Of a stretch of DNA of 64,000 bases, positions 1 through 64,000 are shown one piece after another. The notes beneath the pieces are model-generated. The model saw nothing but the letters and a program-made list of their open reading frames with translations. It was not told the origin of the DNA and did not search any database. Position 1 is the first letter of the stretch; every line of letters begins with the position of its first letter. The stretch comes from a virus. The DNA lies in IMG/VR virus record IMGVR_UViG_3300035150_000015, positions 40,444-104,443 of that record. One strand, given 5' to 3'. Position numbers and translations under genes: made by a program.

Positions 1-133
1 GCAACCCACCGATTTCCCAATCACGCTCCTCGGAACACTTCGCGCATAGCCGCCAGGATCGCTTCTGTGTGGCCGTGGTAGAACCCACCGTACGATCATC
101 CAGTTCTACCTCGCAGATACAGCAGGTCAGCAT
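1..133 (-). CDS. Partial small zinc-finger-like protein (runs off window start)
   Basis: ATG at 133 overlaps the LRR gene stop. Hand translation MLTCCICEVELDDR...RLCAKCSEERDWEIGGL is open to the window edge, with two CxxC pairs. Confidence 0.35.
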   Translation of the reverse strand, partial: MLTCCICEVELDDRTVGSTTATQKRSWRLCAKCSEERDWEIGGL

Positions 134-858
134 GAGCAACTCCCAGTGATGGTGCAGGTCCAACTATGTGCATTGACAAGCGAGCAGTACGCAGGACATC
201 CTGTCCCAACACTCGGAGCGGCATTCGTCCCATGAATCTGCAGCGTGCCGGCGCGCGGGTTGGCGGTCACCGTCGCAAGCAGGTCTACCAACACATCGTC
301 AACGACGGATTCCGACCAGCCATTGTTGTAGCAATACAAATTCTGTAGCTCCGTCCACGTCGACGGAATCGTCAGCGACGCAAGCGCGTTGTCGTAGCAG
401 TACAGTGTTTTCATCGCCGTCCACTCAGGTGGTAACGTCAGCGACGTGAGCGCGTTGCCTACACACGACAGATTTGTCATCGCCGTCCACTCAGGTGGTA
501 ACGTCAGCGACGTGAGCGCGTTGTAGTAGCAACGCAGAACCTTCATCGCAGTCCATTCCGGCGGGAGCGTCAGTGATGTGAGCAAGCACGAATAGCAAAA
601 CAAGACTGTCAGCGTCTCGCCGCCCTCGATCCAAATCGAGTGCCCCGCGACGCCGTCCGTGTACGTGTGTGCTGAGACTTGGAGCGCCCCGGTCTTGTCC
701 GTAGTCAATCCGTCCCCCCAGTGAATCGTGATCTGCGCGGAACTACTGGTGGTCAGCGTAACGGTGTTGTTCGTGCCGCTGGTACGCATCGTCTCGGGCA
801 CAGTGACAGCTAGGATCCTTCGAGCTTGGACTCCGAGCCGTCTATAAATCCCAGGCAT
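127..858 (-). CDS. Leucine-rich repeat (LRR) protein with N-terminal PKD-like segment
   Basis: 22-aa repeats LTSLTLPPEWTAMxxLxCxxNA; N-terminal IHWGDG...HTY motif resembles PKD/Ig domains. Confidence 0.7.
   Translation of the reverse strand: MPGIYRRLGVQARRILAVTVPETMRTSGTNNTVTLTTSSSAQITIHWGDGLTTDKTGALQVSAHTYTDGVAGHSIWIEGGETLTVLFCYSCLLTSLTLPPEWTAMKVLRCYYNALTSLTLPPEWTAMTNLSCVGNALTSLTLPPEWTAMKTLYCYDNALASLTIPSTWTELQNLYCYNNGWSESVVDDVLVDLLATVTANPRAGTLQIHGTNAAPSVGTGCPAYCSLVNAHSWTCTITGSCSC
345..590 (-). repeat. 66-nt tandem coding repeats (about 4 LRR units)
   Basis: An identical 47-nt block occurs at 411-457 and 477-523, with degenerate copies on both sides. Confidence 0.85.
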
Positions 859-870
859 ATCAGACTTTTT

Positions 871-1143
871 TCAGTAGAGAACCACTACCCCAGTAGCACT
901 CGAACCGGCCCCAATTGACTTAGCTTGAATATCCCAAATGAAGCCATCTGGACAGGCAGGAAGCGTAACTGAAGAATCGTCATACCGAACTACATCCAGT
1001 GTGCCCCCACCCATTACAGCGATGGCCCGACTCAAACGAGACTTGTCTTGAGGGTCTGACGTCTGGATGTTCAGGGCTACACCATCTGCCTTAAGGATAT
1101 AGTCGAGAGCACTGTAGATGTGTGGGGAGCCAGGGATTCCCAT
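871..1143 (-). CDS. Hypothetical small protein (probable virion component)
   Basis: ATG at 1143 with GAGG SD; the longer 1314 start overlaps the upstream gene. Confidence 0.55.
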   Translation of the reverse strand: MGIPGSPHIYSALDYILKADGVALNIQTSDPQDKSRLSRAIAVMGGGTLDVVRYDDSSVTLPACPDGFIWDIQAKSIGAGSSATGVVVLY

Positions 1144-1150
1144 GATGACC

Positions 1151-1813
1151 TCAAAGTGGTAGGTAGGAAGTGAAACTTGCTGAGAAAGTAGCAGTGCTGC
1201 TATCCCCTCGAACCAGGAAACTGTCAATAGCACCATCAACAAACTGCATCTGAGACAGAGTGCTGGACCCGGCATCCAAAAGGACCTCCGCCCCACCCTC
1301 ATCCAATGCCACATACAAGTCCGTAATGGGCTCGTGGTTGTGGATGGTCAAATCCTGGGTGCGGAACGGCAGCAAGAGTTGCAAAGAGTTACCCACCGTG
1401 GTCCCAGAAGGGGCAGTTCCCCCAATTAAAACTCGGCTGTCCCCTCGGAGAGCACTCTCCGGGAGAATCAGACAAGGGGAGCTGGCGGTACCAGGTGTAC
1501 CCGAATAGTCTACCGGCACGAACTTTAGCCAGAACTGCTTGCTGTCTTCGATTCCAGTGGGGGTGAAAAACGTCTGAGGGTTGAATACCACTCGAATATG
1601 ATTGGGGTTGTTGAGAGCATTGAGCTTGTTCCGGTCAACAGCGGGGTCCAAGTAGCCAGATGAAATGTCCGCTGTCAAAATTGTAGTGAAAGTGGCATCA
1701 AAATTCGTTGCCGCCTGGAGTCGATACCCCTTCACGCTCACTTGCTTGGGGATCAAAAGGTCTATGATATTCGGCCTGCGCCGAACAACATTGAATGGTC
1801 TAGTAGTACTCAT
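1151..1813 (-). CDS. Hypothetical beta-rich protein, probable virion structural protein
   Basis: Thr/Ser/Gly-rich 220-aa ORF preceded by a motif-B site (1844-1855). Confidence 0.55.
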   Translation of the reverse strand: MSTTRPFNVVRRRPNIIDLLIPKQVSVKGYRLQAATNFDATFTTILTADISSGYLDPAVDRNKLNALNNPNHIRVVFNPQTFFTPTGIEDSKQFWLKFVPVDYSGTPGTASSPCLILPESALRGDSRVLIGGTAPSGTTVGNSLQLLLPFRTQDLTIHNHEPITDLYVALDEGGAEVLLDAGSSTLSQMQFVDGAIDSFLVRGDSSTATFSASFTSYLPL

Positions 1814-2232
1814 GACGCAGCTCCCTGACGCTTCTCCTTAGTCACAAGAGGATCATAGGTACGGGCCGAAGCCTCACCCTTGGTGCTTCGGACGTGCTCC
1901 TGGACTTCTCTCCAATTATCGGCCTCCTGGCCTCCGTAGTTAGGCACCAATTTGTTCTTCTGGACGTGGTCCCTTTCCCGTTGAGCCATTTGTTCAGACC
2001 GCGCCCTACGATACTTGTTTTCCCGCATGGCCTTTGTCGCCCACCCCCCAGAAGGTCCGTCCTTAAGCACGAAACCTATCTGTCCCGCGTCAAAAATCAA
2101 CTCCAATACAGTCCCGTCGTCGGCCTTGACTTCTTGTTCGCCCGACCGGACGGCCTCATACTCAGCAAACTTCAACCGCTTGGTCAAAATGTCTCCTGAT
2201 TTTGAGTTACGAAAAGTGTAGGTAGGCATCAT
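1810..2232 (-). CDS. FmdB-like protein with degenerate (Cys-less) zinc ribbon
   Basis: Starts MMPTYTFRNSKSG, resembling the FmdB MPxYxYxCxxCG start without cysteines; ATG is coupled to the upstream TGA. Confidence 0.5.
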   Translation of the reverse strand: MMPTYTFRNSKSGDILTKRLKFAEYEAVRSGEQEVKADDGTVLELIFDAGQIGFVLKDGPSGGWATKAMRENKYRRARSEQMAQRERDHVQKNKLVPNYGGQEADNWREVQEHVRSTKGEASARTYDPLVTKEKRQGAAS

Positions 2233-3062
2233 TTCCTCTTTGTTTTCATCTTTTTCTTGGGGATGGTCCAAGATCTAGTGGTAGCCAAAACGGCGGCCAC
2301 ATGCTTACAGACCGGATGGATCCTCTCGGGATCTCGAATGTCTGGGGGAGAGGCTGTCCCTCTCGGCTTCCCCAGCTGATAGCTTTTTTCCTTGGCATGG
2401 TATTCGGGCCCCTGCCATCTCCAGGCCGGACAAGAACAACTAAGCTCCAAATCCAATTTGGAGAATTTGGTCACATTGCCAGACCTACGTGCCTTGATAC
2501 TCACTACCTTAGGGCCGTTCCCACAGTCTACACTGAATAGCCACCTGAGATTCTTGATATCCGCTCTCTTGAGAGTAGCCTGGCATTTCTTGGCCCTCTG
2601 CTGGAACTTGTGACTCAGGTTCTTCAGAATCTCCTCTGCCGTGGCCGCTACCCTAACACCGTCCGTGGGTCGAATAAGCCTCACAGGAGCGTCCTTGAGC
2701 TCCCAGATAGCCGCTACAACGAAAGCAATGTTGCTGGGTCGACGGTAAGGAAGATTGTCTGTAGGCTTACCCAAACCGAAGTAACTGGGGTTTGCATCGG
2801 AGTGGTCGATCTGATCCGGAATGGACTGGTCCTTGGGCATGTCTCTAGGGTTCCGAATCCGGTAGATTGACTCATCTCGAGCCGGGGAACGAGAGGTACC
2901 ATTGTCATCCAGAGGCTTGACAAAGGTCTTTTCTCCAGGGATAGATTCGCCAAGAGGGAGACCTTTGCCCGCAGGAGGCCCTTCGGGGAGCTCCGCTACA
3001 GCCACGGGGGCCCTCGCTCTGCCCTCTCCATAGGGCGGACGAGACACAAGAGGCTCCCTCAC
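2229..3062 (-). CDS. SWIM zinc-finger protein
   Basis: CSC...CKH motif (CSCPAWRWQG...VCKHVAAV); likely start is GTG at 3005. Confidence 0.65.
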   Translation of the reverse strand: MREPLVSRPPYGEGRARAPVAVAELPEGPPAGKGLPLGESIPGEKTFVKPLDDNGTSRSPARDESIYRIRNPRDMPKDQSIPDQIDHSDANPSYFGLGKPTDNLPYRRPSNIAFVVAAIWELKDAPVRLIRPTDGVRVAATAEEILKNLSHKFQQRAKKCQATLKRADIKNLRWLFSVDCGNGPKVVSIKARRSGNVTKFSKLDLELSCSCPAWRWQGPEYHAKEKSYQLGKPRGTASPPDIRDPERIHPVCKHVAAVLATTRSWTIPKKKMKTKRK

Positions 3063-5116
3063 GCCTTCCAGGAAGCCTCTCGAAGCTGATCTTTCACGGA
3101 ATACGGAAGGCCATATGTCCCGAAGTCAGTTTCTGCTACCAGGTCCTTGTTATCCACGAATGCCTTAATGGCCTTCTTCTTATCCACTACCACAGCACCA
3201 CCACGGTTTTTCACGATTCCTCGCTTAATCAGAGCCGCAATGTGGATGTTGTGGACCCCGTATTCCCCGAGACCGGCTCTCTGGAAGTACTGGCCTCGAG
3301 CCACGGGCTTGAGAGTCATCATGATGGCCAGAGCTCGAAGCTCATCCTTGGAGATCTTGGCCGAAGGGGTGATGTTCTTGACTTTCTCAAGCTTCTCAGC
3401 CGTCTCGGCCTCTTCCTTTTGCTTCCTCTCCACGTACTTCTTGGCCTCAGGGAGCACCTTACTGGTGACCTTGGATGGCACCTCCGACTCTCTAACCGCC
3501 TCGAAGTTGCGGAGGTCATAGGAGTTCAAAGAGGTAAGCTTGGGCTTGCCTCGAGTCCGGCCAGAGGAGCCAACCTCCATGCTCATACACCGATAACCAC
3601 CATTCTTCAAGGTTTCGAACGGGTAGTAATAGATAGTGCTAGGGTCATAACTTAAGCTGGACTGCCACCTGTACCAAGCCCCAACCCCAAAAGCCTTCTT
3701 GATGTTGCTTCCGTCTTCGTCAACATGGTCCTTCCATTTCTTGGCGTCCTCGGGACTCATGTTGCGAGTTGGGTCGGCCGGTTTTCCCTTCTCGAACTTG
3801 GATTCCTTGACTTCCTCTTCCTCAGAGGCGCCCTTGAACTTGTCCTCGTACTTGTCAGTATTGGACTTCCACTTCTTGGCGTCCTCGGGACTCATGTTGC
3901 GAGTTGGATCAGCTGGTTTACCCTCCTCGAAACGAGACTCCTTGGTTTCCTCTTCCTCAGAAGCCATCTTGCCAAGATTTCTCTGGAACATCCGACCAGC
4001 TGACATGAGAAAATTGACTGCTGAAACGAAGTTATCCTTCTGAGGGGCATTCTTTCCAGGATCTCTCTCTAGAAGCTTGAAAGAATGCTCCATCTCCTTT
4101 AGCTGGTCCTTAGTGGTATCCAACATGCGTTCCATAGCCCGCATGGGGTCCACTGCAATCTTGTCCCCAGCCATCACCGGAACCATGTCCTCCGGGCTCA
4201 TACGCTGGGCCATGCGGGCCGCCTGCATGACATCACGAACCAGAGCCCGGGTCTTCTGCAAGGCCCCCTCATCACCCATCTGAGCCAAGAGATTGCCAAT
4301 GCCGTCCACAATCCCAGTTAGCTGTAAAAGAGCCGCCCTCCAACGGCCTACCCCGGCACTCCGAGCTACCATCTTCATAGCAGACAGCATCTCTTCCACC
4401 AAGATGTCCGGAGAAACAACCTCTTCAGCCGCCTCTTTTAGAGACCCCTCAGACAACAACTCCTGAACCATCGAATCCGCAACCAACCTCCTCAAAAGAC
4501 CAGCCAAACGAACCCGACTGAGCTTCTGCTCGGGGGTAGCCGAAGCCAGGGCCGACGCAATCCGATCCAACATATCTGATGGGTCAAAATCGTCAGAAGC
4601 CGTCTTCACACCGGCCTCCAGTTCGGTAATGAGGCCTAGAACCTCCGTTGTTGGGAGAGACCCGGCCTCACGAGTCTTCTTGGCCAGTTCCTGGATGGCT
4701 TCGGTTGCTTTCTTAGGATTCATGGTAATAGGCTCCGTCCCAGAGCAAGCTGGGCCTTGTGGTTCTGAACGGCGGTGGACTGGTCGAATACGGACCTCTT
4801 CGAGGACCTTCTCGAGCTGTTGGACTTTTTCCGGCCTGAGTTCCTGCTTAAGCTCTTCGTAATCCAACTTCCCAGCAGCCAAAGCCACTGCCTGCAGAGA
4901 CTTCTCAAGCTTAAAAGCAGCGGCTGGGATACCCTTGATGAGATGCCCGGCTTCCTCAAAGAAGTGGTCCTTCTTGGGGGACTTGTCGATGAGCTTCACA
5001 GCATCGTTGATATAGCGGACCAGCTGATCACACCGAAGTCGAGCATCTCCGAGCTCCTCGATCAGGTACAGGGTAACACTAGCAGACTTTTGGGCAGAGC
5101 TAGAGGGTTTGGCCAT
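3059..5116 (-). CDS. Large hypothetical protein, probable internal head protein
   Basis: ATG at 5116; helical and charged; internal 45-aa duplication; seven [KR]-x-A-[SA] motifs. Confidence 0.55.
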   Translation of the reverse strand: MAKPSSSAQKSASVTLYLIEELGDARLRCDQLVRYINDAVKLIDKSPKKDHFFEEAGHLIKGIPAAAFKLEKSLQAVALAAGKLDYEELKQELRPEKVQQLEKVLEEVRIRPVHRRSEPQGPACSGTEPITMNPKKATEAIQELAKKTREAGSLPTTEVLGLITELEAGVKTASDDFDPSDMLDRIASALASATPEQKLSRVRLAGLLRRLVADSMVQELLSEGSLKEAAEEVVSPDILVEEMLSAMKMVARSAGVGRWRAALLQLTGIVDGIGNLLAQMGDEGALQKTRALVRDVMQAARMAQRMSPEDMVPVMAGDKIAVDPMRAMERMLDTTKDQLKEMEHSFKLLERDPGKNAPQKDNFVSAVNFLMSAGRMFQRNLGKMASEEEETKESRFEEGKPADPTRNMSPEDAKKWKSNTDKYEDKFKGASEEEEVKESKFEKGKPADPTRNMSPEDAKKWKDHVDEDGSNIKKAFGVGAWYRWQSSLSYDPSTIYYYPFETLKNGGYRCMSMEVGSSGRTRGKPKLTSLNSYDLRNFEAVRESEVPSKVTSKVLPEAKKYVERKQKEEAETAEKLEKVKNITPSAKISKDELRALAIMMTLKPVARGQYFQRAGLGEYGVHNIHIAALIKRGIVKNRGGAVVVDKKKAIKAFVDNKDLVAETDFGTYGLPYSVKDQLREASWKA
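3734..3961 (-). repeat. 135-nt internal tandem duplication
   Basis: SEEEExKESxFExGKPADPTRNMSPEDAKKWK occurs twice; the ttggcgtcct core is at 3741 and 3876. Confidence 0.9.
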
Positions 5117-5167
5117 GTGTGCCTTTTCCGTTTCACCGAAGAAGGCACACAAGAAGAAGCGCCAAAC

Positions 5168-6244
5168 TCATCCAGAAAAGGCTTCCGGGTATTCGGCTAC
5201 CAACTGAGACTTGATAGTGGCATCAGTCTCGGCTGCTGCCACCGCCCGGATTACGTCCGGCCGGTCGTCATAGTCCGCAGCGATCCTAGCCATTTTCTTC
5301 TTAGGGGTGTCCGTGAACACATAATTTTCAGGGAAATCAGGACAGATGGCCTTTGCAATCGTACGACATGCCTCATCGGCTGCCTCAGAATCCTTAGCCT
5401 CGGGCACCAAAAGCCTCTGGCCCTTTTTCGGCCCATTGGTAGTATTGAAGCGGATGCCCTCGCTCTCAATGACTGACTGAGCAGCTTCTCCCTCTCCTTC
5501 GGGGACCGAAACCTCAGTTCCAGCCACAACGGAAGGCTTCAGCATAACCCCTTCGGTCTCCTTGACTGAAGAAGGCTTCACCCGGCCAACAACTACAGGC
5601 GCATCCTCAGAAACATGGGTTGCCCTGACTGCCTCGATTCTAGCTAGATAGGTTTCCCTTTCCTCGGGGCCCAAGGTAGCCAAAAACTCCTCCCGGCTCA
5701 TCCCCGCTCCAGCGTCAATACTAACATTTTCTGCCTTAGAAATGGCTGCTTGGGGGGTGACCTCTCCCAAGTCTGTCTTCTGCTTGGACGGAGTCTTGAG
5801 CTTGCGAACAACGGTGCCCTCCTGATCTTCAGCCTTAATGATTCGGCGCCCTCGAGCATTCTGTTCTGCAGCAAACTTGTTACGGTCAGCAACGGTACTC
5901 ACTTCCCGTTCCTCGTCCGCCACTGTCACAGATCCCACTTCCTCACGAGGCTCCATCGGATCGCCGCCAACAGCTTTCCGAATCTTGATAGGAGCTTGTG
6001 TTGGGACATGGGTGCTATTATCCTCAGGATCGTACAGGTCCGACAAAACCAGCCATCCCATCCGCACGGCTCCTCGAACCGTAGGGACGGAAAAAGGCTC
6101 GTATCCGTCGTAATACACCTTTTGTCCGTCAAACTCGATTTCCGCACCAACTGGAATCTTGATTCCAGTTGACCCCAAGGTGAACTCTTTCGTGGCAGTG
6201 AACTTCTGAGGGTGGCCAGGCTTATACTGAATCTGAGTACTCAT
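5168..6244 (-). CDS. Hypothetical protein
   Basis: 358-aa ORF with AAGGA SD, co-oriented with neighbours. Confidence 0.7.
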   Translation of the reverse strand: MSTQIQYKPGHPQKFTATKEFTLGSTGIKIPVGAEIEFDGQKVYYDGYEPFSVPTVRGAVRMGWLVLSDLYDPEDNSTHVPTQAPIKIRKAVGGDPMEPREEVGSVTVADEEREVSTVADRNKFAAEQNARGRRIIKAEDQEGTVVRKLKTPSKQKTDLGEVTPQAAISKAENVSIDAGAGMSREEFLATLGPEERETYLARIEAVRATHVSEDAPVVVGRVKPSSVKETEGVMLKPSVVAGTEVSVPEGEGEAAQSVIESEGIRFNTTNGPKKGQRLLVPEAKDSEAADEACRTIAKAICPDFPENYVFTDTPKKKMARIAADYDDRPDVIRAVAAAETDATIKSQLVAEYPEAFSG

Positions 6245-6320
6245 TGTGTATACATCCTTGTGGTAATCTCAGGGGAAAGTATTCCCCTACAATAGATGAA
6301 AACACAAATAGAGTATGACC

Positions 6321-7040
6321 TCAGAATCTAACAAGCCGGGAAATCGCTCGAAGCAAATCTCGCAAGACTTTGATGGTCTTATTAGCAGTAACACTCAAGC
6401 TAGTCTTCAAAAGGTCTACTTCTTGCCCGATAACAGTTTTAATGTCAACGTAATCAGAGAAGGTCACTCCCTCCTTAAGCTTCTTGTCGAATTTCCCCAG
6501 AGCCTCTGCGAGATCAATATCGAAGTCCAAGCGACCGGCATCCCATGCCCTAATAGCACGTTTAATAGCCCTGGAAACATCATCTACTGTTCGAGGTTTT
6601 CCGATAAACTCTGCGTGTTTCTCGAACTTACTCTCCATCTCTTCGAGGTAGTCGTAGTATTTGGGGTCCTCGGTCAAGTGATCCATGGCAATCTCTAGAG
6701 CCAAATCTGGATCGTCCGTGTGCTCCATCTCGACCTTCTTACCCTTGGCCAGTTGTTCAGGGTCGAAGTCCTTGGGCTGCTTTTTATCGGCTTGGCCTCC
6801 AGGAACCTTATCCTTTCGGGCTTCCTTGGTCTCGAAATATTCTACCTCATGAAGGCGCTTTTCCGCCTTCCCCTTCTCAGAGAAGCACCCGCCGCTCCAA
6901 TCAGGGTTGTCCGGGGAACGCACACAGTACTCCCCCTTCTCTTTGCGGATTACCGAGTTCTTCTCTTCCTCCGCCTTCAGATACCGGGCTACAACCCTAC
7001 GAGAAAGCAAAGCCGCCTGAAAGTTTCCCAAAGTTTCCAT
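6321..7040 (-). CDS. DUF5661-like domain protein (probable head protein)
   Basis: FDPEQLAKGKKVEMEHTDDPDLALEIAMDHLTEDPKYY matches the recalled DUF5661 signature; N-terminal RRVVARY motif. Confidence 0.6.
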   Translation of the reverse strand: METLGNFQAALLSRRVVARYLKAEEEKNSVIRKEKGEYCVRSPDNPDWSGGCFSEKGKAEKRLHEVEYFETKEARKDKVPGGQADKKQPKDFDPEQLAKGKKVEMEHTDDPDLALEIAMDHLTEDPKYYDYLEEMESKFEKHAEFIGKPRTVDDVSRAIKRAIRAWDAGRLDFDIDLAEALGKFDKKLKEGVTFSDYVDIKTVIGQEVDLLKTSLSVTANKTIKVLRDLLRAISRLVRF

Positions 7041-7063
7041 GACCAAGATTGGACATAGAAAAA

Positions 7064-7723
7064 CTAGGAGGGAAGACTCCAGTCCAAGGGTTCCTTGCCC
7101 ATTGCCTTCAAAGCTTCGTTGGTGACCGAAAATGGCCTAGACCCGAAAAAACCACGGTGGGCCGAAAGTGGAGACGGGTGTGCACTCTCCACTACCATGT
7201 GTCGTTGACTGTCCACCAAAGAGGACTTCTTGCGAGCATCTGCCCCCCAAAGAATGAACACCAGTGGGTCTTCTCTAGCACTCAAGACCTCGATTACCCG
7301 ATTCGTGAATATCTCCCACCCCTTATCCTCATGGGACTTGGGTTCATGGGCTCTAACCGTGAGGATGGAGTTCAGAAGGAAGACCCCCTTCTCAGCCCAA
7401 GCCTCCAAACATCCGTGTTTTGGGGGCTTGACTCCCACGTCGTCCTCCAGCTCCCTGTAAATGTTCTTCAGACTCCTGGGGATGGGTACCCCCGGGAGCA
7501 CCGAAAAGCACAAGCCATGGGCCTGTCCAGCGCCAGGATAAGGGTCCTGACCCAACACCACAACCTTTACCTGGTCGTAGGGAACCTCAAAGGCCCGGAA
7601 TACATTCCCAGCGGCCGGGAAAATGGCGTTGGCCTTCCGTTCTTCCCGAACAAACTCGGCCAACTGACGAAAGTAAGGCTTCTGGAACTCTTCAGCTAGA
7701 AGCCTTTTCCAAGACTCATGCAT
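7064..7723 (-). CDS. ung: Uracil-DNA glycosylase, family 1
   Basis: GQDPY water-activating loop, GLCFSV, LLNS, HPSPLS. Confidence 0.95.
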   Translation of the reverse strand: MHESWKRLLAEEFQKPYFRQLAEFVREERKANAIFPAAGNVFRAFEVPYDQVKVVVLGQDPYPGAGQAHGLCFSVLPGVPIPRSLKNIYRELEDDVGVKPPKHGCLEAWAEKGVFLLNSILTVRAHEPKSHEDKGWEIFTNRVIEVLSAREDPLVFILWGADARKKSSLVDSQRHMVVESAHPSPLSAHRGFFGSRPFSVTNEALKAMGKEPLDWSLPS

Positions 7724-7756
7724 ACTATAAGGTACACCAAACCCAATGGCATACAC

Positions 7757-8380
7757 TCACACACCCAGACGATACTTATTAGCAAATTTGTGGAACTCTT
7801 CGTTGAGACGCCAATTGTTGCCATTCAAGGCCCCAAAGGCAATGTGCCCCATCTCATGAGCAAAAGCGGTGCTTTCAACAGGAGTGTCGGCTTTCTCAAA
7901 AGCCACCCGACTACTACGCCCACTGGTAAGGCCAGCAAACTTAACCTTAGCGCCACTCATCCTCTCATGATCCAAGTAAGGACCCTCTTCGAATCGAACA
8001 AAGTTGTAGTCCTCGCTCAGAGCGCGATAGGCCTTGACGTACTTGTGGTCTACACCACCCTCAAGAACATTGGGCCACTTGGCCAACATATCCTCGATCA
8101 CCTGCTCACATTCCTTCTTAGTGACATTGTAACCGTTCCGGAACACACAAATCCTGTGAGCGGTCACGAAATCAATGCCCTTGTTGAAATCCCACCTCAT
8201 CCAGATACGAACCGGCCACAACATAGCTAGAAGGGCAGCTACAATCCACGTTATGACGAAAGCTTCGGCCCTGGTCCCAGGGTCAGCCTTCAGCTGGATG
8301 TAAGTGGCAATCCCAATACCGACTAGGCCAAAAAGCCCAAGAATTGAGTCTCTGAGACGAAAAATTGGGGGCTTGTTCAT
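7757..8380 (-). CDS. Membrane-anchored HExxH zinc metallopeptidase-like protein
   Basis: Two N-terminal hydrophobic helices; FAHEMGH motif. Confidence 0.55.
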   Translation of the reverse strand: MNKPPIFRLRDSILGLFGLVGIGIATYIQLKADPGTRAEAFVITWIVAALLAMLWPVRIWMRWDFNKGIDFVTAHRICVFRNGYNVTKKECEQVIEDMLAKWPNVLEGGVDHKYVKAYRALSEDYNFVRFEEGPYLDHERMSGAKVKFAGLTSGRSSRVAFEKADTPVESTAFAHEMGHIAFGALNGNNWRLNEEFHKFANKYRLGV

Positions 8381-8412
8381 CTGTAACCGCTCCTTACTAC
8401 AGGGGTGGGATT

Positions 8413-8424
8413 ACAAGAGGACTA
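8413..8424 (-). promoter_or_regulatory. Motif B (candidate late promoter) TAGTCCTCTTGT
   Basis: Identical to 9075-9086; intergenic, upstream of the 8380 start. Confidence 0.55.
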
Positions 8425-9060
8425 GATGAGCATCAAGTCCACATAGCCCTGACAATCAACCTCTACCAATGCCTCAGCTGTGTAAAAGGCCACCTGAAGA
8501 GTGGCAGTGGTTCCCCCCACGGAAAGGCGAAAGGCTGGGTTCCCTGCAGAGAAATCCCCCGAAAAGCAACTAGAGACGTTCGTGTATTGAGGCGTGGTCA
8601 AGACGCCCCCATTATTGGCTACTGTGAGTAAGCTCTCCTGAACGAAAACCCCTTGAACTGAAGTGGGATCCCTGAAAACACCGTAGGAAGACACGAACAA
8701 AGCTGTATTCGAAGGTAACTCTATGGCGACACCGGTAGAAACGGCCGTCGGACCGGTAGTGCTGCAAGTCCAGGGAACCCTCTGAAGAACCTTGGACTGA
8801 GTATTAACTGACCCTACCCAAGCCCCCAAAGGCTGAGGAAGAGCAACAGGCTTCCACGAAGACGAGGCACCTTCCCACGTCAAAACATCTCCATCAGCTG
8901 GGGCATCTGATGCCACAGTCCGACTCTGAAGAGTGGAAACTGCTTTCGGGGTCCACTTCAAACTGGCCTGGTCCCAAACCAGAACATACCCCTCTGAAGG
9001 AACACTTGTAGCAACTTCTCTGCCGCGTATCCCTGTAACAGTGCTGTCTGTGTCGCTCAT
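8422..9060 (-). CDS. Fibre-repeat virion protein
   Basis: Two GxVLxW....WxP repeats typical of phage fibre proteins. Confidence 0.55.
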   Translation of the reverse strand: MSDTDSTVTGIRGREVATSVPSEGYVLVWDQASLKWTPKAVSTLQSRTVASDAPADGDVLTWEGASSSWKPVALPQPLGAWVGSVNTQSKVLQRVPWTCSTTGPTAVSTGVAIELPSNTALFVSSYGVFRDPTSVQGVFVQESLLTVANNGGVLTTPQYTNVSSCFSGDFSAGNPAFRLSVGGTTATLQVAFYTAEALVEVDCQGYVDLMLI

Positions 9061-9074
9061 GCCAACGCAAATCT

Positions 9075-9086
9075 ACAAGAGGACTA
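9075..9086 (-). promoter_or_regulatory. Motif B (candidate late promoter) TAGTCCTCTTGT
   Basis: About 15 nt upstream of the ATG at 9060; identical to 8413-8424. Confidence 0.55.
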
Positions 9087-11570
9087 GGTCTGCGATCTTT
9101 TCCGGAAATAGCTTTCGTCCTTAGCCAATCCAGACCTGAGTAGTTTTTCCCTCCTTCTGTGCTCCGGGCAACAGTACGTCATAGAATTCTTAGGAGAAGT
9201 GTCCGTAAAATCAACTCCACAGTAACGATACCCACACTTTTTGACCCTGCCCTCAAGATCCTTAGCCTCCCTACAGGACGGACAATACTTGAAGTTGCCT
9301 AATTTCTCAGTTTCCCATTGAGACCCACACAGAAAACAGGTAAACTTTCTGACCCCAGAGACAGGGTGCTTTTCCCTTAAAACCCGTCGCCTATATCGAG
9401 CATAACAGGCAGCACTGTGAAAGTTAGCCGACTCAGTGGCCGACTTGAACTCAATCCCGCACCCCTTGCATACACGAAAACTTCCTTTCGGAGTCAAACA
9501 ACCTTTACATAGCCCGGAAGTCAGTGACTTGAACGGGGCCACCTTTCCACAAGAAGAGCACGATGAGATCCTCTGGCTGCCCCCATAAGAGGTGTTTGGC
9601 AAAGAATAGCAGACACCTTTCACCCAGCACAGAACCGATTCAGAACGGGATTCTGTACCAGGGCTAGGCAAGTAATAGAGTAACTTCTCCGCCCTCCCCA
9701 AACCCAACTCAGCCACCAGTCGAAGAGTATCCTCGACCAACGGGTAGTCACGATCCCAAAGTCTGAAATCGTCTACATTGACTACAAGCCATCCCCCGGA
9801 CTTGAGAGCCAACACACTTTTCTCTAAGACCTTTCTCCAAAAGAGGTTCAACCAATCTTCGTAAGTACAGTACTCTTCCCGACACCAATAAGGAGGTGAG
9901 GTCAGGACCATGTCCACATTCTCAGGAAATGTGGCTTCCTCGGACATCTCACACCGAATGTCAACAGTACCTTTCAAGTCTGGAAGGTACTGCCGGACCC
10001 AATCATTCAAACGAAGCAACCCAGCATGAGTCTCCGTAGAAGGGTCATACCCTACGTAGTTCGCTTGAGAGTTAGATAGCAATGTACCCAAAAGACGGCC
10101 ACCATACCCAGCACAAGGGTCTAAGACTGTGCCCCCCGTACAACAGAACCTGTCCACCAGAGCCTTTGCTGCCGAAGGCCTGAAATTGTATACCCCGGAT
10201 CTTTTCCAAAGCCTTAGAGCAGCCCGCATTCTAGCAGGGTTAGGAACATCCCCAGATTTCAGTATGAACCGAATCAGCTCTCTGAGTTGAAGGGGGTCCG
10301 AGAATAACTCTCGGGGGCTAGGGGCTCTGAAACTACTAGCCGACCAAATATGCTTCATGATTCCCTGACAAATACCTTGGCCGGCCTGTCTGGCTTTGAT
10401 TGCGCCATCTTGGATGACATGAGAAGGGTCAAGATTAAGTAGAACAGTGAGCTCTTCCGGACGGGGGACATGATAGGGAAATCCCGTTTCCGACCAAAAC
10501 TTGAAGAATGCTTCCACGAGTACCTCTTTACCAGAGTCGTCTAATGTAGGCCATTGTTTCACTTCAGCTACCAAGCCACTAGGTACCAAGGACTCATTTG
10601 TACGCACTGGCTGACGAGCAATAGCCCCTCTCCAATACTTAGCCGGGAACTTGTAGAGCATGTCGGGAGGGGCGTGCTCCCGAATCATCTTGAAAAAGGC
10701 GTCGGCTGAACGGGCACGGATCCCTAGTCTCTGACAAGTAAGGCATACAGGACATTTGGAATAGACATCCAAATTGAATCGGTTTCCTACTATACTCAGT
10801 ACAGACCTGAGTTCTTTTTCATCTACATTCCCCAAAGCTATTGTAGGCAAACCATCTCCCAAATGACCGTCGTCGAAGTACCAGTAAGCAAGGGACCTTG
10901 GAGTGAGCTCCTTCAGGATGGACTCCGGAAAGATCCGAACCCCCTCAGGATAAAAAATGGATCGCATCTTACGCAACCACTCATGCTGAATTGTCTGAAA
11001 GCCAAACCCAAACGTCAGACGACCGTTCTTCATCTCCTTCTCCGCATACCGAATGGGGAGAGCGTGAGGAGAAAGAAGCTTATGTAGATGCCTGAGGTAG
11101 TCTATCTGCTCCTGGTAATGAGACACCTTGAAGACCCCCCTCTCCAATAAATGACCATCCCCAAGAAGGACCCCTATGAAAGCCTCTTTCTGCTCCTCAG
11201 TCACCTCCTCATGAGAAGTTGACCGGTCACTCTTAGTCAAGGCAGGAATCCCGAATTCTTTCAGCTTAACTGAAATCGTTGGTTTGCTCACCCCGTAAAG
11301 AGCCCCTATCTCCCTCTGACCGAGAGAAGAGTACAAATCAGCCAACTTAGCAGGGGTTAGATCATCCAGGACTGGTTGACCCGGACGTTTGGCATCCCTT
11401 CTCTGTCTCAAAGAAATCGAAGGAATCCCGTACTTCCTTCGAAAGTAAGAAACGGCCACATCGGACATACCCAAAAGGACTCCTATCTCAGCATCCGTAT
11501 GCTCACGATACAGCTCTTCCAGGCGCTCTTTGGTCAGCCCTACTTCTTTAGCTCTGTTCCTACGTGCCAT
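9084..11570 (-). CDS. HTH-LAGLIDADG homing endonuclease fused to amino-DNA methyltransferase and C-terminal zinc ribbons
   Basis: Two HTH-like repeats; FIGVLLGDG and LAYWYFDDG; VLDPCAGYGGRLLG (SAM-binding); TSPPY (motif IV); multiple CxxC pairs. Confidence 0.8.
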   Translation of the reverse strand: MARRNRAKEVGLTKERLEELYREHTDAEIGVLLGMSDVAVSYFRRKYGIPSISLRQRRDAKRPGQPVLDDLTPAKLADLYSSLGQREIGALYGVSKPTISVKLKEFGIPALTKSDRSTSHEEVTEEQKEAFIGVLLGDGHLLERGVFKVSHYQEQIDYLRHLHKLLSPHALPIRYAEKEMKNGRLTFGFGFQTIQHEWLRKMRSIFYPEGVRIFPESILKELTPRSLAYWYFDDGHLGDGLPTIALGNVDEKELRSVLSIVGNRFNLDVYSKCPVCLTCQRLGIRARSADAFFKMIREHAPPDMLYKFPAKYWRGAIARQPVRTNESLVPSGLVAEVKQWPTLDDSGKEVLVEAFFKFWSETGFPYHVPRPEELTVLLNLDPSHVIQDGAIKARQAGQGICQGIMKHIWSASSFRAPSPRELFSDPLQLRELIRFILKSGDVPNPARMRAALRLWKRSGVYNFRPSAAKALVDRFCCTGGTVLDPCAGYGGRLLGTLLSNSQANYVGYDPSTETHAGLLRLNDWVRQYLPDLKGTVDIRCEMSEEATFPENVDMVLTSPPYWCREEYCTYEDWLNLFWRKVLEKSVLALKSGGWLVVNVDDFRLWDRDYPLVEDTLRLVAELGLGRAEKLLYYLPSPGTESRSESVLCWVKGVCYSLPNTSYGGSQRISSCSSCGKVAPFKSLTSGLCKGCLTPKGSFRVCKGCGIEFKSATESANFHSAACYARYRRRVLREKHPVSGVRKFTCFLCGSQWETEKLGNFKYCPSCREAKDLEGRVKKCGYRYCGVDFTDTSPKNSMTYCCPEHRRREKLLRSGLAKDESYFRKRSQT

Positions 11571-11656
11571 AGTAAGGGAACCCTACTACAGCCCTAACAT
11601 AAGATCAAGTGGTCTCTAGAACCACACCGGAGATAGGCCCCATAACCTAAATATAC

Positions 11657-11688
11657 AGAAGCCCCAGACAATTCTGTCTGAGGCTTCT
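11657..11688 (-). terminator. Hairpin after the major capsid gene, probable intrinsic terminator
   Basis: 14-bp stem agaagcctcagaca/tgtctggggcttct with a 4-nt loop, AT-rich flanks and a weak U-tract. Confidence 0.65.
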
Positions 11689-11718
11689 ATTTTACTCGAG
11701 AATTCCTGCTAGAATCTA

Positions 11719-12597
11719 TCAGGTGCGGGTGACCACGAGGCGCGTAAGACCACGGGGGTTGAAGGCCCCTATACCCAGATTCTCAAAGCAGCTGAAGCCA
11801 ATCGTCCGAGCCTTGGGGTCATCGGCCGACAGGACGGTCAATTCCGTCCTTACGGGGATGCGCCCAAAATTCTCGGGCTCACAGCAAACATACACGTAAC
11901 CGGCTGGAACCAGACGGCTGGTGATGATCTGAGCGCCCCAGAGAGTGCTCTGGAGACCGGTCTTGAGCAGGGTTGCCTGGGTCTCGATGTCCAGGATGTC
12001 CCGACCGAACTTACGGATGTCAGCGTAATCGGTCGCATTCATGTAAATGCGAGCAACACGCAGATCATGACGCTCGACCTCGGCGAAGGCGTCAGCAAGG
12101 ACGCTCGGCGAAATCGGAGCCACAACGGCGATATCCGGATTGGTCTGGGCAGCCAGGGTGTCGAAACCAGAGACCGCGATCGAGTCGAGAACCGCGAAGA
12201 CCCTCTCGTCCTCGGCCGCCTGAATCTGCGCACGGGCAAGATCCTGGGACCGCTCGATGAGGTCAAAGCGCCGCTCCTTGATCTGCGTCAGAGGAATCTC
12301 GGGGTTCGAGGCAATCTCGAACAACGGGAAAATAACCCTGCGAGGCTTCTGGATAGCGACGATGTTCTCGCCCTCTTCGCCAACCACGTATGCAGTGACG
12401 TCGGGGTCCTTGTCGTAGATCGGAAGAGCGCCGTCGGGGAGCTCCTCAACGAGGAAGGTTTTACGTCCCACCGCAGTGTAGTCACGGCGAGAGCGGAGGG
12501 GCTGAACCATCGAAGCTGCGAGCTTGGCGCGACCGGCGGCGGTCTTGATATACTCACTGATAATCCGTTGCTTTTGGGCGTTACTGACCTGATTCAT
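11719..12597 (-). CDS. Major capsid protein, HK97 fold
   Basis: PLRSRRDY..VGRKTFLVEELPDG, FEIASNP, LWGAQII resemble large-phage/encapsulin-like MCPs; strong codon bias; follows protease, scaffold and decoration genes. Confidence 0.85.
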   Translation of the reverse strand: MNQVSNAQKQRIISEYIKTAAGRAKLAASMVQPLRSRRDYTAVGRKTFLVEELPDGALPIYDKDPDVTAYVVGEEGENIVAIQKPRRVIFPLFEIASNPEIPLTQIKERRFDLIERSQDLARAQIQAAEDERVFAVLDSIAVSGFDTLAAQTNPDIAVVAPISPSVLADAFAEVERHDLRVARIYMNATDYADIRKFGRDILDIETQATLLKTGLQSTLWGAQIITSRLVPAGYVYVCCEPENFGRIPVRTELTVLSADDPKARTIGFSCFENLGIGAFNPRGLTRLVVTRT

Positions 12598-12652
12598 GGC
12601 TTCTTCCTTAGGGAACTTTCTTTTCCAGGTTAGGGGTTTACGGCTCCCGGGC

Positions 12653-13252
12653 TCAGATCCTCATGTCCAGTACCATTAGCGAGTTGTTCGCATCCGGTAC
12701 GACCTTGAGAACGCCGACGATGGTGTAAGTGGTTTGCTCGAAGCAGTTGTTATCGTTACCTGCATTGGTCAGAAGACCATTCGCCGAAGCGTACAGCGCG
12801 TCGCCAACTGCGTAGGTAAGAGCCGCAGCACTGTTGAGATCCTGAGTCTCATACAGAGTCACGCCCACAACGGACATGCCATTGAAGTACGGACCACGGT
12901 TCGAAGCCACACCAGGGGTGTTTTCGTAGGCATTGCCCACGGCGTCATTGATGAAAAGTCCGAGAGGCTTGCACGTAGCTGTACCAACGCCACCGGAGGT
13001 GTCAGGACCACCGATATAGCCGTTGCCAGCATCTCCACGGGTGAAAGCTACGCTGGCACCCAAGACACCAGTCTTGGTGATACCAGATAGCGTAGTACTT
13101 ACAGTAGTAGCCCCAGTGACCGTGGGAGGATTAGCCTGAGTGAAAGCGTCCGCCGCCATGATACCGAGTGCATTTCGGTGTCCGACGTGGAAAATCTGGA
13201 CTCGTCCACTAGTTTCCCGGTAGTCACCCGAGCTTTGACCATATGCTAGCAT
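12653..13252 (-). CDS. Head decoration/cement protein
   Basis: Lies between scaffold and MCP; PLGLF...TYAVGDALYASANGLLT...VGVL pattern. Confidence 0.6.
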   Translation of the reverse strand: MLAYGQSSGDYRETSGRVQIFHVGHRNALGIMAADAFTQANPPTVTGATTVSTTLSGITKTGVLGASVAFTRGDAGNGYIGGPDTSGGVGTATCKPLGLFINDAVGNAYENTPGVASNRGPYFNGMSVVGVTLYETQDLNSAAALTYAVGDALYASANGLLTNAGNDNNCFEQTTYTIVGVLKVVPDANNSLMVLDMRI

Positions 13253-13314
13253 GTTTTCTTGCTCCTATTGGTTAGTTGCTTGCTGGGGTTGACCGATACT
13301 CATTCATATTTGGG

Positions 13315-14532
13315 TCAGCGACCAAAGGTCTGGGAGACGTCAGGGGACGTTGACCAAAGATTTGAAAGCTTATCAACATCGCTGTTGACATCGCTGGGGG
13401 AACTTCCACCTAACTTGGAAACGCCACCAGAGGGGCGAGTTCCAACGGTTCGGGTCGAAGCGGTTCGGACAGGAGTTTCCTTGGCAGGAGCCTCAAGATC
13501 CGTGGCGAACAGGGAACGAAGAACCTCATCCTCCTGGCCAGCAGTGACATCCAGACTCATCTCAGGGCTTTCGAGCTCAATCTCGAATTCACCTTCATTA
13601 GCCATCAGCATCTGCTCCTGGGACTGATCCATCTGGGGCTCTTGGGCCAACTGTGGATCGAGCATCTGGCTTAGAAGCTGTTCGTCATCCACGGGCACCT
13701 GCTGCTGGACCTGAACCTCTTCCTGAACAGGCTGTTGCTGGGACATGAGCTGCTGCTGAAGCTGGGCCAGGAGCTGTTGCTGCTGCTCTTGGCTCATCTG
13801 GCACATAGCCTGGACAACCTTCTTCTGGACGTCTTCGTCCTCTTCGTCCTTCTTTTCCTGCTGATCAGCGGCCTGCTTCTCTTCCTGCTGCTCAGTTTCC
13901 TTCTTCTCTTCCTGCTGATCAGCGGCCTGCTTCTCTTGCTCAGCCTTATCTCCCTGCTCAGCTTCCTTCTTCTCTTCTTGCTGCTCGGTGGCTTGCTTAT
14001 CTTGCTGGGCCTGAGCCTTCTCTTGCTGGGCCTGAGCCTTCTCTTCGTCAGCCTCAGCCTGCTCTTCGTCAGCTTCAGCCTCTTCCTCGTCGTCCTCGTC
14101 CTCGTCAGCGGCGGAAACTAGACGACTGGCAGTCTTAAGGAGCTCAGAATCAGAAAGGGTCATAAACGAAAGGGCCTGATCGACAAGAACATCGTCAGAA
14201 GCTGTCTTACCAAGCAAGGCGCGAGCGACATCAACACACAAATCGGCTTTTTTGATCAAAAACCCATGATCTTCGGCCGCTTTGAAGGTGTCGGACCTGA
14301 ACTCGGGCATACCGATCTCGTTTCTACGAGTCTCATCACCCTCATACTCAGCCTTCCACGTATCGCCAGACTCGTGTACATCCTCAGCAAACTCCGAAGG
14401 TCCACCAGTTTCGTACTCGGTGGCGGACGGCTGCTGCTGCAGGTGGTCCTGGTTCATTGCCCGGGGATCTTCTGCCAATTTGGCAGCCAGGCTAGCAATC
14501 CGGTCTCGGTCCCATGTGGTGCGCTCGCGCAT
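13315..14532 (-). CDS. Capsid scaffolding protein
   Basis: Acidic, Q/E-rich low-complexity coiled coil between protease and decoration/MCP. Confidence 0.6.
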   Translation of the reverse strand: MRERTTWDRDRIASLAAKLAEDPRAMNQDHLQQQPSATEYETGGPSEFAEDVHESGDTWKAEYEGDETRRNEIGMPEFRSDTFKAAEDHGFLIKKADLCVDVARALLGKTASDDVLVDQALSFMTLSDSELLKTASRLVSAADEDEDDEEEAEADEEQAEADEEKAQAQQEKAQAQQDKQATEQQEEKKEAEQGDKAEQEKQAADQQEEKKETEQQEEKQAADQQEKKDEEDEDVQKKVVQAMCQMSQEQQQQLLAQLQQQLMSQQQPVQEEVQVQQQVPVDDEQLLSQMLDPQLAQEPQMDQSQEQMLMANEGEFEIELESPEMSLDVTAGQEDEVLRSLFATDLEAPAKETPVRTASTRTVGTRPSGGVSKLGGSSPSDVNSDVDKLSNLWSTSPDVSQTFGR

Positions 14533-14564
14533 GGTTAATCACCTTTCCTGCCCAGAGAGGGCAT

Positions 14565-14576
14565 ATAAAGAGATTC
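14565..14576 (-). promoter_or_regulatory. Motif B variant GAATCTCTTTAT
   Basis: Intergenic, upstream of the scaffold-decoration-MCP genes, followed by a tgccc/gggca hairpin. Confidence 0.45.
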
Positions 14577-14577
14577 T

Positions 14578-17547
14578 CTACGATCCTAGGTCGTAAAGTC
14601 TCCCTTTTGTAATTAGGGCGTCCCTCTCGGAGCCCTGCAGGTCTCTACCAATCACCCGCCGACAAGCGGCGAGATAGCTATTCAGATCCTCGTAAACAGA
14701 AAAACCGCCGACACTTACTACGGTTTTATATATTCTGGATTCACCTGCGATCCTCGGCGTATCCGTGAACTCATCAAGGAAACGAGATACAGCCAGAATC
14801 TCTGTTCCGTTTAACCGGCCAGAGGCTTGTACGGCCCTCCAGCCGCCATTCTTGTGGAGTAGAAGACCATACAATACCTTACGCGCCAATACACAATTAG
14901 GTATTCTAGACCCCACCTTCTCAGCAATCATTCTCCAAGAAGCATTCTTGGTGAAGGCCTCCTTGATGAGAGTCTCGTTAAGGTTCTCATCCAAAGTTGG
15001 GTTTTCCCCCTTCCCAATCTGCTCCCGAACCTTCTCCACAGCTTTTTCCCTGAGGAACTCAGCTAGGTCCCCGACAGCCTGGTCCAAAGGATCGTCCTCG
15101 GTCTTCTTCTCTTCTTTGGGCTCACCACCAAATTCCCCACCCTCACCAAAGTCGAAGCCTTCCTCACCAGCCGCAGACAAAAGGCTGGCGGCCCTCTGGA
15201 AGGCTCCCAAGTCGGTCACTCGGGCAGCTTGTGAGAAGGCCACCTGAACCTTGTTCCGGATCTGTTTTATTTCAGAGGGGGTCAAAATATTGCGCAACAC
15301 AGCCCCAGTGAAGGCTGGGTGAGCTACCCAACTAGCTTCGATGAACTTGACGCTATTTGGGTCAGATCGGTGACCACAAAGCTCAGCAATTTTACGTTTG
15401 TTGCCCAGGCCATCCAAGTAGGTCTGGCCCTTCATATAGCGAATATGTGGGCAATTATGGACCGCCACCCCCTCTACAACATATGAATGGTCCTCTTCAA
15501 CCCCAACATTATGCACTGGACCAGAATACAGCTCCGAGAATACCCCCCTGACTCTGTAGACAAACCAGTTTCCAACTCGCTTAAATCCACCATTAGTTAG
15601 CGAGGCCATTGTCACCCGAGCTGTTTCTCGATCTTCAAACCGAGCTTCTCCTGAGAATCCAACAGGCTCTGGACAAGTTACAGAAAAACTTGGGAGCCAT
15701 CCTCTTTGATCACGGATCGTTACTGACCCGTCCCCGTTCACAACCTCCTGAACAGTGGCGAGCTTACCTCCAAAGACGATAGCTCGACGAGCATACATCT
15801 CGCAACGAGCCGCAAGCACGTGCATTTGGCTACACAAGTTGAAAGAAGCCGTGTTTCCCCGAATACCATTAGCATTCTGGGTTCCATCTCCGCCAAGCCA
15901 ACATTTGAGTACGTGTGCTTGAACACTAGAAGGCCACAACATCACCTCTCGAGAAAGTCGCTTAGCACTTGCATATTCCCCACAATGCCTGAAGAAAAAC
16001 GCAGCTGCTTCCTGATCCATAAGTCGGACAGAACATGAGGACCCATTATCATAGATTCGAGGGAGGACATCGTGACAAGCCTCTTGAACCCAACAACGAC
16101 CACACACCTTGCATTTATAGCAGTCGTCCCGACCAGGTTTGAATCTAGCGTTTAGGGCATATTCTGAAGGAGCCTCACATGAAGGACATGATACCTCTTC
16201 AGGTATTGAACGACTCGTTGACCGACGCTTAACTTGCTTGGTCCCTCGCTCCTGAACGAGCTGTTTCCACTGCACCGACACTGGACGGCGTTTTCGTCCA
16301 AAGACTTCAGACAAGAGCCGAGAAGTTTCCTCTACCAAAGTAGTACGTTCATGAGAACCAAAATCAAAACTCACCCCCACAAGCTCACCCTTACGCTTGA
16401 TAAACGAGCCTTCAGCCGCGAAATAACCAATCAATCGGGCCTTTTCAATTGTAGCATCAGTTGTCAACACCTCACCCTGAGGGATTGGGAACGCAAGGTA
16501 ATCTCCAACTCGGATATCCTGAGCTTCCGTGAAATCAAACTTCACCTCGAACAAATTCCGCCACTCATCGAGGCTCACCACATCCCGAGAAGGGTTCGGA
16601 TTTCGAAGTCTAGTGTTATGACCCGGTAGAAACCGACGCCTGAATGCCTTCTGACTCCCACGCTCATGTTCAACAGTTCTTTGTAGGGACTGACCACACC
16701 CGCAAGCACATTCGATCTCTGGACGAAGCACCCAGTAAGGGTGATCAGGAGTAGACATCAACTTAGATGGAACCCCTTCGACATCCAAAACACTGAGTGA
16801 GCCTTCATGATGACTACTCATCACTTCCGTCACGGCACGAGCATTGCCCTTGTGGGTGATCAGCATATCGCCCACAACCACATCTTCAATCGGAACATAT
16901 GTCCCATCTTGACGAAGCACTCTGGTGCCAGGAGGGAAGCAAAGTTGGGTTTCGTCCTCGGCCACATTCCCACACTTAGTGCAGGTCGTATGGCCGACCT
17001 GGCAGCCCATAGACATGGTCTGAACTTGTCTGGACTGAATCGCAGCCACCAAAGGCTTGTGTTTCAGAGCCGTGGCCACCAGGATATCAACATAGACAGA
17101 ATCCCCAATATCCCTGGCCGCCGCATCAATGATTTTGCCCTTGGAGAGCTCGGGAATTTGTAGATGCTCTACGTAGTTTTCACCCCCAATGAAAGTCTTG
17201 TAAGTAGCTAAAAGTAAACGCCTCTCCCACGCATCAAAATTGTTATTTATAAAACTCTGAGTTCCAGGGGTAATCAGAAAGTCCCCAAACTTCCGGTCAA
17301 TCTCGAACCCGTCAATCATCTGCCGTCCCAGAGGGAGACCTGACTCCTCGGTATCTACAGAAGCGATAATTGTAGCGTGGCTCAAAAGATATTCCTTGGG
17401 GTCATACTTCTGGATGACCTGAGAAGCCTTTTTACTGAAAAAGCCTTTTCCCGAAAGGGCTTTAGCCCTCACTTCATCCCACACCGGAAGTTTGACATCC
17501 GGTTGGATTACAGTGGCATTGGCATAACGCAAAAAGGCCATTCTCAC
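14578..17547 (-). CDS. Prohead (capsid maturation) protease with intein
   Basis: Extein motifs NYVEH, SMGC, CTKC...CPH and FIEASWVAHPA resemble HK97-type prohead proteases with a zinc-finger insert; genomic position fits. Confidence 0.7.
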   Translation of the reverse strand: MRMAFLRYANATVIQPDVKLPVWDEVRAKALSGKGFFSKKASQVIQKYDPKEYLLSHATIIASVDTEESGLPLGRQMIDGFEIDRKFGDFLITPGTQSFINNNFDAWERRLLLATYKTFIGGENYVEHLQIPELSKGKIIDAAARDIGDSVYVDILVATALKHKPLVAAIQSRQVQTMSMGCQVGHTTCTKCGNVAEDETQLCFPPGTRVLRQDGTYVPIEDVVVGDMLITHKGNARAVTEVMSSHHEGSLSVLDVEGVPSKLMSTPDHPYWVLRPEIECACGCGQSLQRTVEHERGSQKAFRRRFLPGHNTRLRNPNPSRDVVSLDEWRNLFEVKFDFTEAQDIRVGDYLAFPIPQGEVLTTDATIEKARLIGYFAAEGSFIKRKGELVGVSFDFGSHERTTLVEETSRLLSEVFGRKRRPVSVQWKQLVQERGTKQVKRRSTSRSIPEEVSCPSCEAPSEYALNARFKPGRDDCYKCKVCGRCWVQEACHDVLPRIYDNGSSCSVRLMDQEAAAFFFRHCGEYASAKRLSREVMLWPSSVQAHVLKCWLGGDGTQNANGIRGNTASFNLCSQMHVLAARCEMYARRAIVFGGKLATVQEVVNGDGSVTIRDQRGWLPSFSVTCPEPVGFSGEARFEDRETARVTMASLTNGGFKRVGNWFVYRVRGVFSELYSGPVHNVGVEEDHSYVVEGVAVHNCPHIRYMKGQTYLDGLGNKRKIAELCGHRSDPNSVKFIEASWVAHPAFTGAVLRNILTPSEIKQIRNKVQVAFSQAARVTDLGAFQRAASLLSAAGEEGFDFGEGGEFGGEPKEEKKTEDDPLDQAVGDLAEFLREKAVEKVREQIGKGENPTLDENLNETLIKEAFTKNASWRMIAEKVGSRIPNCVLARKVLYGLLLHKNGGWRAVQASGRLNGTEILAVSRFLDEFTDTPRIAGESRIYKTVVSVGGFSVYEDLNSYLAACRRVIGRDLQGSERDALITKGRLYDLGS
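15454..16941 (-). mobile_element. Intein (496 aa) with LAGLIDADG endonuclease in the prohead protease
   Basis: Starts CFPPGT, has TPDHP block B and LIGYFAAEG/WLGGDG motifs, ends VHN followed by Cys. Confidence 0.92.
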
Positions 17548-17987
17548 CCCATCTTCAGGAGTACTTGGTTGACCAGGTCCCTCTTGGCGGATGCCACCTT
17601 GAAAGCTTCAAGATGGGAGACCATGGACCTGTACTTCTTCAATTGTTTTCGAAGGCTCTGTAGTCCCCTTTTTTCGGAATCCTTGGCAGAAAATTCCGCT
17701 TGCTGCAGAGCCCTCTGAGCCTTTCCCAGAAGACCTAGACTGACTGACTTCCCCTCTTCGACCCTCTTCTTCAAGAGATCAACAGGGTTTCCAGCTGGTC
17801 TGTTCTTCCAGACTTCCCCGATGCTATCACTGACACCCTTGTCTACCCTAACCTTGACATTGGTGCCTCCGGACGGTCCCTCAGTCTTGTCCCTTTTCAC
17901 ATGATGCTTACGAGGGTCAGCTTTGGGGTGCTCTCTCAAATAAGTTCTGAGGGCTTCAGGAGATTCGAATTCTTTGGAAGTTTTCAT
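17544..17987 (-). CDS. Basic hypothetical protein, probable head protein
   Basis: YLREHPKADPRKHHVK motif; KVAS near the C-terminus. Confidence 0.55.
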   Translation of the reverse strand: MKTSKEFESPEALRTYLREHPKADPRKHHVKRDKTEGPSGGTNVKVRVDKGVSDSIGEVWKNRPAGNPVDLLKKRVEEGKSVSLGLLGKAQRALQQAEFSAKDSEKRGLQSLRKQLKKYRSMVSHLEAFKVASAKRDLVNQVLLKMG

Positions 17988-17989
17988 CC

Positions 17990-18706
17990 TCACCACTCCA
18001 CTGGAGAGCCATCAGGACCAAGAATATCGGCTTGACGGATCAAGTACATATCCTGCGGGCAAGCAAACAATCGGATTTTCCGGCCCTCCGCCATCTTGTA
18101 AGTGGTCCTCCGCATCTGAGTCCCACACTTAGGGCAGTTCGGAAGACGAGCTGTGACTTCAGCCCTTGTAGCCCGGTGCTGGCGATTCTGAGCGGCCCAA
18201 TAGGTGGCAGTCTTCCTGGCGTGCTGTTCCAGCAACAGATCAAGAGATCTGGAAGCAAAGCGGTAGAACTTCTTTACCTCATCCAGAAGAACGTCGTCTT
18301 CTGTCGCGGCCCCGTACTTACGCCACAAGCTATCGTAAGCTAGAACCTCTCCCACATTCGAGTGGAACAAACGGGCCATGTCCCGATGAAATCCAGGAGG
18401 GACCTGAGTGGTTCTCCATAGATTCTGAAGCCTCTCCCTGGCCTTCTTGGTCACCTCCATCCCAGGAAAGTAGGAAAATTCTACTGTGGGTGGGAGATAA
18501 GCTGCGAATTCCGGAGATGACTTTACAAGCCACTCCGGAGATACGCGCTCACTGCCAAACGGCCACTGGACATCGACAAAACCAATCCCCGGCAACACGG
18601 CCAAAACCCTCCCGGCATAAGGGGTAACCCCCTGCCCGGGAAGGATTTGCTGTACGGTATCACCAACAGAAAAGTCTTTGGTCAGAGTCCAGTAGTCAAT
18701 CGCCAC
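17990..18706 (-). CDS. Hypothetical protein with SH3-like N-terminus and C-terminal zinc ribbon
   Basis: FSVGDTV...GRV...VDVQW; CPKCG...CPQD. Confidence 0.6.
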   Translation of the reverse strand: MAIDYWTLTKDFSVGDTVQQILPGQGVTPYAGRVLAVLPGIGFVDVQWPFGSERVSPEWLVKSSPEFAAYLPPTVEFSYFPGMEVTKKARERLQNLWRTTQVPPGFHRDMARLFHSNVGEVLAYDSLWRKYGAATEDDVLLDEVKKFYRFASRSLDLLLEQHARKTATYWAAQNRQHRATRAEVTARLPNCPKCGTQMRRTTYKMAEGRKIRLFACPQDMYLIRQADILGPDGSPVEW

Positions 18707-18747
18707 GGCAGAACCCTCAAGAAAAAACGGGATGGTAGAAAAGAAGC

Positions 18748-19143
18748 TTACGGAGCGAGAGGGCGCCCGGTCTCAGACTTACCAGTCTCAACAGCCGAGG
18801 ACTGATCGTCGGAATAAGCCTGCATGTAAGGCTCGTCAGCGTCGGTCTGAACAGGCTTCTGAGGGTTCTCAAAGGTAGCCATGTAAGGCTCGTCAGCGTC
18901 ACGCTGGAGAACCTTGGCTTCCTTGAGCAGTTTCACCTGACGACGCTCCAAGGAATCCTGCCCATAGGCACGAACCTCGAGCTCATCAGCAGTTTTGTCC
19001 AAGTTGTTGACAATCTCTTTGGCGGTATCAAAAGAGATCCCCAAAGCTTCGTGGTTGGCCTGGATCTCTCCGGCAGCCACGTCCAAGTGAGCAAGAATGG
19101 TATTGACCGTCTTGATTTGTTCGGCGGATAGCTTGGTAGGCAT
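18748..19143 (-). CDS. Hypothetical protein with two DADEPYM repeats
   Basis: ATG at 19143 with AGGAG SD. Confidence 0.65.
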   Translation of the reverse strand: MPTKLSAEQIKTVNTILAHLDVAAGEIQANHEALGISFDTAKEIVNNLDKTADELEVRAYGQDSLERRQVKLLKEAKVLQRDADEPYMATFENPQKPVQTDADEPYMQAYSDDQSSAVETGKSETGRPLAP

Positions 19144-19174
19144 TTCCGTTACTCCTGAGGGTTGCTTGTTACTT

Positions 19175-22100
19175 CTAGGCCCCCTTGAGGACCTGGAGAA
19201 TTGGTAGAAGGACTTTCTTGGCCTCAGCGTCAGCTGCTGCCGTTCGGATAATGAGAGAACGCAATTTGGTGTACTTGTCGGAAGAAGCCTTCTTCGGTTC
19301 CTCCTCCTTAGGTTCCTCGGGCTCCTGTTGCTCTGCCAGCCTGGTTGACAAGTCAAAGAGCTCAAAAGCCATCTTGGGATTTTCGTTAGCCAGATGAACT
19401 GCCATCTTTCGGATCTGAGTCGATGCTTTCACGAGAGTAACCTTTTCTTTGGCTAGTTTCCCTGGGATAGTCCCAAATGCTTCTCCAGGACCTGGAGCCG
19501 GAACATTCCCCAAGCGAGCCAAGAGCATGTTATATGTGTTCGGGTCCACAGTTCTATTGTATTTGCTGGTGTGTATTGCGAGATCCAAGGCGGCTCTCAA
19601 CTGAGTGTCACGAAGGACTCCCTTGACATCGTCAGCCAAAACAGGGTTTTTTAACCACTCTTGGGCAGAATCCAAAATAAACCTGTAGTCTGCCTCTCCC
19701 AGTTTCCCTTGCTGGGCTTGATTCCACTGAGGGTAGGACGTGGGACGTTCTTCTTCGGGGTCCACGCCGTGGTAGACTGCAGTCCGGCGATGTTGATCCA
19801 TCGATAATCTAGAAAGATAAGTAGAATTTCGGTATCGCTCCAAAACCGCAGCCACTTTAGACCGGTTGGCCAAATCTTCAAAAAGATCTGGCACCTCTTC
19901 TTTCTTACCTCTGACCACATCATACCGGACAGGTTTTACGGGCTTAGGGGGCTCGGGCTCAGAGAAAGGTTCGGGACGTTTCTTGCCCGGAGCCTGATAG
20001 CTCGTATCCCATTTCCACATGGCCTTTTCAGCCTTGGCCTTCCTCTTCTCCCACTCCCTGTAAAGAGCTAGCTGCTGGTCATACTCGTCAGCATCCAACC
20101 TGTCCATAGCGGCCCTAACAACAGGAACCTTCTGGGGGGCCAAAGCCCGTAAACGAGACAGGATCCTAACCTTGAAAGCCACTCCTCCTGGGTGACGAGA
20201 CGTCCCATAAAGCTTTGACTTCTTCCGGAAGAAATCCGATGCCTTCCTCATTCCCTGAGCAATATTATTGGCGTCGTCCAGTTCCGAGAAAGACTCCTCA
20301 GATTCAAAGGGGGTCCTATTCAAAAACTTCGCCTTAGCCTCCTGGTAATCATTGGCCTCCAGGAACCCTCGAGCAATCCTCCGAGTGGCCGGGTCAAGCT
20401 GAGAAAGGAGTTTCTTGGCCACACCCTCACGAATTGGGATGTGTTGCCCCGAATCCAAATGTTCCTCGAAAGCCTTCTCGGCCTGTTTCTTGGCCTGCTT
20501 CTCTGAGCCCCCCCGAAGCATGAAGTCCGCAAGTGTTGAAGCCAACTCTGGGGGTACCCTTGGTCGGTTCGTCATCGACGGGAGGCTCAACTCGTAGGAC
20601 AGCCTGTCCTTAGCGGCCAAACTAGCTGCCAAGACCTGCATCTGGTGTTTACGCATAGCTTCAGCCTGCTCATCCAACGGCAGGGAGGCGAACACCCTCT
20701 TCTTCCCACCCTGCATCACCGTTCTAGGGGGCTTCACATCAGCAGGGTCAGTAGCAAAGAATTGCTGGGTTTTGGCCACAAGGTCTCTGACATTCTTAGG
20801 CTTCTGTCTACGAGCCACAGAATAATTCCGGACCAATTCCCTAGCATCCGTAGGATGTAGGTTCTTGGAAATAATGTCGACAACAAGTTCCGGGGGGAAA
20901 GTGTCGACGATTTCAGCCAACACCTCCCGACGTTCTGCCTCAGAAGGCTCTGGGCGTTCTGGCTCTGGGATACCGGCCCTCTCGAACTCGGACAATGAAT
21001 CGTAGGAACGCTTCGCGTCCAAAGCTTTCTTCAGAGCCCGGAGATTATCACTCAGACCGTCAGGCAAGGCCCCCTTCAACTCAGGGAAGGCCTTCTCGGG
21101 CCTCACAAACTCCAAGTCGTGTTCCTCCGCCAACTTGTTCAATCTCTCGGAGGGTTCGCTGGTGGGGTCAGAAAGTTGTTGAACCAGATCCCAGGCCGGC
21201 CCATTCTTCACGTCCAAAAGCAACTTGGACGCCTCGGCCCCATCCTTGATCAGCTTTTTCCGAGCCCTCTTGTCTTTTTCGATCTTCTTCTTTTCTCCCT
21301 CCTCTTGCTCGAAGCTTTCTATCAGAACGGACTGCTTCTCCGGGGGGAGCTCCTCAAAAGGGACTCTCTTCTTGGAGTCCAGAACCATCACCTGTCCGTT
21401 CTCCAACTCACTGGTAGGGATGGCTTCTAGAAACCGTTGGAACTGGGGTTCTTTGTGCCTTCCAGAAGCTACCCACTCCTGAACCTTGGGATGCTCAGGC
21501 TCCTCTGAGGCGTCCTCCTCAGGCTCCCCTTTTGCTGGCGGCTCCTTGCCCTCCTCAGGAGCTTTCTCAACCTCCTTGGGCTTGGGTGTCTTCCTACCCT
21601 TGGGCTTAGCCTTGGACTTCGAGGGCTTCGTAGCGAAGGCCTTTTGAAGGTCACCGAGAGTAGTCAAGCCCTCGGGAAGCTCTATCCCACGGAAAACCTG
21701 CGAAACTGAGAACTCGGGATTGTTCTGAGCAAACCCGTGGAGCTCTTGCCCGGGGGTAATCAAACTCTGCAACTTAGACTTGAGGGCCGGATTGTCCTTC
21801 ACGAGCTCTCGAAGTTGGTCACCGAATTGCTGCAGCTGAGCTCGATCGAGCTCCCCTTTCTTCTCCTCCCGCTTAATCTCCTCGTACTTGTGAGGCTCCT
21901 CCCTAAGAGTTCTAGGGGAGACCAGGACTGTTTTCCCTGTCTCCTTGCTTTTAGCCGGGACCCTATCCTCTTCAGCCAGAACCCGGCGTACAACCTGAGC
22001 CGATAGACTGCCGCCTATGTCCTTGTAATTCAAAGACTTATCTCGGTCTCTCGCTACATCCTGATCCCCCCCAACATCAGGATCTTCATCGACACGCATA

Positions 22101-22213
22101 TGCTCTCGGCGGCGGTCATGACGAGGGGGCTTAAGCTTGGGAGCCGGGCGCACTAAGCGCTCGGCCTCAGCATCTTCGACCTCAGAACGGGTTTTGGTGG
22201 ACCAAATATCCAT
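19175..22213 (-). CDS. Large charged protein (1012 aa), probable internal head/ejection protein
   Basis: Between portal and protease; K/E/P-rich; several K-x-A motifs at the C-terminus. Confidence 0.55.
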   Translation of the reverse strand: MDIWSTKTRSEVEDAEAERLVRPAPKLKPPRHDRRREHMRVDEDPDVGGDQDVARDRDKSLNYKDIGGSLSAQVVRRVLAEEDRVPAKSKETGKTVLVSPRTLREEPHKYEEIKREEKKGELDRAQLQQFGDQLRELVKDNPALKSKLQSLITPGQELHGFAQNNPEFSVSQVFRGIELPEGLTTLGDLQKAFATKPSKSKAKPKGRKTPKPKEVEKAPEEGKEPPAKGEPEEDASEEPEHPKVQEWVASGRHKEPQFQRFLEAIPTSELENGQVMVLDSKKRVPFEELPPEKQSVLIESFEQEEGEKKKIEKDKRARKKLIKDGAEASKLLLDVKNGPAWDLVQQLSDPTSEPSERLNKLAEEHDLEFVRPEKAFPELKGALPDGLSDNLRALKKALDAKRSYDSLSEFERAGIPEPERPEPSEAERREVLAEIVDTFPPELVVDIISKNLHPTDARELVRNYSVARRQKPKNVRDLVAKTQQFFATDPADVKPPRTVMQGGKKRVFASLPLDEQAEAMRKHQMQVLAASLAAKDRLSYELSLPSMTNRPRVPPELASTLADFMLRGGSEKQAKKQAEKAFEEHLDSGQHIPIREGVAKKLLSQLDPATRRIARGFLEANDYQEAKAKFLNRTPFESEESFSELDDANNIAQGMRKASDFFRKKSKLYGTSRHPGGVAFKVRILSRLRALAPQKVPVVRAAMDRLDADEYDQQLALYREWEKRKAKAEKAMWKWDTSYQAPGKKRPEPFSEPEPPKPVKPVRYDVVRGKKEEVPDLFEDLANRSKVAAVLERYRNSTYLSRLSMDQHRRTAVYHGVDPEEERPTSYPQWNQAQQGKLGEADYRFILDSAQEWLKNPVLADDVKGVLRDTQLRAALDLAIHTSKYNRTVDPNTYNMLLARLGNVPAPGPGEAFGTIPGKLAKEKVTLVKASTQIRKMAVHLANENPKMAFELFDLSTRLAEQQEPEEPKEEEPKKASSDKYTKLRSLIIRTAAADAEAKKVLLPILQVLKGA

Positions 22214-22240
22214 CGCCTTACCAAGGCGATAGCTAAATTA
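22212..22240 (-). promoter_or_regulatory. Motif B variant plus RBS-occluding hairpin
   Basis: TAATTTAGCTAT followed by perfect stem atcgcctt-ggt-aaggcgat, which includes the start codon. Confidence 0.5.
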
Positions 22241-24031
22241 GTAACGACCCTCGTCCTCTCCTCCGCTGGGTTTCATCTTCAGCTTCAGGTACTCAGCTAT
22301 CTTAGTAACTATGTCCGTCTGTTCGGCCAGTAGACGCCCGACCTCACTGTAGACACCCCTCATAGCCTCGTTGAAGACTGCATCATTGACCGTGAACATG
22401 TCCTTCTCGATCTTTAGCTTCGTTTCCTCAGGATCGATGCCAAGAAGCTCAAGGATGAGGTCGATGCTGATACTCCCCTTCTGGTAGAGGTTCATCATCG
22501 CATCAAAAGTATCCTGTGAGTCTCGAAGAGGCAGTCGAGTGAAGCTCAAACGCGGGTACAGAACCACTTCCTGGCCCCACTCATCCTCCTCCACGAATCC
22601 CATGCGACGAGCCACAGGTTCGAACAGGTAGGTATGGACGTAGTCCTGAACGATCTCACGAAGATGAAGATACCTTGTATTGATGACCTCCAGCTTTAGC
22701 CGATCCCCAGAATAGAGAGTCTCACCACTCATGAGACTCTCGGTGACACCCAACCCGGAAAGTAGCCGACGTTCAGTCTGCTCATACTCCACAGACAGAT
22801 CGAGGAGCCGGTCCCGAGCTCCCATCTCTTCCCACCGAATCTCGTAGTTTGCAACAATACTGTAATCGGGGTCTACGAGAGCCAGATCCACTTCTGCCCG
22901 TAGTATGTCCACATCGTCATTGCTCAAGCCCTCAGCCCAGACAATTCTTTTGGGCGTCATGGCTCTAGAAGCGATGGACGTCTGGGCCTGGCGAAGCTTC
23001 TCTCGGTAGTAGAGCGTACGCAAGCATCTGTCCAAAATACTCTGTCCTAGAGGGCTGTTGTCCGATTTCCGGCCGGAAAGAAGGTGCACAAAGGAGCCTT
23101 CATCCGGGTCAGTCCCCAACGGAATCAGGTGCCCTTGCGAAATGTGCTCCCGAACCTCATGGGGGATATCCTGGGCCAGCTCTTCGTCAGCCGGATTGCC
23201 ATTTTTAGCGCCTTCAACAAGGGCCCGATCTTTGTCGGAAGGGATTAGCTCCACCCGAACCCGGTCTGTGAACGAACCAGTGGTGACCTTGACCCTATCC
23301 AGAGGAAGAATGATAAGCCGGGCCCATCCGGCATAGTGCTTCTGGTAGTAAAGAAGTTCCTGGTCTTCCCTATCAGTATCTTCTACCCAATACTCCTCCT
23401 CTTCCTCTACAGCATCACCGTTATCCTTCAGCACAGCCTTCGGCCGCTTCTCCAGCTTATGCCCAACCTCTTGTGGGAGATCAACATCAGAATCCTCAGC
23501 GAAAATGACACTGGTGCCATTAAGCCAATAGTGTCGAACAATCGTCAGTAGATTCTGGAAAAGCTTGATCCTATCGCACATCCTTTCGTACCGGCTCAGG
23601 ATATACCGGCCGTAATCGTGAGGATCCTTGAAGCCCTTGGGGCAGGTCCTGGGCTTAGGGGGCGCCAAGCGGACTTTAGAGAGGGGGATCTCCGTGTGTA
23701 GATCGATAGCTTGCCCAACAAGCTCATCAGAATTGTAGAAATGCTGGTAGATCTCCAGCTTTTCTCGACGAGACTGAGGCAGCTCTAGGAAATCTGTGGA
23801 GAGCTGCGGGGAAAAGAAATTACCCTGGGAGCTCAGAATAGAATCCCCAGCAAAGCCACCCGTTCCACCAATCCCACAGGAGGCCTGAACCTGCTGCCGG
23901 GCCAATCTTTCCTTGAAAGTAAGCTGGGACCCGGAACTAGCCACATAAGGTCTAGGACGGGGAGGGACCGCAAACGTTGCTACCGTCGTCCTAGGGGCTG
24001 GTCGAGCGTTCGTGATGTAATCACTCGGCAT
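22238..24031 (-). CDS. Portal protein
   Basis: 597 aa in the terminase-to-protease interval; FYNSDELVGQAIDLH and helical portal-like pattern. Confidence 0.7.
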   Translation of the reverse strand: MPSDYITNARPAPRTTVATFAVPPRPRPYVASSGSQLTFKERLARQQVQASCGIGGTGGFAGDSILSSQGNFFSPQLSTDFLELPQSRREKLEIYQHFYNSDELVGQAIDLHTEIPLSKVRLAPPKPRTCPKGFKDPHDYGRYILSRYERMCDRIKLFQNLLTIVRHYWLNGTSVIFAEDSDVDLPQEVGHKLEKRPKAVLKDNGDAVEEEEEYWVEDTDREDQELLYYQKHYAGWARLIILPLDRVKVTTGSFTDRVRVELIPSDKDRALVEGAKNGNPADEELAQDIPHEVREHISQGHLIPLGTDPDEGSFVHLLSGRKSDNSPLGQSILDRCLRTLYYREKLRQAQTSIASRAMTPKRIVWAEGLSNDDVDILRAEVDLALVDPDYSIVANYEIRWEEMGARDRLLDLSVEYEQTERRLLSGLGVTESLMSGETLYSGDRLKLEVINTRYLHLREIVQDYVHTYLFEPVARRMGFVEEDEWGQEVVLYPRLSFTRLPLRDSQDTFDAMMNLYQKGSISIDLILELLGIDPEETKLKIEKDMFTVNDAVFNEAMRGVYSEVGRLLAEQTDIVTKIAEYLKLKMKPSGGEDEGRY

Positions 24032-24446
24032 CTAACACCTCACCATATAGCTCCTCAAAGTCAGGATCAGCAGGTGGAAGCCATGACCTGGCCTGCTCCT
24101 CACGCAATTGCTTTCGTTCCTCAGCCTTCCGCTGAGCCTCTTCTCTACGACTCTTCTCCTCAGACACTTCCTGAAGGGCCCGGTCCAAAATCCGGTCCAT
24201 GGAAGAAGTCCTCTGGATCCCATTAGAAAGAGCAGCCGCTAGACGAGAATGGGCATTCACAAATACCATGTAACTAGAAAAGGACTCCCCACGATCCTTT
24301 CGTACCGCCTTTCTGAGGGATTCCACCAAAATTTGGAAGTCCTTCAGCTTTTCATCTAAACCCGCTCGGGCGTCGACAATCTGGCCCACAAGAGCCTGGA
24401 TCTCAGACTCAGAAGAATCTCTCAAGAATTTACGCGGAGAGGGCAT
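24021..24446 (-). CDS. Hypothetical coiled-coil protein
   Basis: 141-aa co-oriented ORF coupled to the portal gene. Confidence 0.6.
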   Translation of the reverse strand: MPSPRKFLRDSSESEIQALVGQIVDARAGLDEKLKDFQILVESLRKAVRKDRGESFSSYMVFVNAHSRLAAALSNGIQRTSSMDRILDRALQEVSEEKSRREEAQRKAEERKQLREEQARSWLPPADPDFEELYGEVLDAE

Positions 24447-24449
24447 GAT

Positions 24450-24965
24450 TTACATTGTTGTCTGAATTCCAAGGAATTCTCTGTTCAAAAGTTGGGGGGC
24501 TTGGGTCACAATCCCAGCAGGCACCGACGGGGCGTCAGGGTCACCGGAAAAAGTCAGTTCGTCCTCTTTGGTCCAGAGACCTCGAAGGGAAAAATACAAG
24601 ATGTCATTCTCTGAATAGGTAAGGGGCACAAGAGGAGGAGCGAGCCTGGACGCCAAAGTGTAGCGCTCGTAAGAGGAAGTAGAGAGCACAGAAGCCCCAA
24701 AAAGCATGGTGGCAAACTGGTAATACGGTTGATTCCTAGTAGTGGCCGCATAGTCATCCCCGGCCTCATCCGACCCCCAAACTAGGAATCCCCCAAATTT
24801 CCCCCTGGAATACGTGACCAACATTTCATCATCCACAGAGCCGGACCATTGCACCCCTTGGCCACCAGGCCAACCCCCCTGCACCATAGAAGAGTCCACC
24901 ACCACTGTAGTACTATCGTCGAGGACGAACACGACACAATCTCTAGATCTGGGAAGCTCAGGCAT
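24450..24965 (-). CDS. Decoration-like protein, paralog 1
   Basis: Aligns end to end with 24967-25482 (RSRD, GQGxQW, WGSDE, RNQP, STSSxERYT, SGDP.AP, QAP). Confidence 0.65.
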   Translation of the reverse strand: MPELPRSRDCVVFVLDDSTTVVVDSSMVQGGWPGGQGVQWSGSVDDEMLVTYSRGKFGGFLVWGSDEAGDDYAATTRNQPYYQFATMLFGASVLSTSSYERYTLASRLAPPLVPLTYSENDILYFSLRGLWTKEDELTFSGDPDAPSVPAGIVTQAPQLLNREFLGIQTTM

Positions 24966-24966
24966 T

Positions 24967-25482
24967 TCAGGTCTTCATGTGAACAGTGATGTAGTTACTT
25001 GTGACAAAAGAGGGGGCTTGAATCGCTACTCCCACCACATTATCGTTGGGGGCTCTAGGATCACCAGACAAACTCCACTCATCCTCATTCGTCAGCTTAC
25101 CGGAAAGGGAGTAGAATAGGTCCTCCGACGGGGTATAGACGATGGGAGTCGGATTTGGGAGACCACGGGTGGCGTAGGTATACCGCTCAAAGGAACTGGT
25201 AGAGATGATCCAACCCCCCATACCCACCACTGCAAACTTGTAGGTTGGTTGATTTCTGGACATCGAGGTGAACTTGTCAGCGGTTTCGTCTGAGCCCCAG
25301 AGAAAAAAAGCCTCAGCCAGGCCGTCGGACAGACTGACCGTAATCTCGTCCCGTCCAGAATCGTACCACTGGGCCCCTTGGCCGGCAGACCATCCAGACA
25401 CAGCAAGGTCCGGGGAAACGGCTACGGCAAATGCGTCCCCTTTCTTGTAGATGATTAGGTCCCTGCTCCTGGCCACTTCCAT
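24967..25482 (-). CDS. Decoration-like protein, paralog 2
   Basis: TGATG-coupled start at 25482 (MEVARSRD); paralog of the downstream gene. Confidence 0.65.
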   Translation of the reverse strand: MEVARSRDLIIYKKGDAFAVAVSPDLAVSGWSAGQGAQWYDSGRDEITVSLSDGLAEAFFLWGSDETADKFTSMSRNQPTYKFAVVGMGGWIISTSSFERYTYATRGLPNPTPIVYTPSEDLFYSLSGKLTNEDEWSLSGDPRAPNDNVVGVAIQAPSFVTSNYITVHMKT

Positions 25483-25724
25483 CAGAACCCAACCTCTCGC
25501 TTCCGCTGAGGCATAGCACCCCAAGCCTTCAGGATATTCGTCAGCATCTGTAGATGGGACAAATTCCCTTGTTCTATCTCTTCCCACTTACCCCGACAGC
25601 TTCGAAAAGCCGTTCGGATGGCCTGATAGTCCTCCGGGAGGACAATCATGTCCGACCCCAGCAAGTTGTCGACAAACTTCCGGATGACTTGGTCAGAAAA
25701 AGCGAGTGGGGTCTTTCGGTCCAT
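25482..25724 (-). CDS. Small hypothetical protein
   Basis: 80-aa ORF with GGTGA SD, coupled to the next gene. Confidence 0.6.
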   Translation of the reverse strand: MDRKTPLAFSDQVIRKFVDNLLGSDMIVLPEDYQAIRTAFRSCRGKWEEIEQGNLSHLQMLTNILKAWGAMPQRKREVGF

Positions 25725-25801
25725 ATCAACTCACCAAAAAGGCTCTATCTCCTATATAGAATTGGTCGACCGGTGGAATTTCACAAAAGAGCTCCAGAAT
25801 A

Positions 25802-25813
25802 AGTATACACCGG
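25802..25813 (-). promoter_or_regulatory. Motif A (candidate middle promoter) CCGGTGTATACT
   Basis: Same core recurs at about 10 gene boundaries. Confidence 0.5.
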
Positions 25814-28800
25814 CTATCTCAAAAAAGGACGACGTCTGGGGACTCTTCTATCTCCAATGTACCCTCTTTGCCTGTCTCGAATGCGCTGATATCGTTCGGA
25901 AGTCATAGAAGCGGAAGCCCGAGGCAGATGTAAGCCTCCTCCGGCCACATGTTTTTGGTTGACCAAGATATTCATTGAGAGCCATGTAGCACGGACAAGG
26001 GAGTCACTCAAGTCGTCATGATTACCTCTGACCTGGGGAGCCTGCACCAAAACAATGTTCTTAGAAAGCTTACGGGCTTCTAGACTCAACAACTCCGTAA
26101 TGAGTGAGGAGTGGCGGTCTTGGCCCTCTTTGGCCCTTTCTGGAATTGGGTAATCATAGAGCCGTAGGCTACCATTCAGAATGAAACTCTTGGCCGCTTG
26201 GTAAATCTTGCTGTTCTGGTCCCGAGTGAAAAACTCCGACCGGAACTGCTTAAGCCCCTTCTTGTGCAAGGCTTGTTCCAGAGGAATGCCGTTCCACTGG
26301 TCAAAGAGACCTGCAGTGATATGGAATCTCTTAGCTAGAGCCTCAATCCAATTGGCAATCTCACCAAAGTCCAAACGCTCTACTGTTTCCAGGGTCTTAG
26401 CATATCCCGTGGTATATTCTCCGTGGAGATGGGGGTTGGTTTCCTTCCAATCAACCCCAGCATACCATACCTCATGGTAATCCAAAGAGATGTAATCTGA
26501 TTCAGCATGGGTGATGGATACTGCTGTGCCGTCCTCCACGAGCCCAACGTCAATCCCCATCTGGTAAGGCTTACGAGGAGTCGGTCTAATGGTCGGACGA
26601 CGGCCTACATCAATGCAAGCCTCGAGATCTTTCTTTCTCTCCAACCAACCCTTGGCCTGGTCACTGAACCGAGCACCGTGCTCAGTCGCGAACACAACCG
26701 GGTCGTCGTGGTACTTCTCCTTGTAGTAGGAACTGGGGATCGTAGGATTGATTTCCCACGTAGGAGCCTGAATCGCCAAGATGTTAGCGGCTGCCGGGCC
26801 CCCGTGCATAGCTGTGCTGAACTTCTTGAAAAAGAGGCCTGACCGCCCTAAGGGGGACGAAATAAGAATGATCCTAGACTCTACTGGGGCAATATCTCCT
26901 GTCTCCTTGTCCACAGCAGGACGCCCGGTGTCAGAATCCTTCCGAGAAAAGGCGGCAGAAGACGGGGTAACAGCAGCATAAATCTCGTCAGCCGAACTGT
27001 TGCCCTTGTCTTGGAAGTGGGCCACCTCGTCGAGAATAATTACAATGTTACCGGAACCGCGAAGGCCCTTGGCGATACAGCTCTTGAATGTGACTCTCAG
27101 AGAGGCCTTGCCGTTCAGAGAGACAAACTTGCCATTCTCATGGTGGACGTTGGGCCCAAACTTCTCGATATCATAAGGGGTTCGGAAGTTGACGTGGCTT
27201 AAGGTATTGTTGGCAATGTACTGCTTGAAATAGTCGCACTTAGCCAAATGTGTGGTAACCTCACCAAATAGGAGGCCGGCCTGTTCTTTGTCCGTAGCGA
27301 CGCTAATAACTTGGATTCGGTTGCCATTCGGAAGCCCATAATACTCCTGAGGATTGTATAGGTTCAGAAGCCGATATACCTCGTAGGAGGCAAAGATGCC
27401 AGATAGGGTCGTATTATGGTTGACTACTCCATTGGCTACAAAAGATTCCCCTTCTGGAACAGTGAGATCGTAAACCTGATGCTCTCCACGCTCTATGGAT
27501 TGGACAGGATCATAGAAATAGTCCAATTCCACTAATTCTCGAAAGTGGGATGCAGCCTCCGAAGCCCCCAGGTCGATTGCAACAGATAGGGCCTTATCTA
27601 ATCGCGAGTAGGACAGGTCTTCTCCAGAGGAAGGCTTGCATGTGTTGCCGAAAGCCTTCCTCAAATGACTGCGGCCCCAACCCTTTTCACCTCTAGCAGG
27701 GTTACGTTTAGGCACAGCCTCGAGTAATTCTCGAATGTGGGAATACTGATGAGGAATACTCTCCGTATCAGACTTCCCCTCCTGAGCATTCTTCAACGCA
27801 GCCTGCAAAGGCCGCTGCTTCTTATTAGAGTCGAACCCCACCAGTTCAGCAAAAATCCTCCTTGAACGAACACCCTTTAGACTAAGAATGGCATAATATC
27901 GTTCAGTTTCGGGATTCCACTTTCTAGCCACATTGGAAACTATCCCCAAATTAAGGAGCAAAACCTGAACATCAGAGGCAAGCTCAAAACTAGCCGTAGA
28001 AAGCGTAATGTGCCTTCCGCCTCCTTCTGCCGAACCATCGGTCTCAAATAAGCCTCTCAGAAAAGCACACACCACACTCTTAGGTGACCTTAGGATAGAC
28101 CAAGGTACTCTTTTATCGTACCTGCCACACCCCCAGGACCATCCCAAGTCATGAAGAAATTGTCGCATCCCCACACTGGGGAATTCTAGTCTACCTGTAT
28201 TTTTAGTGCGCTTGTCCTTCTGAACCCTACAAGAGCCAAACAATCTATCAAACAAGTCCCTCAAGTAGAGCCAAGTCTCATCATGCTCCACAGTAACAGC
28301 CACACCCTGAGTGTGGCCCCAAGACCCATCCCCCACCAAATAACCCAGAAGGTTTCCCCATGCTTCATCTAACTGATCCGGAAAAACGAGGTCTTTACGC
28401 CCACGGTCGTTGTGAAAAGGCTTAGTATCCAGTTGTTCAGAAGCCCAAAGGTCAGTGCCTCTATGAATTGCCAAGAAATCACCGGGACGGATTTCGTCCA
28501 AGTATCGCCAGTCAACGACCCCCTCAGCAGTCATGACTCTAACTCGATGATTGGCCGTTCCCCCAATCTCGTATCCAGACTTCGTCTTCAGTGTATATGT
28601 AGGCTTTACACCCCCATTGTAGAAATGGGATGAACGGGACTTTGCCGAACCCTCTTGAGCCACCCCAATCTCTAATTCACTGAATTCCTCTTCAGAGGCA
28701 ATACCCAGCTCTTCAATAGGGAAAATTCCTCGGTCTGTGAGAACTAGAGTACCCTCCCGGTTACACTTACCGGCCCGCCGGCCTATGGCCAGAACGAGTT

Positions 28801-29158
28801 CCCGTCGGTCATGGTCCTGTTCCCCAATATTGCACCGGCCCTCATTATGAAGGTAGCTAAGATATTCCTTCTCAGTGAGCTCGTAGAGGATCTTAGTGTT
28901 GAACATGTCCGGAATCTGGATCCTCAGATTGGGGTCCTCCGGAAGAAAGTCGTCCAGCTCCAAGTTGTAGTACAGCTTGACTAGAAATTTCTGCGCTGGA
29001 AAGAGGGTCATGTTCAGACCCCAGGGCTGCTCTATGTATTCTAGAACATTGAAAATCTTGGGTTTGGCCGTTGCCACGGCCTCTTTCCCATAAGCAGATT
29101 TGACTCGTTGAGCGGTCTTCCGGACCAGCTCAGCAGCGGTCATTGGTTTGCTGGCCAA
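25814..29158 (-). CDS. terL: Terminase large subunit with intein
   Basis: Spliced Walker A GRRAGK|TT, Walker B IILDE, ISSP coupling motif, nuclease GIDVG and HDDLSD. Confidence 0.92.
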   Translation of the reverse strand: MASKPMTAAELVRKTAQRVKSAYGKEAVATAKPKIFNVLEYIEQPWGLNMTLFPAQKFLVKLYYNLELDDFLPEDPNLRIQIPDMFNTKILYELTEKEYLSYLHNEGRCNIGEQDHDRRELVLAIGRRAGKCNREGTLVLTDRGIFPIEELGIASEEEFSELEIGVAQEGSAKSRSSHFYNGGVKPTYTLKTKSGYEIGGTANHRVRVMTAEGVVDWRYLDEIRPGDFLAIHRGTDLWASEQLDTKPFHNDRGRKDLVFPDQLDEAWGNLLGYLVGDGSWGHTQGVAVTVEHDETWLYLRDLFDRLFGSCRVQKDKRTKNTGRLEFPSVGMRQFLHDLGWSWGCGRYDKRVPWSILRSPKSVVCAFLRGLFETDGSAEGGGRHITLSTASFELASDVQVLLLNLGIVSNVARKWNPETERYYAILSLKGVRSRRIFAELVGFDSNKKQRPLQAALKNAQEGKSDTESIPHQYSHIRELLEAVPKRNPARGEKGWGRSHLRKAFGNTCKPSSGEDLSYSRLDKALSVAIDLGASEAASHFRELVELDYFYDPVQSIERGEHQVYDLTVPEGESFVANGVVNHNTTLSGIFASYEVYRLLNLYNPQEYYGLPNGNRIQVISVATDKEQAGLLFGEVTTHLAKCDYFKQYIANNTLSHVNFRTPYDIEKFGPNVHHENGKFVSLNGKASLRVTFKSCIAKGLRGSGNIVIILDEVAHFQDKGNSSADEIYAAVTPSSAAFSRKDSDTGRPAVDKETGDIAPVESRIILISSPLGRSGLFFKKFSTAMHGGPAAANILAIQAPTWEINPTIPSSYYKEKYHDDPVVFATEHGARFSDQAKGWLERKKDLEACIDVGRRPTIRPTPRKPYQMGIDVGLVEDGTAVSITHAESDYISLDYHEVWYAGVDWKETNPHLHGEYTTGYAKTLETVERLDFGEIANWIEALAKRFHITAGLFDQWNGIPLEQALHKKGLKQFRSEFFTRDQNSKIYQAAKSFILNGSLRLYDYPIPERAKEGQDRHSSLITELLSLEARKLSKNIVLVQAPQVRGNHDDLSDSLVRATWLSMNILVNQKHVAGGGLHLPRASASMTSERYQRIRDRQRGYIGDRRVPRRRPFLR
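27413..28765 (-). mobile_element. Intein (451 aa) with LAGLIDADG endonuclease in the TerL Walker A motif
   Basis: Starts CNREGT; LLGYLVGDG and FLRGLFETDG motifs; ends NHN followed by Thr. Confidence 0.93.
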
Positions 29159-29166
29159 AAGTCACC

Positions 29167-29766
29167 TCACACGATTTTGTGCTCGGCCCGCTCTTCCCAA
29201 CCCTCCAGTGCTGCGCCTAGAGTATTGACAAACAGGTCAAAGGTCTTAGGGTCAAGAACCTTCGTGGCAGCCTCTTGGACAACCTCGATGAGATACCCAA
29301 CCAGTTTCTGGACTCGCTCACTACGAAGGTCCAGCATTTGAACACCAAGCTTCCGGATTTCGAGTTCGATGTTAGCAACCTCCTTGAGAGCGTTAATACG
29401 TCGTGAAGAGGTCTGAGCTGTGTCTGCACGATGTTTTTCAGCCTCAAGCCGGGCAAAGTTCAAAGCCGCTGCTTCCCGGGCAATCTGAACCTTGATGTGG
29501 TGAAGAAGCTCCAGAGATTCCTTTCGGTTAACGGTGGTCTGGACTACAGGATCCTCACCAATGAAGTCCTCTCGACGTCCAGCCATCTCAGCATAGTAGG
29601 CGAGGTCGTTTACCGTAGGTTTGAGCTGCACCTTCTTGGGGCGGCCCCGTCCTCTCTTCACGGGACCAGTGGCCAAATGAAGTGGAACTACAGCGGCTAC
29701 GGCAGAAGTTCGAGAGTCTTCGCCAGTAGGGGTTTCCCCAGGCTTGTTTCCGGTTTTTTCAGTCAT
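29167..29766 (-). CDS. Probable terminase small subunit with AT-hook
   Basis: Directly upstream of terL; KRGRGRPKK; helical C-terminal region. Confidence 0.5.
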   Translation of the reverse strand: MTEKTGNKPGETPTGEDSRTSAVAAVVPLHLATGPVKRGRGRPKKVQLKPTVNDLAYYAEMAGRREDFIGEDPVVQTTVNRKESLELLHHIKVQIAREAAALNFARLEAEKHRADTAQTSSRRINALKEVANIELEIRKLGVQMLDLRSERVQKLVGYLIEVVQEAATKVLDPKTFDLFVNTLGAALEGWEERAEHKIV

Positions 29767-29783
29767 GGTGTTTCTCTCCTCAG

Positions 29784-30146
29784 CTACTCCCCGGGAAGCA
29801 AAAGGTACTGAGAGAGGTTCGAGACCTCATCGTACCCCTTGTCCTTGGGGACCTGCCGGTCCAGTGCCCGAGACAAGTCTTTTCCAGTCTCGGCCAAGTT
29901 CAGGACCCCCAAATTGTTGGGGGTAGGGGAGAACACATCCTTTGGTTGAATATCTCGGTGATGGGGTTTCGTGACGTCCTCTCCCTCCGCACGGCTCTCC
30001 CCGTTATCCTTCACCAATTGGGGGGAAATCCCCCTAGGCTTGTTGACAGGCCGTGTCCGTTGGCGAGCATCCTGACGAGCCCCGGGGGGCTGATCAGCCT
30101 GCTTACAAAACAGAGCAGCTACTCTCAGAGCAAGCGCTGAAGTCAC
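29784..30146 (-). CDS. Hypothetical protein, probable head protein
   Basis: N-terminal LALRVAALF..KQA motif. Confidence 0.55.
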   Translation of the reverse strand: MTSALALRVAALFCKQADQPPGARQDARQRTRPVNKPRGISPQLVKDNGESRAEGEDVTKPHHRDIQPKDVFSPTPNNLGVLNLAETGKDLSRALDRQVPKDKGYDEVSNLSQYLLLPGE

Positions 30147-32113
30147 AATCCTACTTTCTGGTTCTCCCCGAATTCCACCTGTACGTCCAAAGAAGGTACC
30201 TCGGGGTTGAGCTCGAAGCTACCAGTATGATTCTGGAGTTCGTACTCGTCCCTAGTAGAAAGGCTGTGCGCCATGAGGCTCTCAAAGGAAACCTCCGTAG
30301 ACCGGCCCGACTCAAGGATCGCCTTTTGCTCAGCCTTCTTATCGATGTATGAGGGCTCAACCACTAGCTGCTTATTCAGAACAGAGCAGAACCCGGGCCT
30401 CTTGTGATGCACACAAGAGGCACACTTGGAGCCGATCTTGGCGTACTTCACGGCCGAACGGGAACGGTGCAGACGAGCTGCTTCAGTACACCCTTTGCCA
30501 TAGTCATCATAGACCGAAGGATCGATATACTTGATCCCAACAAGTCCCTGTTCAGCCAAAATAGGCCTCAATTCAGCGGCGGCGGCAGCAATGTCACGAG
30601 GGTCGAACCGGCTCTGGAGAGCTGCCCTCAGGTCATCACCGTAGAGACCCTCATTGAGATGCTTAGCGGCGGCCTTGACTACCTCCCTCTTTGCCAGCTC
30701 ACCACTAAGATGGGTCACAGTTGAGCCATAGTGCCCAACTTCCACAGCCATCCGGAGATCTCCGCTAGTCGAGGGCTTGGGCTCCATAGCAGCTTGGTGG
30801 ATAGCCTGCAGGGCCTCTCTTGGGGTGTTCCCCCACTCAAACTGAGAGGCCTCAGGAGGAAGGTTACCTGCCAGACGATGCTCGTCTAGGACCGCCGAAA
30901 CAGTGTCAGGTGTGTAGAGATCCTCAGCCGACTCGACAACCGACTTACCGTACAATAGGCATCGGCCTACCTTGTGGAAAATGCACGACCCACACTTCTC
31001 TCCAGCCACAATCGCCCGAACCTTGCTCGAGTGGCGAGCCAGGAAGTCGGCGCCCTCGTGGCAATCCGAGAACGACGACTGCGTGGAATAAAGAGTGCCG
31101 TAGAGGCCAGCCTCCTTGAGGAGAGGCATCCAATGGTCTTTGGTGGCTTTGAGCTCTTCCACACTGAAAGCCAGTCGAAGGCCTTTGATGAGTTCTGAGG
31201 CAGGCCATCCCTTGAGCATCTCCCTCCGAAGTAAAGCCACAATAGGCCTGGCTTCCTCGGCTGACACCTTGGACTGAGCTTCTTGAGAAGCTTCCCTACT
31301 AGCTGTCAAGACCTCATCGATCTCTTCACTAGAAAGAGCCGGAAGCTTTCGGGGGGCTGCCTGAGGCTGCCCCGTGTATCCTCTGGGACCCTCAGCTTCA
31401 GAAGCCATCATAGCGGCTCTGATCCTATCTCTGGGGGAACCAGCTGAAGCCTGAACTTGCAGTCCTCTAGACTTCTGGGATTGCTCCACCTTATCGGCCA
31501 ACGGCTCCGTATAAGGGACATCCATGACGATCTGCTTCTGGAAGACCCCACAGATCGGATTGGGGCCCCGCATCTGACGGAACTGGCATCCCTCACAGGC
31601 CGACTTTCCACGCACAAAAGGAGCGGAACCAGCGTACCTACGCGCAAACTCCGCAGCCGACCTGGGCTCCTGAGCGCATCTCGGGAAGTCCGCTGCGTCA
31701 ATGTAGTACCGGCCCAAAAGTCCGCGTTCTGCTAGCACACCCGCCAGAGCCGTCCTAGAGCCCCTCAGAGCCTCAAGGTCATACCGAGAGGTCAAAGAGC
31801 TCTGGATCCTAGCCGGGTCCGTAGTCTGCATGATAGCCAAACGAGCAGTCCTGACAATGTCCTCCGGAAGAGCGCGAAGCTTACCGTGAAGGTCCGACAG
31901 ATCCCCCACAGTCTTCGGTTCCCCAGTATTCGGAACAAACTTAGACGGGGCCTCATCCTCATGGGACCACAGAGCTTCCAAGTCTGGGGCTGCATCTAGG
32001 TTCTGCTTGGGCAGTACCTCGGTTTCGTGGTACTGTTGCTCGTCCACATCAAGCCAGTCTAGATCGGAAACGCTGCTTTCCTTCAAGAAATCGGTGAGGT
32101 TTAGGTCAGCCAT
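30143..32113 (-). CDS. Protein with three repeated four-cysteine domains
   Basis: ExGLxGxxY...C...CxxC...C occurs three times; likely start ATG at 32113. Confidence 0.65.
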   Translation of the reverse strand: MADLNLTDFLKESSVSDLDWLDVDEQQYHETEVLPKQNLDAAPDLEALWSHEDEAPSKFVPNTGEPKTVGDLSDLHGKLRALPEDIVRTARLAIMQTTDPARIQSSLTSRYDLEALRGSRTALAGVLAERGLLGRYYIDAADFPRCAQEPRSAAEFARRYAGSAPFVRGKSACEGCQFRQMRGPNPICGVFQKQIVMDVPYTEPLADKVEQSQKSRGLQVQASAGSPRDRIRAAMMASEAEGPRGYTGQPQAAPRKLPALSSEEIDEVLTASREASQEAQSKVSAEEARPIVALLRREMLKGWPASELIKGLRLAFSVEELKATKDHWMPLLKEAGLYGTLYSTQSSFSDCHEGADFLARHSSKVRAIVAGEKCGSCIFHKVGRCLLYGKSVVESAEDLYTPDTVSAVLDEHRLAGNLPPEASQFEWGNTPREALQAIHQAAMEPKPSTSGDLRMAVEVGHYGSTVTHLSGELAKREVVKAAAKHLNEGLYGDDLRAALQSRFDPRDIAAAAAELRPILAEQGLVGIKYIDPSVYDDYGKGCTEAARLHRSRSAVKYAKIGSKCASCVHHKRPGFCSVLNKQLVVEPSYIDKKAEQKAILESGRSTEVSFESLMAHSLSTRDEYELQNHTGSFELNPEVPSLDVQVEFGENQKVGL

Positions 32114-33434
32114 TATCGTCCTGTAAATCCGTGAAAGGGCCTTCACGAAGGGTATGGGTGGTGTAATCGTATCGGACGTACGGAGTTGTAGCATCCTCCC
32201 ATTTTTCACCAGTATCGACTAGCCCCAGATCCTGGTTTAAGCCGTTCTGGGGCAATGAAGGGAGCCCTGATTCCGATTGAATCATGTTATCTTTCGGCCC
32301 CTGGTATTCGTCTCTCCTGGTAACCGGTTTCACTACATCTTGGGGGAGCGTGTCCAAAAGGGCCTGACGCTCGTTCAATTCTACGTCAATTGCTGGAGTA
32401 GTGTCTCCAACAGGCAATGGAGAGAGCTCGGGTAGTGTGCTACTAGGCCCTTCAACACCCTTGTATCCGGACCCTTCGCCAGAGGGGTTCAAATAGTCGC
32501 CAGCCCCCTGGCCGTGAGCTCCGTAACCCAACCCGAAATCCCAGGCTTCCGTCTGAGTCTTGGTGTCGTCTGGGAGTACGGACGTAGCAAACTCCTGACG
32601 AACCTCTTCGTCAGGCATTTGCCGGTAATCGTAGTTCATTCCAGGAGCAGACTCATCCACGACCCACTTGTCCAACGGGAAGTCTGACTGGTCGTTGTAG
32701 GTGCCAAAAGGACCCTGGCCGTCCGAGGGCCCCATATGATCTACTCGAGGCCCAGGAAGCGTGTCCACCGGGTAAGAAGAATTGGCCTGCTTCTGGACCC
32801 CTTGGTTCTCCAGCCCTGCGTTATCATCCTTCTCCTTACGAGGAATGGTCTCTTCGTCAGCTCCCACACCCCCAGAGTCAGGAAGCTTCGAACCAGGTTC
32901 GTTGTCATTCTCCTCTTCGATATCCTTGATCTCCTTCTCGGCTTCGTCTTCCGGATCACCCATGATATCCTGGGACTCTTCAACAAACCGTTGGACATCT
33001 TCCGCGTCATTCTCGGACAACTGGGCCAGCTTGGGCTTCCAGTGTGGAGCACGGATCTCATCGTAGAGAGTATCAGAAATGGAGCTCAAAGACTCGCAAG
33101 CGTCGTACAGCTTCTTGCGGATATCCGTGATTCCCATGACGTAACCACGGCCCCCCAGCTGACCGTCCGGACTAACTGTGGCACTCTTGAGGCGGGAAAA
33201 GTGGCGGTACGCTGCCAGGGCATGGCCCAGGCCTACGCTGGCAGCCCAGAGCGCCTTAGCCATAGGTTTCAGAGCACGAGGGTCGTAGGGGTGCTCCTTG
33301 GGGATATTACGCTTCTGGGGGCCTCCTGGGGGCTCCGGGGGGCCCGATTTGGAGAAAGGGGGGAAAGAGGCCGTACGTATCCCAGGCTCTTGGTATCGAG
33401 CCAAAACTTGCAGAGCCTGTTCACGCTTGCCCAT
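32106..33434 (-). CDS. Hypothetical acidic protein, probable head protein
   Basis: QVLARY...IRTAS N-terminus; long acidic, disordered C-terminal half. Confidence 0.6.
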   Translation of the reverse strand: MGKREQALQVLARYQEPGIRTASFPPFSKSGPPEPPGGPQKRNIPKEHPYDPRALKPMAKALWAASVGLGHALAAYRHFSRLKSATVSPDGQLGGRGYVMGITDIRKKLYDACESLSSISDTLYDEIRAPHWKPKLAQLSENDAEDVQRFVEESQDIMGDPEDEAEKEIKDIEEENDNEPGSKLPDSGGVGADEETIPRKEKDDNAGLENQGVQKQANSSYPVDTLPGPRVDHMGPSDGQGPFGTYNDQSDFPLDKWVVDESAPGMNYDYRQMPDEEVRQEFATSVLPDDTKTQTEAWDFGLGYGAHGQGAGDYLNPSGEGSGYKGVEGPSSTLPELSPLPVGDTTPAIDVELNERQALLDTLPQDVVKPVTRRDEYQGPKDNMIQSESGLPSLPQNGLNQDLGLVDTGEKWEDATTPYVRYDYTTHTLREGPFTDLQDDNG

Positions 33435-33437
33435 AGC

Positions 33438-33719
33438 TCAATCCTTCAGAGGGGTCTCTTCGTTGAAAAGTCTCTGGATGTAGAGACCGTCAGCCTCTCG
33501 AGTAACAGTCCAAAGATCCCGAGTAGACTTGTGTACAAGGGTCTCAGCAGAGAGCCTGTGGAATGGGTCCAGCTGCTCCAGCGAAGCTACCCTGACCTTC
33601 ATCGAAGCGGTTTTTCTCACAGGGATAGCAGACTCGGAGTTGGCCTTGAGAAAGGAATCAATTCCAGTCTCACCAGACGATTCTATACTGTTCAGGTCGA
33701 AATCCATTGGTTTCCTCAC
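33438..33719 (-). CDS. Small hypothetical protein
   Basis: KTAS and RVAS motifs; LVHKSTRDLW. Confidence 0.6.
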   Translation of the reverse strand: MRKPMDFDLNSIESSGETGIDSFLKANSESAIPVRKTASMKVRVASLEQLDPFHRLSAETLVHKSTRDLWTVTREADGLYIQRLFNEETPLKD

Positions 33720-34630
33720 AAAATGACCAACTTGACGGTGACATCCATGTAGCTGTTGGTAGAGTACCCGCTAATGCGCAGGACCTCCTGATAAGTCCCT
33801 GTAGCCATAGAAGCGATTGGGGCGACCGAGACATTGGTGATCTGGGTAGCCCCTGAAGTCAAAGTCCCAGTGACCGGGGCAAAACCAGAGAGCCAGTTTA
33901 CGGCTGTTCCAGTGAGAGCCTGTATCTGGAAGTCCAGCACGGAACCAGACGGCCCAGTATTTTCCACGGTGAGCGGCTGAGAGGGGATCGGCGGGAAATC
34001 GCTGCCATCCAAAGGCTTAATTACGGAGAAGTTCAAGAGTACCGGAGTAGCATCGATAGTAGCTTTCGGCCTCACATTAATGGTGATGGGCAAAGTCTGG
34101 GGGGTATTCGTCGCAGCAGGGTCTTGGATATCTACAGTCTCACTGTAGGGGCTGCTGGAGGAAAGAAGACTTGTCGAGTCCACGGCCACATCGAAAGAGC
34201 CTGATTCGCTGGCTGCCAGATTCCCAACATTAGCCGGAGAAACAGACACGTAAGCGGCCGAGGAGGTAATCGAAGTTCCCAAAAGGGAGCCGAAAACACC
34301 GTTGTTGGTGAGAATGACGTTCTGAGCTACGGAAAACCCTCGTCCCTCGTCTACCTCGAACACGAGAGGAGATGAGGGAGGTGTGAGGAGAATAGACGGC
34401 GGGAAGTTCGATGTGATCTCGGTAATCGAGTCCCCCATAGCCTGAACCACATCCCCTGGAATAGGAATACTGTCCCGTAAAATCCCGTAAGGGGTTGTAA
34501 TTCCTAGTATTTGAAACGTTGGGGAGGTTCCCGTGACATCCATCCGTGTAGTCCAACGCCACACACCTGTAGCTACGCTGACTTGGAACTGGTAGTCTTG
34601 GTATCTGAGGTTCGCGGCGGAAATAGTCAA
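33716..34630 (-). CDS. Ig-like (BACON-type) two-domain virion protein
   Basis: Two beta-sandwich repeats (LTNNG...VSP / VENTG...WL..P.TG.L); TTG start with GGAGG SD. Confidence 0.6.
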   Translation of the reverse strand: MTISAANLRYQDYQFQVSVATGVWRWTTRMDVTGTSPTFQILGITTPYGILRDSIPIPGDVVQAMGDSITEITSNFPPSILLTPPSSPLVFEVDEGRGFSVAQNVILTNNGVFGSLLGTSITSSAAYVSVSPANVGNLAASESGSFDVAVDSTSLLSSSSPYSETVDIQDPAATNTPQTLPITINVRPKATIDATPVLLNFSVIKPLDGSDFPPIPSQPLTVENTGPSGSVLDFQIQALTGTAVNWLSGFAPVTGTLTSGATQITNVSVAPIASMATGTYQEVLRISGYSTNSYMDVTVKLVIL

Positions 34631-34672
34631 GACGCCTCCGCCGAAGCAAGGCAATAAGAGAAAGTTGAGAAT

Positions 34673-35758
34673 CTACGACCAGTTCTGCCCCCTCCCCACC
34701 TTACCAATCAAGGATACGCACACCCCAAACTCCTCTGATAGCTCCTTGTGAGAGGCCCCCTCAGCCAATCTCTGCCTAACCAGAACCACCTTTTTCCTGC
34801 TGAGCTTGGCCGTCCGTTTGGCCTGATTAATCTCTGAGGGGCTCCCCCACTCCCCGTTTCGTATCCATCCTCTAACCGCACACTCCTCACATTCTCCACA
34901 CGAGTAACTCCCCTCCAAATCGGAACGAGAAAACTTGTAGCCGGCTGGTTTTCCCCCCACATCCTCCAAGAAGGCTTCAAAATTGTCCCTCCATCGCGAA
35001 CACATTGTAATTCCAATGGCACCGTATCGAGCGTACCCATCGTGTTTCGTATTGAAGCATCGAGTCTTGATGCTCCCCCAGGTCTTGTATTCTGGAGATC
35101 CCACACCCCCGTGCTTATAGTTTTTATGCTCCGGGCCCGTCTTACAGGACCTCCTGTTGTGGGTCTGTTGAAGCTTGGAGGCCCATCTCACATTCCCCGG
35201 CTCATACCCTTTCTCGTTGTCTATTCGATCCAGGCTGTGCTGAGGAGTAGGACGAGGACCCACATCATGAAAAAAGACAGTGAAGCCATCCACCCACTCC
35301 TGACAAACCGTGATTCCCCTCCCTCCCCAATTAGGATAGTTTGAGCTATTTGGGTTGAGACATCGATCTTTCATTAAGGCCCAAGCATTGTATTCAGGGG
35401 TATGAATTAAACCGTGCTTGAAATTGGTCTTCCTACCCGGATTCCTAACCGGTCTCAATCTATTGGCCGTTCCGTGAGGCCTACGGTTATTGGCCTGCTC
35501 TTTCCAAGTGGCCCATTTCACATTCCCCGGCCTGTAACCATCATCTACGTCTATCCTGTCTAAACTATGACGAGGAGTAGGCCTTGGACCCACATAGGAC
35601 AAAAAAGCCTCAAAGTCATCAATCCAAGCCCCATACACCCCAATACCCCTCCCCCCATAGTTCAGGTAAGCCCTATGGTCAGGATTTATACAGCGAGCCT
35701 TCAGTTGTTGCCAACACTTGTACTCAGGAGTCTTACTAAGCCCGTGTTTTAGGTACAT
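34673..35758 (-). CDS. Free-standing HNH endonuclease with triplicated domain and C-terminal HTH
   Basis: Three HG...PEY..W...K.RC.N units; the first two carry SLDRID...Y.PGNV.WA. Confidence 0.8.
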   Translation of the reverse strand: MYLKHGLSKTPEYKCWQQLKARCINPDHRAYLNYGGRGIGVYGAWIDDFEAFLSYVGPRPTPRHSLDRIDVDDGYRPGNVKWATWKEQANNRRPHGTANRLRPVRNPGRKTNFKHGLIHTPEYNAWALMKDRCLNPNSSNYPNWGGRGITVCQEWVDGFTVFFHDVGPRPTPQHSLDRIDNEKGYEPGNVRWASKLQQTHNRRSCKTGPEHKNYKHGGVGSPEYKTWGSIKTRCFNTKHDGYARYGAIGITMCSRWRDNFEAFLEDVGGKPAGYKFSRSDLEGSYSCGECEECAVRGWIRNGEWGSPSEINQAKRTAKLSRKKVVLVRQRLAEGASHKELSEEFGVCVSLIGKVGRGQNWS

Positions 35759-35764
35759 GGCCTC

Positions 35765-35775
35765 AGTATATACCG
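35765..35775 (-). promoter_or_regulatory. Motif A variant CGGTATATACT
   Basis: About 7 nt upstream of the HNH ATG. Confidence 0.5.
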
Positions 35776-35815
35776 AATTGTGGCAAGTTCACTTCAAAAT
35801 GTTATCTGAAAGTGC

Positions 35816-36466
35816 TTAAAAACACTCGTCTCCTCCCCGGTCACTCCACTGAGGAAGCTTCACTTCTCGAAGAATGTTGAAGTTTTTGCCAGCAATAGCG
35901 CTGAAAACCTTGTGATATGGCTCAAACTCAGGGTCCTTGGCTGCAGCAGCCTCCAGAATCCTGACGGCCTTGAAAAACCTATGGCGGACCTGACCTTGTG
36001 TCCGGTCAAGACTTTTTGCGACCTCGCTCTGGCAAGTGGTATCCCACATACCCACCAGAATGTCTACGTCTACAGGTTTGGGGAAAACTTTTGGTAAATC
36101 CCTCCTGAGATCCTCCTCAGTCACCTGGGGAATCGACAACAAGAACTTGATTCGCTGTATCCCCCTGTCTAGTCTGTAGGAAATAGCTGCTTGAGTAACG
36201 CCGAATATGACCGCAATGTCCGCCTGCCGTTTCTTACGGAGGAAATACAATGTGATCAAATCAGCCTCGCGTTCAGGAATCCTATCCAAGAGCGGCCTGA
36301 TTCTTGTCTCGTAGTCGCTGCCTGTGAACAGAGCTACATCTTCGGTAGAAAGCTCCTCGGTCTCCTCATACTCAGAGTCTTCCTCTTCACCGGGTTCTCC
36401 CGGAGTATAGGAAAAACGATTGGATAGTTCAGTCGGGTCGACGGGAATAACGTACCCTTGACTCAT
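35816..36466 (-). CDS. Protein with two tandem sigma70 region-4-like HTH domains
   Basis: IPEREADLITLYF...QADIAVIFGVTQAAISYRL, then QSEVAKSLDRTQGQVRHRF; no region 2 recognisable. Confidence 0.7.
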   Translation of the reverse strand: MSQGYVIPVDPTELSNRFSYTPGEPGEEEDSEYEETEELSTEDVALFTGSDYETRIRPLLDRIPEREADLITLYFLRKKRQADIAVIFGVTQAAISYRLDRGIQRIKFLLSIPQVTEEDLRRDLPKVFPKPVDVDILVGMWDTTCQSEVAKSLDRTQGQVRHRFFKAVRILEAAAAKDPEFEPYHKVFSAIAGKNFNILREVKLPQWSDRGGDECF

Positions 36467-38292
36467 TGAGCCTCGCTGTGTCTGAAAAAGGTGGTCAAAA
36501 CTGACTTAGGGCTGACTTCTATCTGTTTCAAGAGAGATACGACTCCCTCAGGACTAACGTCTGGTCCCTTGATTGAGACAGTAACATCCTCAAGGGTCAT
36601 CAGCCTCAAATTCAATCTTACCTGAGGTTCGGCCAAACGCAACCTTTCGTACTGATTTCTCGTAAGGCCGGCCAGCCCAGAATTGTACACACCGTCCACA
36701 GACCCGTGGGCCTTCACCAGGTCCCTCAAGATCTTCTTCGGCACCCTAGGAACCCCCGGAAGATTGTCAGAAGTGTCCCCAAAGAAGGCTCTGAGTTGGC
36801 ATATGTCCTCAGGGAACACGCCCCAATCCTTCCGGACTCCATCAGGGTCGTACAGAATTTCTTTGCGGGACCCGGCCTTGGGGACCAACAGGCTAGTGTT
36901 TTTCGACACTAATTGGAGGAAGTCACGATCATTGGAGAAAATCAAATTCTGTTGACCCTGTAGCTCATTATGCACCAAGGAAGCCAGAACATCATCCGCC
37001 TCATTACCGGGGCTCTCGGCCTGACGGACACCCAACAGCGGTAAAACTCGGTAGAGCAAGTCCAGTTGTTCGTCTGTTCCTTCCCGGTGAGTACGATTAG
37101 CCTTGTACTCTCCGTAAATAGATCTTCGTTTGGAGCCCCCGCGATCTCGATCCCACGCCACGTAGAATACGGCTTCTGGGTACCTCTTCTTCAGGGCACC
37201 CAGTGAGTTCAGAAAGCCCACCACCATTCCAGTGAAACGCCCGTGAGAATCCCTAAGCTCATTCAAGCCAGGGGCCAGCCAGCACCGGTAGGCAAGGTTA
37301 TAACCATCGATAAGGATATTCTGTATCATATTTTTCTTCCCACTATAACGCACTACTTGATACTCCAAACGGTCCAAGCTCTCCCCCAAACTACGAATCT
37401 TGGCCAATACGGCCTCAAACCAAGTAAGTTCAGACAGCTTGTCCTCGATCTCTTCGGGGCTCACAGCATCAGACAAGAAACGGCTCAAGGACATAGTCTC
37501 TTCCCACAAGGGGCCCGCCCTGCCCATCAACCTAGTTGTCTCTGATACTCTGACCCACGTCTTCTGCAAGGTCAGAGACTTATGGTCCAATGACCCATTG
37601 AACAAGGCCACTATCGGCCACCAGGTCAAACCCTGGTCGCACCAAGTATACAGCTCATGGTACTTGTCATATGCCTTGAGAAGGGGCTCCACAGGTGAGT
37701 CCCAGGACAGGATAGGAGCAGCTTTCTGTGTCCACACCTTCAGAGCATTCAACTTAGAGAGAGCAGGTGAAAGTGGAGCTCTATCAACCACTCTCAAGAA
37801 CGACCGAGGAAGAGTGATCAAGCTCTCTTTGCTCCGAAGACACACATATACCTGAACCCTCCCCTGTTCTGGAATTTCCTCAATTACAGTAGCCTCAATA
37901 TTCCTGTAAGGGCCGCTGGTAACCAAGACTGTGTCACCCACCCCAATGCCCTGATCGACCTCCGCCTCAACCTGACGCCGCATCTTCTCCACTTCAGAAG
38001 TCGTGATGGTCGCCAGTTGTCGTTGCTTACCGGCCCCCGGTTCTGTGAGGACTGATTGAATGTAACGAGTGTTTTCTAGACGCAAGTAAGCCGAATCGGT
38101 ATGCTCGTAGCGAACAAAAGCATACCCCTCCACCAGATAATGCACCACCCGGTCATCCCCTATCTGGGTCACGACGGCTGGAACAAACACCTCCGCATCC
38201 TTAACGGTGGCCCGAACCACCTGCCGAATCAGGTCTGGGTCCTCGCCCTCACTGCGTGAGGCCAACTCTAAAACTATCCACTTGTCGGTCAT
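36463..38292 (-). CDS. NusG-like (NGN+KOW) domain fused to Pol I-type 5'-3' exonuclease/flap endonuclease
   Basis: WIVL, VFVP, GYAFV, VGDTVLVTSGPY; then LIDGYN, YKANR, EADD, DRDFLQL, GDTSDNLPGV in one ORF. Confidence 0.85.
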   Translation of the reverse strand: MTDKWIVLELASRSEGEDPDLIRQVVRATVKDAEVFVPAVVTQIGDDRVVHYLVEGYAFVRYEHTDSAYLRLENTRYIQSVLTEPGAGKQRQLATITTSEVEKMRRQVEAEVDQGIGVGDTVLVTSGPYRNIEATVIEEIPEQGRVQVYVCLRSKESLITLPRSFLRVVDRAPLSPALSKLNALKVWTQKAAPILSWDSPVEPLLKAYDKYHELYTWCDQGLTWWPIVALFNGSLDHKSLTLQKTWVRVSETTRLMGRAGPLWEETMSLSRFLSDAVSPEEIEDKLSELTWFEAVLAKIRSLGESLDRLEYQVVRYSGKKNMIQNILIDGYNLAYRCWLAPGLNELRDSHGRFTGMVVGFLNSLGALKKRYPEAVFYVAWDRDRGGSKRRSIYGEYKANRTHREGTDEQLDLLYRVLPLLGVRQAESPGNEADDVLASLVHNELQGQQNLIFSNDRDFLQLVSKNTSLLVPKAGSRKEILYDPDGVRKDWGVFPEDICQLRAFFGDTSDNLPGVPRVPKKILRDLVKAHGSVDGVYNSGLAGLTRNQYERLRLAEPQVRLNLRLMTLEDVTVSIKGPDVSPEGVVSLLKQIEVSPKSVLTTFFRHSEAQ

Positions 38293-39689
38293 ATGGATGG
38301 AATCTGCCGAAGAAGGTTCTTAAACTCAAAACGCCACTGATCCGGGGTCAGGAAGTCCGGATCAGTCTTAGCAAAAATCTGGGATTCCCTCTTATTCTGG
38401 GGGCACCTGGGCTTATCTCCGTTAGCCGAGGACATATCATCCAAACTTGTCAGACGACGAAGGATCTTCTTAGGGGGGACGGATTCTTCACTAGGGGACT
38501 GTACCTCAGGTGGGCCCGTCTGCTCCCTGGAGGAAGATACCTCAACTTTGGAGGTAGCTGGCTCTGAGACCGAAGGTGAGACCGGAGGCTCAGTAGGAAC
38601 GGCCGCCAAGGGCGCCCTGGCCTCTACTACAATTCTAGATTCAACCTGACGGGAAGGCACCCCAGAAGAGCAGCCCAAGACATCACAGATCAGGCTGGTT
38701 TTGGAGGGGCGACGAGCCCCCAAAAAATACCTGGCTAACCCAAGAGTGCCCGGATCCCCGTAAGCAGCATGAACCTCCTTGGCTAACTCCTTGTCTATAA
38801 ACGCGAAATCTATGTGCATCCCATTGGACACACGATAGGAATTCATAGCCGCTTCAGCGAGCCCGGAATAGACCTCCTCAGAGGATCCGACCTGATCGTA
38901 CGCTTGTTCCACCAATTGAATCGCCTTAGCAGGTTCCCCGAGAGAGAGTAATATCTGATAGTATGTCGAAACCACAGAGATTTTCAAGTGCCCCCTGACA
39001 GCCTTCACAGTCACAGGACCCAGCTGGGCAACCATCTCCAAACGGTTCAAGGAGTCTCGGACATGGGTGCCAGAATAATCTATTACCGTTGCAACGGCGT
39101 CTTCCTCGTACTTTACCCCCTCTTGGTCGAGAACCCAGGTCATTCTCTTGAGTATATCTTCCCTGGTAATTTTCCTAAGGGCGTAATCCTCACACCTAGA
39201 GCGGATGGCGTTCCGGATCTTCTCGGGCTCTGTGGTGCACAAGATGCAAACCAGCCTCTTGTCCTCGATAGGCTTCAAGAGAACATCTTGGGCGTCACGT
39301 GACATACGGTGCGCCTCGTCGAATAGGTAAATCCTCTTCTCCACCCCAGGCAAAGCAAAGGGGAGGTCCTCTAGGATAGCCCGGACGTTGTCGATAGTTC
39401 CCTGACTAGCGGCGTCTTTCTCGCTGAAGGCCAGGGAGTCTTCCTCCAGGATCCCTTTACAATTTTCGCACTTGTTGCAAGGCTCCCCGTCCTCCTGAAG
39501 GTCCTGACAAAGGAGAGCCCGTGCCAGAATCCTGGCCAGAGTGGTTTTTCCTTGACCATGGCCACCTGAGAAGATGTAGGAGGTGTCGAGTCCCGTCCCC
39601 TTTTGGAGACGAGACTTGAGCACCTGCACAGCCCCAGACTGCCCCAGGACATCAGAGAAATTCTTTGGACGATACTTGAGATCCCACAT
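38289..39689 (-). CDS. dnaX: DNA polymerase III clamp loader gamma/tau subunit
   Basis: KYRPKNF, GQGKTT, PCNKCENC, DEAH, SRC. Confidence 0.92.
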   Translation of the reverse strand: MWDLKYRPKNFSDVLGQSGAVQVLKSRLQKGTGLDTSYIFSGGHGQGKTTLARILARALLCQDLQEDGEPCNKCENCKGILEEDSLAFSEKDAASQGTIDNVRAILEDLPFALPGVEKRIYLFDEAHRMSRDAQDVLLKPIEDKRLVCILCTTEPEKIRNAIRSRCEDYALRKITREDILKRMTWVLDQEGVKYEEDAVATVIDYSGTHVRDSLNRLEMVAQLGPVTVKAVRGHLKISVVSTYYQILLSLGEPAKAIQLVEQAYDQVGSSEEVYSGLAEAAMNSYRVSNGMHIDFAFIDKELAKEVHAAYGDPGTLGLARYFLGARRPSKTSLICDVLGCSSGVPSRQVESRIVVEARAPLAAVPTEPPVSPSVSEPATSKVEVSSSREQTGPPEVQSPSEESVPPKKILRRLTSLDDMSSANGDKPRCPQNKRESQIFAKTDPDFLTPDQWRFEFKNLLRQIPSI

Positions 39690-39690
39690 T

Positions 39691-40182
39691 TCAATCGGTC
39701 TCAGTAGAGGTCAAACTCTCGAACTCCTCTTCCTCCTCATCATCGATCACGTCCACCTGGATTCTTTGGGCCACGCTCACAAGACCATTAAGGCCAGAGT
39801 GCCAGGCACCGTGGCGCTCCAGAATGGTCGTGAACTCTTGGACGTCCGGTTCTCGAATTGACCACTTCATCTCACCAGACTTCTCGTCCTCTTCGCCGAC
39901 ACATCTCTCAAGCAAATGGTCAACCAGAGCAGTTCTCTGGCTATCATCCATGTCGTTCCAGTCGTCGGCGGAAACCTCAACAACGAAATCCTTCTCGGTG
40001 GCCCACTCCCAGAGACCCGAAACCTTGCGGACCTTCCCAGCAATGTCCCTGCCTCCCTTGCTCCAACCCTTGTCAGCAAAAGCAAACATGAACCGAGCGG
40101 TAGCCAGCTCGGGGTGGTAATTGGGAATCAACCCACTAGCGATAGAGGCAACTGCCTCTGCTTCAGCGTAAATTTTGGCCAT
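39691..40182 (-). CDS. Phage metallopeptidase-like protein with degenerate active site
   Basis: ALVDHLLERC...PDVQEF..I..RHG pattern; HExxH not intact; ATG at 40182 with AGGAG SD. Confidence 0.55.
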   Translation of the reverse strand: MAKIYAEAEAVASIASGLIPNYHPELATARFMFAFADKGWSKGGRDIAGKVRKVSGLWEWATEKDFVVEVSADDWNDMDDSQRTALVDHLLERCVGEEDEKSGEMKWSIREPDVQEFTTILERHGAWHSGLNGLVSVAQRIQVDVIDDEEEEEFESLTSTETD

Positions 40183-40469
40183 ACTTCTCCTGAAAATGAG
40201 GGGGTAGGCCAAGTTTCTGACCCACCCCCTCGGTAAGTCTCCCCGAGGGGAGTGTGTACAACCCTTCGACACTGACCAACCAAGGGAAGAGAGACTAGGG
40301 TGGTATCCCTCATGTTGCTTAACCTGCCACGGTCAGTTGGTTCAGTTAGGAAGCCTAGCTTCCCTTGTCTAATCAACCATTTTGTCCTCTCAGTCAAAGT
40401 TGGCTTCTCTTTCTTCAAGGCCCCATTCTTAGAATAGGGTAGTTGATATCCTATTTTCTCCTACCAAAA

Positions 40470-40480
40470 AGTATACACCG
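40470..40480 (-). promoter_or_regulatory. Motif A CGGTGTATACT
   Basis: Right after the primase stop, upstream of a ~290-nt leader. Confidence 0.55.
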
Positions 40481-40481
40481 A

Positions 40482-41180
40482 CTAAATGGTGTTCTGTTTC
40501 CAGAATACACCGAATCGTTCGTCCCCCCACGCCTCCCAGAGCTCGGCAGGGTCTTTTATCCACCCCTTCCCCACGATTTTAGGTACTCTCGGAATCTTAA
40601 TGATCTTGGTGGTGAAGTAATCCCGATACTCTTCCAAGAACTTCCTGCCACCTTTGGCCCCCGCGGCATCCCGATCATATAGAATCCACAACTTCCCCAG
40701 GAACCGTCTAAACAACCTTGCCAGCTCCCTAGGCACATGAGAAGTCAGAGTGGCCACTGTTCCAGGGCACTGTCTCTGAACAGGGAAAAGATCGAAGGCA
40801 CCCTCTACCACACAAGCTTCTTCTGTTTCCCACATAGCCTCAACCGCTTGAGCCAAACCAAAGAATACAGGCTCCTCAGAATAAGGAGTATAGTCCCGAT
40901 ACCCCTTTATGGCAGGAACAGAGCTCCTGAACTGCAACCCCCGAATTCCCCCCGAAGATGTAGTCAAAGGGAATACAAACATACTCTGGATAGTGGCCCC
41001 CATCGAGCACCACTTCAAGAAGTCTTTGGGATAATTCATAAGAGGGAGGGTGCCCTCAAAGTACCCCACGCGATAGGAGTCAATCTGAGAATTTGTGGCG
41101 CCCCTAGTCCACAAAGCTTCCCGGATCTCATCATCCATAAGACCTTGAGAATGCTCAACAAAAGAGTCCAGCCAAGTCAC
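40482..41180 (-). CDS. DnaG-type primase catalytic core (TOPRIM) without zinc-binding domain
   Basis: RG...Y.VGY, FPL, VVEGAFD, YDRDAAG, KDP. Confidence 0.8.
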   Translation of the reverse strand: MTWLDSFVEHSQGLMDDEIREALWTRGATNSQIDSYRVGYFEGTLPLMNYPKDFLKWCSMGATIQSMFVFPLTTSSGGIRGLQFRSSVPAIKGYRDYTPYSEEPVFFGLAQAVEAMWETEEACVVEGAFDLFPVQRQCPGTVATLTSHVPRELARLFRRFLGKLWILYDRDAAGAKGGRKFLEEYRDYFTTKIIKIPRVPKIVGKGWIKDPAELWEAWGDERFGVFWKQNTI

Positions 41181-41782
41181 TCTTCCACCAAAGCTACGGT
41201 TTGATCGGCTCTTCGTACAAGCAGACCTAGATGGTCCCCAACCCTGGTACAGTTGCCGGCCAGAGAGGGCTCAGTAATAAGCACGGATTGATGTTGGGGC
41301 AGGTCGGTCACCAAGACTCTCAGTCCTTCAACCTCACTCACATACCCCTTAATTGCCATGATCTTATCGATTTCATCGAGGTCCAAGGTAGCCCCACAAA
41401 TCTTCTTCAGAGCCATAGGAGAGATGACCAGAGAGACAGCAGGCAGACCCCCTCTCTTGAAGCCTCGGAGAGCCTCAGATATCGACGAATATCGGTTGGA
41501 CCAGGCATTATCCGAGGAAAGGCCCCACAGATCTGAGAAGAACTTGGAAAACAAAGCCCCTTCCCGCTCTAAAGGACACTCGGAAAAAGCGTATCTAACC
41601 AGCCCTTCCTGAGACCGTTTGGTCTGCACGAAAGAAGACCTCATGTTGCTGACTACCAAAGGACAGTCCAGCAAGCCGGCCTCTTGCTCACACAATGTGG
41701 GGAGACAGAGGCCAACAGAATGAATCTGCTGACGATAGCGCTCAACTGACAAGATTCGACTGAAAATAGGGGCCCTCATCAT
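41177..41782 (-). CDS. Divergent truncated paralog of the major capsid protein
   Basis: By-eye colinear similarity to the MCP C-terminal half (see findings). Confidence 0.5.
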   Translation of the reverse strand: MMRAPIFSRILSVERYRQQIHSVGLCLPTLCEQEAGLLDCPLVVSNMRSSFVQTKRSQEGLVRYAFSECPLEREGALFSKFFSDLWGLSSDNAWSNRYSSISEALRGFKRGGLPAVSLVISPMALKKICGATLDLDEIDKIMAIKGYVSEVEGLRVLVTDLPQHQSVLITEPSLAGNCTRVGDHLGLLVRRADQTVALVEE

Positions 41783-42324
41783 TCCCCCTCATATGAGTTC
41801 GTCTCCCCCTCGAACAGATCCGATAGTCTCGAGCTCTGAATCACAACGATGGGCTCCACCTTAATGCGCAGGAACCAACACCACACCCTTTTCCACCAAG
41901 GAAGCCTCGGGAGTTCGGCCATCTCCAGAACCCAGAGAAGCCCAGCCACCTCAGGGAGATTCTCTTGCACCCAAGAAGCATCCCGAAGGTCTTTCCGAAA
42001 CTCACTCAGTATAGAATCCTTGTCTACCAACGGAGTGAAGTAAGGACACCGTTTGGCATCCAGTGGTTCATCGCAAATATTGCCTGGCCAAGTCTGATGG
42101 TCCTCTGCCCCATAGAAACACAGCCCCAACTTCTTAGCCCCGGGGACAATACGGTTGTACTGTGGGTTGGGTTCCCCGTCCACAGTTTTTCTGGAATCCA
42201 ATGGGTGGGCCACATTATGAGCGCACCTGGAAGGCAGCCTCAAAGTGGCTTCTTGGGCCCTACGATTCAACTCAAGGACCAGGAGTCCTCTGATTCGTTG
42301 CTTGATCTCACCTTCTGGTCTCAC
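41779..42324 (-). CDS. Cys-containing hypothetical protein
   Basis: 181-aa coupled ORF; conserved-looking C/H residues; PWWKRVWCWF amphipathic segment. Confidence 0.55.
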   Translation of the reverse strand: MRPEGEIKQRIRGLLVLELNRRAQEATLRLPSRCAHNVAHPLDSRKTVDGEPNPQYNRIVPGAKKLGLCFYGAEDHQTWPGNICDEPLDAKRCPYFTPLVDKDSILSEFRKDLRDASWVQENLPEVAGLLWVLEMAELPRLPWWKRVWCWFLRIKVEPIVVIQSSRLSDLFEGETNSYEGE

Positions 42325-43004
42325 TTCAAACTCCTAAGGGACAAGTGGTGGGTAACTCCGTCATCCTCTGCTACATCTGTACACCGGTAAGACCGGTCGG
42401 CATGTTCCAAGAGGACGGGTTTGTGGGTGACCAGCAAAAGGTCAACTCCTAGCTCCTTAGCCACTTTCTGTGTGAATCGGCTGGCCTGCTCAAGATACTC
42501 ATCAGAAACAGCCCCCAAAGACTCGTCCATTGCCACGAACGGCCATCGTTTAAGCTTAAGCACGGTTAAAACCCGGAGGGCTAACGAAGTCACACTCGAG
42601 GGGCCCCCGCCAAAGTTCTCCAAGGGTTTACCTCGGTGGGACTGCAAATGACCCCTCTCTCCTTGACGGAAAAAGAAGTCCACTGCCACTTTACCGTATT
42701 TCAAACTGAGCTCAGACTCCAAACTCAAATTCTGATCGTAGAATACCTCTCTCAGAGCCTCGGTCACCACATCTTCTACCGATTTGACCTGCTGGAGGAC
42801 CAGAGAGTCCAACAGGTGTCGGTACAACTCTAGCACCTTGGCCAGCTTCTCAATTCTCTGGCTCAACTCAGAGACCTCGTGTTGTTTCGACTCGATGTCC
42901 GAAACAACACGATTCCTGAGAGCAGTTAGCCGAATGACCCGAGTTTCTAGGGCACGGACCCTACCCCCTAATCCTTCGACGACATGAATCGGGTCACCAC
43001 ACAT
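42321..43004 (-). CDS. SbcC/Rad50-like ATPase, C-terminal half
   Basis: Short coiled coil, signature-like FGGG, Walker B VAMDE, H-loop LVTH. Confidence 0.75.
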   Translation of the reverse strand: MCGDPIHVVEGLGGRVRALETRVIRLTALRNRVVSDIESKQHEVSELSQRIEKLAKVLELYRHLLDSLVLQQVKSVEDVVTEALREVFYDQNLSLESELSLKYGKVAVDFFFRQGERGHLQSHRGKPLENFGGGPSSVTSLALRVLTVLKLKRWPFVAMDESLGAVSDEYLEQASRFTQKVAKELGVDLLLVTHKPVLLEHADRSYRCTDVAEDDGVTHHLSLRSLK

Positions 43005-44209
43005 GCGAAGGATTCCTCTTCTGGCTTAGGAATAATGGTCTTGCCTTGAGGGGTGAGGGAAAAAGACTCAATCGTCCTAAAGAGCCCCTTCTTGCGGCCG
43101 CCTATGGTGCGAATAGCAATACGAAGCTCGACCTCATGACCTTTTACGGGTTCCACCAGCTCTAGGAAATGAGAGATCCCGATGTTGCTGGAAAAATCCT
43201 CGGCTTCAGCCACAGACCATTCTTCCTTGACCGGGCTCACCCCAACAGGAGAACTGACTGCCTGGCCAGTCTTGCTGCTGACTTTGAAGGTGAGTGTTTT
43301 ATCCTCATGGGAATAGGTCAGACGGGCCTTGTCCTTAGCGGTATCCCCTTCCTCTCTCATGTGATAGAGAGCATCAAGGAGTAAGCTCTTCGGGGCAACC
43401 AGTGAAAAAGTTTCCCACTTACGAGGGTAATAGGAATACTTCACGTGTTGCTTAGTCGGCTGTGTCCAACCCAGAACATGCCCCTTGTCTGAGATAGCGA
43501 AGGCAGTCTCTTCATTGGTACGAACAGTGACTTCACCATACCCACACCGTGACAAAAACGAAATGACACTAGGCAGATGGTTGCCGTGAATGGCCAAGCT
43601 CTTCCCCTTTAAGGCATCGCAATGGAAGTAGAAAGAGGTGTTCACTGCAGCTGAAAAGAAGCAACCATCTCCCTTAGCACTCTCACCTTGATTGTCGAAG
43701 ATCCGGATACTCTTCAATTGCTCGTTGCCCTCTGTGACCCCCGCATCATTGGGTTTCACCAAGTGGGGGCGGCACAAGGACAAAGCCTCCTTAAGAACGG
43801 CCACTGGGTAGGTATGCTCCGTAGTAGCCTCCTCCAGAGACTCGTCGCTGGTGCTCAAAAGACCCGGGTCAAAAGACACAAGTTCGGCCGAGGAACCTCC
43901 CTCTGTCCTGTACTTAACCCAGTAAGAGTTGTCTTTAACGCCAGCTTCGATCTCAACCCACCCCCGAAAAGTCTTAAAGGATCCTACTTTCTTGGCCGGG
44001 TAGACAAATGACCCTTCTCCCTCAGACTCCAAAAGTGGTAGGTCCACCCTAATGTGGCGTGAACTGTCTCGAGAATAGACGCGACACACGCCGTCCTTCA
44101 AAACGAACAAGAACCCCTCTCCGCCCTTAGCCGTCACCGGTTTAGGGGACACGATGGAAGCTGTATCTACAGCCTCTTTCAGATCTGCGGCTTGTATTCT
44201 GATTTTCAT
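42968..44209 (-). CDS. dnaN: DNA polymerase III beta sliding clamp (divergent)
   Basis: MKIRIQAADLKEAV start, three-domain length, context with dnaX/holA/holB. Confidence 0.6.
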   Translation of the reverse strand: MKIRIQAADLKEAVDTASIVSPKPVTAKGGEGFLFVLKDGVCRVYSRDSSRHIRVDLPLLESEGEGSFVYPAKKVGSFKTFRGWVEIEAGVKDNSYWVKYRTEGGSSAELVSFDPGLLSTSDESLEEATTEHTYPVAVLKEALSLCRPHLVKPNDAGVTEGNEQLKSIRIFDNQGESAKGDGCFFSAAVNTSFYFHCDALKGKSLAIHGNHLPSVISFLSRCGYGEVTVRTNEETAFAISDKGHVLGWTQPTKQHVKYSYYPRKWETFSLVAPKSLLLDALYHMREEGDTAKDKARLTYSHEDKTLTFKVSSKTGQAVSSPVGVSPVKEEWSVAEAEDFSSNIGISHFLELVEPVKGHEVELRIAIRTIGGRKKGLFRTIESFSLTPQGKTIIPKPEEESFACVVTRFMSSKD

Positions 44210-44243
44210 ATACATCCTCTTTTTATCCCCCGGGCCAAATGGC

Positions 44244-44519
44244 TCAGGATTCATCGATTGCAGCTAGAGCCCTTTCCACCTGGGCAAGGTCCTGGCCGAA
44301 AGTCTCAATCAAACCCTCTAGCTCTGAAGCGGCCTTATCCCTCTCAGCCTTCAGATCCTTCGGGCTATAGCCGGCTTCCCGGATCTCTTTCCCGAGTCTG
44401 GCCAGCTCCTGCCTCTTAACCTCTAACTGACCAGCCAGTTTTGACTTCTTAGCGTCAGCAGCACGATGCCTCCTCAAGAGGTCTTCCACCCGAGCCTGCA
44501 TATTCTCTAGTGAATCCAT
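44244..44519 (-). CDS. Small coiled-coil protein
   Basis: GGAGG SD; heptad-rich; motif A at 44531-44540. Confidence 0.65.
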   Translation of the reverse strand: MDSLENMQARVEDLLRRHRAADAKKSKLAGQLEVKRQELARLGKEIREAGYSPKDLKAERDKAASELEGLIETFGQDLAQVERALAAIDES

Positions 44520-44545
44520 AATATCCTCCAAATACACCAGGTCGG

Positions 44546-45460
44546 TTACCTTTTACGACCTCGATTGATCTCTTGAACCACTTTTGCCCCTAAGGGACAA
44601 TGTTGCTCCGTAGCATAAGGACAGAACCGACAAGCACTACGACTCGGCTTGGCCGGAAATAGCTTCTTGGCCATCTCCAAAGCCATAACCGGGTTGTCCT
44701 TGGGCATTCTCCTCTTAGCCAGGTCTATCTGACGCACCGTCTTCATGACCTCACCCGAAAACTCCAGAAGGCTTTCTTCAGAGAACTCCATCCAGTCTAT
44801 AGTCTCAGGAGGGTCGTATCTCCAGTACAAGAACCCCAGCCGGTCAGGAATCTCACCATACTTCAATAGATAGAGAGCCCCGTACCACATGAGCTGCCGA
44901 GGGTCCGAATACCTGCTCCGATGCTTTGAACCCTTCCCGTCCAAAATAACCCAGTCTAGGTGAGGCTTGGTGCGGTATAGAATGAAGTCAGCCCGCCCGC
45001 CAATCTTGTGTCCCCTGATGATCTGGTCCAACCTAACCTCCGCCCGAGCATAAGCACCTAGGAGGCGGTAGAAACGTATGATCTTGAGTCCCCGTACTAC
45101 AGCATCTCGAACATCAGCCAATAGCTCTTCACGGCTCTCGTACATAGCCGTAGGATCTTGATCCGGCCCGTCCCCCTTCCACTTGAGGACTCCAGCCGGC
45201 CGATACTTGGAAGGCGTCAATTGATCCTTAATGACCTGATCTACCGTTTTCTCGGCACGGCTCAAGAGCTCTTCCTGTGCCCCCTTGCTCTTCCAGATCC
45301 TCTCCTCATAAAACTGTTCGAACAGCACACCTACAGAGGTTCCGTATAGGGACCCTACACGATTGTCCTCCTTTTCAGTAGGGGTGTGGTCATCATACTG
45401 ACGCCAGTAACCAAATGGACAGGATTCGTGACAAGCATACCCGGAGTAGGACAGATACAT
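44546..45460 (-). CDS. PD-(D/E)xK nuclease (RecB/AddB/Cas4-like)
   Basis: LSYS, CP, RADFI, ILDGK, QLMWY, CRFCPY...C. Confidence 0.8.
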   Translation of the reverse strand: MYLSYSGYACHESCPFGYWRQYDDHTPTEKEDNRVGSLYGTSVGVLFEQFYEERIWKSKGAQEELLSRAEKTVDQVIKDQLTPSKYRPAGVLKWKGDGPDQDPTAMYESREELLADVRDAVVRGLKIIRFYRLLGAYARAEVRLDQIIRGHKIGGRADFILYRTKPHLDWVILDGKGSKHRSRYSDPRQLMWYGALYLLKYGEIPDRLGFLYWRYDPPETIDWMEFSEESLLEFSGEVMKTVRQIDLAKRRMPKDNPVMALEMAKKLFPAKPSRSACRFCPYATEQHCPLGAKVVQEINRGRKR

Positions 45461-46443
45461 CAGCGCTTCCCTTTCCCCTTGGAAGTCCGAGCCTTCTCCA
45501 GGTATTCCCGGGCCATGTCTCTGACATCCCTAGCAAAGTCCCCCATACCCTCCAAAGTGGAATCGATATCCCCCGAGGAGTCCTGCACACTCATCTTCAT
45601 CTGTTCAATGAACTGACTGATAGTCTGCTCTTCCCGATCCAACCTCTGCTTACGCTCGAGGTCAAAGGCATCTTTGGATGGCAGAACTTTGAGGGGGATC
45701 TGTTGGGTCCGGATTCCAGACTCAGAGACTTCCAGAAGGGACACCTTAGGTGTACGGCCCAGATTCTCCCGGGAGAGGGAGCCCCGGCTCACAGCCCCTT
45801 GGTTGACGAAGTGGGTATTCTTGACCTTGGTGATGCCTTGATCCTTGTGCCAGTGGCCAAAACAGTACAGATCCGGCCCTTCTCTAGAGACCAAATCTGC
45901 ATACCGAAATACAGGTTCCTTGTAGAGCTCCTCTTCTCTTCCTGTTGGCTTCTCCGTAGCCAAAGCATGGACCACTGCTATGAGGTGAGTATCCCCCGGC
46001 TTCTTCTTGATAGCCCGAAGCTCCTCCAGAGTGAGAAAAGGGTTGTACGAGACTCCTACAACCCTAACTCTGAGGTTGCCTTCCTCAAAGACCTGCTCCC
46101 TCAAATATCGGAACACCCCAGTCTTGATAAGGACCCCAAGAGGCTGTTTCTCGAGGGTCTCTAGATTGTTGTGGGTGATGTCATGATTCCCTACAACACT
46201 GTAGACGGGACACGGATAAGCCTTGTGAATCTCAGCGGACTTCTCAACAATCCAATGGGGGTTGCGAGTAGGTGCCTTTAGGTGGAAGTAGTCGCCACCA
46301 TCCAAGACTGCCTCAGCCTCTGTTTTCGTAGCCAGCCGGCCTATCTGTCTCAAGCAGTCTAGAATCTCTTCCGTGTAGTCACCCTTCCAGGAAGCCGGGC
46401 CCCGATCGGAAAGATGCACATCGGTGCGAAAAATGAACCTCAT
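45460..46443 (-). CDS. sbcD: SbcD/Mre11-like metallophosphoesterase nuclease
   Basis: DVH, GGD, GNHD, GHWH. Confidence 0.85.
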   Translation of the reverse strand: MRFIFRTDVHLSDRGPASWKGDYTEEILDCLRQIGRLATKTEAEAVLDGGDYFHLKAPTRNPHWIVEKSAEIHKAYPCPVYSVVGNHDITHNNLETLEKQPLGVLIKTGVFRYLREQVFEEGNLRVRVVGVSYNPFLTLEELRAIKKKPGDTHLIAVVHALATEKPTGREEELYKEPVFRYADLVSREGPDLYCFGHWHKDQGITKVKNTHFVNQGAVSRGSLSRENLGRTPKVSLLEVSESGIRTQQIPLKVLPSKDAFDLERKQRLDREEQTISQFIEQMKMSVQDSSGDIDSTLEGMGDFARDVRDMAREYLEKARTSKGKGKR

Positions 46444-47915
46444 CCGTGACCTCCCGTACACCGTCCGGCCTCAACCGGTTGACTACAAGTCGGACAGATG
46501 CCCAGTTGACCGAAAGCCACCAGAACTTCCTCAACCTCATCCGAAGCATCAGCGTAAGAACTCTCCAAATCCCCCAGAGAGCTCTCTAAGCCCACTGCTT
46601 GCTCCAACAGGGCAAGATGCCTAAGCTTCTCTCCTAACCCCTCTATGGCCGGCAGAGGGGCTTCTACGGCCTTCCCACACTGAAGGTCCTGCTTGATTCG
46701 ACGTACCTCCGAAACCCAAGACTCTAGCTGACGAAGTTTCTGGACGGAAGAGCCCAAACTTTCCGGATGGCCGGGGAGTTCCAGAGCGTCAACCTCCCCC
46801 AAAACTTGAACTGCACTCTCCTTGATAGGGTAGCGCTGCTCCCAAGTTTGCAAACGAAGCAGTCCAGTGAGTGCTTTATTCAGGTTATCCGGGTGGTCAG
46901 GGAGTTCAAGGGACTCCAATTTCAAAAGAGGGCCTATCCCTTCTTCCAAACTCTTCACCCGACTGTGGAAACCAACCAAGGACCTAAGTTCTCTAGACCT
47001 CTCTCTCATTCCCTCGGAGTCAGGAAGGTCTACCTGTTCTACTTGCGAAACCTTCTTGAGGGCCCCCATGAGATCAAAAGCTCTAGAGCAGAGAGAGTCT
47101 AAGAGAGCGTAGGTGCGAGAAAGGTTCTCGAAAGGCTCCCTATCAGGCAGATCGGGGCCGACGGCTCCTTCCAAAACCTTGATGCCGAGAACACGCTCCT
47201 GGACCCTTGTTATGAAACGATCCATCTCTGCAACACTGGACTTCTTGCTCTCCAAGGCCTCGTAAGACTCCCGAATCCTGGCCACTCGAGAAGCCATCGA
47301 GTCCAGGTCCTTGTAGGTCTCCAATGCACGAAGAAGGGACTGGGTGTCCTTCTCCCGGACTTTCCGGGTGGACACGGCCTCTTTCCGATCCTTGTTGACC
47401 AACGTCATAGCAAAGTTGATGTTGTCTAGGTTGGCCACATCACTCAGTACGTCAGCCACCGCCGGCCCGGACTGATTCAGCAAGAAAATGGGGTTGAACT
47501 GACCCACAACCTGAACTAGCTCTGGAGAGTCTCCCACCTTAATTGACTCGAAGTCCGGGAGCAGGAAGTCTGGGGTCCCTCGAGAGACGCTATCATAAAC
47601 CTCCTCCGGCCCCTCCCCCTTGCGAAACTTGTAGCGATTTACCGAGTCACCTTTCTCCCAAGTCAACCCCCACTGAGGACTCTCGAGGCGGACCGTGGTA
47701 TGGCACTTGCACTTTTTGTGTCCCTTGACCTTCCGCTCGCACGTCGTACCGTGACGAACAAAGTCAGTACCGGCAGCGCCGGTCAGGGCACATCGAATTG
47801 CCCTGACTATGGCGCTCTTGCCGATGTTGCTTCGACCCTCGATTCCAGTGAACCCGTCAACCTTCAGCTTGATTTTACGGATAGACTGGAAATTCTGGAT
47901 CTCAATCTCAATCAC
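46440..47915 (-). CDS. SbcC/Rad50-like ATPase, N-terminal half ending at the zinc hook
   Basis: IQNFQS, Walker A GRSNIGKS, Q-loop, coiled coil, terminal CPTC. Confidence 0.85.
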   Translation of the reverse strand: MIEIEIQNFQSIRKIKLKVDGFTGIEGRSNIGKSAIVRAIRCALTGAAGTDFVRHGTTCERKVKGHKKCKCHTTVRLESPQWGLTWEKGDSVNRYKFRKGEGPEEVYDSVSRGTPDFLLPDFESIKVGDSPELVQVVGQFNPIFLLNQSGPAVADVLSDVANLDNINFAMTLVNKDRKEAVSTRKVREKDTQSLLRALETYKDLDSMASRVARIRESYEALESKKSSVAEMDRFITRVQERVLGIKVLEGAVGPDLPDREPFENLSRTYALLDSLCSRAFDLMGALKKVSQVEQVDLPDSEGMRERSRELRSLVGFHSRVKSLEEGIGPLLKLESLELPDHPDNLNKALTGLLRLQTWEQRYPIKESAVQVLGEVDALELPGHPESLGSSVQKLRQLESWVSEVRRIKQDLQCGKAVEAPLPAIEGLGEKLRHLALLEQAVGLESSLGDLESSYADASDEVEEVLVAFGQLGICPTCSQPVEAGRCTGGHG

Positions 47916-49213
47916 CCTTTATCTTCCTCATCGTCGCTGCTGTCGTCATCTATGTCTTCGAGCTCGACCTCTTCCACAGAGTCTTCCTCGAGATCCGACA
48001 TGTCAACATCCTGGACGATTTCAACACCCTCATCAGAAAGTTCCTCATCCTGGATATCTTCATCCCCAGCTCTCACAGCCGTCAGAACCTTGTCCCTCAA
48101 TCCAGAGAAAACCTTGTTATTGTTCATGAGATACTCACGGAACTTCTCCCGACCCCGGAAAGCCTGGTCCAAGTACTTGTATTGAGCACCGCTCTTAGAA
48201 GCAATCTTGTGGCTGATAGCCGCCTCGATGAGGGAGTAGTAGTCGTCGATCCCGTAGTTGAACCGGATAAAGATATCCGTCGTGAATCCCTGCTTACCAT
48301 CAACCTTGCTTTTCACCAATTTGACCTGAGTGTGGTTACCGTAGGGGTAGGTACGAGACTTTCCGGTCAAGGGATCCTTCTTCTTCACTGATTCGGCCTT
48401 GATCTTAGTGAACTTCAGCCTGACATAGGTATAAAATTTCAAGGCCTTTCCACCCGGAGTGTTGTCCGAGCCTCCTCTTCCTCCACCCCACCCAGTAGAA
48501 ATGGTGCTCCGAATCTGATTCAACAACAGAATGGCGGTTCCCTGAGGATTGGTCGAGAACAACGTTAACTTTCCAGTCTTCTCGTCACGGTGCCCCTTGC
48601 CCTCAGCCAGCCACGCATTCAACTTGGGAAGGGTCTGGGAAAACTTCTGAGCTACAGCTCCGATCCTAGCATTGTCGTCGAGGTTTCGTTCCTGGAACTC
48701 AGATTTGGGGACCATGGCAGCCACTGAGTCCACCACGATGAGGTCCAGTCCAGTAACCAGACCGATCTTGATCAGCTTAAAGCCGTCCTCCAAGGTCGTA
48801 GGAGCGAAAATGGCCAACTTATCTTCGTCGAAGGAAACCCCCACTTTTCGTGCGTATACCTGGTCAAGAGCATGCTCGTAGTCCAGGAACATGGCACGTC
48901 CGCCGGCTTTTTGGCACTCAGCAATAGCTTGCAGGGCCGCCGTGGTCTTACCAGAAGACTCAGCTCCAAAGATTTCAGTGATTTGGCGCCGAGGGTATCC
49001 CGCACAACGGGGTCCAGAGCCGTCCGGGGTAATGGACCCTCCAATCAAATCGTCGATGCAAGTGCTCCCACTTGGGGCACAAGGGAGCGACGAATTCTTA
49101 ATCCCCATCGCCTCTTCACCAGTCCACTTTTTGGCCAGGGATCGAAGCATCGCCATAGCCTTGGTGGCATCGGAATTCGTAGCAACTTCCTTAGTTTTTC
49201 GTCTAACAGCCAT
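47912..49213 (-). CDS. recA: RecA recombinase
   Basis: GAESSGKTT, DYEHALD, VVDSVAA, NQIR, GGKALKFY; acidic tail. Confidence 0.95.
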   Translation of the reverse strand: MAVRRKTKEVATNSDATKAMAMLRSLAKKWTGEEAMGIKNSSLPCAPSGSTCIDDLIGGSITPDGSGPRCAGYPRRQITEIFGAESSGKTTAALQAIAECQKAGGRAMFLDYEHALDQVYARKVGVSFDEDKLAIFAPTTLEDGFKLIKIGLVTGLDLIVVDSVAAMVPKSEFQERNLDDNARIGAVAQKFSQTLPKLNAWLAEGKGHRDEKTGKLTLFSTNPQGTAILLLNQIRSTISTGWGGGRGGSDNTPGGKALKFYTYVRLKFTKIKAESVKKKDPLTGKSRTYPYGNHTQVKLVKSKVDGKQGFTTDIFIRFNYGIDDYYSLIEAAISHKIASKSGAQYKYLDQAFRGREKFREYLMNNNKVFSGLRDKVLTAVRAGDEDIQDEELSDEGVEIVQDVDMSDLEEDSVEEVELEDIDDDSSDDEEDKG

Positions 49214-49232
49214 ATTATCCTCAGGTTGTTTT

Positions 49233-49913
49233 CTAGGGCCTTGCGAACTCTACGGCGCAAGACACGTCTGCAGCACCCAATTGAGAGAACTGGTAGAACC
49301 TGTCCCCTTCCTTGAATACCAAGCCTTTCTTGACCGTTTTCCCAGCCTTAGCTCCCTTGGTGAACGTGTGAACGCTAAGGAACACCTGAAGCTCGGCGGG
49401 AAAGAGGTCTTCTTCCTTCAGCTCCCCTCGATGGAACTGCCAGAAACCAGCGGCCGTTCTAGCGATGATGTAGGCATCAGCCTCATTGTGATTCCACCGC
49501 TTGATTCCAGTATCGGCTCTTGCCGCATCCTGCATATCGGATTTGTCCATTCGGCCTTTCCGGACCGAGGGATCCATCTTTGCCATCAACTTGACCCTCT
49601 TAGGATCTAGATACACCACATCCTTCCTACGAATGAAGATGGCCTCATTCACATACAGAAAAAGGCCATATAGGCCCTCTGACCAGAGCTCCCCGAATGG
49701 CGGGGACTCTACCCCTATAGCTTCAATTTCAGGGTAAGAGTCCAACACAGCTCCCAAGGATTCTCGGAGATACATGTTCCGCCAAACGAAGATAGCCTTA
49801 GATTCCGTAGAAAAGACCCCCCTGGCAATGACCCGCTCCTTTCCTACAACGGAGGAGTTGATGATACACCACCCAAAGCCCGTCAGAGACGGGTCAATGC
49901 CTAGGGTAATCAC
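49233..49913 (-). CDS. ruvC: RuvC-like Holliday junction resolvase
   Basis: LGIDPS, VES, NEADA. Confidence 0.8.
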   Translation of the reverse strand: MITLGIDPSLTGFGWCIINSSVVGKERVIARGVFSTESKAIFVWRNMYLRESLGAVLDSYPEIEAIGVESPPFGELWSEGLYGLFLYVNEAIFIRRKDVVYLDPKRVKLMAKMDPSVRKGRMDKSDMQDAARADTGIKRWNHNEADAYIIARTAAGFWQFHRGELKEEDLFPAELQVFLSVHTFTKGAKAGKTVKKGLVFKEGDRFYQFSQLGAADVSCAVEFARP

Positions 49914-49928
49914 GACTATGCTGCCGTG

Positions 49929-50789
49929 TTATACGCCGTCCAGGATTCCGTCGAAGTCGTCCGCTCCAACATCCTCACCGGCATCACCACCCAGACCAAG
50001 CTGGATCTTGAGGTCAGCCGTGGACATCTCACGGAAGGGGACGAGCTTTTCGTACAAAGCATGCGCCTGACTCAAAACGTGGCTCTGGAAATCCTTGTTT
50101 AACCTCCAGATCGCCTTGCCAGCACCGTGGATATCGAAATTCTGGTAATCAGTGTTGGTGCAAGTCAAGGCCAGGTCCTGGTTAGAGATGGACAGATCAT
50201 TCTCACGGAGGGAATTGGCCACCTCGTGAAGAGTCTCGTACAATCTGTTCGAGAATCTCCAGGGGATGACTGTGCTGTTGGTGGTCAACTGTTCCTTGAT
50301 TACCGACCCGCTGTTGTTAGTCGGGTAGACCACCAAGACCGTCGTGAAGTAGACCTTAAGGGGGCCCATCATCTTCCAAACAGCATCCGCATCAGCACCA
50401 TCCTTACCAAGACGAGACAAGACGTAACCAACGCCCTGCTTGTAGTGAGCAAGAATCTTCTTGAACCGAACGTTGTTCAGATCGAGCTTCTCGTGATCCT
50501 GAAGCTCGTCAACCGACTTACCAAGCTCCCCGGCTCTCTTAGAGAAAACCGTTTTCACTGCTTCCAGGACCTTCTCTTTACTGACTTCCGGGTCCTTCTT
50601 CTTCATGGCCTTAGCAATAGAGATGGCCACAGGGTTAAAATAAACCAGACCTACCCGGTACTTCTTCCCCTTTTCTCCCTTGAACCACGGAATACGATTT
50701 GAGGTGACGTGCTTGCGGTCCTCTTCGTCCAGACCTACGTCCTCGTCCTCATACTCATCCAACCCCTCGAACAGATCATCATCAGACAT
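49929..50789 (-). CDS. Single-stranded DNA-binding protein (gp32-like)
   Basis: About 290 aa, acidic C-terminal tail DDFDGILDGV, position next to ruvC/recA. Confidence 0.55.
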   Translation of the reverse strand: MSDDDLFEGLDEYEDEDVGLDEEDRKHVTSNRIPWFKGEKGKKYRVGLVYFNPVAISIAKAMKKKDPEVSKEKVLEAVKTVFSKRAGELGKSVDELQDHEKLDLNNVRFKKILAHYKQGVGYVLSRLGKDGADADAVWKMMGPLKVYFTTVLVVYPTNNSGSVIKEQLTTNSTVIPWRFSNRLYETLHEVANSLRENDLSISNQDLALTCTNTDYQNFDIHGAGKAIWRLNKDFQSHVLSQAHALYEKLVPFREMSTADLKIQLGLGGDAGEDVGADDFDGILDGV

Positions 50790-50905
50790 TGATTTTTCTC
50801 CTAGCTGTGGGTCCGTTAAACTCGACAAAGTTTAGTTACAGGGGTCGAGCCCAAACGAAACAATTCAGTCCTACACATATACACCCTGTAAGCCAATGGA
50901 GTCAA

Positions 50906-51844
50906 TCAAATTGACTCAAGAAAGTCAGAAAATTCGTCTTCCTCCAGAAATCCCTCCACATCAGGGTCCTCTTTAGGAACTGACCTGGCAGACTGCTTTT
51001 TCTCAGGAGCCGGGTCAGGAATAGCCTCGGCGGTATCATCGGAGACACCCATGCTAAGGAATGAATCGAAGTCATCGTTATCTTCCCCCAGAGATACATC
51101 ATCTGACTCTGGGACAATAGGCTGCTTCGGAGCAACGGTTTTAGCTTGAGGGGCGGGGGCCTCAGGCTCTGGGGCCGGTTTAGCCTCGGGGTCGGATTCC
51201 TTCTCAGGCTCTGACCCACCTTCCCCGGACCCGTTAAGGCCAGCCATCTGCTGGGCCAAGTCCTTATCCAAGTCATCATCATCCCCATCAGAGACGATGT
51301 CAGGAGAAGGGGTGGGCGGCGAGTGCTTCTTCCTGCCCCACTTGGAGCCCCTAGAGGAATCACTCTCATCCCCATAGATAGACCCGTTCCCAAGCTCCAT
51401 GAGGATCAAGCTACGTTGAACCCGGATGGCACTCATGGTGGCGTCCAATTCTTTGTGACGGAACCGAAGGGCCTTCTCAACCAGAGAGACAGCCTTCAGA
51501 CTCCCCGCCAGACTAGCAATTTCCTTCCTTTCCTCCCTCAAAATGATATTGATCATCGACCTGCGGTCGTCAATAGAAGGTAGGTTGACTACTCTTGTAT
51601 CCTCCACCAAAAGCTCGTCAGACCGGGCCTGGAAAACCATCTCCAGGGCTTCCTTGGTCATCTCAAGCCGATGCCTCTCCCGGTGAGCTTCCTGAATGTA
51701 GACACCAACCTCATTCAGGTAGCCACGAGTAAGGGAAATTAGCTCTTGCATGTACAGAGGACCCCTGGTTACCGGGTCAGGGTCAAGCTTCACGGACATA
51801 TTGTCCAGAGCGTTATAGATCTCTTCAATTCGTTCAGGAGTCAT
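50906..51844 (-). CDS. Coiled-coil protein with acidic tail (possible recombination mediator)
   Basis: Helical N-terminal half, acidic disordered C-terminal half, between recD2 and ssb. Confidence 0.5.
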   Translation of the reverse strand: MTPERIEEIYNALDNMSVKLDPDPVTRGPLYMQELISLTRGYLNEVGVYIQEAHRERHRLEMTKEALEMVFQARSDELLVEDTRVVNLPSIDDRRSMINIILREERKEIASLAGSLKAVSLVEKALRFRHKELDATMSAIRVQRSLILMELGNGSIYGDESDSSRGSKWGRKKHSPPTPSPDIVSDGDDDDLDKDLAQQMAGLNGSGEGGSEPEKESDPEAKPAPEPEAPAPQAKTVAPKQPIVPESDDVSLGEDNDDFDSFLSMGVSDDTAEAIPDPAPEKKQSARSVPKEDPDVEGFLEEDEFSDFLESI

Positions 51845-51853
51845 ACCCTTGCC

Positions 51854-54061
51854 TCATACACCGGAACGAACAAAATTCGATATAGCTTCTGCAAGAGCCG
51901 TCCCTCTCCTGACCACTTTGTTGTTCAAGATAGCTCTCTGAACGGCTGCTTCCTCCCCAATCAACCAGACACACTTCCGAGCTCGGGTGACCGCCGTATA
52001 CAAAAGGTTCCTCTGCAGCATCCTTCCCTGAGACCTCAGAATTGGGAAGATAATAGTATCGAACTCTGACCCCTGACTCTTGTGTACAGTGATGGCATAA
52101 GCCAGGCGGAGCTTCTCTACAGCCACATCAGAGGGGAAAAACACTTCCACGTCCAACTGGTTACCCACTCCATGAATTCTCACTGTGAGACCGCTGTGGT
52201 GAATGCGAATCAGTTTCCCCACATCCCCATTGTAGACCCCTAACTGGTAGTCATTCTTGGTGACCATGAGGCGATCCCCGACCCTAAAGTGCAACCCACC
52301 TTTGTGCCATTCCTGAGGGCCTTCTGGGTTCAAAGCTTCCCTCAAGAGGTCATTGAGGCTGGTAACCCCCACAGTCCCATCGTACTTCGCCGAGAGTACT
52401 TGGAAGTTGGCGTCCCTAGCCTTAAGTCTGGCGGCCATCTGGACCACCAAACTTGCTATCTCCTCTTCATCGCTCATTCTCACGAACTTGAACTCAGGGT
52501 CGTCCTTGTAGGAGCCTAAACTCAACATCTCCCCCTTGTTGATCTCGTGAGAATGCCGAACAATAGAGCTCCTCTCCCCCTGACGAAAAATCTGAGTTAG
52601 ACGGACATTGGGCACGCTTGGGCACGCCACCAGTTCTCTCAACACGTTCCCGGGGCCCACTGAGGGAAGCTGGGCATCATCCCCCACGAAAACGAGAGTG
52701 GAGTCCGGACCCAACGAGCTCAGTAGACGGTAGAAGAGCTCCTGGTCCACCATGGAGAGTTCATCCGCGATAACAGCCTCAACAAACAACGGATTGTTCT
52801 CGTTGTGTCCCCAAGAGATGCCGTCGTACTTCAAGGCCCTGTGAACGGTATACGCCGCATGGCCGGCCACTGACGCTAGCCTCTTCGCAGCGATACCCGT
52901 CGGAGCCAACAACTGGAACGAGACGTTGGCATCCTCAAAGAACCTGACCAGAGCTCGAACCGTCGTAGTCTTTCCTGTCCCGGGCAACCCTGTGAGAACA
53001 ACCACCCGGTGGTTCCCGAGTTCCTTCACCACCTGTCTCTGAGCCTCGGACAGCTGAATCTGATTGACCCGTTCATACTCTTCGAGAAAGTGCTCCGTGT
53101 CTAGAGAGATGTCTGACGGCTTCAGAAGATTAGCCAGCATTCGGGCGGACTTTCGCTCAAAGTCATAATAGTCAGGTAGGTAGACTCCGGCCTCCGGATC
53201 TACTTTCAGTATTCCGGCTTCCTCCAAACTCTGAACAGCTTTCAAAAAAGCCTCCCTATGCCCCTCCTCCGGGAAGGGAAGGAGAGCCTCTCGCTTGGAC
53301 AAGTGCGCCACAACACCCGGAATACTCGACTTAGGAAGACACAAGTGCCCCCCCTGCTTAGCCGCATCCTGAAGAGACCAAAGGACAGCCCCCTCGTACC
53401 TCCGGGGGTCCCCCTCAAGAATATTCAGTTTCCTGGCCAACCGGTCAACCTTTGAGAAGTTGAAGCCTAGAATGGACATCAGTCGGTAAGGGTTCTCTTT
53501 AACCAGGGTACCGGCCTCTGAGCCAAAACGATACAACACTGCTTGGATCTCAGTACCACTCAAACCACCCAAGCGCAGAAGGGAAGATATGTCCCTTTTG
53601 CGGAAAGCCATCTCCCAGCCCAAGACCGCCGTTTGGAGCTCTTCTTGAGAGAAGCCTTCCAGAGGGTCATCCAAACAGTGATCTAGACTATCAGGGCTAT
53701 TCTGGAAGGCTGAGAGGCCATATTTGGAAACCACCCCCCCCACCAAACGACGGTCGGAGAAACCTTCGATACAGGAATAAAGGAAGTCCCCCAAAGCACG
53801 CTGATTTGGAAACCATGGCTCCCAGAGGTGTGCCAGAAACTGCAAGCCATACTTTGGGTGCCTAGTCCACTTCCCGAGAAGGCGCAAAGGCACCCCGAAC
53901 TGTACCTGGAGAAGTCCGTACAGTGACCCCCTGACCGTAGGATTTCTCCGGATGGTGGCCATCTCCACAGGAGCAGAGTTCACCAAATTCATGGTGAACA
54001 CACTGAAGTCGTCTCGGGAGAAAACCACCCGATCCACATACCCTTCAATCCAATCAACCAT
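51854..54061 (-). CDS. recD2: RecD2-like SF1B helicase
   Basis: NPY HhH region, GLPGTGKTT, APTG.AA, DELSM, GDDAQLPSV, HKSQGSE, YTAVTRA. Confidence 0.93.
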   Translation of the reverse strand: MVDWIEGYVDRVVFSRDDFSVFTMNLVNSAPVEMATIRRNPTVRGSLYGLLQVQFGVPLRLLGKWTRHPKYGLQFLAHLWEPWFPNQRALGDFLYSCIEGFSDRRLVGGVVSKYGLSAFQNSPDSLDHCLDDPLEGFSQEELQTAVLGWEMAFRKRDISSLLRLGGLSGTEIQAVLYRFGSEAGTLVKENPYRLMSILGFNFSKVDRLARKLNILEGDPRRYEGAVLWSLQDAAKQGGHLCLPKSSIPGVVAHLSKREALLPFPEEGHREAFLKAVQSLEEAGILKVDPEAGVYLPDYYDFERKSARMLANLLKPSDISLDTEHFLEEYERVNQIQLSEAQRQVVKELGNHRVVVLTGLPGTGKTTTVRALVRFFEDANVSFQLLAPTGIAAKRLASVAGHAAYTVHRALKYDGISWGHNENNPLFVEAVIADELSMVDQELFYRLLSSLGPDSTLVFVGDDAQLPSVGPGNVLRELVACPSVPNVRLTQIFRQGERSSIVRHSHEINKGEMLSLGSYKDDPEFKFVRMSDEEEIASLVVQMAARLKARDANFQVLSAKYDGTVGVTSLNDLLREALNPEGPQEWHKGGLHFRVGDRLMVTKNDYQLGVYNGDVGKLIRIHHSGLTVRIHGVGNQLDVEVFFPSDVAVEKLRLAYAITVHKSQGSEFDTIIFPILRSQGRMLQRNLLYTAVTRARKCVWLIGEEAAVQRAILNNKVVRRGTALAEAISNFVRSGV

Positions 54062-55982
54062 CGGCCCCAACCATAGCAATAAAGTCCCCCTCAGAAAGGA
54101 GCCTGGTGCCGTTCTTGCGAGCAGCCCTGGCCTTAGCGGTAGTCGAATTAGGGTCTGCCATCACCAAATAAGTAAGATCTCTGGTAACCGACTTCTTGAC
54201 GGAAGCCCCGGCCTCCTTAGCTAGCTTCTCCAACTCTGGACGCTTCCTAGTGAACTTTCCTGTGAAACAGATGCTGCTTCCGGACAAAGAGCCTACCGGC
54301 CGAGCTTTGATTTTAAGACCAGTCTCCTGAAGATCCTGCAACAACTCACGATTCCTCTCGATCCAACTGAACAGAGACTGGGCTCTTCGAGGGCCCATGC
54401 CAGCAATACCCTGCAGTCGATCCGACGAAGCTCCCTGAATCTTCTCTAGGGTATCGAATCCGGCGTCCACCACTAGCTGTATAGTAGCCGTAGCGCACAA
54501 GGGGATCCCAAGGGCCCCCAGGAAAGACTCAAGGGGGAGCGGGTTAACACCCCATAAGGTCCTCAAGACATTGTTGGCCGAAGTTTCCCCCATACGGTCT
54601 AAAGAGGCCAGCTGGTCTTTGGTAAGTCGGTAGAGGTCTGGGACTGACCCCACAAGGCCCTCGTCCACCAGTTTCTGGATAAGGGCCTCTCCCCACTCAA
54701 GGATCCCCAACTCTCTGACCCATTGTAGCAAGCGCCCCACAGTCTGTGCTGGGCACTCACTGGTATTGGGGCACGTCAGGTACTCTCCGATGCGTACCGT
54801 CTCAGCGCCACACCTAGGACACTGTGCTGGGGGCTGCGACACGGTTCCAGTCGACCCCGTGACTGACACTACCCTAGGAATGACATCGTTGGCGCGGCTG
54901 ACCAGGATTTTGGCTCCAACATCAAAGCCGATGTTCTCGATATAGGTCTGATTGTAGAGGCTAGCTCGGGACACCTCAGCCCCAAGAAGCCGAACCGGCC
55001 TGAAGACCGCCACTGGAGTAATGCGGCCAGTGCCGCCCACCTGGTCCTCTCGACCGACAGCTACAGTTTCTCGGCTGACAGGAGCAAATTTAAAGGCCAC
55101 TGCCCCACAGGGACGACCATTCCTGTCCCCCAGACTCCACTGGTAGGCCAGGTCATTAAGCCGAACAACCAGTCCATCGATATCATAGGGGAGCTGCTCT
55201 CGAATAGTCTGTTGGTACTCAACCCACAAGTCATGGGGAGTTCGGATCCCAGGAGCCAGAGCAGAGGGGTACCACCGAGGAACATTTAGATGCATCTGCT
55301 CTAAGAATTTGAACTGTTCCACCTCGGTCTTAAACTCAGGTCCCTCAAGAGCCTGGTATACAATTACCGTCAGATGTTCACACCCCTTCCCGTCCAAACG
55401 CTTGGCCGTTCCGCTAGCAGTGTTTCGGGGGTTGGCCTTGTCAGGAAAGTATTTCTTGTGGTCATCTTTGAAGAGCACGATCTCTCCCCGAAAGATGACT
55501 GAGATTGGCTCAGGAAGAGATTTAGCAACCCCCTTCATGCGAACCACATTCTGAGTTATGTCCTCTCCTACAGTCCCGTCACCACGAGTCAAGGCCTGAA
55601 TCAACCGGCCTCCCTCATACTGCAAGCTCACCGAAATGCCGTCAAGCTTCTCCGTGACAATCAGCTCCTCCTTCTTGTAAGGAAGCTCCCTGGCTACTTT
55701 GTTGACCCAACTGGACAATTCATCCATCGTCTGAACCTTGTCCAGAGAACCCATGGGGATGCTGTGCTCCACTTTGGGCCAAAAGGAAGCAGGAGGAGCC
55801 CCTATTGAAGTGACAGCAGAACTATCTTCCTTCAACTCAGCTAATTCGTCCACACGGGCATCATAGACCTCATCAGAGGCTATAGGTGTGCCGCCGTAGT
55901 ACGCTTGCCTAGCTTCAGAGATCCAGCTTTCTAAGTCAGCTATACGGCCTTCCCGGAACTCTTCCAGAACGTCTTCGAGCAT
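54054..55982 (-). CDS. ligA: NAD-dependent DNA ligase
   Basis: EKLDG, TRGDG, RGE, DGLV, zinc finger, HhH, BRCT. Confidence 0.95.
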   Translation of the reverse strand: MLEDVLEEFREGRIADLESWISEARQAYYGGTPIASDEVYDARVDELAELKEDSSAVTSIGAPPASFWPKVEHSIPMGSLDKVQTMDELSSWVNKVARELPYKKEELIVTEKLDGISVSLQYEGGRLIQALTRGDGTVGEDITQNVVRMKGVAKSLPEPISVIFRGEIVLFKDDHKKYFPDKANPRNTASGTAKRLDGKGCEHLTVIVYQALEGPEFKTEVEQFKFLEQMHLNVPRWYPSALAPGIRTPHDLWVEYQQTIREQLPYDIDGLVVRLNDLAYQWSLGDRNGRPCGAVAFKFAPVSRETVAVGREDQVGGTGRITPVAVFRPVRLLGAEVSRASLYNQTYIENIGFDVGAKILVSRANDVIPRVVSVTGSTGTVSQPPAQCPRCGAETVRIGEYLTCPNTSECPAQTVGRLLQWVRELGILEWGEALIQKLVDEGLVGSVPDLYRLTKDQLASLDRMGETSANNVLRTLWGVNPLPLESFLGALGIPLCATATIQLVVDAGFDTLEKIQGASSDRLQGIAGMGPRRAQSLFSWIERNRELLQDLQETGLKIKARPVGSLSGSSICFTGKFTRKRPELEKLAKEAGASVKKSVTRDLTYLVMADPNSTTAKARAARKNGTRLLSEGDFIAMVGADG

Positions 55983-55989
55983 TCTCTTC

Positions 55990-55999
55990 AATACACCGG
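55990..55999 (-). promoter_or_regulatory. Motif A CCGGTGTATT
   Basis: About 8 nt upstream of the ligase ATG. Confidence 0.5.
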
Positions 56000-56011
56000 A
56001 AAGTAACCGAT

Positions 56012-56257
56012 CTATCTACCGGAAATCTCCTGACCACTCTCCTCCAAAAGACTGGCCAGTTCTGCCAAATTCTCGAAGCTATTCAGGGTGAATCTAACCT
56101 CTTTCCCAGCCATCCTGGCCAAGGCACCCCTAACATCAAAATTAACAGGATTACCGTCAGAATCAGAGGTTCGGATTAAGTAGTGGCCGTCCAAAGGATC
56201 TTGCTCAACCACACCTTCAACAAAATACCCAAGTATTGCAGAATTTGGTGATGACAT
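56012..56257 (-). CDS. Small hypothetical protein
   Basis: GAGGA SD, 81 aa. Confidence 0.6.
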   Translation of the reverse strand: MSSPNSAILGYFVEGVVEQDPLDGHYLIRTSDSDGNPVNFDVRGALARMAGKEVRFTLNSFENLAELASLLEESGQEISGR

Positions 56258-56274
56258 AGGAATTCCTCATTGTA

Positions 56275-56305
56275 GTGTAGGTGACACAATAATGGTCACC
56301 TACAC
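56275..56305. repeat. Perfect 11-bp inverted repeat
   Basis: gtgtaggtgac-N9-gtcacctacac downstream of the RNR gene. Confidence 0.8.
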
Positions 56306-56331
56306 CAACTTGCACGAACATCAGGTGGGCA

Positions 56332-59300
56332 CTATCGTATAGGACACGCTCCTGAAGAGCACTCCTCCACCTCCATATCACCACCCCTTACTAAAAGGGA
56401 GTCGTGCTTAATCTGTCCGTACATCTCTTCATACTCAAGTCTGGTACAACTTTCGTAGGGAGGCTGAGCGTAACCATGAGACCTGGGCAGGCATGAGGTG
56501 CTCTTGAGGCGAGGCACAAACTCACGAAGACAAGAAGCTAACTCTTCTCTCTCCGTCTCTGGGTCGAAATTCAAAGTAGCTGAAACAGCGTTGTCAGACC
56601 ACCATTCTTGGATAGCGGCCTGCCGCTCGAACTGACCCCGAAGAGTTTCATTCTTGCTGGTAACCCGGGAATTTTGAGCCTTGGCTGGGAAAGAGAACAC
56701 CCAGGTCCTACGAGTCTTGTCGTAACAATCTTCTTCGAAAGGAACCCCAGCCTCCATCATAGCCTCGGACATTGGGTCGTTTTTAGCGATTCGGGTTCGT
56801 CGAATGTAGTACGGCGCATGAGGAGCGTGGATCCCAGGACTAGATCCATTCAGCAGACTGGTTGTACCACTGGGTTTGGTAGTGGTGACCGCAATCGGAC
56901 GATTCACCCTAAGCCCATCGGCATAATTATCAGCCTCATAACGGACGTACCCGTACCAATCGGCCAACAGATCGGGGGTCCACTCGAAGTCGCAAATTCC
57001 TCCGAGACCTACACCCACCCTCATGTTTTTTCGTTGAATTGCGTCAGACTCCGGGTCCAATAATGTTTGGAGCCTTTGGCGGAGACAATACCGGGTCACC
57101 AGTCGGAATACTGACCTGGGATCTGTGGAGGGCTTAAACTTGGCTGGAAAAACCTCAGCTAGGTTACAGGCCTCCCGGTCGGCCAAAGGCACTTCCCCGC
57201 AGTTGGCTACATACACCCCTATGTAAGATAAGCTCCCACCTTTACTCCTAGTGGAGGTGACCGTGGCTACTGTGTGAAAGTCGTCCACCGTGATATTGTA
57301 CACAGTATGTTCCCCTGAAAGCTCCTCAACCCTAGCTACCTTATGGTTATAGGAGTTCCCAGCTTCAGCCACTTCCTCAAACGAACGGAAACCAAACTTC
57401 AAAGTAGGACCAATTCTAAAAGGAAGTCCCTCTGACTTGCAAAAAAAAGACCATTCCTTACGATTGGGCGGCCGACCCAGACTAAATTTCAAATCGGAGA
57501 AGGCCTTGGCCTGCTTGAGTTTGGTATCTTTCATTCTTGCACTGTGAGTCTTGTCAGTGCCAGCTACCCTTCGAGCCTTCACAGAAGGGTCTGAATTCAA
57601 ATACAAAGTACCACAAGCATTGGAGCAAAAAGAGTACTCCCGGTGTTCATGGCTTACCTCAAACGAAGCGCCGCATCCTTCACACACCTTTGGTACCAAA
57701 ACCCGGCCATCCTTCAGTCGGGCATCGTAACCTTGCTCCAACATAGATTGGTAGGTCCTGACTACTCGAGGGTCCTCACCAACAGCCTCAAAGCCCAATT
57801 CCAGAGCACACGACTTAGCCAGAGTCAGGATAGAACCTAAGGAGTTCGAACGAAATTCGGAAAAGCGTTGAGGAAGACCTAGCTCCTTAGCATGCTCCCG
57901 CCACTCCTTCCTACTGAACCTACGGCCCAATTTCCGAGTCAACCCTAGAGCGTGCTCCCGAATGTCCCCATTAGATAGCCCGGACCACCGACCATTTTTC
58001 TCTCCGGTCTGGTCAATCTCACCATGGAGCCTAGCATGCTCCCTGAAAGTCATAATCTGGAGGTTTTCCGGGGAATTGTTGAGCTGGTCATAGTCCTTGT
58101 GATGAACAACCAAGCCGCCTGTGTTAGCAAAGCCATTTTGCCTACAAGTCGAATAGACTTCCTTCCATCTCTCGGGGTCATGGAATCGGGCGATAAGCCG
58201 ATGTTCAAAAACCCGGCTATCGTGGTAGTCCAGGGTGTTGCAATGAACCAAATAATAGTCCTTGCTGCCCTTCTTCACCCTCTCCAGAGCCTTAGTAAAT
58301 CTAGGGAGACTCATACCGGACTCAAGCTCAGATGCCACCACAACAGACCCGTCTCTCAGAACAAACTTGTGGTCAGGAGTGGTATCCAGGTAACCCCCAT
58401 CATCCAACCACACACGAACCAGCTTCTTAGCATACCCAGTAACCCTGGGATTTCTCCCCATCTTGATCTCAACCTTACCGGTAGCTTTGTTCATAGAGTA
58501 TACAGGGACGTCTAGGCCTTCCTCAGCCAACTGCTGAATTGACACAGCATTTCTACCATCAGCCACAGCAATCAAAGTGTCACCAGAAAAACACGGGTTG
58601 ATTCCAGTCGCCCCCGGGTCCGTCTGCCAGATCAAAGGCAGGTTGATAATCCCAGGCTCCCCGTACTCAATGTTATCTGTAACCAGCCGCTCCCAATTGA
58701 AGTCCTCAAGCTGCCCCCACGATCGGAACATGATGCTATTGTTGGACGTGTGACGGTGGCTTGAAACAGCCTCCCAATCCTTCTTTGCGTCCCTAAAGGA
58801 TTGGTCGGTGGCTTCACCAAGAGCGATGATAGCACTCCGGCGAACATTTCCACTCTTGATACAAAGGCCAATATGGTTAGTGATATCCAAAGCCTCTACC
58901 GAGGTAAGTCTCCTACCCCTGGCTCCTCGAATGATACCCCAAGCTGCTCGTAGTAGGTGGGCTAGTGGGCCCGGGCCGCAAGCAATCCCACCAAAAGTGC
59001 GAATCAGTGAACCACGAGGACGCACATCTGAAACGTCGATAACCAAGTCCTTGCCAGCGTAGGCAGCCTCTAGTACTTTACCCAGAGACGTGACCCATCC
59101 CTCACGAGAGTCTTCGCACAGATATCGAGGGGTGCTCCCATTGAGGAAAGCGGGGCCCTCCGGATGAACTTCATCATAATCCGGGTGGTCTTCTCTGCAC
59201 CAAACGGCAAATCGAGCCTGGTTGTCCACAACATCCGGAAGAGTGTCCAGGCTCCCCAACCCCACACCCACACCACCGCCAAGCATCAGCTGGTTAGCCG

Positions 59301-59664
59301 TCCAAGTCCAATCGTCGATGCCCCTAAGAGTAACAAACCAACAATTGTACCTAGCGTCCGCCGGGATACCTGGAACTCCACCGGTCCACAGGCCACGACC
59401 TGGGGGAAGAGCCTGTCCTGTCCAGAACAAGTGAAATAGCTGCTGGGCCTCTCTCGGGGAAACCCCGGGCGACAGGTTCGTGTTTCCTTCCACTACCCTA
59501 CGGATTGTATCCGTCCACGTCTCTACGTTCCCTCTGCAATACTTCGTAAGATAGGTAGACCGGGCCAAGAGGGAAGAGAATGGGTCGCCCTCCTGACGAT
59601 AAGGGTCCAAGAATTCTTCCTCCAATCTGATCTGGGACGGGCGAGCAACTGTAACAATCTCCAT
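56332..59664 (-). CDS. nrdJ: Class II (B12-dependent, monomeric-type) ribonucleotide reductase with intein
   Basis: PPGRGLW, YNC, GNVRRSA, NP|CGE, CNL, KPSGT, C-terminal CSSGAC; extein about 646 aa. Confidence 0.9.
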   Translation of the reverse strand: MEIVTVARPSQIRLEEEFLDPYRQEGDPFSSLLARSTYLTKYCRGNVETWTDTIRRVVEGNTNLSPGVSPREAQQLFHLFWTGQALPPGRGLWTGGVPGIPADARYNCWFVTLRGIDDWTWTANQLMLGGGVGVGLGSLDTLPDVVDNQARFAVWCREDHPDYDEVHPEGPAFLNGSTPRYLCEDSREGWVTSLGKVLEAAYAGKDLVIDVSDVRPRGSLIRTFGGIACGPGPLAHLLRAAWGIIRGARGRRLTSVEALDITNHIGLCIKSGNVRRSAIIALGEATDQSFRDAKKDWEAVSSHRHTSNNSIMFRSWGQLEDFNWERLVTDNIEYGEPGIINLPLIWQTDPGATGINPCFSGDTLIAVADGRNAVSIQQLAEEGLDVPVYSMNKATGKVEIKMGRNPRVTGYAKKLVRVWLDDGGYLDTTPDHKFVLRDGSVVVASELESGMSLPRFTKALERVKKGSKDYYLVHCNTLDYHDSRVFEHRLIARFHDPERWKEVYSTCRQNGFANTGGLVVHHKDYDQLNNSPENLQIMTFREHARLHGEIDQTGEKNGRWSGLSNGDIREHALGLTRKLGRRFSRKEWREHAKELGLPQRFSEFRSNSLGSILTLAKSCALELGFEAVGEDPRVVRTYQSMLEQGYDARLKDGRVLVPKVCEGCGASFEVSHEHREYSFCSNACGTLYLNSDPSVKARRVAGTDKTHSARMKDTKLKQAKAFSDLKFSLGRPPNRKEWSFFCKSEGLPFRIGPTLKFGFRSFEEVAEAGNSYNHKVARVEELSGEHTVYNITVDDFHTVATVTSTRSKGGSLSYIGVYVANCGEVPLADREACNLAEVFPAKFKPSTDPRSVFRLVTRYCLRQRLQTLLDPESDAIQRKNMRVGVGLGGICDFEWTPDLLADWYGYVRYEADNYADGLRVNRPIAVTTTKPSGTTSLLNGSSPGIHAPHAPYYIRRTRIAKNDPMSEAMMEAGVPFEEDCYDKTRRTWVFSFPAKAQNSRVTSKNETLRGQFERQAAIQEWWSDNAVSATLNFDPETEREELASCLREFVPRLKSTSCLPRSHGYAQPPYESCTRLEYEEMYGQIKHDSLLVRGGDMEVEECSSGACPIR
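57202..58593 (-). mobile_element. Intein (464 aa) with HNH endonuclease at the RNR catalytic cysteine
   Basis: Starts CFSGDT, TPDH block B, VHHKD...N...NL, ends YVAN followed by Cys. Confidence 0.9.
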
Positions 59665-59671
59665 GGGTTCC

Positions 59672-60643
59672 TCACGTAGAAATAGCTAAGACGGCCAACT
59701 CGATACGAGTCCTCTTCGAATTGGCCGCTCCTTTGACTTGGGATTCCAGTCCACATAGCATTTGCATTTGATTTAGGAGGTGGCTGAACTTATGAGCCCT
59801 AGCCAAAGGCACGAGGTTCTTCTCGCAAGCAAAAGCATGCATGTTGAGCCATCGAGCTATAATCTTCACCTCGTCCCCCTTGTCTAGCATCTGACGAGCA
59901 ACGAGGATCTTCTCAGCTTGATTCATCAGGGCACTGACGATCTGCACTGAAGCGGAGTCCCCAGCGCTCTTGTAGAGAGACGAAGCAATCTTGAGGGCGG
60001 TAACGGGCTTTTTTCTAAAGGCTGCATCCGCTACCTGAAAGGCACTAGACGAGTTGAGAGGAGTCACCACCGAAATGACATGAGACTTTTCTACCTTGAC
60101 CCCCTCACCCACCAGATGAACCAGCTTCTTGAGCTCGTTCACTGTAGGGCCCAAGTTGTCCCCCAGCAAATGATAGAAGGCCTCAGCAACACCTTCCCCG
60201 AGAACCAAATTCAGGCCCTTGGCCTCTTTCCGAATCCTAGCCAAAATCTTGTCAACTTGCCAAGGTTTGTAAGCCTCAAAATGGTACACCTTCCCCTTTA
60301 GTCCCGCTTTTGCCCACACCCCCTTCAATTCTTTAGACCGGACGGCGGCCAACAAAACAACAGAAGTGTCCCCAGGGTCCTTCTCCTCAATATACTCTTC
60401 CAGTGCTTCCTCCCCGGACACCTTGTGAGCGTTGTCCAAAATGACAGCCCGGTTGACGACCCGGTCTATCTCAAAACTAGGGACCGACTCGCAAGCAGAC
60501 ACAACCTCCCCGCCAGTCAACTTAGTCCCATCCAGAACCGTAACAAAACGGTCCCCACCTGCCCGCCCTCTGGCCAAGAGCCGGTCTATAAGGAACCCTT
60601 CTTCTCCATAAGCGATGACAAAAGGATGCTTCCTAGGTGCCAT
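59672..60643 (-). CDS. holA: DNA polymerase III delta subunit
   Basis: YGEEGFL, NELKKL, FQVADA pattern; adjacent to holB. Confidence 0.75.
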   Translation of the reverse strand: MAPRKHPFVIAYGEEGFLIDRLLARGRAGGDRFVTVLDGTKLTGGEVVSACESVPSFEIDRVVNRAVILDNAHKVSGEEALEEYIEEKDPGDTSVVLLAAVRSKELKGVWAKAGLKGKVYHFEAYKPWQVDKILARIRKEAKGLNLVLGEGVAEAFYHLLGDNLGPTVNELKKLVHLVGEGVKVEKSHVISVVTPLNSSSAFQVADAAFRKKPVTALKIASSLYKSAGDSASVQIVSALMNQAEKILVARQMLDKGDEVKIIARWLNMHAFACEKNLVPLARAHKFSHLLNQMQMLCGLESQVKGAANSKRTRIELAVLAIST

Positions 60644-60654
60644 AAAGGTTCCGT

Positions 60655-61623
60655 CTACCCGCAAAAAACGGTGGCAAATAAAGACTTTACATGGAATGGG
60701 ATATTGATCTTGCCACGAGACCGATCTTGGAAGATCTTGAGTCCATCCTGGAGCGCCATCAGCCGGTTATCCCCAAGTTGTCCCCTTAGAACCTCAAGCT
60801 CCTCTAAAAGATCGGCATTCACAAGACGAGAGGAGTCGTACTTCACCATTACCAGATCTCGCACCAAGAAGTCGAGGAACCGCAGACCCAGAGACAGCTC
60901 GTCGTCCTCAGGCTTCTTTGAGTAGAGGTTATCCACAGAGGAGAAAATAAGAGACAAGTCACCACTTAGGCCCAATTTCACAATGCTCAAAATTCGGTTT
61001 CTCAGGTCTAGGACACCGGCACCAGAATAGCTGACGGCCCTGCCAATCGAACCTTCTGCTAGGCGTGTGTACACAAGAGCTCTAAGGGGGTCCATTCCAG
61101 ATTCGTCGTCTCCAGTAAGCACCTTCTTCACGAACTCTTCACTCAACCTGTTGTACCTAACTTCACCACACCGGGAACGGATGGTCGGTAGAACTGCTTC
61201 CGCACGTTCGACCAGAAGAAAAAACTGGGTCCTTTTAGGGGGTTGTTCCAATGTCTTCAACAGAGCATTCCCGGCGGCCGAAGTCATTCTGTCTGCACCG
61301 TCCACCAGGACAAATCGAGTCTTCGCCAAAGACGGAAATGTAACGGTCGACCGAATGAGGCCACGGACTGTGTCGACTCCGATTTCTTTCCCCTCCTGGG
61401 GTTTGACCAGAATGAAATCGGGGTGCACACCATGGTCAACTTGGTAGCAATGAGGGCTCGAGGGGTTTCCCTTGGACCAAAGTTCTTTGGCGGCCTCAGC
61501 CACTGAAAAACGGCGACCCACGCCCTCTTCCCCGACCAACAAAAGGGGGTCCGTGATTTTGCCCTCAACTACCTTTCTAAGGTAGCGTACCCCCAATTCT
61601 TGTTCTCGTACATCACTCAGCAA
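60655..61623 (-). CDS. holB: DNA polymerase III delta-prime subunit
   Basis: GEEGVG, HPDF, ADRMT..A.NALLKTLE.P, TIRSRC. Confidence 0.88.
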   Translation of the reverse strand: MLSDVREQELGVRYLRKVVEGKITDPLLLVGEEGVGRRFSVAEAAKELWSKGNPSSPHCYQVDHGVHPDFILVKPQEGKEIGVDTVRGLIRSTVTFPSLAKTRFVLVDGADRMTSAAGNALLKTLEQPPKRTQFFLLVERAEAVLPTIRSRCGEVRYNRLSEEFVKKVLTGDDESGMDPLRALVYTRLAEGSIGRAVSYSGAGVLDLRNRILSIVKLGLSGDLSLIFSSVDNLYSKKPEDDELSLGLRFLDFLVRDLVMVKYDSSRLVNADLLEELEVLRGQLGDNRLMALQDGLKIFQDRSRGKINIPFHVKSLFATVFCG

Positions 61624-61816
61624 TGGTGTTCTCCGGCAGTAGATTTCGAGAGCGTCCTTCCACAGGAACCATCTGTATTACTACGAGATAGTTCTGACCA
61701 CATTCGGAACACTCGAGTCTATCAGGGGCTACCCCTGTTGATTCCAATCTACCTTTACACCGAAGACACTTAATGTAGCCACCCAACAAAGTGGGATTCT
61801 TCTTTGGATCAGGCAT
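61613..61816 (-). CDS. Small zinc-ribbon protein
   Basis: CLRC...CSEC. Confidence 0.55.
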   Translation of the reverse strand: MPDPKKNPTLLGGYIKCLRCKGRLESTGVAPDRLECSECGQNYLVVIQMVPVEGRSRNLLPENTIAE

Positions 61817-61822
61817 GAAAAC

Positions 61823-62629
61823 CTACTTCACCAAACGACGGAAACGAAGGAAGTCATAGACCATACCCCAAGGAAAATTGTCCTGAATCCTACCCAGTCG
61901 AGCAGCATTCAGAGTCTGGTCAATGTAAGTCCTAATCTTATTCCGACTCCAACACATGAAGTAGTATTGGGAAGTCACGAAGTGATCTTCCATATTGGTC
62001 TTGAGGCGTTCGTCTGTCGAGTAACCAAGCCATTGACACAGAGCCAGAGACATAGAATAACCACGCTTCTCCCAATGCGTGCGGCTAGGAGACGGCCAGG
62101 GGCCGAGACAAAGAAGGCCACCCAAGAACCACAAAGATGACCACCCGGCCAAGAACCCTGAGAGACAGAGAGCCCCCGCCAAACCAAGAACCAAGAGGAT
62201 AATGGACAAGACCCTCCACCGGGCAACAACACAAGCCAGCAAGTAAACTGTCAGGGGGAGAAGAAGCAAAACAGCTTTCCAGCCAGCAAGGAATACAAAT
62301 ACGGCCAGGGGTATGACACACAAGATCTGGGGAAAGAGGTAGGACAATGTAAACCACAGAGGATTTCTCTTGTGGTCACAAGCATGAACAAACTCATGGG
62401 CCAAAACATTGAATGACCTCTGAGGCTTTGACGTGTAGTACTTTTCCGACGGGAAGGCCACACCGGTACCCAAAGTAGTCACAAATTCAGTCATGTAGCC
62501 AGGATTCACAGGTTTCAACAGAAAACCAAGAACTTTGTGTGTTACAGACTGGTCCTTGTAGGAAATACCCAATTCTGGAATTTTCTCCCGGAGGAAAGCC
62601 TCGAATTCCCGCAGAGTACCCAAATTCAT
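61823..62629 (-). CDS. Membrane HExxH metallopeptidase-like protein
   Basis: LAHEFVH followed by several hydrophobic helices and WEKRGY. Confidence 0.6.
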   Translation of the reverse strand: MNLGTLREFEAFLREKIPELGISYKDQSVTHKVLGFLLKPVNPGYMTEFVTTLGTGVAFPSEKYYTSKPQRSFNVLAHEFVHACDHKRNPLWFTLSYLFPQILCVIPLAVFVFLAGWKAVLLLLPLTVYLLACVVARWRVLSIILLVLGLAGALCLSGFLAGWSSLWFLGGLLCLGPWPSPSRTHWEKRGYSMSLALCQWLGYSTDERLKTNMEDHFVTSQYYFMCWSRNKIRTYIDQTLNAARLGRIQDNFPWGMVYDFLRFRRLVK

Positions 62630-62636
62630 GACTACC

Positions 62637-62891
62637 TCAAATTTGAAATGACCCTCCTACCCTCAGCGCCCAAGTGTGGTTACACTTAACACAACGATAG
62701 GCTCTCTGGCCAATCTGAGGGGGAGACTCTAATTTTATTTCCACAGCCTCCATCGAGTCACACTTCTCGTTTCGGCACTTGAGAAAGATCACGGATTCCT
62801 TAGGAGTAGCCTTCTCGGCCAAACCAGGAGTGACTCCAGCAGGGTCGATTTGGGCTGTCTCAGGGGCTTCAGCGGAGTTCTTGTCTGACAT
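62637..62891 (-). CDS. Small zinc-ribbon protein
   Basis: CRNEKC...YRCVKCNHTW. Confidence 0.55.
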   Translation of the reverse strand: MSDKNSAEAPETAQIDPAGVTPGLAEKATPKESVIFLKCRNEKCDSMEAVEIKLESPPQIGQRAYRCVKCNHTWALRVGGSFQI

Positions 62892-62909
62892 GTGAGTTTT
62901 CCTTTACAT

Positions 62910-63302
62910 CTAGAGATTCGAAGTAGGATAAGATTCGGGGAAGAGGGTCTCAAGAATGCCCAATACGTGCTGGTAGCGCTGACTCTGATGCGTTTCCACC
63001 AAAGCAGAGTCATCCGCCACCTCGGGGTTCAAAGACACCCCAGGGGGCCCCATAAACGTCAAGTATGAAGTGAAAACCCCCTCCTTCACCAGAGGGGCGA
63101 TCTTTTCCCAATCCTCATTGAGAATGGCCACATCAAAGTTTCGGCCAGAGAGCCGTACGAACTTCGTATTCTTTACGACACGAACTCCAACACGGCTCCC
63201 CGGATTCGACCAGGCAATTAAAGCTACAGCCACTTCGGGCAGATCTTGCTTGCGTAGGCGAGAAAGCCTACGGCCATTTACGAGAGCGAGTCTAGAATCC
63301 AC
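62910..63302 (-). CDS. Hypothetical protein
   Basis: Probable GTG start at 63302 downstream of motif B (63317-63328). Confidence 0.5.
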   Translation of the reverse strand: MDSRLALVNGRRLSRLRKQDLPEVAVALIAWSNPGSRVGVRVVKNTKFVRLSGRNFDVAILNEDWEKIAPLVKEGVFTSYLTFMGPPGVSLNPEVADDSALVETHQSQRYQHVLGILETLFPESYPTSNL

Positions 63303-63316
63303 TCTAGGAGGGATCC

Positions 63317-63328
63317 ACAAGAAGACTA
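63317..63328 (-). promoter_or_regulatory. Motif B TAGTCTTCTTGT
   Basis: One mismatch to the 8413/9075 copies; immediately after the groEL stop. Confidence 0.5.
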
Positions 63329-63330
63329 GT

Positions 63331-64000
63331 CTACCGATCAGCCGGTTTGGGCGGAGTAGACTTTCGAACCAAAGTTTCTGTAGTAAGCATAAGGCTGGCC
63401 ACAGAAACAGCGTTGATCAGCGCACTAACCACGACTTTGGTGGGGTCAAGGATGCCAGCCTCCATCATGTTCTTAGGCTGCAAGTCAGTGGCATCGACTC
63501 CAACAAAAAGGTCCTGGTCCTCAAGACGCTCCAGCCAGACCTCCCCATTGGCTCCAGCATTTTTCAGGATCTGCCGCATAGGCTCACGACAGGCCTCCCG
63601 AACCAACTCCGCTCCAGCCAACGCATCCCCAGACAATGCCTCCCATTCTCGGCAAGTGACGGCCTCCTGGGCAGCCCTCCATAGAGCCACCCCTCCACCA
63701 GCGACCACACCAGAATCTACCGACGCACGGGTAGCGTAAAGGGCATCTTCCATCCGGGCCTTGAGCTCCTTCAGTTCAACCTCAGTGGAGGCCCCCACCT
63801 TGATGATGCATACACCACCCTGAAGTTTCCCGAGGCGATCCCGAAGATGGTCAGCGTCGTACTCCGAGCCAGACCTTTCAATCTCAGCCCGAATCTGAGT
63901 CTCACGAAGATCGATGGCTTCACTGTCACCACTACCATCAATAATAGTGGTGGTCTTGTCAGTTACCTTAACACGGCCAGCCTGCCCCAAGAAGAACAAA
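63331..64000 (-). CDS. groEL: Chaperonin GroEL, C-terminal part (5' end outside window)
   Basis: KLQGGVCIIKVGASTEVE, EDALYATRA, GGGVAL, GILDPTKV; no GGM tail. Confidence 0.95.
   Translation of the reverse strand, partial: LFFLGQAGRVKVTDKTTTIIDGSGDSEAIDLRETQIRAEIERSGSEYDADHLRDRLGKLQGGVCIIKVGASTEVELKELKARMEDALYATRASVDSGVVAGGGVALWRAAQEAVTCREWEALSGDALAGAELVREACREPMRQILKNAGANGEVWLERLEDQDLFVGVDATDLQPKNMMEAGILDPTKVVVSALINAVSVASLMLTTETLVRKSTPPKPADR

What the first reader, a model, noticed from the sequence alone, without database searches (positions are those of the whole stretch)
36463..38292. NusG paralog fused to a 5'-3' exonuclease: an RNA-polymerase-tethered nuclease
Seen: NGN+KOW (aa ~1-170), a helical linker, then a Pol I-type 5' nuclease from aa 322 with acidic catalytic motifs intact. 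It is one uninterrupted ORF between dnaX and the sigma4 protein. Established: NGN binds elongating RNAP; FEN-family enzymes remove RNA primers, flaps and RNA in hybrids. I know of no described fusion of the two. Inference: a phage system coupling transcription to R-loop or primer processing, nick-dependent late activation, or torpedo-like termination. It could also provide antitermination across 64 kb of co-oriented genes with one clear terminator. With the sigma4 protein and motifs A/B, this is the best candidate for an undescribed system here. An internal ATG at 37329 might also yield the free nuclease.
Basis: partly seen in the sequence, partly recalled or inferred. Interest (0 to 1): 0.8.

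Follow-up and report, generated by a model that had tools for sequence, protein, structure and literature searches.

The report
Huge-phage NusG fused to flap nuclease
An uncultured huge phage joins a copy of NusG, the factor that rides on RNA polymerase, to its only DNA flap nuclease in one 609-residue protein; dozens of relatives do the same, which points to an untested physical link between phage transcription and DNA replication that I found in no paper.

Summary
Window 36463-38292 (minus strand) is one 609-aa ORF with four parts:
- an NGN domain and a KOW domain (NusG/Spt5 fold);
- a four-helix linker of about 150 aa;
- a complete Pol I-type 5'-3' exonuclease (FEN) with every catalytic carboxylate invariant.

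The contig is about 22% of a huge phage of roughly 470 kb. The fusion is in frame in 52 of 61 related loci. At least 120 full-length homologues exist (45-76% identity).

A sister clade keeps the two parts as separate, abutting genes without the linker, in the same order: clamp loader, NusG-like gene, FEN, sigma-region-4 gene.

In five complete relatives (436-529 kb) this is the only FEN. Their family-A DNA polymerase lacks a 5' nuclease, and no phage RNA polymerase was detected.

An ATG or GTG at the FEN boundary is kept in 38 of 39 distinct fused genes, so a free nuclease may also be made.

The function is inferred, not shown. My reading is that NGN docks on host RNA polymerase and tethers the replication flap nuclease to it.

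The scan found this same fusion before in at least eight other genomes, with the same reading. No paper in the searched library describes it.

The parts
36463..38292 (-). Whole NusG-like/linker/FEN gene, 609 aa (P0001)
   Evidence: One ORF. At least 120 full-length homologues. In frame in 52 of 61 loci.
37957..38292 (-). NGN domain, aa 1-112; invariant W5, L10, F36, P38, Y57, F59 (the G-Y-x-F-V strand)
   Evidence: VIA Z 10.3 to RfaH NGN, 8pen_P. The profile aligns G-Y-x-F-V with the FPGYVFV strand of T. maritima NusG. Pfam NusG E 5.5e-4, below the cut-off.
37777..37947 (-). KOW beta-barrel, aa 116-172; invariant V-Q-V...L-R-S-K...P-R
   Evidence: VIA Z 11.3, rmsd 1.2 A, to the T. maritima NusG KOW, 2xhc. 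The AF2 model shows strands at 121-170. HMMER aligns L-R-S-K with the I-F-G-R loop of NusG.
37330..37776 (-). Variable helical linker, aa 173-321 (four long helices); only W187 and R298 are nearly invariant
   Evidence: AF2 models. Low conservation. Absent from the split clade. Stays with the NusG half after secondary fission (L053). No convincing structural neighbour.
37327..37329 (-). Internal ATG (M322) at the first residue of the FEN fold; candidate start for a free nuclease
   Evidence: 28 ATG and 6 GTG at this codon, and 4 more GTG within two codons, in 39 distinct fused genes with variable flanks. It aligns with the start codon of the separate FEN gene of L053. Shine-Dalgarno evidence is weak.
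36820..37317 (-). FEN catalytic (PIN-like) domain, aa 326-491, with the Y-K-A-N-R arch motif and all metal-binding carboxylates
   Evidence: PF02739 E 1.1e-31. Foldseek: plastid exonuclease 9l56 E 1e-17, M. smegmatis FenA 6c33 E 8e-17, ExoIX, the Taq 5' nuclease, T5 FEN. Invariant acids.
36574..36816 (-). FEN H3TH/SAM domain, aa 493-573; family-specific G-V-P-R-V-P-K-K where Pol I enzymes, as I recall them, carry a Gly-rich turn (recalled, not aligned here)
   Evidence: PF01367 E 5.2e-11. Invariant R516, V517, P518, K519, K520. The same variant occurs in the split clade.
36484..36510 (-). Conserved C-terminal tail (P-K-S-V-L-T-T-F-F; family consensus [IL]-L-x-x-F-F-G); candidate clamp-binding peptide
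   Evidence: C-termini of 44 homologues. FENs of the split clade instead end in D-W-L-x-x-I. The function was not tested.
38289..39689 (-). Upstream neighbour: clamp-loader tau/gamma-like ATPase; its stop overlaps the start of the fusion gene
   Evidence: PF13177 E 4e-25; PHROG 5846 E 6.5e-54. Syntenic in all loci.
35816..36466 (-). Downstream neighbour: sigma-region-4 protein (two HTH-like blocks); its start overlaps the stop of the fusion gene
   Evidence: PF04545 E 9e-12. Present after the FEN in every locus with enough flank, in both clades. Alignment A6.
42968..44254 (-). Divergent beta sliding clamp in the same gene array
   Evidence: The family profile A4 hits beta clamp 8dt6 at E 4.6e-7 over 1-362. 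Single-sequence hits: phrog_947 and PDB 1vpk. PF02768 hits the homologue in G003 weakly.

Best explanation
The gene encodes a real, conserved, bifunctional protein of a lineage of huge phages (about 350-530 kb).

Shown here:
- The N-terminal half has the NGN+KOW fold of NusG/Spt5 and keeps the G-Y-x-F-V strand.
- The C-terminal half is a catalytically complete Pol I-type flap endonuclease/5'-3' exonuclease.
- In complete relatives this is the phage's only FEN, and their family-A DNA polymerase has no 5' nuclease of its own.
- The gene lies in the replisome array (beta clamp, primase, clamp loader). It sits directly before a sigma-region-4 gene and the head/packaging genes.

Inferred mechanism:
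- The NGN domain docks on the clamp helices of the host RNA polymerase while it transcribes phage DNA.
- The flexible helical linker keeps the flap nuclease within reach of the upstream DNA and the emerging RNA.
- There the nuclease can remove RNA:DNA hybrids and 5' flaps that arise where replication forks meet transcripts or prime on them: R-loops, and restart primed by mRNA after co-directional collisions. The genome has at least 64 kb of co-oriented genes, so such collisions are expected.
- A second product, free FEN made from the conserved internal ATG/GTG, would do ordinary Okazaki-fragment maturation, probably on the phage beta clamp through the conserved C-terminal tail.
For: Fold and profile evidence for NGN+KOW: and rank 34.

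The invariant Y57 and F59 lie in the strand that aligns with FPGYVFV of NusG. Mutations in the hydrophobic depression of M. jannaschii Spt5 NGN (A4R, Y42A, L44R) abolish RNA polymerase binding (PMC2896526). Equating Y42/L44 with Y57/F59 rests on my knowledge of the motif, not on an alignment made here.

FEN: Pfam E 1e-31, Foldseek E 1e-17 to solved FENs, and all carboxylates invariant.

In five genomes that are 94-100% complete:
- the only PF02739 match is this gene;
- there is a family-A polymerase without a 5' nuclease;
- no beta' homologue was found;
- three of the five carry sigma-70 region 2 genes, which fits use of a bacterial-type RNA polymerase.

Conservation of the link:
- 52 fused loci;
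- 6 + 20 loci with abutting separate genes in the same order;
- a tree with one deep fused clade.

Another member of the NusG-like family is fused to a sigma factor instead (P0208), which ties the family to RNA polymerase.

Internal start codon. Beta clamp and clamp-loader subunits in the array. Late genes directly downstream.
Against: - No binding or activity was measured, and the host is unknown.
- NGN and KOW are below Pfam's gathering scores. The NGN-only profile reaches just E 0.02 against solved NusG.
- The KOW loop that is I-F-G-R in NusG is an invariant L-R-S-K here. From my own knowledge, that loop holds the Phe used for S10 and Rho binding. So this is not a housekeeping NusG, and its KOW partner is unknown.
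- FEN enzymes need a free 5' end. An elongation complex offers only that of the RNA.
- The two parts work as separate proteins in the sister clade. The conserved internal start could mean that the nuclease mainly acts free.
- Very divergent phage RNA polymerases (phiKZ type) might escape the Pfam models used. The T7-type search had a silent control.
Confidence: 0.42

Rival explanations
1. Clamp-coupled late transcription, as in T4. The FEN half binds nicks or flaps and, through its C-terminal tail, the phage beta clamp on replicating DNA. The NGN half holds RNA polymerase. Together with the neighbouring sigma-region-4 protein, this makes late (head and packaging) transcription depend on ongoing replication.
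For: The gene pair lies at the boundary between the replication genes and the terminase, portal and capsid genes. The clamp and the tau/delta/delta' clamp-loader genes are phage-encoded. Both clades have a conserved short hydrophobic C-terminal tail on FEN. The sigma-4 gene is adjacent in every locus with enough flank and its start overlaps the fusion gene's stop in the window. The T4 precedent (gp45 clamp with gp33 and gp55) is established knowledge, not tested here.
Against: The tail matches no clamp-binding consensus cleanly, and it was not tested. No late-promoter motif was established: GGTGTATACT occurs only 5 times, and 2 of 100 shuffles reach that count. NusG-type factors act in elongation, not initiation.
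Confidence: 0.15
2. Fusion of convenience. Two neighbouring, co-expressed genes merged in one clade without any mechanistic coupling. The NusG-like half acts as an elongation or antitermination factor, the FEN half matures Okazaki fragments, and the linker is a passive spacer.
For: The sister clade and two secondary fissions work with separate proteins. The linker is poorly conserved and varies in length, with the FEN domain starting at residue 245-392 in different members. The conserved internal start could restore a free FEN.
Against: The order NusG-like then FEN is kept, abutting, across both clades over a very long divergence (down to 25-30% identity). The fusion has persisted through a clade that has diverged to 38-76% identity. 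A useless tether on the only replication nuclease would be expected to be lost more often than twice.
Confidence: 0.2
3. The NGN-KOW module does not bind RNA polymerase here. Instead it recruits or regulates the nuclease through another partner, such as nucleic acid, the replisome or the ribosome, using the basic invariant L-R-S-K surface of the KOW barrel.
For: KOW/Tudor-like barrels bind many partners; ribosomal uL24, NdhS and PsaE come up. The canonical NusG KOW loop is replaced. The sequence similarity of the NGN domain to NusG is weak.
Against: The NGN fold matches RfaH and Spt5 NGN over nearly its whole length. The G-Y-x-F-V strand is invariant in both clades. The gene is always next to a sigma-region-4 gene. 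One family member is fused to a sigma factor.
Confidence: 0.1
4. Torpedo-like termination or RNA clearance. The tethered 5'-3' nuclease degrades nascent RNA from its 5' end and dislodges RNA polymerase, by analogy with Rat1/Xrn2 working with Spt5.
For: A solved Pol II-DSIF-Rat1/Rai1 complex places a 5'-3' exonuclease beside Spt5 KOW domains (8qsz appears among the KOW matches).
Against: The domain is a Pol I-type FEN. As far as I know, its relatives act on flaps and on strands within duplexes or hybrids, not on free single-stranded RNA. It is also the only replication FEN of the phage.
Confidence: 0.05

Closest known systems
Specialised NusG paralogues (RfaH, LoaP, UpxY, ActX/TaA) and housekeeping NusG/Spt5
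   Same: It shares the two-domain NGN + KOW architecture. The NGN fold is closest to RfaH bound to an elongation complex (Z 10.3). A full-length profile matches T. maritima NusG (E 2e-9). The G-Y-x-F-V strand is conserved. It is a dedicated extra copy carried by a mobile genome.
   Different: None of these known factors carries an enzyme domain; this one continues into a helical linker and a nuclease. The I-F-G-R loop of the KOW domain is replaced by an invariant L-R-S-K. The AF2 model gives a beta-barrel KOW with no sign of the RfaH-type helical, autoinhibited state. No recruitment site like ops was identified.
Stand-alone bacterial and phage FENs / 5'-3' exonucleases (M. smegmatis FenA, E. 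coli ExoIX, T5 D15, T4 RNase H, the Pol I 5' nuclease domain)
   Same: It shares the fold, both metal sites, the arch motif Y-K-A-N-R and an H3TH domain. As in T5, T4 and T7 (from my own knowledge), the nuclease is supplied in trans to a polymerase that lacks it.
   Different: It is fused behind a transcription factor. The H3TH turn reads G-V-P-R-V-P-K-K, which differs from the Gly-rich turn I recall in Pol I-type enzymes (a recalled comparison, not aligned here). It carries a family-specific C-terminal tail.
T4 late-transcription machinery (gp45 clamp, gp44/62 loader, gp33, gp55)
   Same: This is a phage system in which replication proteins loaded on DNA activate RNA polymerase at late genes. 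Here the clamp, the loader, an RNA-polymerase-binding module and a sigma fragment are encoded together just upstream of the late genes.
   Different: There is no homology to gp33 or gp55. The link here would run through a nuclease and a NusG-type elongation factor. Clamp binding is untested.
Eukaryotic torpedo complex (Rat1/Xrn2 with Spt5 on Pol II)
   Same: A 5'-3' nuclease is positioned next to the KOW domains of the NusG homologue on a transcribing polymerase.
   Different: In that complex the proteins are separate, the nuclease is an exoribonuclease of another family branch, and it has no role in replication.

Membership tests
NusG/Spt5 family | NGN domain fold (alpha/beta sandwich) | tested here: met
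   The AF2 N-half model (pLDDT 85.6) matches RfaH NGN 8pen_P (Z 10.3, rmsd 2.9 A, 97 of 101 residues) and M. jannaschii Spt5 NGN 3lpe (Z 8.1).
NusG/Spt5 family | KOW beta-barrel following the NGN domain | tested here: met
   2xhc KOW: Z 11.3, rmsd 1.2 A. Whole NusG or Spt5 chains 4zn3, 1m1g and 6gov_G: Z 8.8-11.1 over 141-153 residues.
NusG/Spt5 family | Sequence match above curated family thresholds | tested here: inconclusive
   Pfam NusG scores 20.8 bits against a cut-off of 22.2, and KOW 19.8 against 22.3. The family profile gives E 2e-9 to T. maritima NusG and 2.5e-4 to E. coli NusG. The NGN-only profile gives E 0.02.
NusG/Spt5 family | Hydrophobic RNA-polymerase-binding depression (G-Y-x-hydrophobic-V strand) | tested here: met
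   Y57 and F59 are invariant in the fused and split clades and align with FPGYVFV. Functional precedent: PMC2896526. The residue equivalence to Spt5 Y42/L44 was not aligned here.
NusG/Spt5 family | Binding to RNA polymerase clamp helices | not testable with these tools
   This needs a complex prediction or biochemistry.
Housekeeping NusG | KOW loop I-F-G-R with the Phe used for S10 and Rho contacts | tested here: not met
   HMMER aligns an invariant L-R-S-K to this loop. The role of the Phe is from my own knowledge.
RfaH-type paralogues | KOW stored as a helical hairpin on the NGN domain (autoinhibition, fold switch), plus an ops-like recruitment site | tested here: inconclusive
   AF2 predicts a beta-barrel KOW, but a prediction cannot exclude a second state. 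No recruitment site was searched for systematically.
FEN / Pol I-type 5'-3' exonuclease (PF02739 + PF01367) | Both Pfam domains above the gathering score | tested here: met
   110.2 bits (cut-off 34.3) and 43.3 bits (cut-off 40).
FEN / Pol I-type 5'-3' exonuclease (PF02739 + PF01367) | Complete set of metal-binding carboxylates and arch Lys/Arg | tested here: met
   D329, E431, D433, D434, D455, D457, D506, D509 and R400 are invariant. D381 and K397 are conserved in 43 of 44 sequences. They are also kept in the split clade.
FEN / Pol I-type 5'-3' exonuclease (PF02739 + PF01367) | Fold match to solved FENs | tested here: met
   Foldseek: 9l56 E 1e-17 (TM by target 0.79), 6c33 E 8e-17, 3zdd, 1tau, 5hml.
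FEN / Pol I-type 5'-3' exonuclease (PF02739 + PF01367) | Flap or 5'-3' exonuclease activity | not testable with these tools
   This needs an enzyme assay.
T4-type clamp-activated late transcription | Clamp-binding tail on the RNA-polymerase-bound factor | tested here: inconclusive
   A conserved C-terminal [IL]-L-x-x-F-F-G (fused clade) or D-W-L-x-x-I (split clade) exists. Binding is untested, and the termini of the phage polymerase share no clear common motif.
T4-type clamp-activated late transcription | Phage-encoded clamp and clamp loader | tested here: met
   Beta clamp 42968-44254. Tau/gamma-like 38289-39689, delta 59672-60664 and delta' 60655-61623.

The most novel reading that the evidence does not exclude
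The protein is a physical bridge between the replisome and RNA polymerase. Its nuclease end sits on the phage beta clamp at nicks and flaps of replicating DNA, and its NusG end sits on host RNA polymerase. Either late transcription is licensed by replication (a second, unrelated invention of the T4 'mobile enhancer' principle), or every elongation complex carries its own tool for clearing R-loops and processing transcripts that forks use as primers. Either way, it would be the first NusG-family factor known to deliver an enzyme to the elongation complex.
Probability: 0.3. Interest if true: 0.85.

Novelty: new variant of a known kind. Interest (0 to 1): 0.66.

Why it matters
NusG/Spt5 is the only transcription factor conserved in all domains of life. 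As far as I know, all its described bacterial paralogues work by protein contacts alone, and none carries a catalytic domain.

A NusG-type module welded to the sole replication flap nuclease would give a concrete handle on how very large, co-oriented phage genomes reconcile replication with transcription. The architecture is kept in dozens of huge phages and mirrored by abutting genes in their sister clade.

It would also show how their late genes are switched on. The parts are small and soluble-looking, and they can be tested with standard RNA polymerase, clamp and flap assays.

Tried and rejected
- **Artefact.** A read-through or assembly artefact is rejected. 52 independent contigs have the same in-frame gene.
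- **Cellular gene or prophage cargo of a bacterium.** Rejected. The hosts of the gene are IMG/VR virus records of 350-530 kb, three of them with terminal repeats.
- **Cultured relatives.** There are none. tblastn of the NGN-KOW part against 50,697 phage records found only one uncultured 485-kb record. The FEN part alone hits SPO1-like and other phages at about 30% identity. Phage G has a separate FEN, and its paper does not mention NusG.
- **Literature.** Seven completed searches of the ten allowed found no description.
- **Linker identity.** It is unresolved. The VIA-wide list was filled by KOW matches. The ESM Atlas gave only TM < 0.5 helical look-alikes.
- **Promoters and terminators around the gene.** Counts were within chance.
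- **Shine-Dalgarno signal before the internal start.** 26 of 48 sequences have a 4-mer. I judge this only mildly above my rough chance estimate of about one third; no control was run.
- **Shared clamp-binding motif between FEN and the phage polymerase.** No consistent motif was found.
- **More distant free-standing NusG-like genes.** Searches for their loci failed for lack of conserved words.
- The contexts of the metagenomic homologues, including the sigma-NusG fusion P0208, could therefore not be read.
- **T7-type RNA polymerase.** The search is uninformative because its control was silent.
Full report
**1. Observation**

Window 36463-38292 holds one ORF of 609 codons on the minus strand. 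Its ATG overlaps the stop of the upstream clamp-loader gene (38289-39689). Its stop overlaps the ATG of the downstream sigma-region-4 gene (35816-36466).

Pfam finds the two domains of a Pol I-type 5'-3' exonuclease well above threshold: aa 326-491, E 1.1e-31, and aa 493-573, E 5.2e-11. It finds NusG NGN (aa 4-105) and KOW (aa 118-148) just below threshold, at E about 6e-4. PHROGs adds 'transcription antiterminator' at E 1.6e-9.

The window is part of an IMG/VR virus record of 104,443 bp that CheckV rates 22% complete. That implies a phage of roughly 470 kb.

**2. The two halves are what they seem**

An AF2 model built on 44 homologues (mean pLDDT 84.6) shows:
- an NGN sandwich at 4-111;
- a KOW barrel at 121-170;
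- four long helices at 175-316;
- a FEN fold from 325 onward.

Foldseek places the C-terminal half with solved FENs: plastid exonuclease 9l56 (E 1e-17), M. smegmatis FenA 6c33 (E 8e-17), ExoIX, the Taq 5' nuclease and T5 FEN.

A separate model of residues 1-322 (pLDDT 85.6) gave these matches:
- RfaH NGN on an E. coli elongation complex (8pen_P, Z 10.3, rmsd 2.9 A, 97 of 101 residues);
- the T. maritima NusG KOW (2xhc, Z 11.3, rmsd 1.2 A);
- whole NusG or Spt5 chains (Z 8.8-11.1).

A profile of the NGN-KOW part from both clades hits full-length T. maritima NusG at E 2e-9. It aligns the invariant G-Y-x-F-V strand (Y57, F59) with FPGYVFV. The NGN part alone is weak by sequence, at E 0.02.

In archaeal Spt5, residues of this hydrophobic depression are needed for RNA polymerase binding (PMC2896526). 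The residue equivalence is my inference.

The same alignment puts an invariant L-R-S-K where NusG has I-F-G-R. So this is not a housekeeping NusG.

All FEN carboxylates (D329, D381, E431, D433, D434, D455, D457, D506, D509) and the arch residues K397 and R400 are invariant or nearly so in 44 sequences.

**3. The fusion is conserved, and its parts stay together even when unfused**

At least 120 clusters (at 90% identity) cover the whole protein at 45-76% identity. JGI auto-names some of them '5'-3' exonuclease/transcription antitermination factor NusG'.

IMG/VR holds 60 related loci on contigs of up to 529 kb. Of 61 loci, counting the window:
- 52 carry the in-frame fusion.
- Six (L056-L061) form a deep sister clade. 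There a NusG-like gene of about 205 aa ends right after KOW, and a FEN gene of 315-355 aa starts within a few bases. There is no helical linker.
- Three (L050, L052, L053) are split at the linker/FEN junction. They are nested in the fused clade at two places, so they are secondary fissions. In L053 the two ORFs overlap by ATGA, and the linker stays with the NusG half.

A further 21 loci were found with free-standing NusG-like proteins. Twenty of them show the same order: clamp loader, NusG-like, FEN, sigma-4. One (L089) lacks the FEN there.

In a search of 1.84 billion representatives, 951 proteins match the NGN-KOW profile. Of the best 150:
- 49 have the nuclease;
- 9 have only the linker;
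- 92 have neither domain. Most of these are free-standing proteins of 160-210 aa, and a minority carry unidentified N- or C-terminal extensions.

Free-standing genes are therefore probably ancestral and the fusion derived. Without an outgroup context, the direction is not proven.

**4. Genomic role**

Synteny around the gene is nearly invariant: beta clamp, ATPase, two small genes, a primase Toprim part, a metallopeptidase, the clamp loader, NusG/FEN, sigma-4, an occasional HNH endonuclease, then three unknown genes.

The 428-aa protein at 42968-44254 is a divergent beta clamp. Its family profile matches 8dt6 at E 4.6e-7 over 362 positions (supported).

Upstream lie these genes:
- RecA, SbcCD-like proteins and a RuvC-like resolvase;
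- a RecD2 helicase and an NAD ligase;
- a class II ribonucleotide reductase with an intein;
- clamp-loader delta and delta'.

Downstream lie the terminase, portal, protease and major head protein. All are on the same strand. The NusG/FEN and sigma-4 genes therefore close the replication module and precede the late genes.

In five relatives that are 94-100% complete (436-529 kb):
- The only PF02739 match is this gene, or the split FEN.
- There is one family-A polymerase of 930-1416 aa, without a 5' nuclease.
- There is no Pol III alpha or family-B polymerase.
- There is no beta' homologue.
- Three genomes carry sigma-70 region 2 genes.

The FEN half is thus the phage's replication flap nuclease, and the polymerase to be modified is most likely the host's. 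One caveat: very divergent phage RNA polymerases could be missed, and the T7-type search had no working control.

**5. Internal start**

Residue 322, the first of the FEN fold, is ATG in 28 and GTG in 6 of 39 distinct fused genes. Four more have GTG within two codons. The flanking codons vary. GTG is only 31% of the Val codons in these domains. The codon aligns with the true start of the separate FEN of L053.

The Shine-Dalgarno evidence is weak, and the codon could be a relic.

**6. Other conserved features**

The C-terminus carries a short hydrophobic tail after a variable acidic stretch. It reads [IL]-L-x-x-F-F-G in the fused clade and D-W-L-x-x-I at the very end in the split clade. This is the usual format of clamp-binding peptides. 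It fits no consensus cleanly, and no shared motif was seen on the phage polymerase.

The linker is helical, variable in sequence and length, and has no convincing structural neighbour.

**7. Interpretation**

Shown:
- a real, conserved protein that joins a NusG-fold module to an apparently active FEN;
- a gene order that keeps the two together across two deep clades;
- the FEN is the sole one in the genome;
- its position between replisome genes, a sigma fragment and the late genes.

Inferred:
- The NGN domain binds host RNA polymerase.
- The tether brings the flap nuclease to elongation complexes. There it would remove R-loops or transcripts used as primers when forks meet polymerases on a long co-oriented genome.
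- Free FEN from the internal start matures Okazaki fragments on the clamp.

I put this at about 0.4. The rivals are:
- a T4-like, clamp-dependent licensing of late transcription (0.15);
- a fusion without mechanistic meaning (0.2);
- an NGN-KOW module with a partner other than RNA polymerase (0.1);
- a torpedo (0.05).

None can be separated without complex prediction or biochemistry.

**8. Comparison and novelty**

As a NusG relative, it meets the fold criteria and keeps the polymerase-binding strand. It fails the housekeeping KOW loop and sits below the Pfam thresholds. It is best called a divergent, specialised NusG paralogue.

As a FEN, it meets every criterion that could be tested.

To my knowledge, no described NusG paralogue carries an enzyme. 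Seven completed literature searches of the ten allowed found nothing on this fusion. The phage G paper does not mention NusG.

The scan itself has met the same fusion in at least eight other genomes, and the follow-ups reached the same reading. I reached mine before reading them.

What this report documents, without knowing how much of it the earlier full reports already contain:
- the beta-clamp assignment;
- the tree with two secondary fissions;
- the absence of the linker in the split clade;
- the 20 additional split loci;
- the KOW loop change;
- the sigma-NusG fusion P0208.

**9. Limits**

The tree is the quick IQ-TREE version, because the careful search did not finish in time. The host is unknown.

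Noticed in passing
window 42968-44254 (-): A 428-aa protein without a Pfam hit is a divergent beta sliding clamp. Its family profile matches PDB 8dt6 at E 4.6e-7 over 362 positions.
   Followed up: yes
protein P0208 (metagenomic, 541 aa; context not readable): A member of the same NusG-like family is fused behind a sigma-70 factor. Sigma70_r2 lies at aa 51-113, Sigma70_r4 at aa 215-263, and the NGN-KOW part at aa 326-492. This is a second, different fusion that ties the family to RNA polymerase.
   Followed up: partly
window 35816-36466 (-) and alignment A6: The sigma-region-4 neighbour is highly conserved. It has two HTH-like blocks and a conserved C-terminal F-N-I-L-R-E-V-K-L-P-Q-W. It also has a conserved N-terminal peptide, G-Y-V-I-P-V-D-P-x-E-L-A-N-R-F, followed by an acidic spacer; this looks like a docking motif.
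   Followed up: partly
window 34673-35758 (-): An HNH endonuclease gene (PHROG 3377, E 1e-93) sits between the sigma-4 gene and the next conserved gene. It is intact in a minority of the related loci (L010, L018, L019, L040, L041, L042, L047), with only short fragments at the same site in L016, L035, L053 and L055. This is the pattern of a mobile homing endonuclease.
   Followed up: partly
L014:3290-6004, L015:3312-6004, L016:3237-6011: In these relatives the clamp-loader gene is about twice as long (904-924 aa in L014 and L016; in L015 it is called as two ORFs). About 1.3 kb is inserted after residue 48, next to the P-loop. An intein or a similar insertion is likely.
   Followed up: no
window 56332-59664 (-): The class II ribonucleotide reductase is interrupted by an intein with an HNH endonuclease (Intein_splicing and HNH_3 hits).
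   Followed up: no
window 25802-25811, 35765-35774, 40470-40479 (-): GGTGTATACT, which looks like an extended -10 element, occurs in three intergenic gaps on the coding strand. With one mismatch allowed there are five matches in the window, and 2 of 100 shuffles reach that count. It may be a phage promoter element.
   Followed up: partly
L089:4387-5864: In one distant relative the free NusG-like gene is followed directly by the sigma-4 gene, with no FEN between them.
   Followed up: no
L064-L068 (family-A polymerases of five complete relatives): The phage polymerases lack a 5' nuclease. In the fused clade they begin with acidic N-terminal tails that carry short hydrophobic motifs, for example D-D-Y-S-D-L-F. 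The split-clade polymerase instead ends in F-L-T-E-L-F-G-L-G. These may be clamp- or SSB-type docking tails.
   Followed up: no
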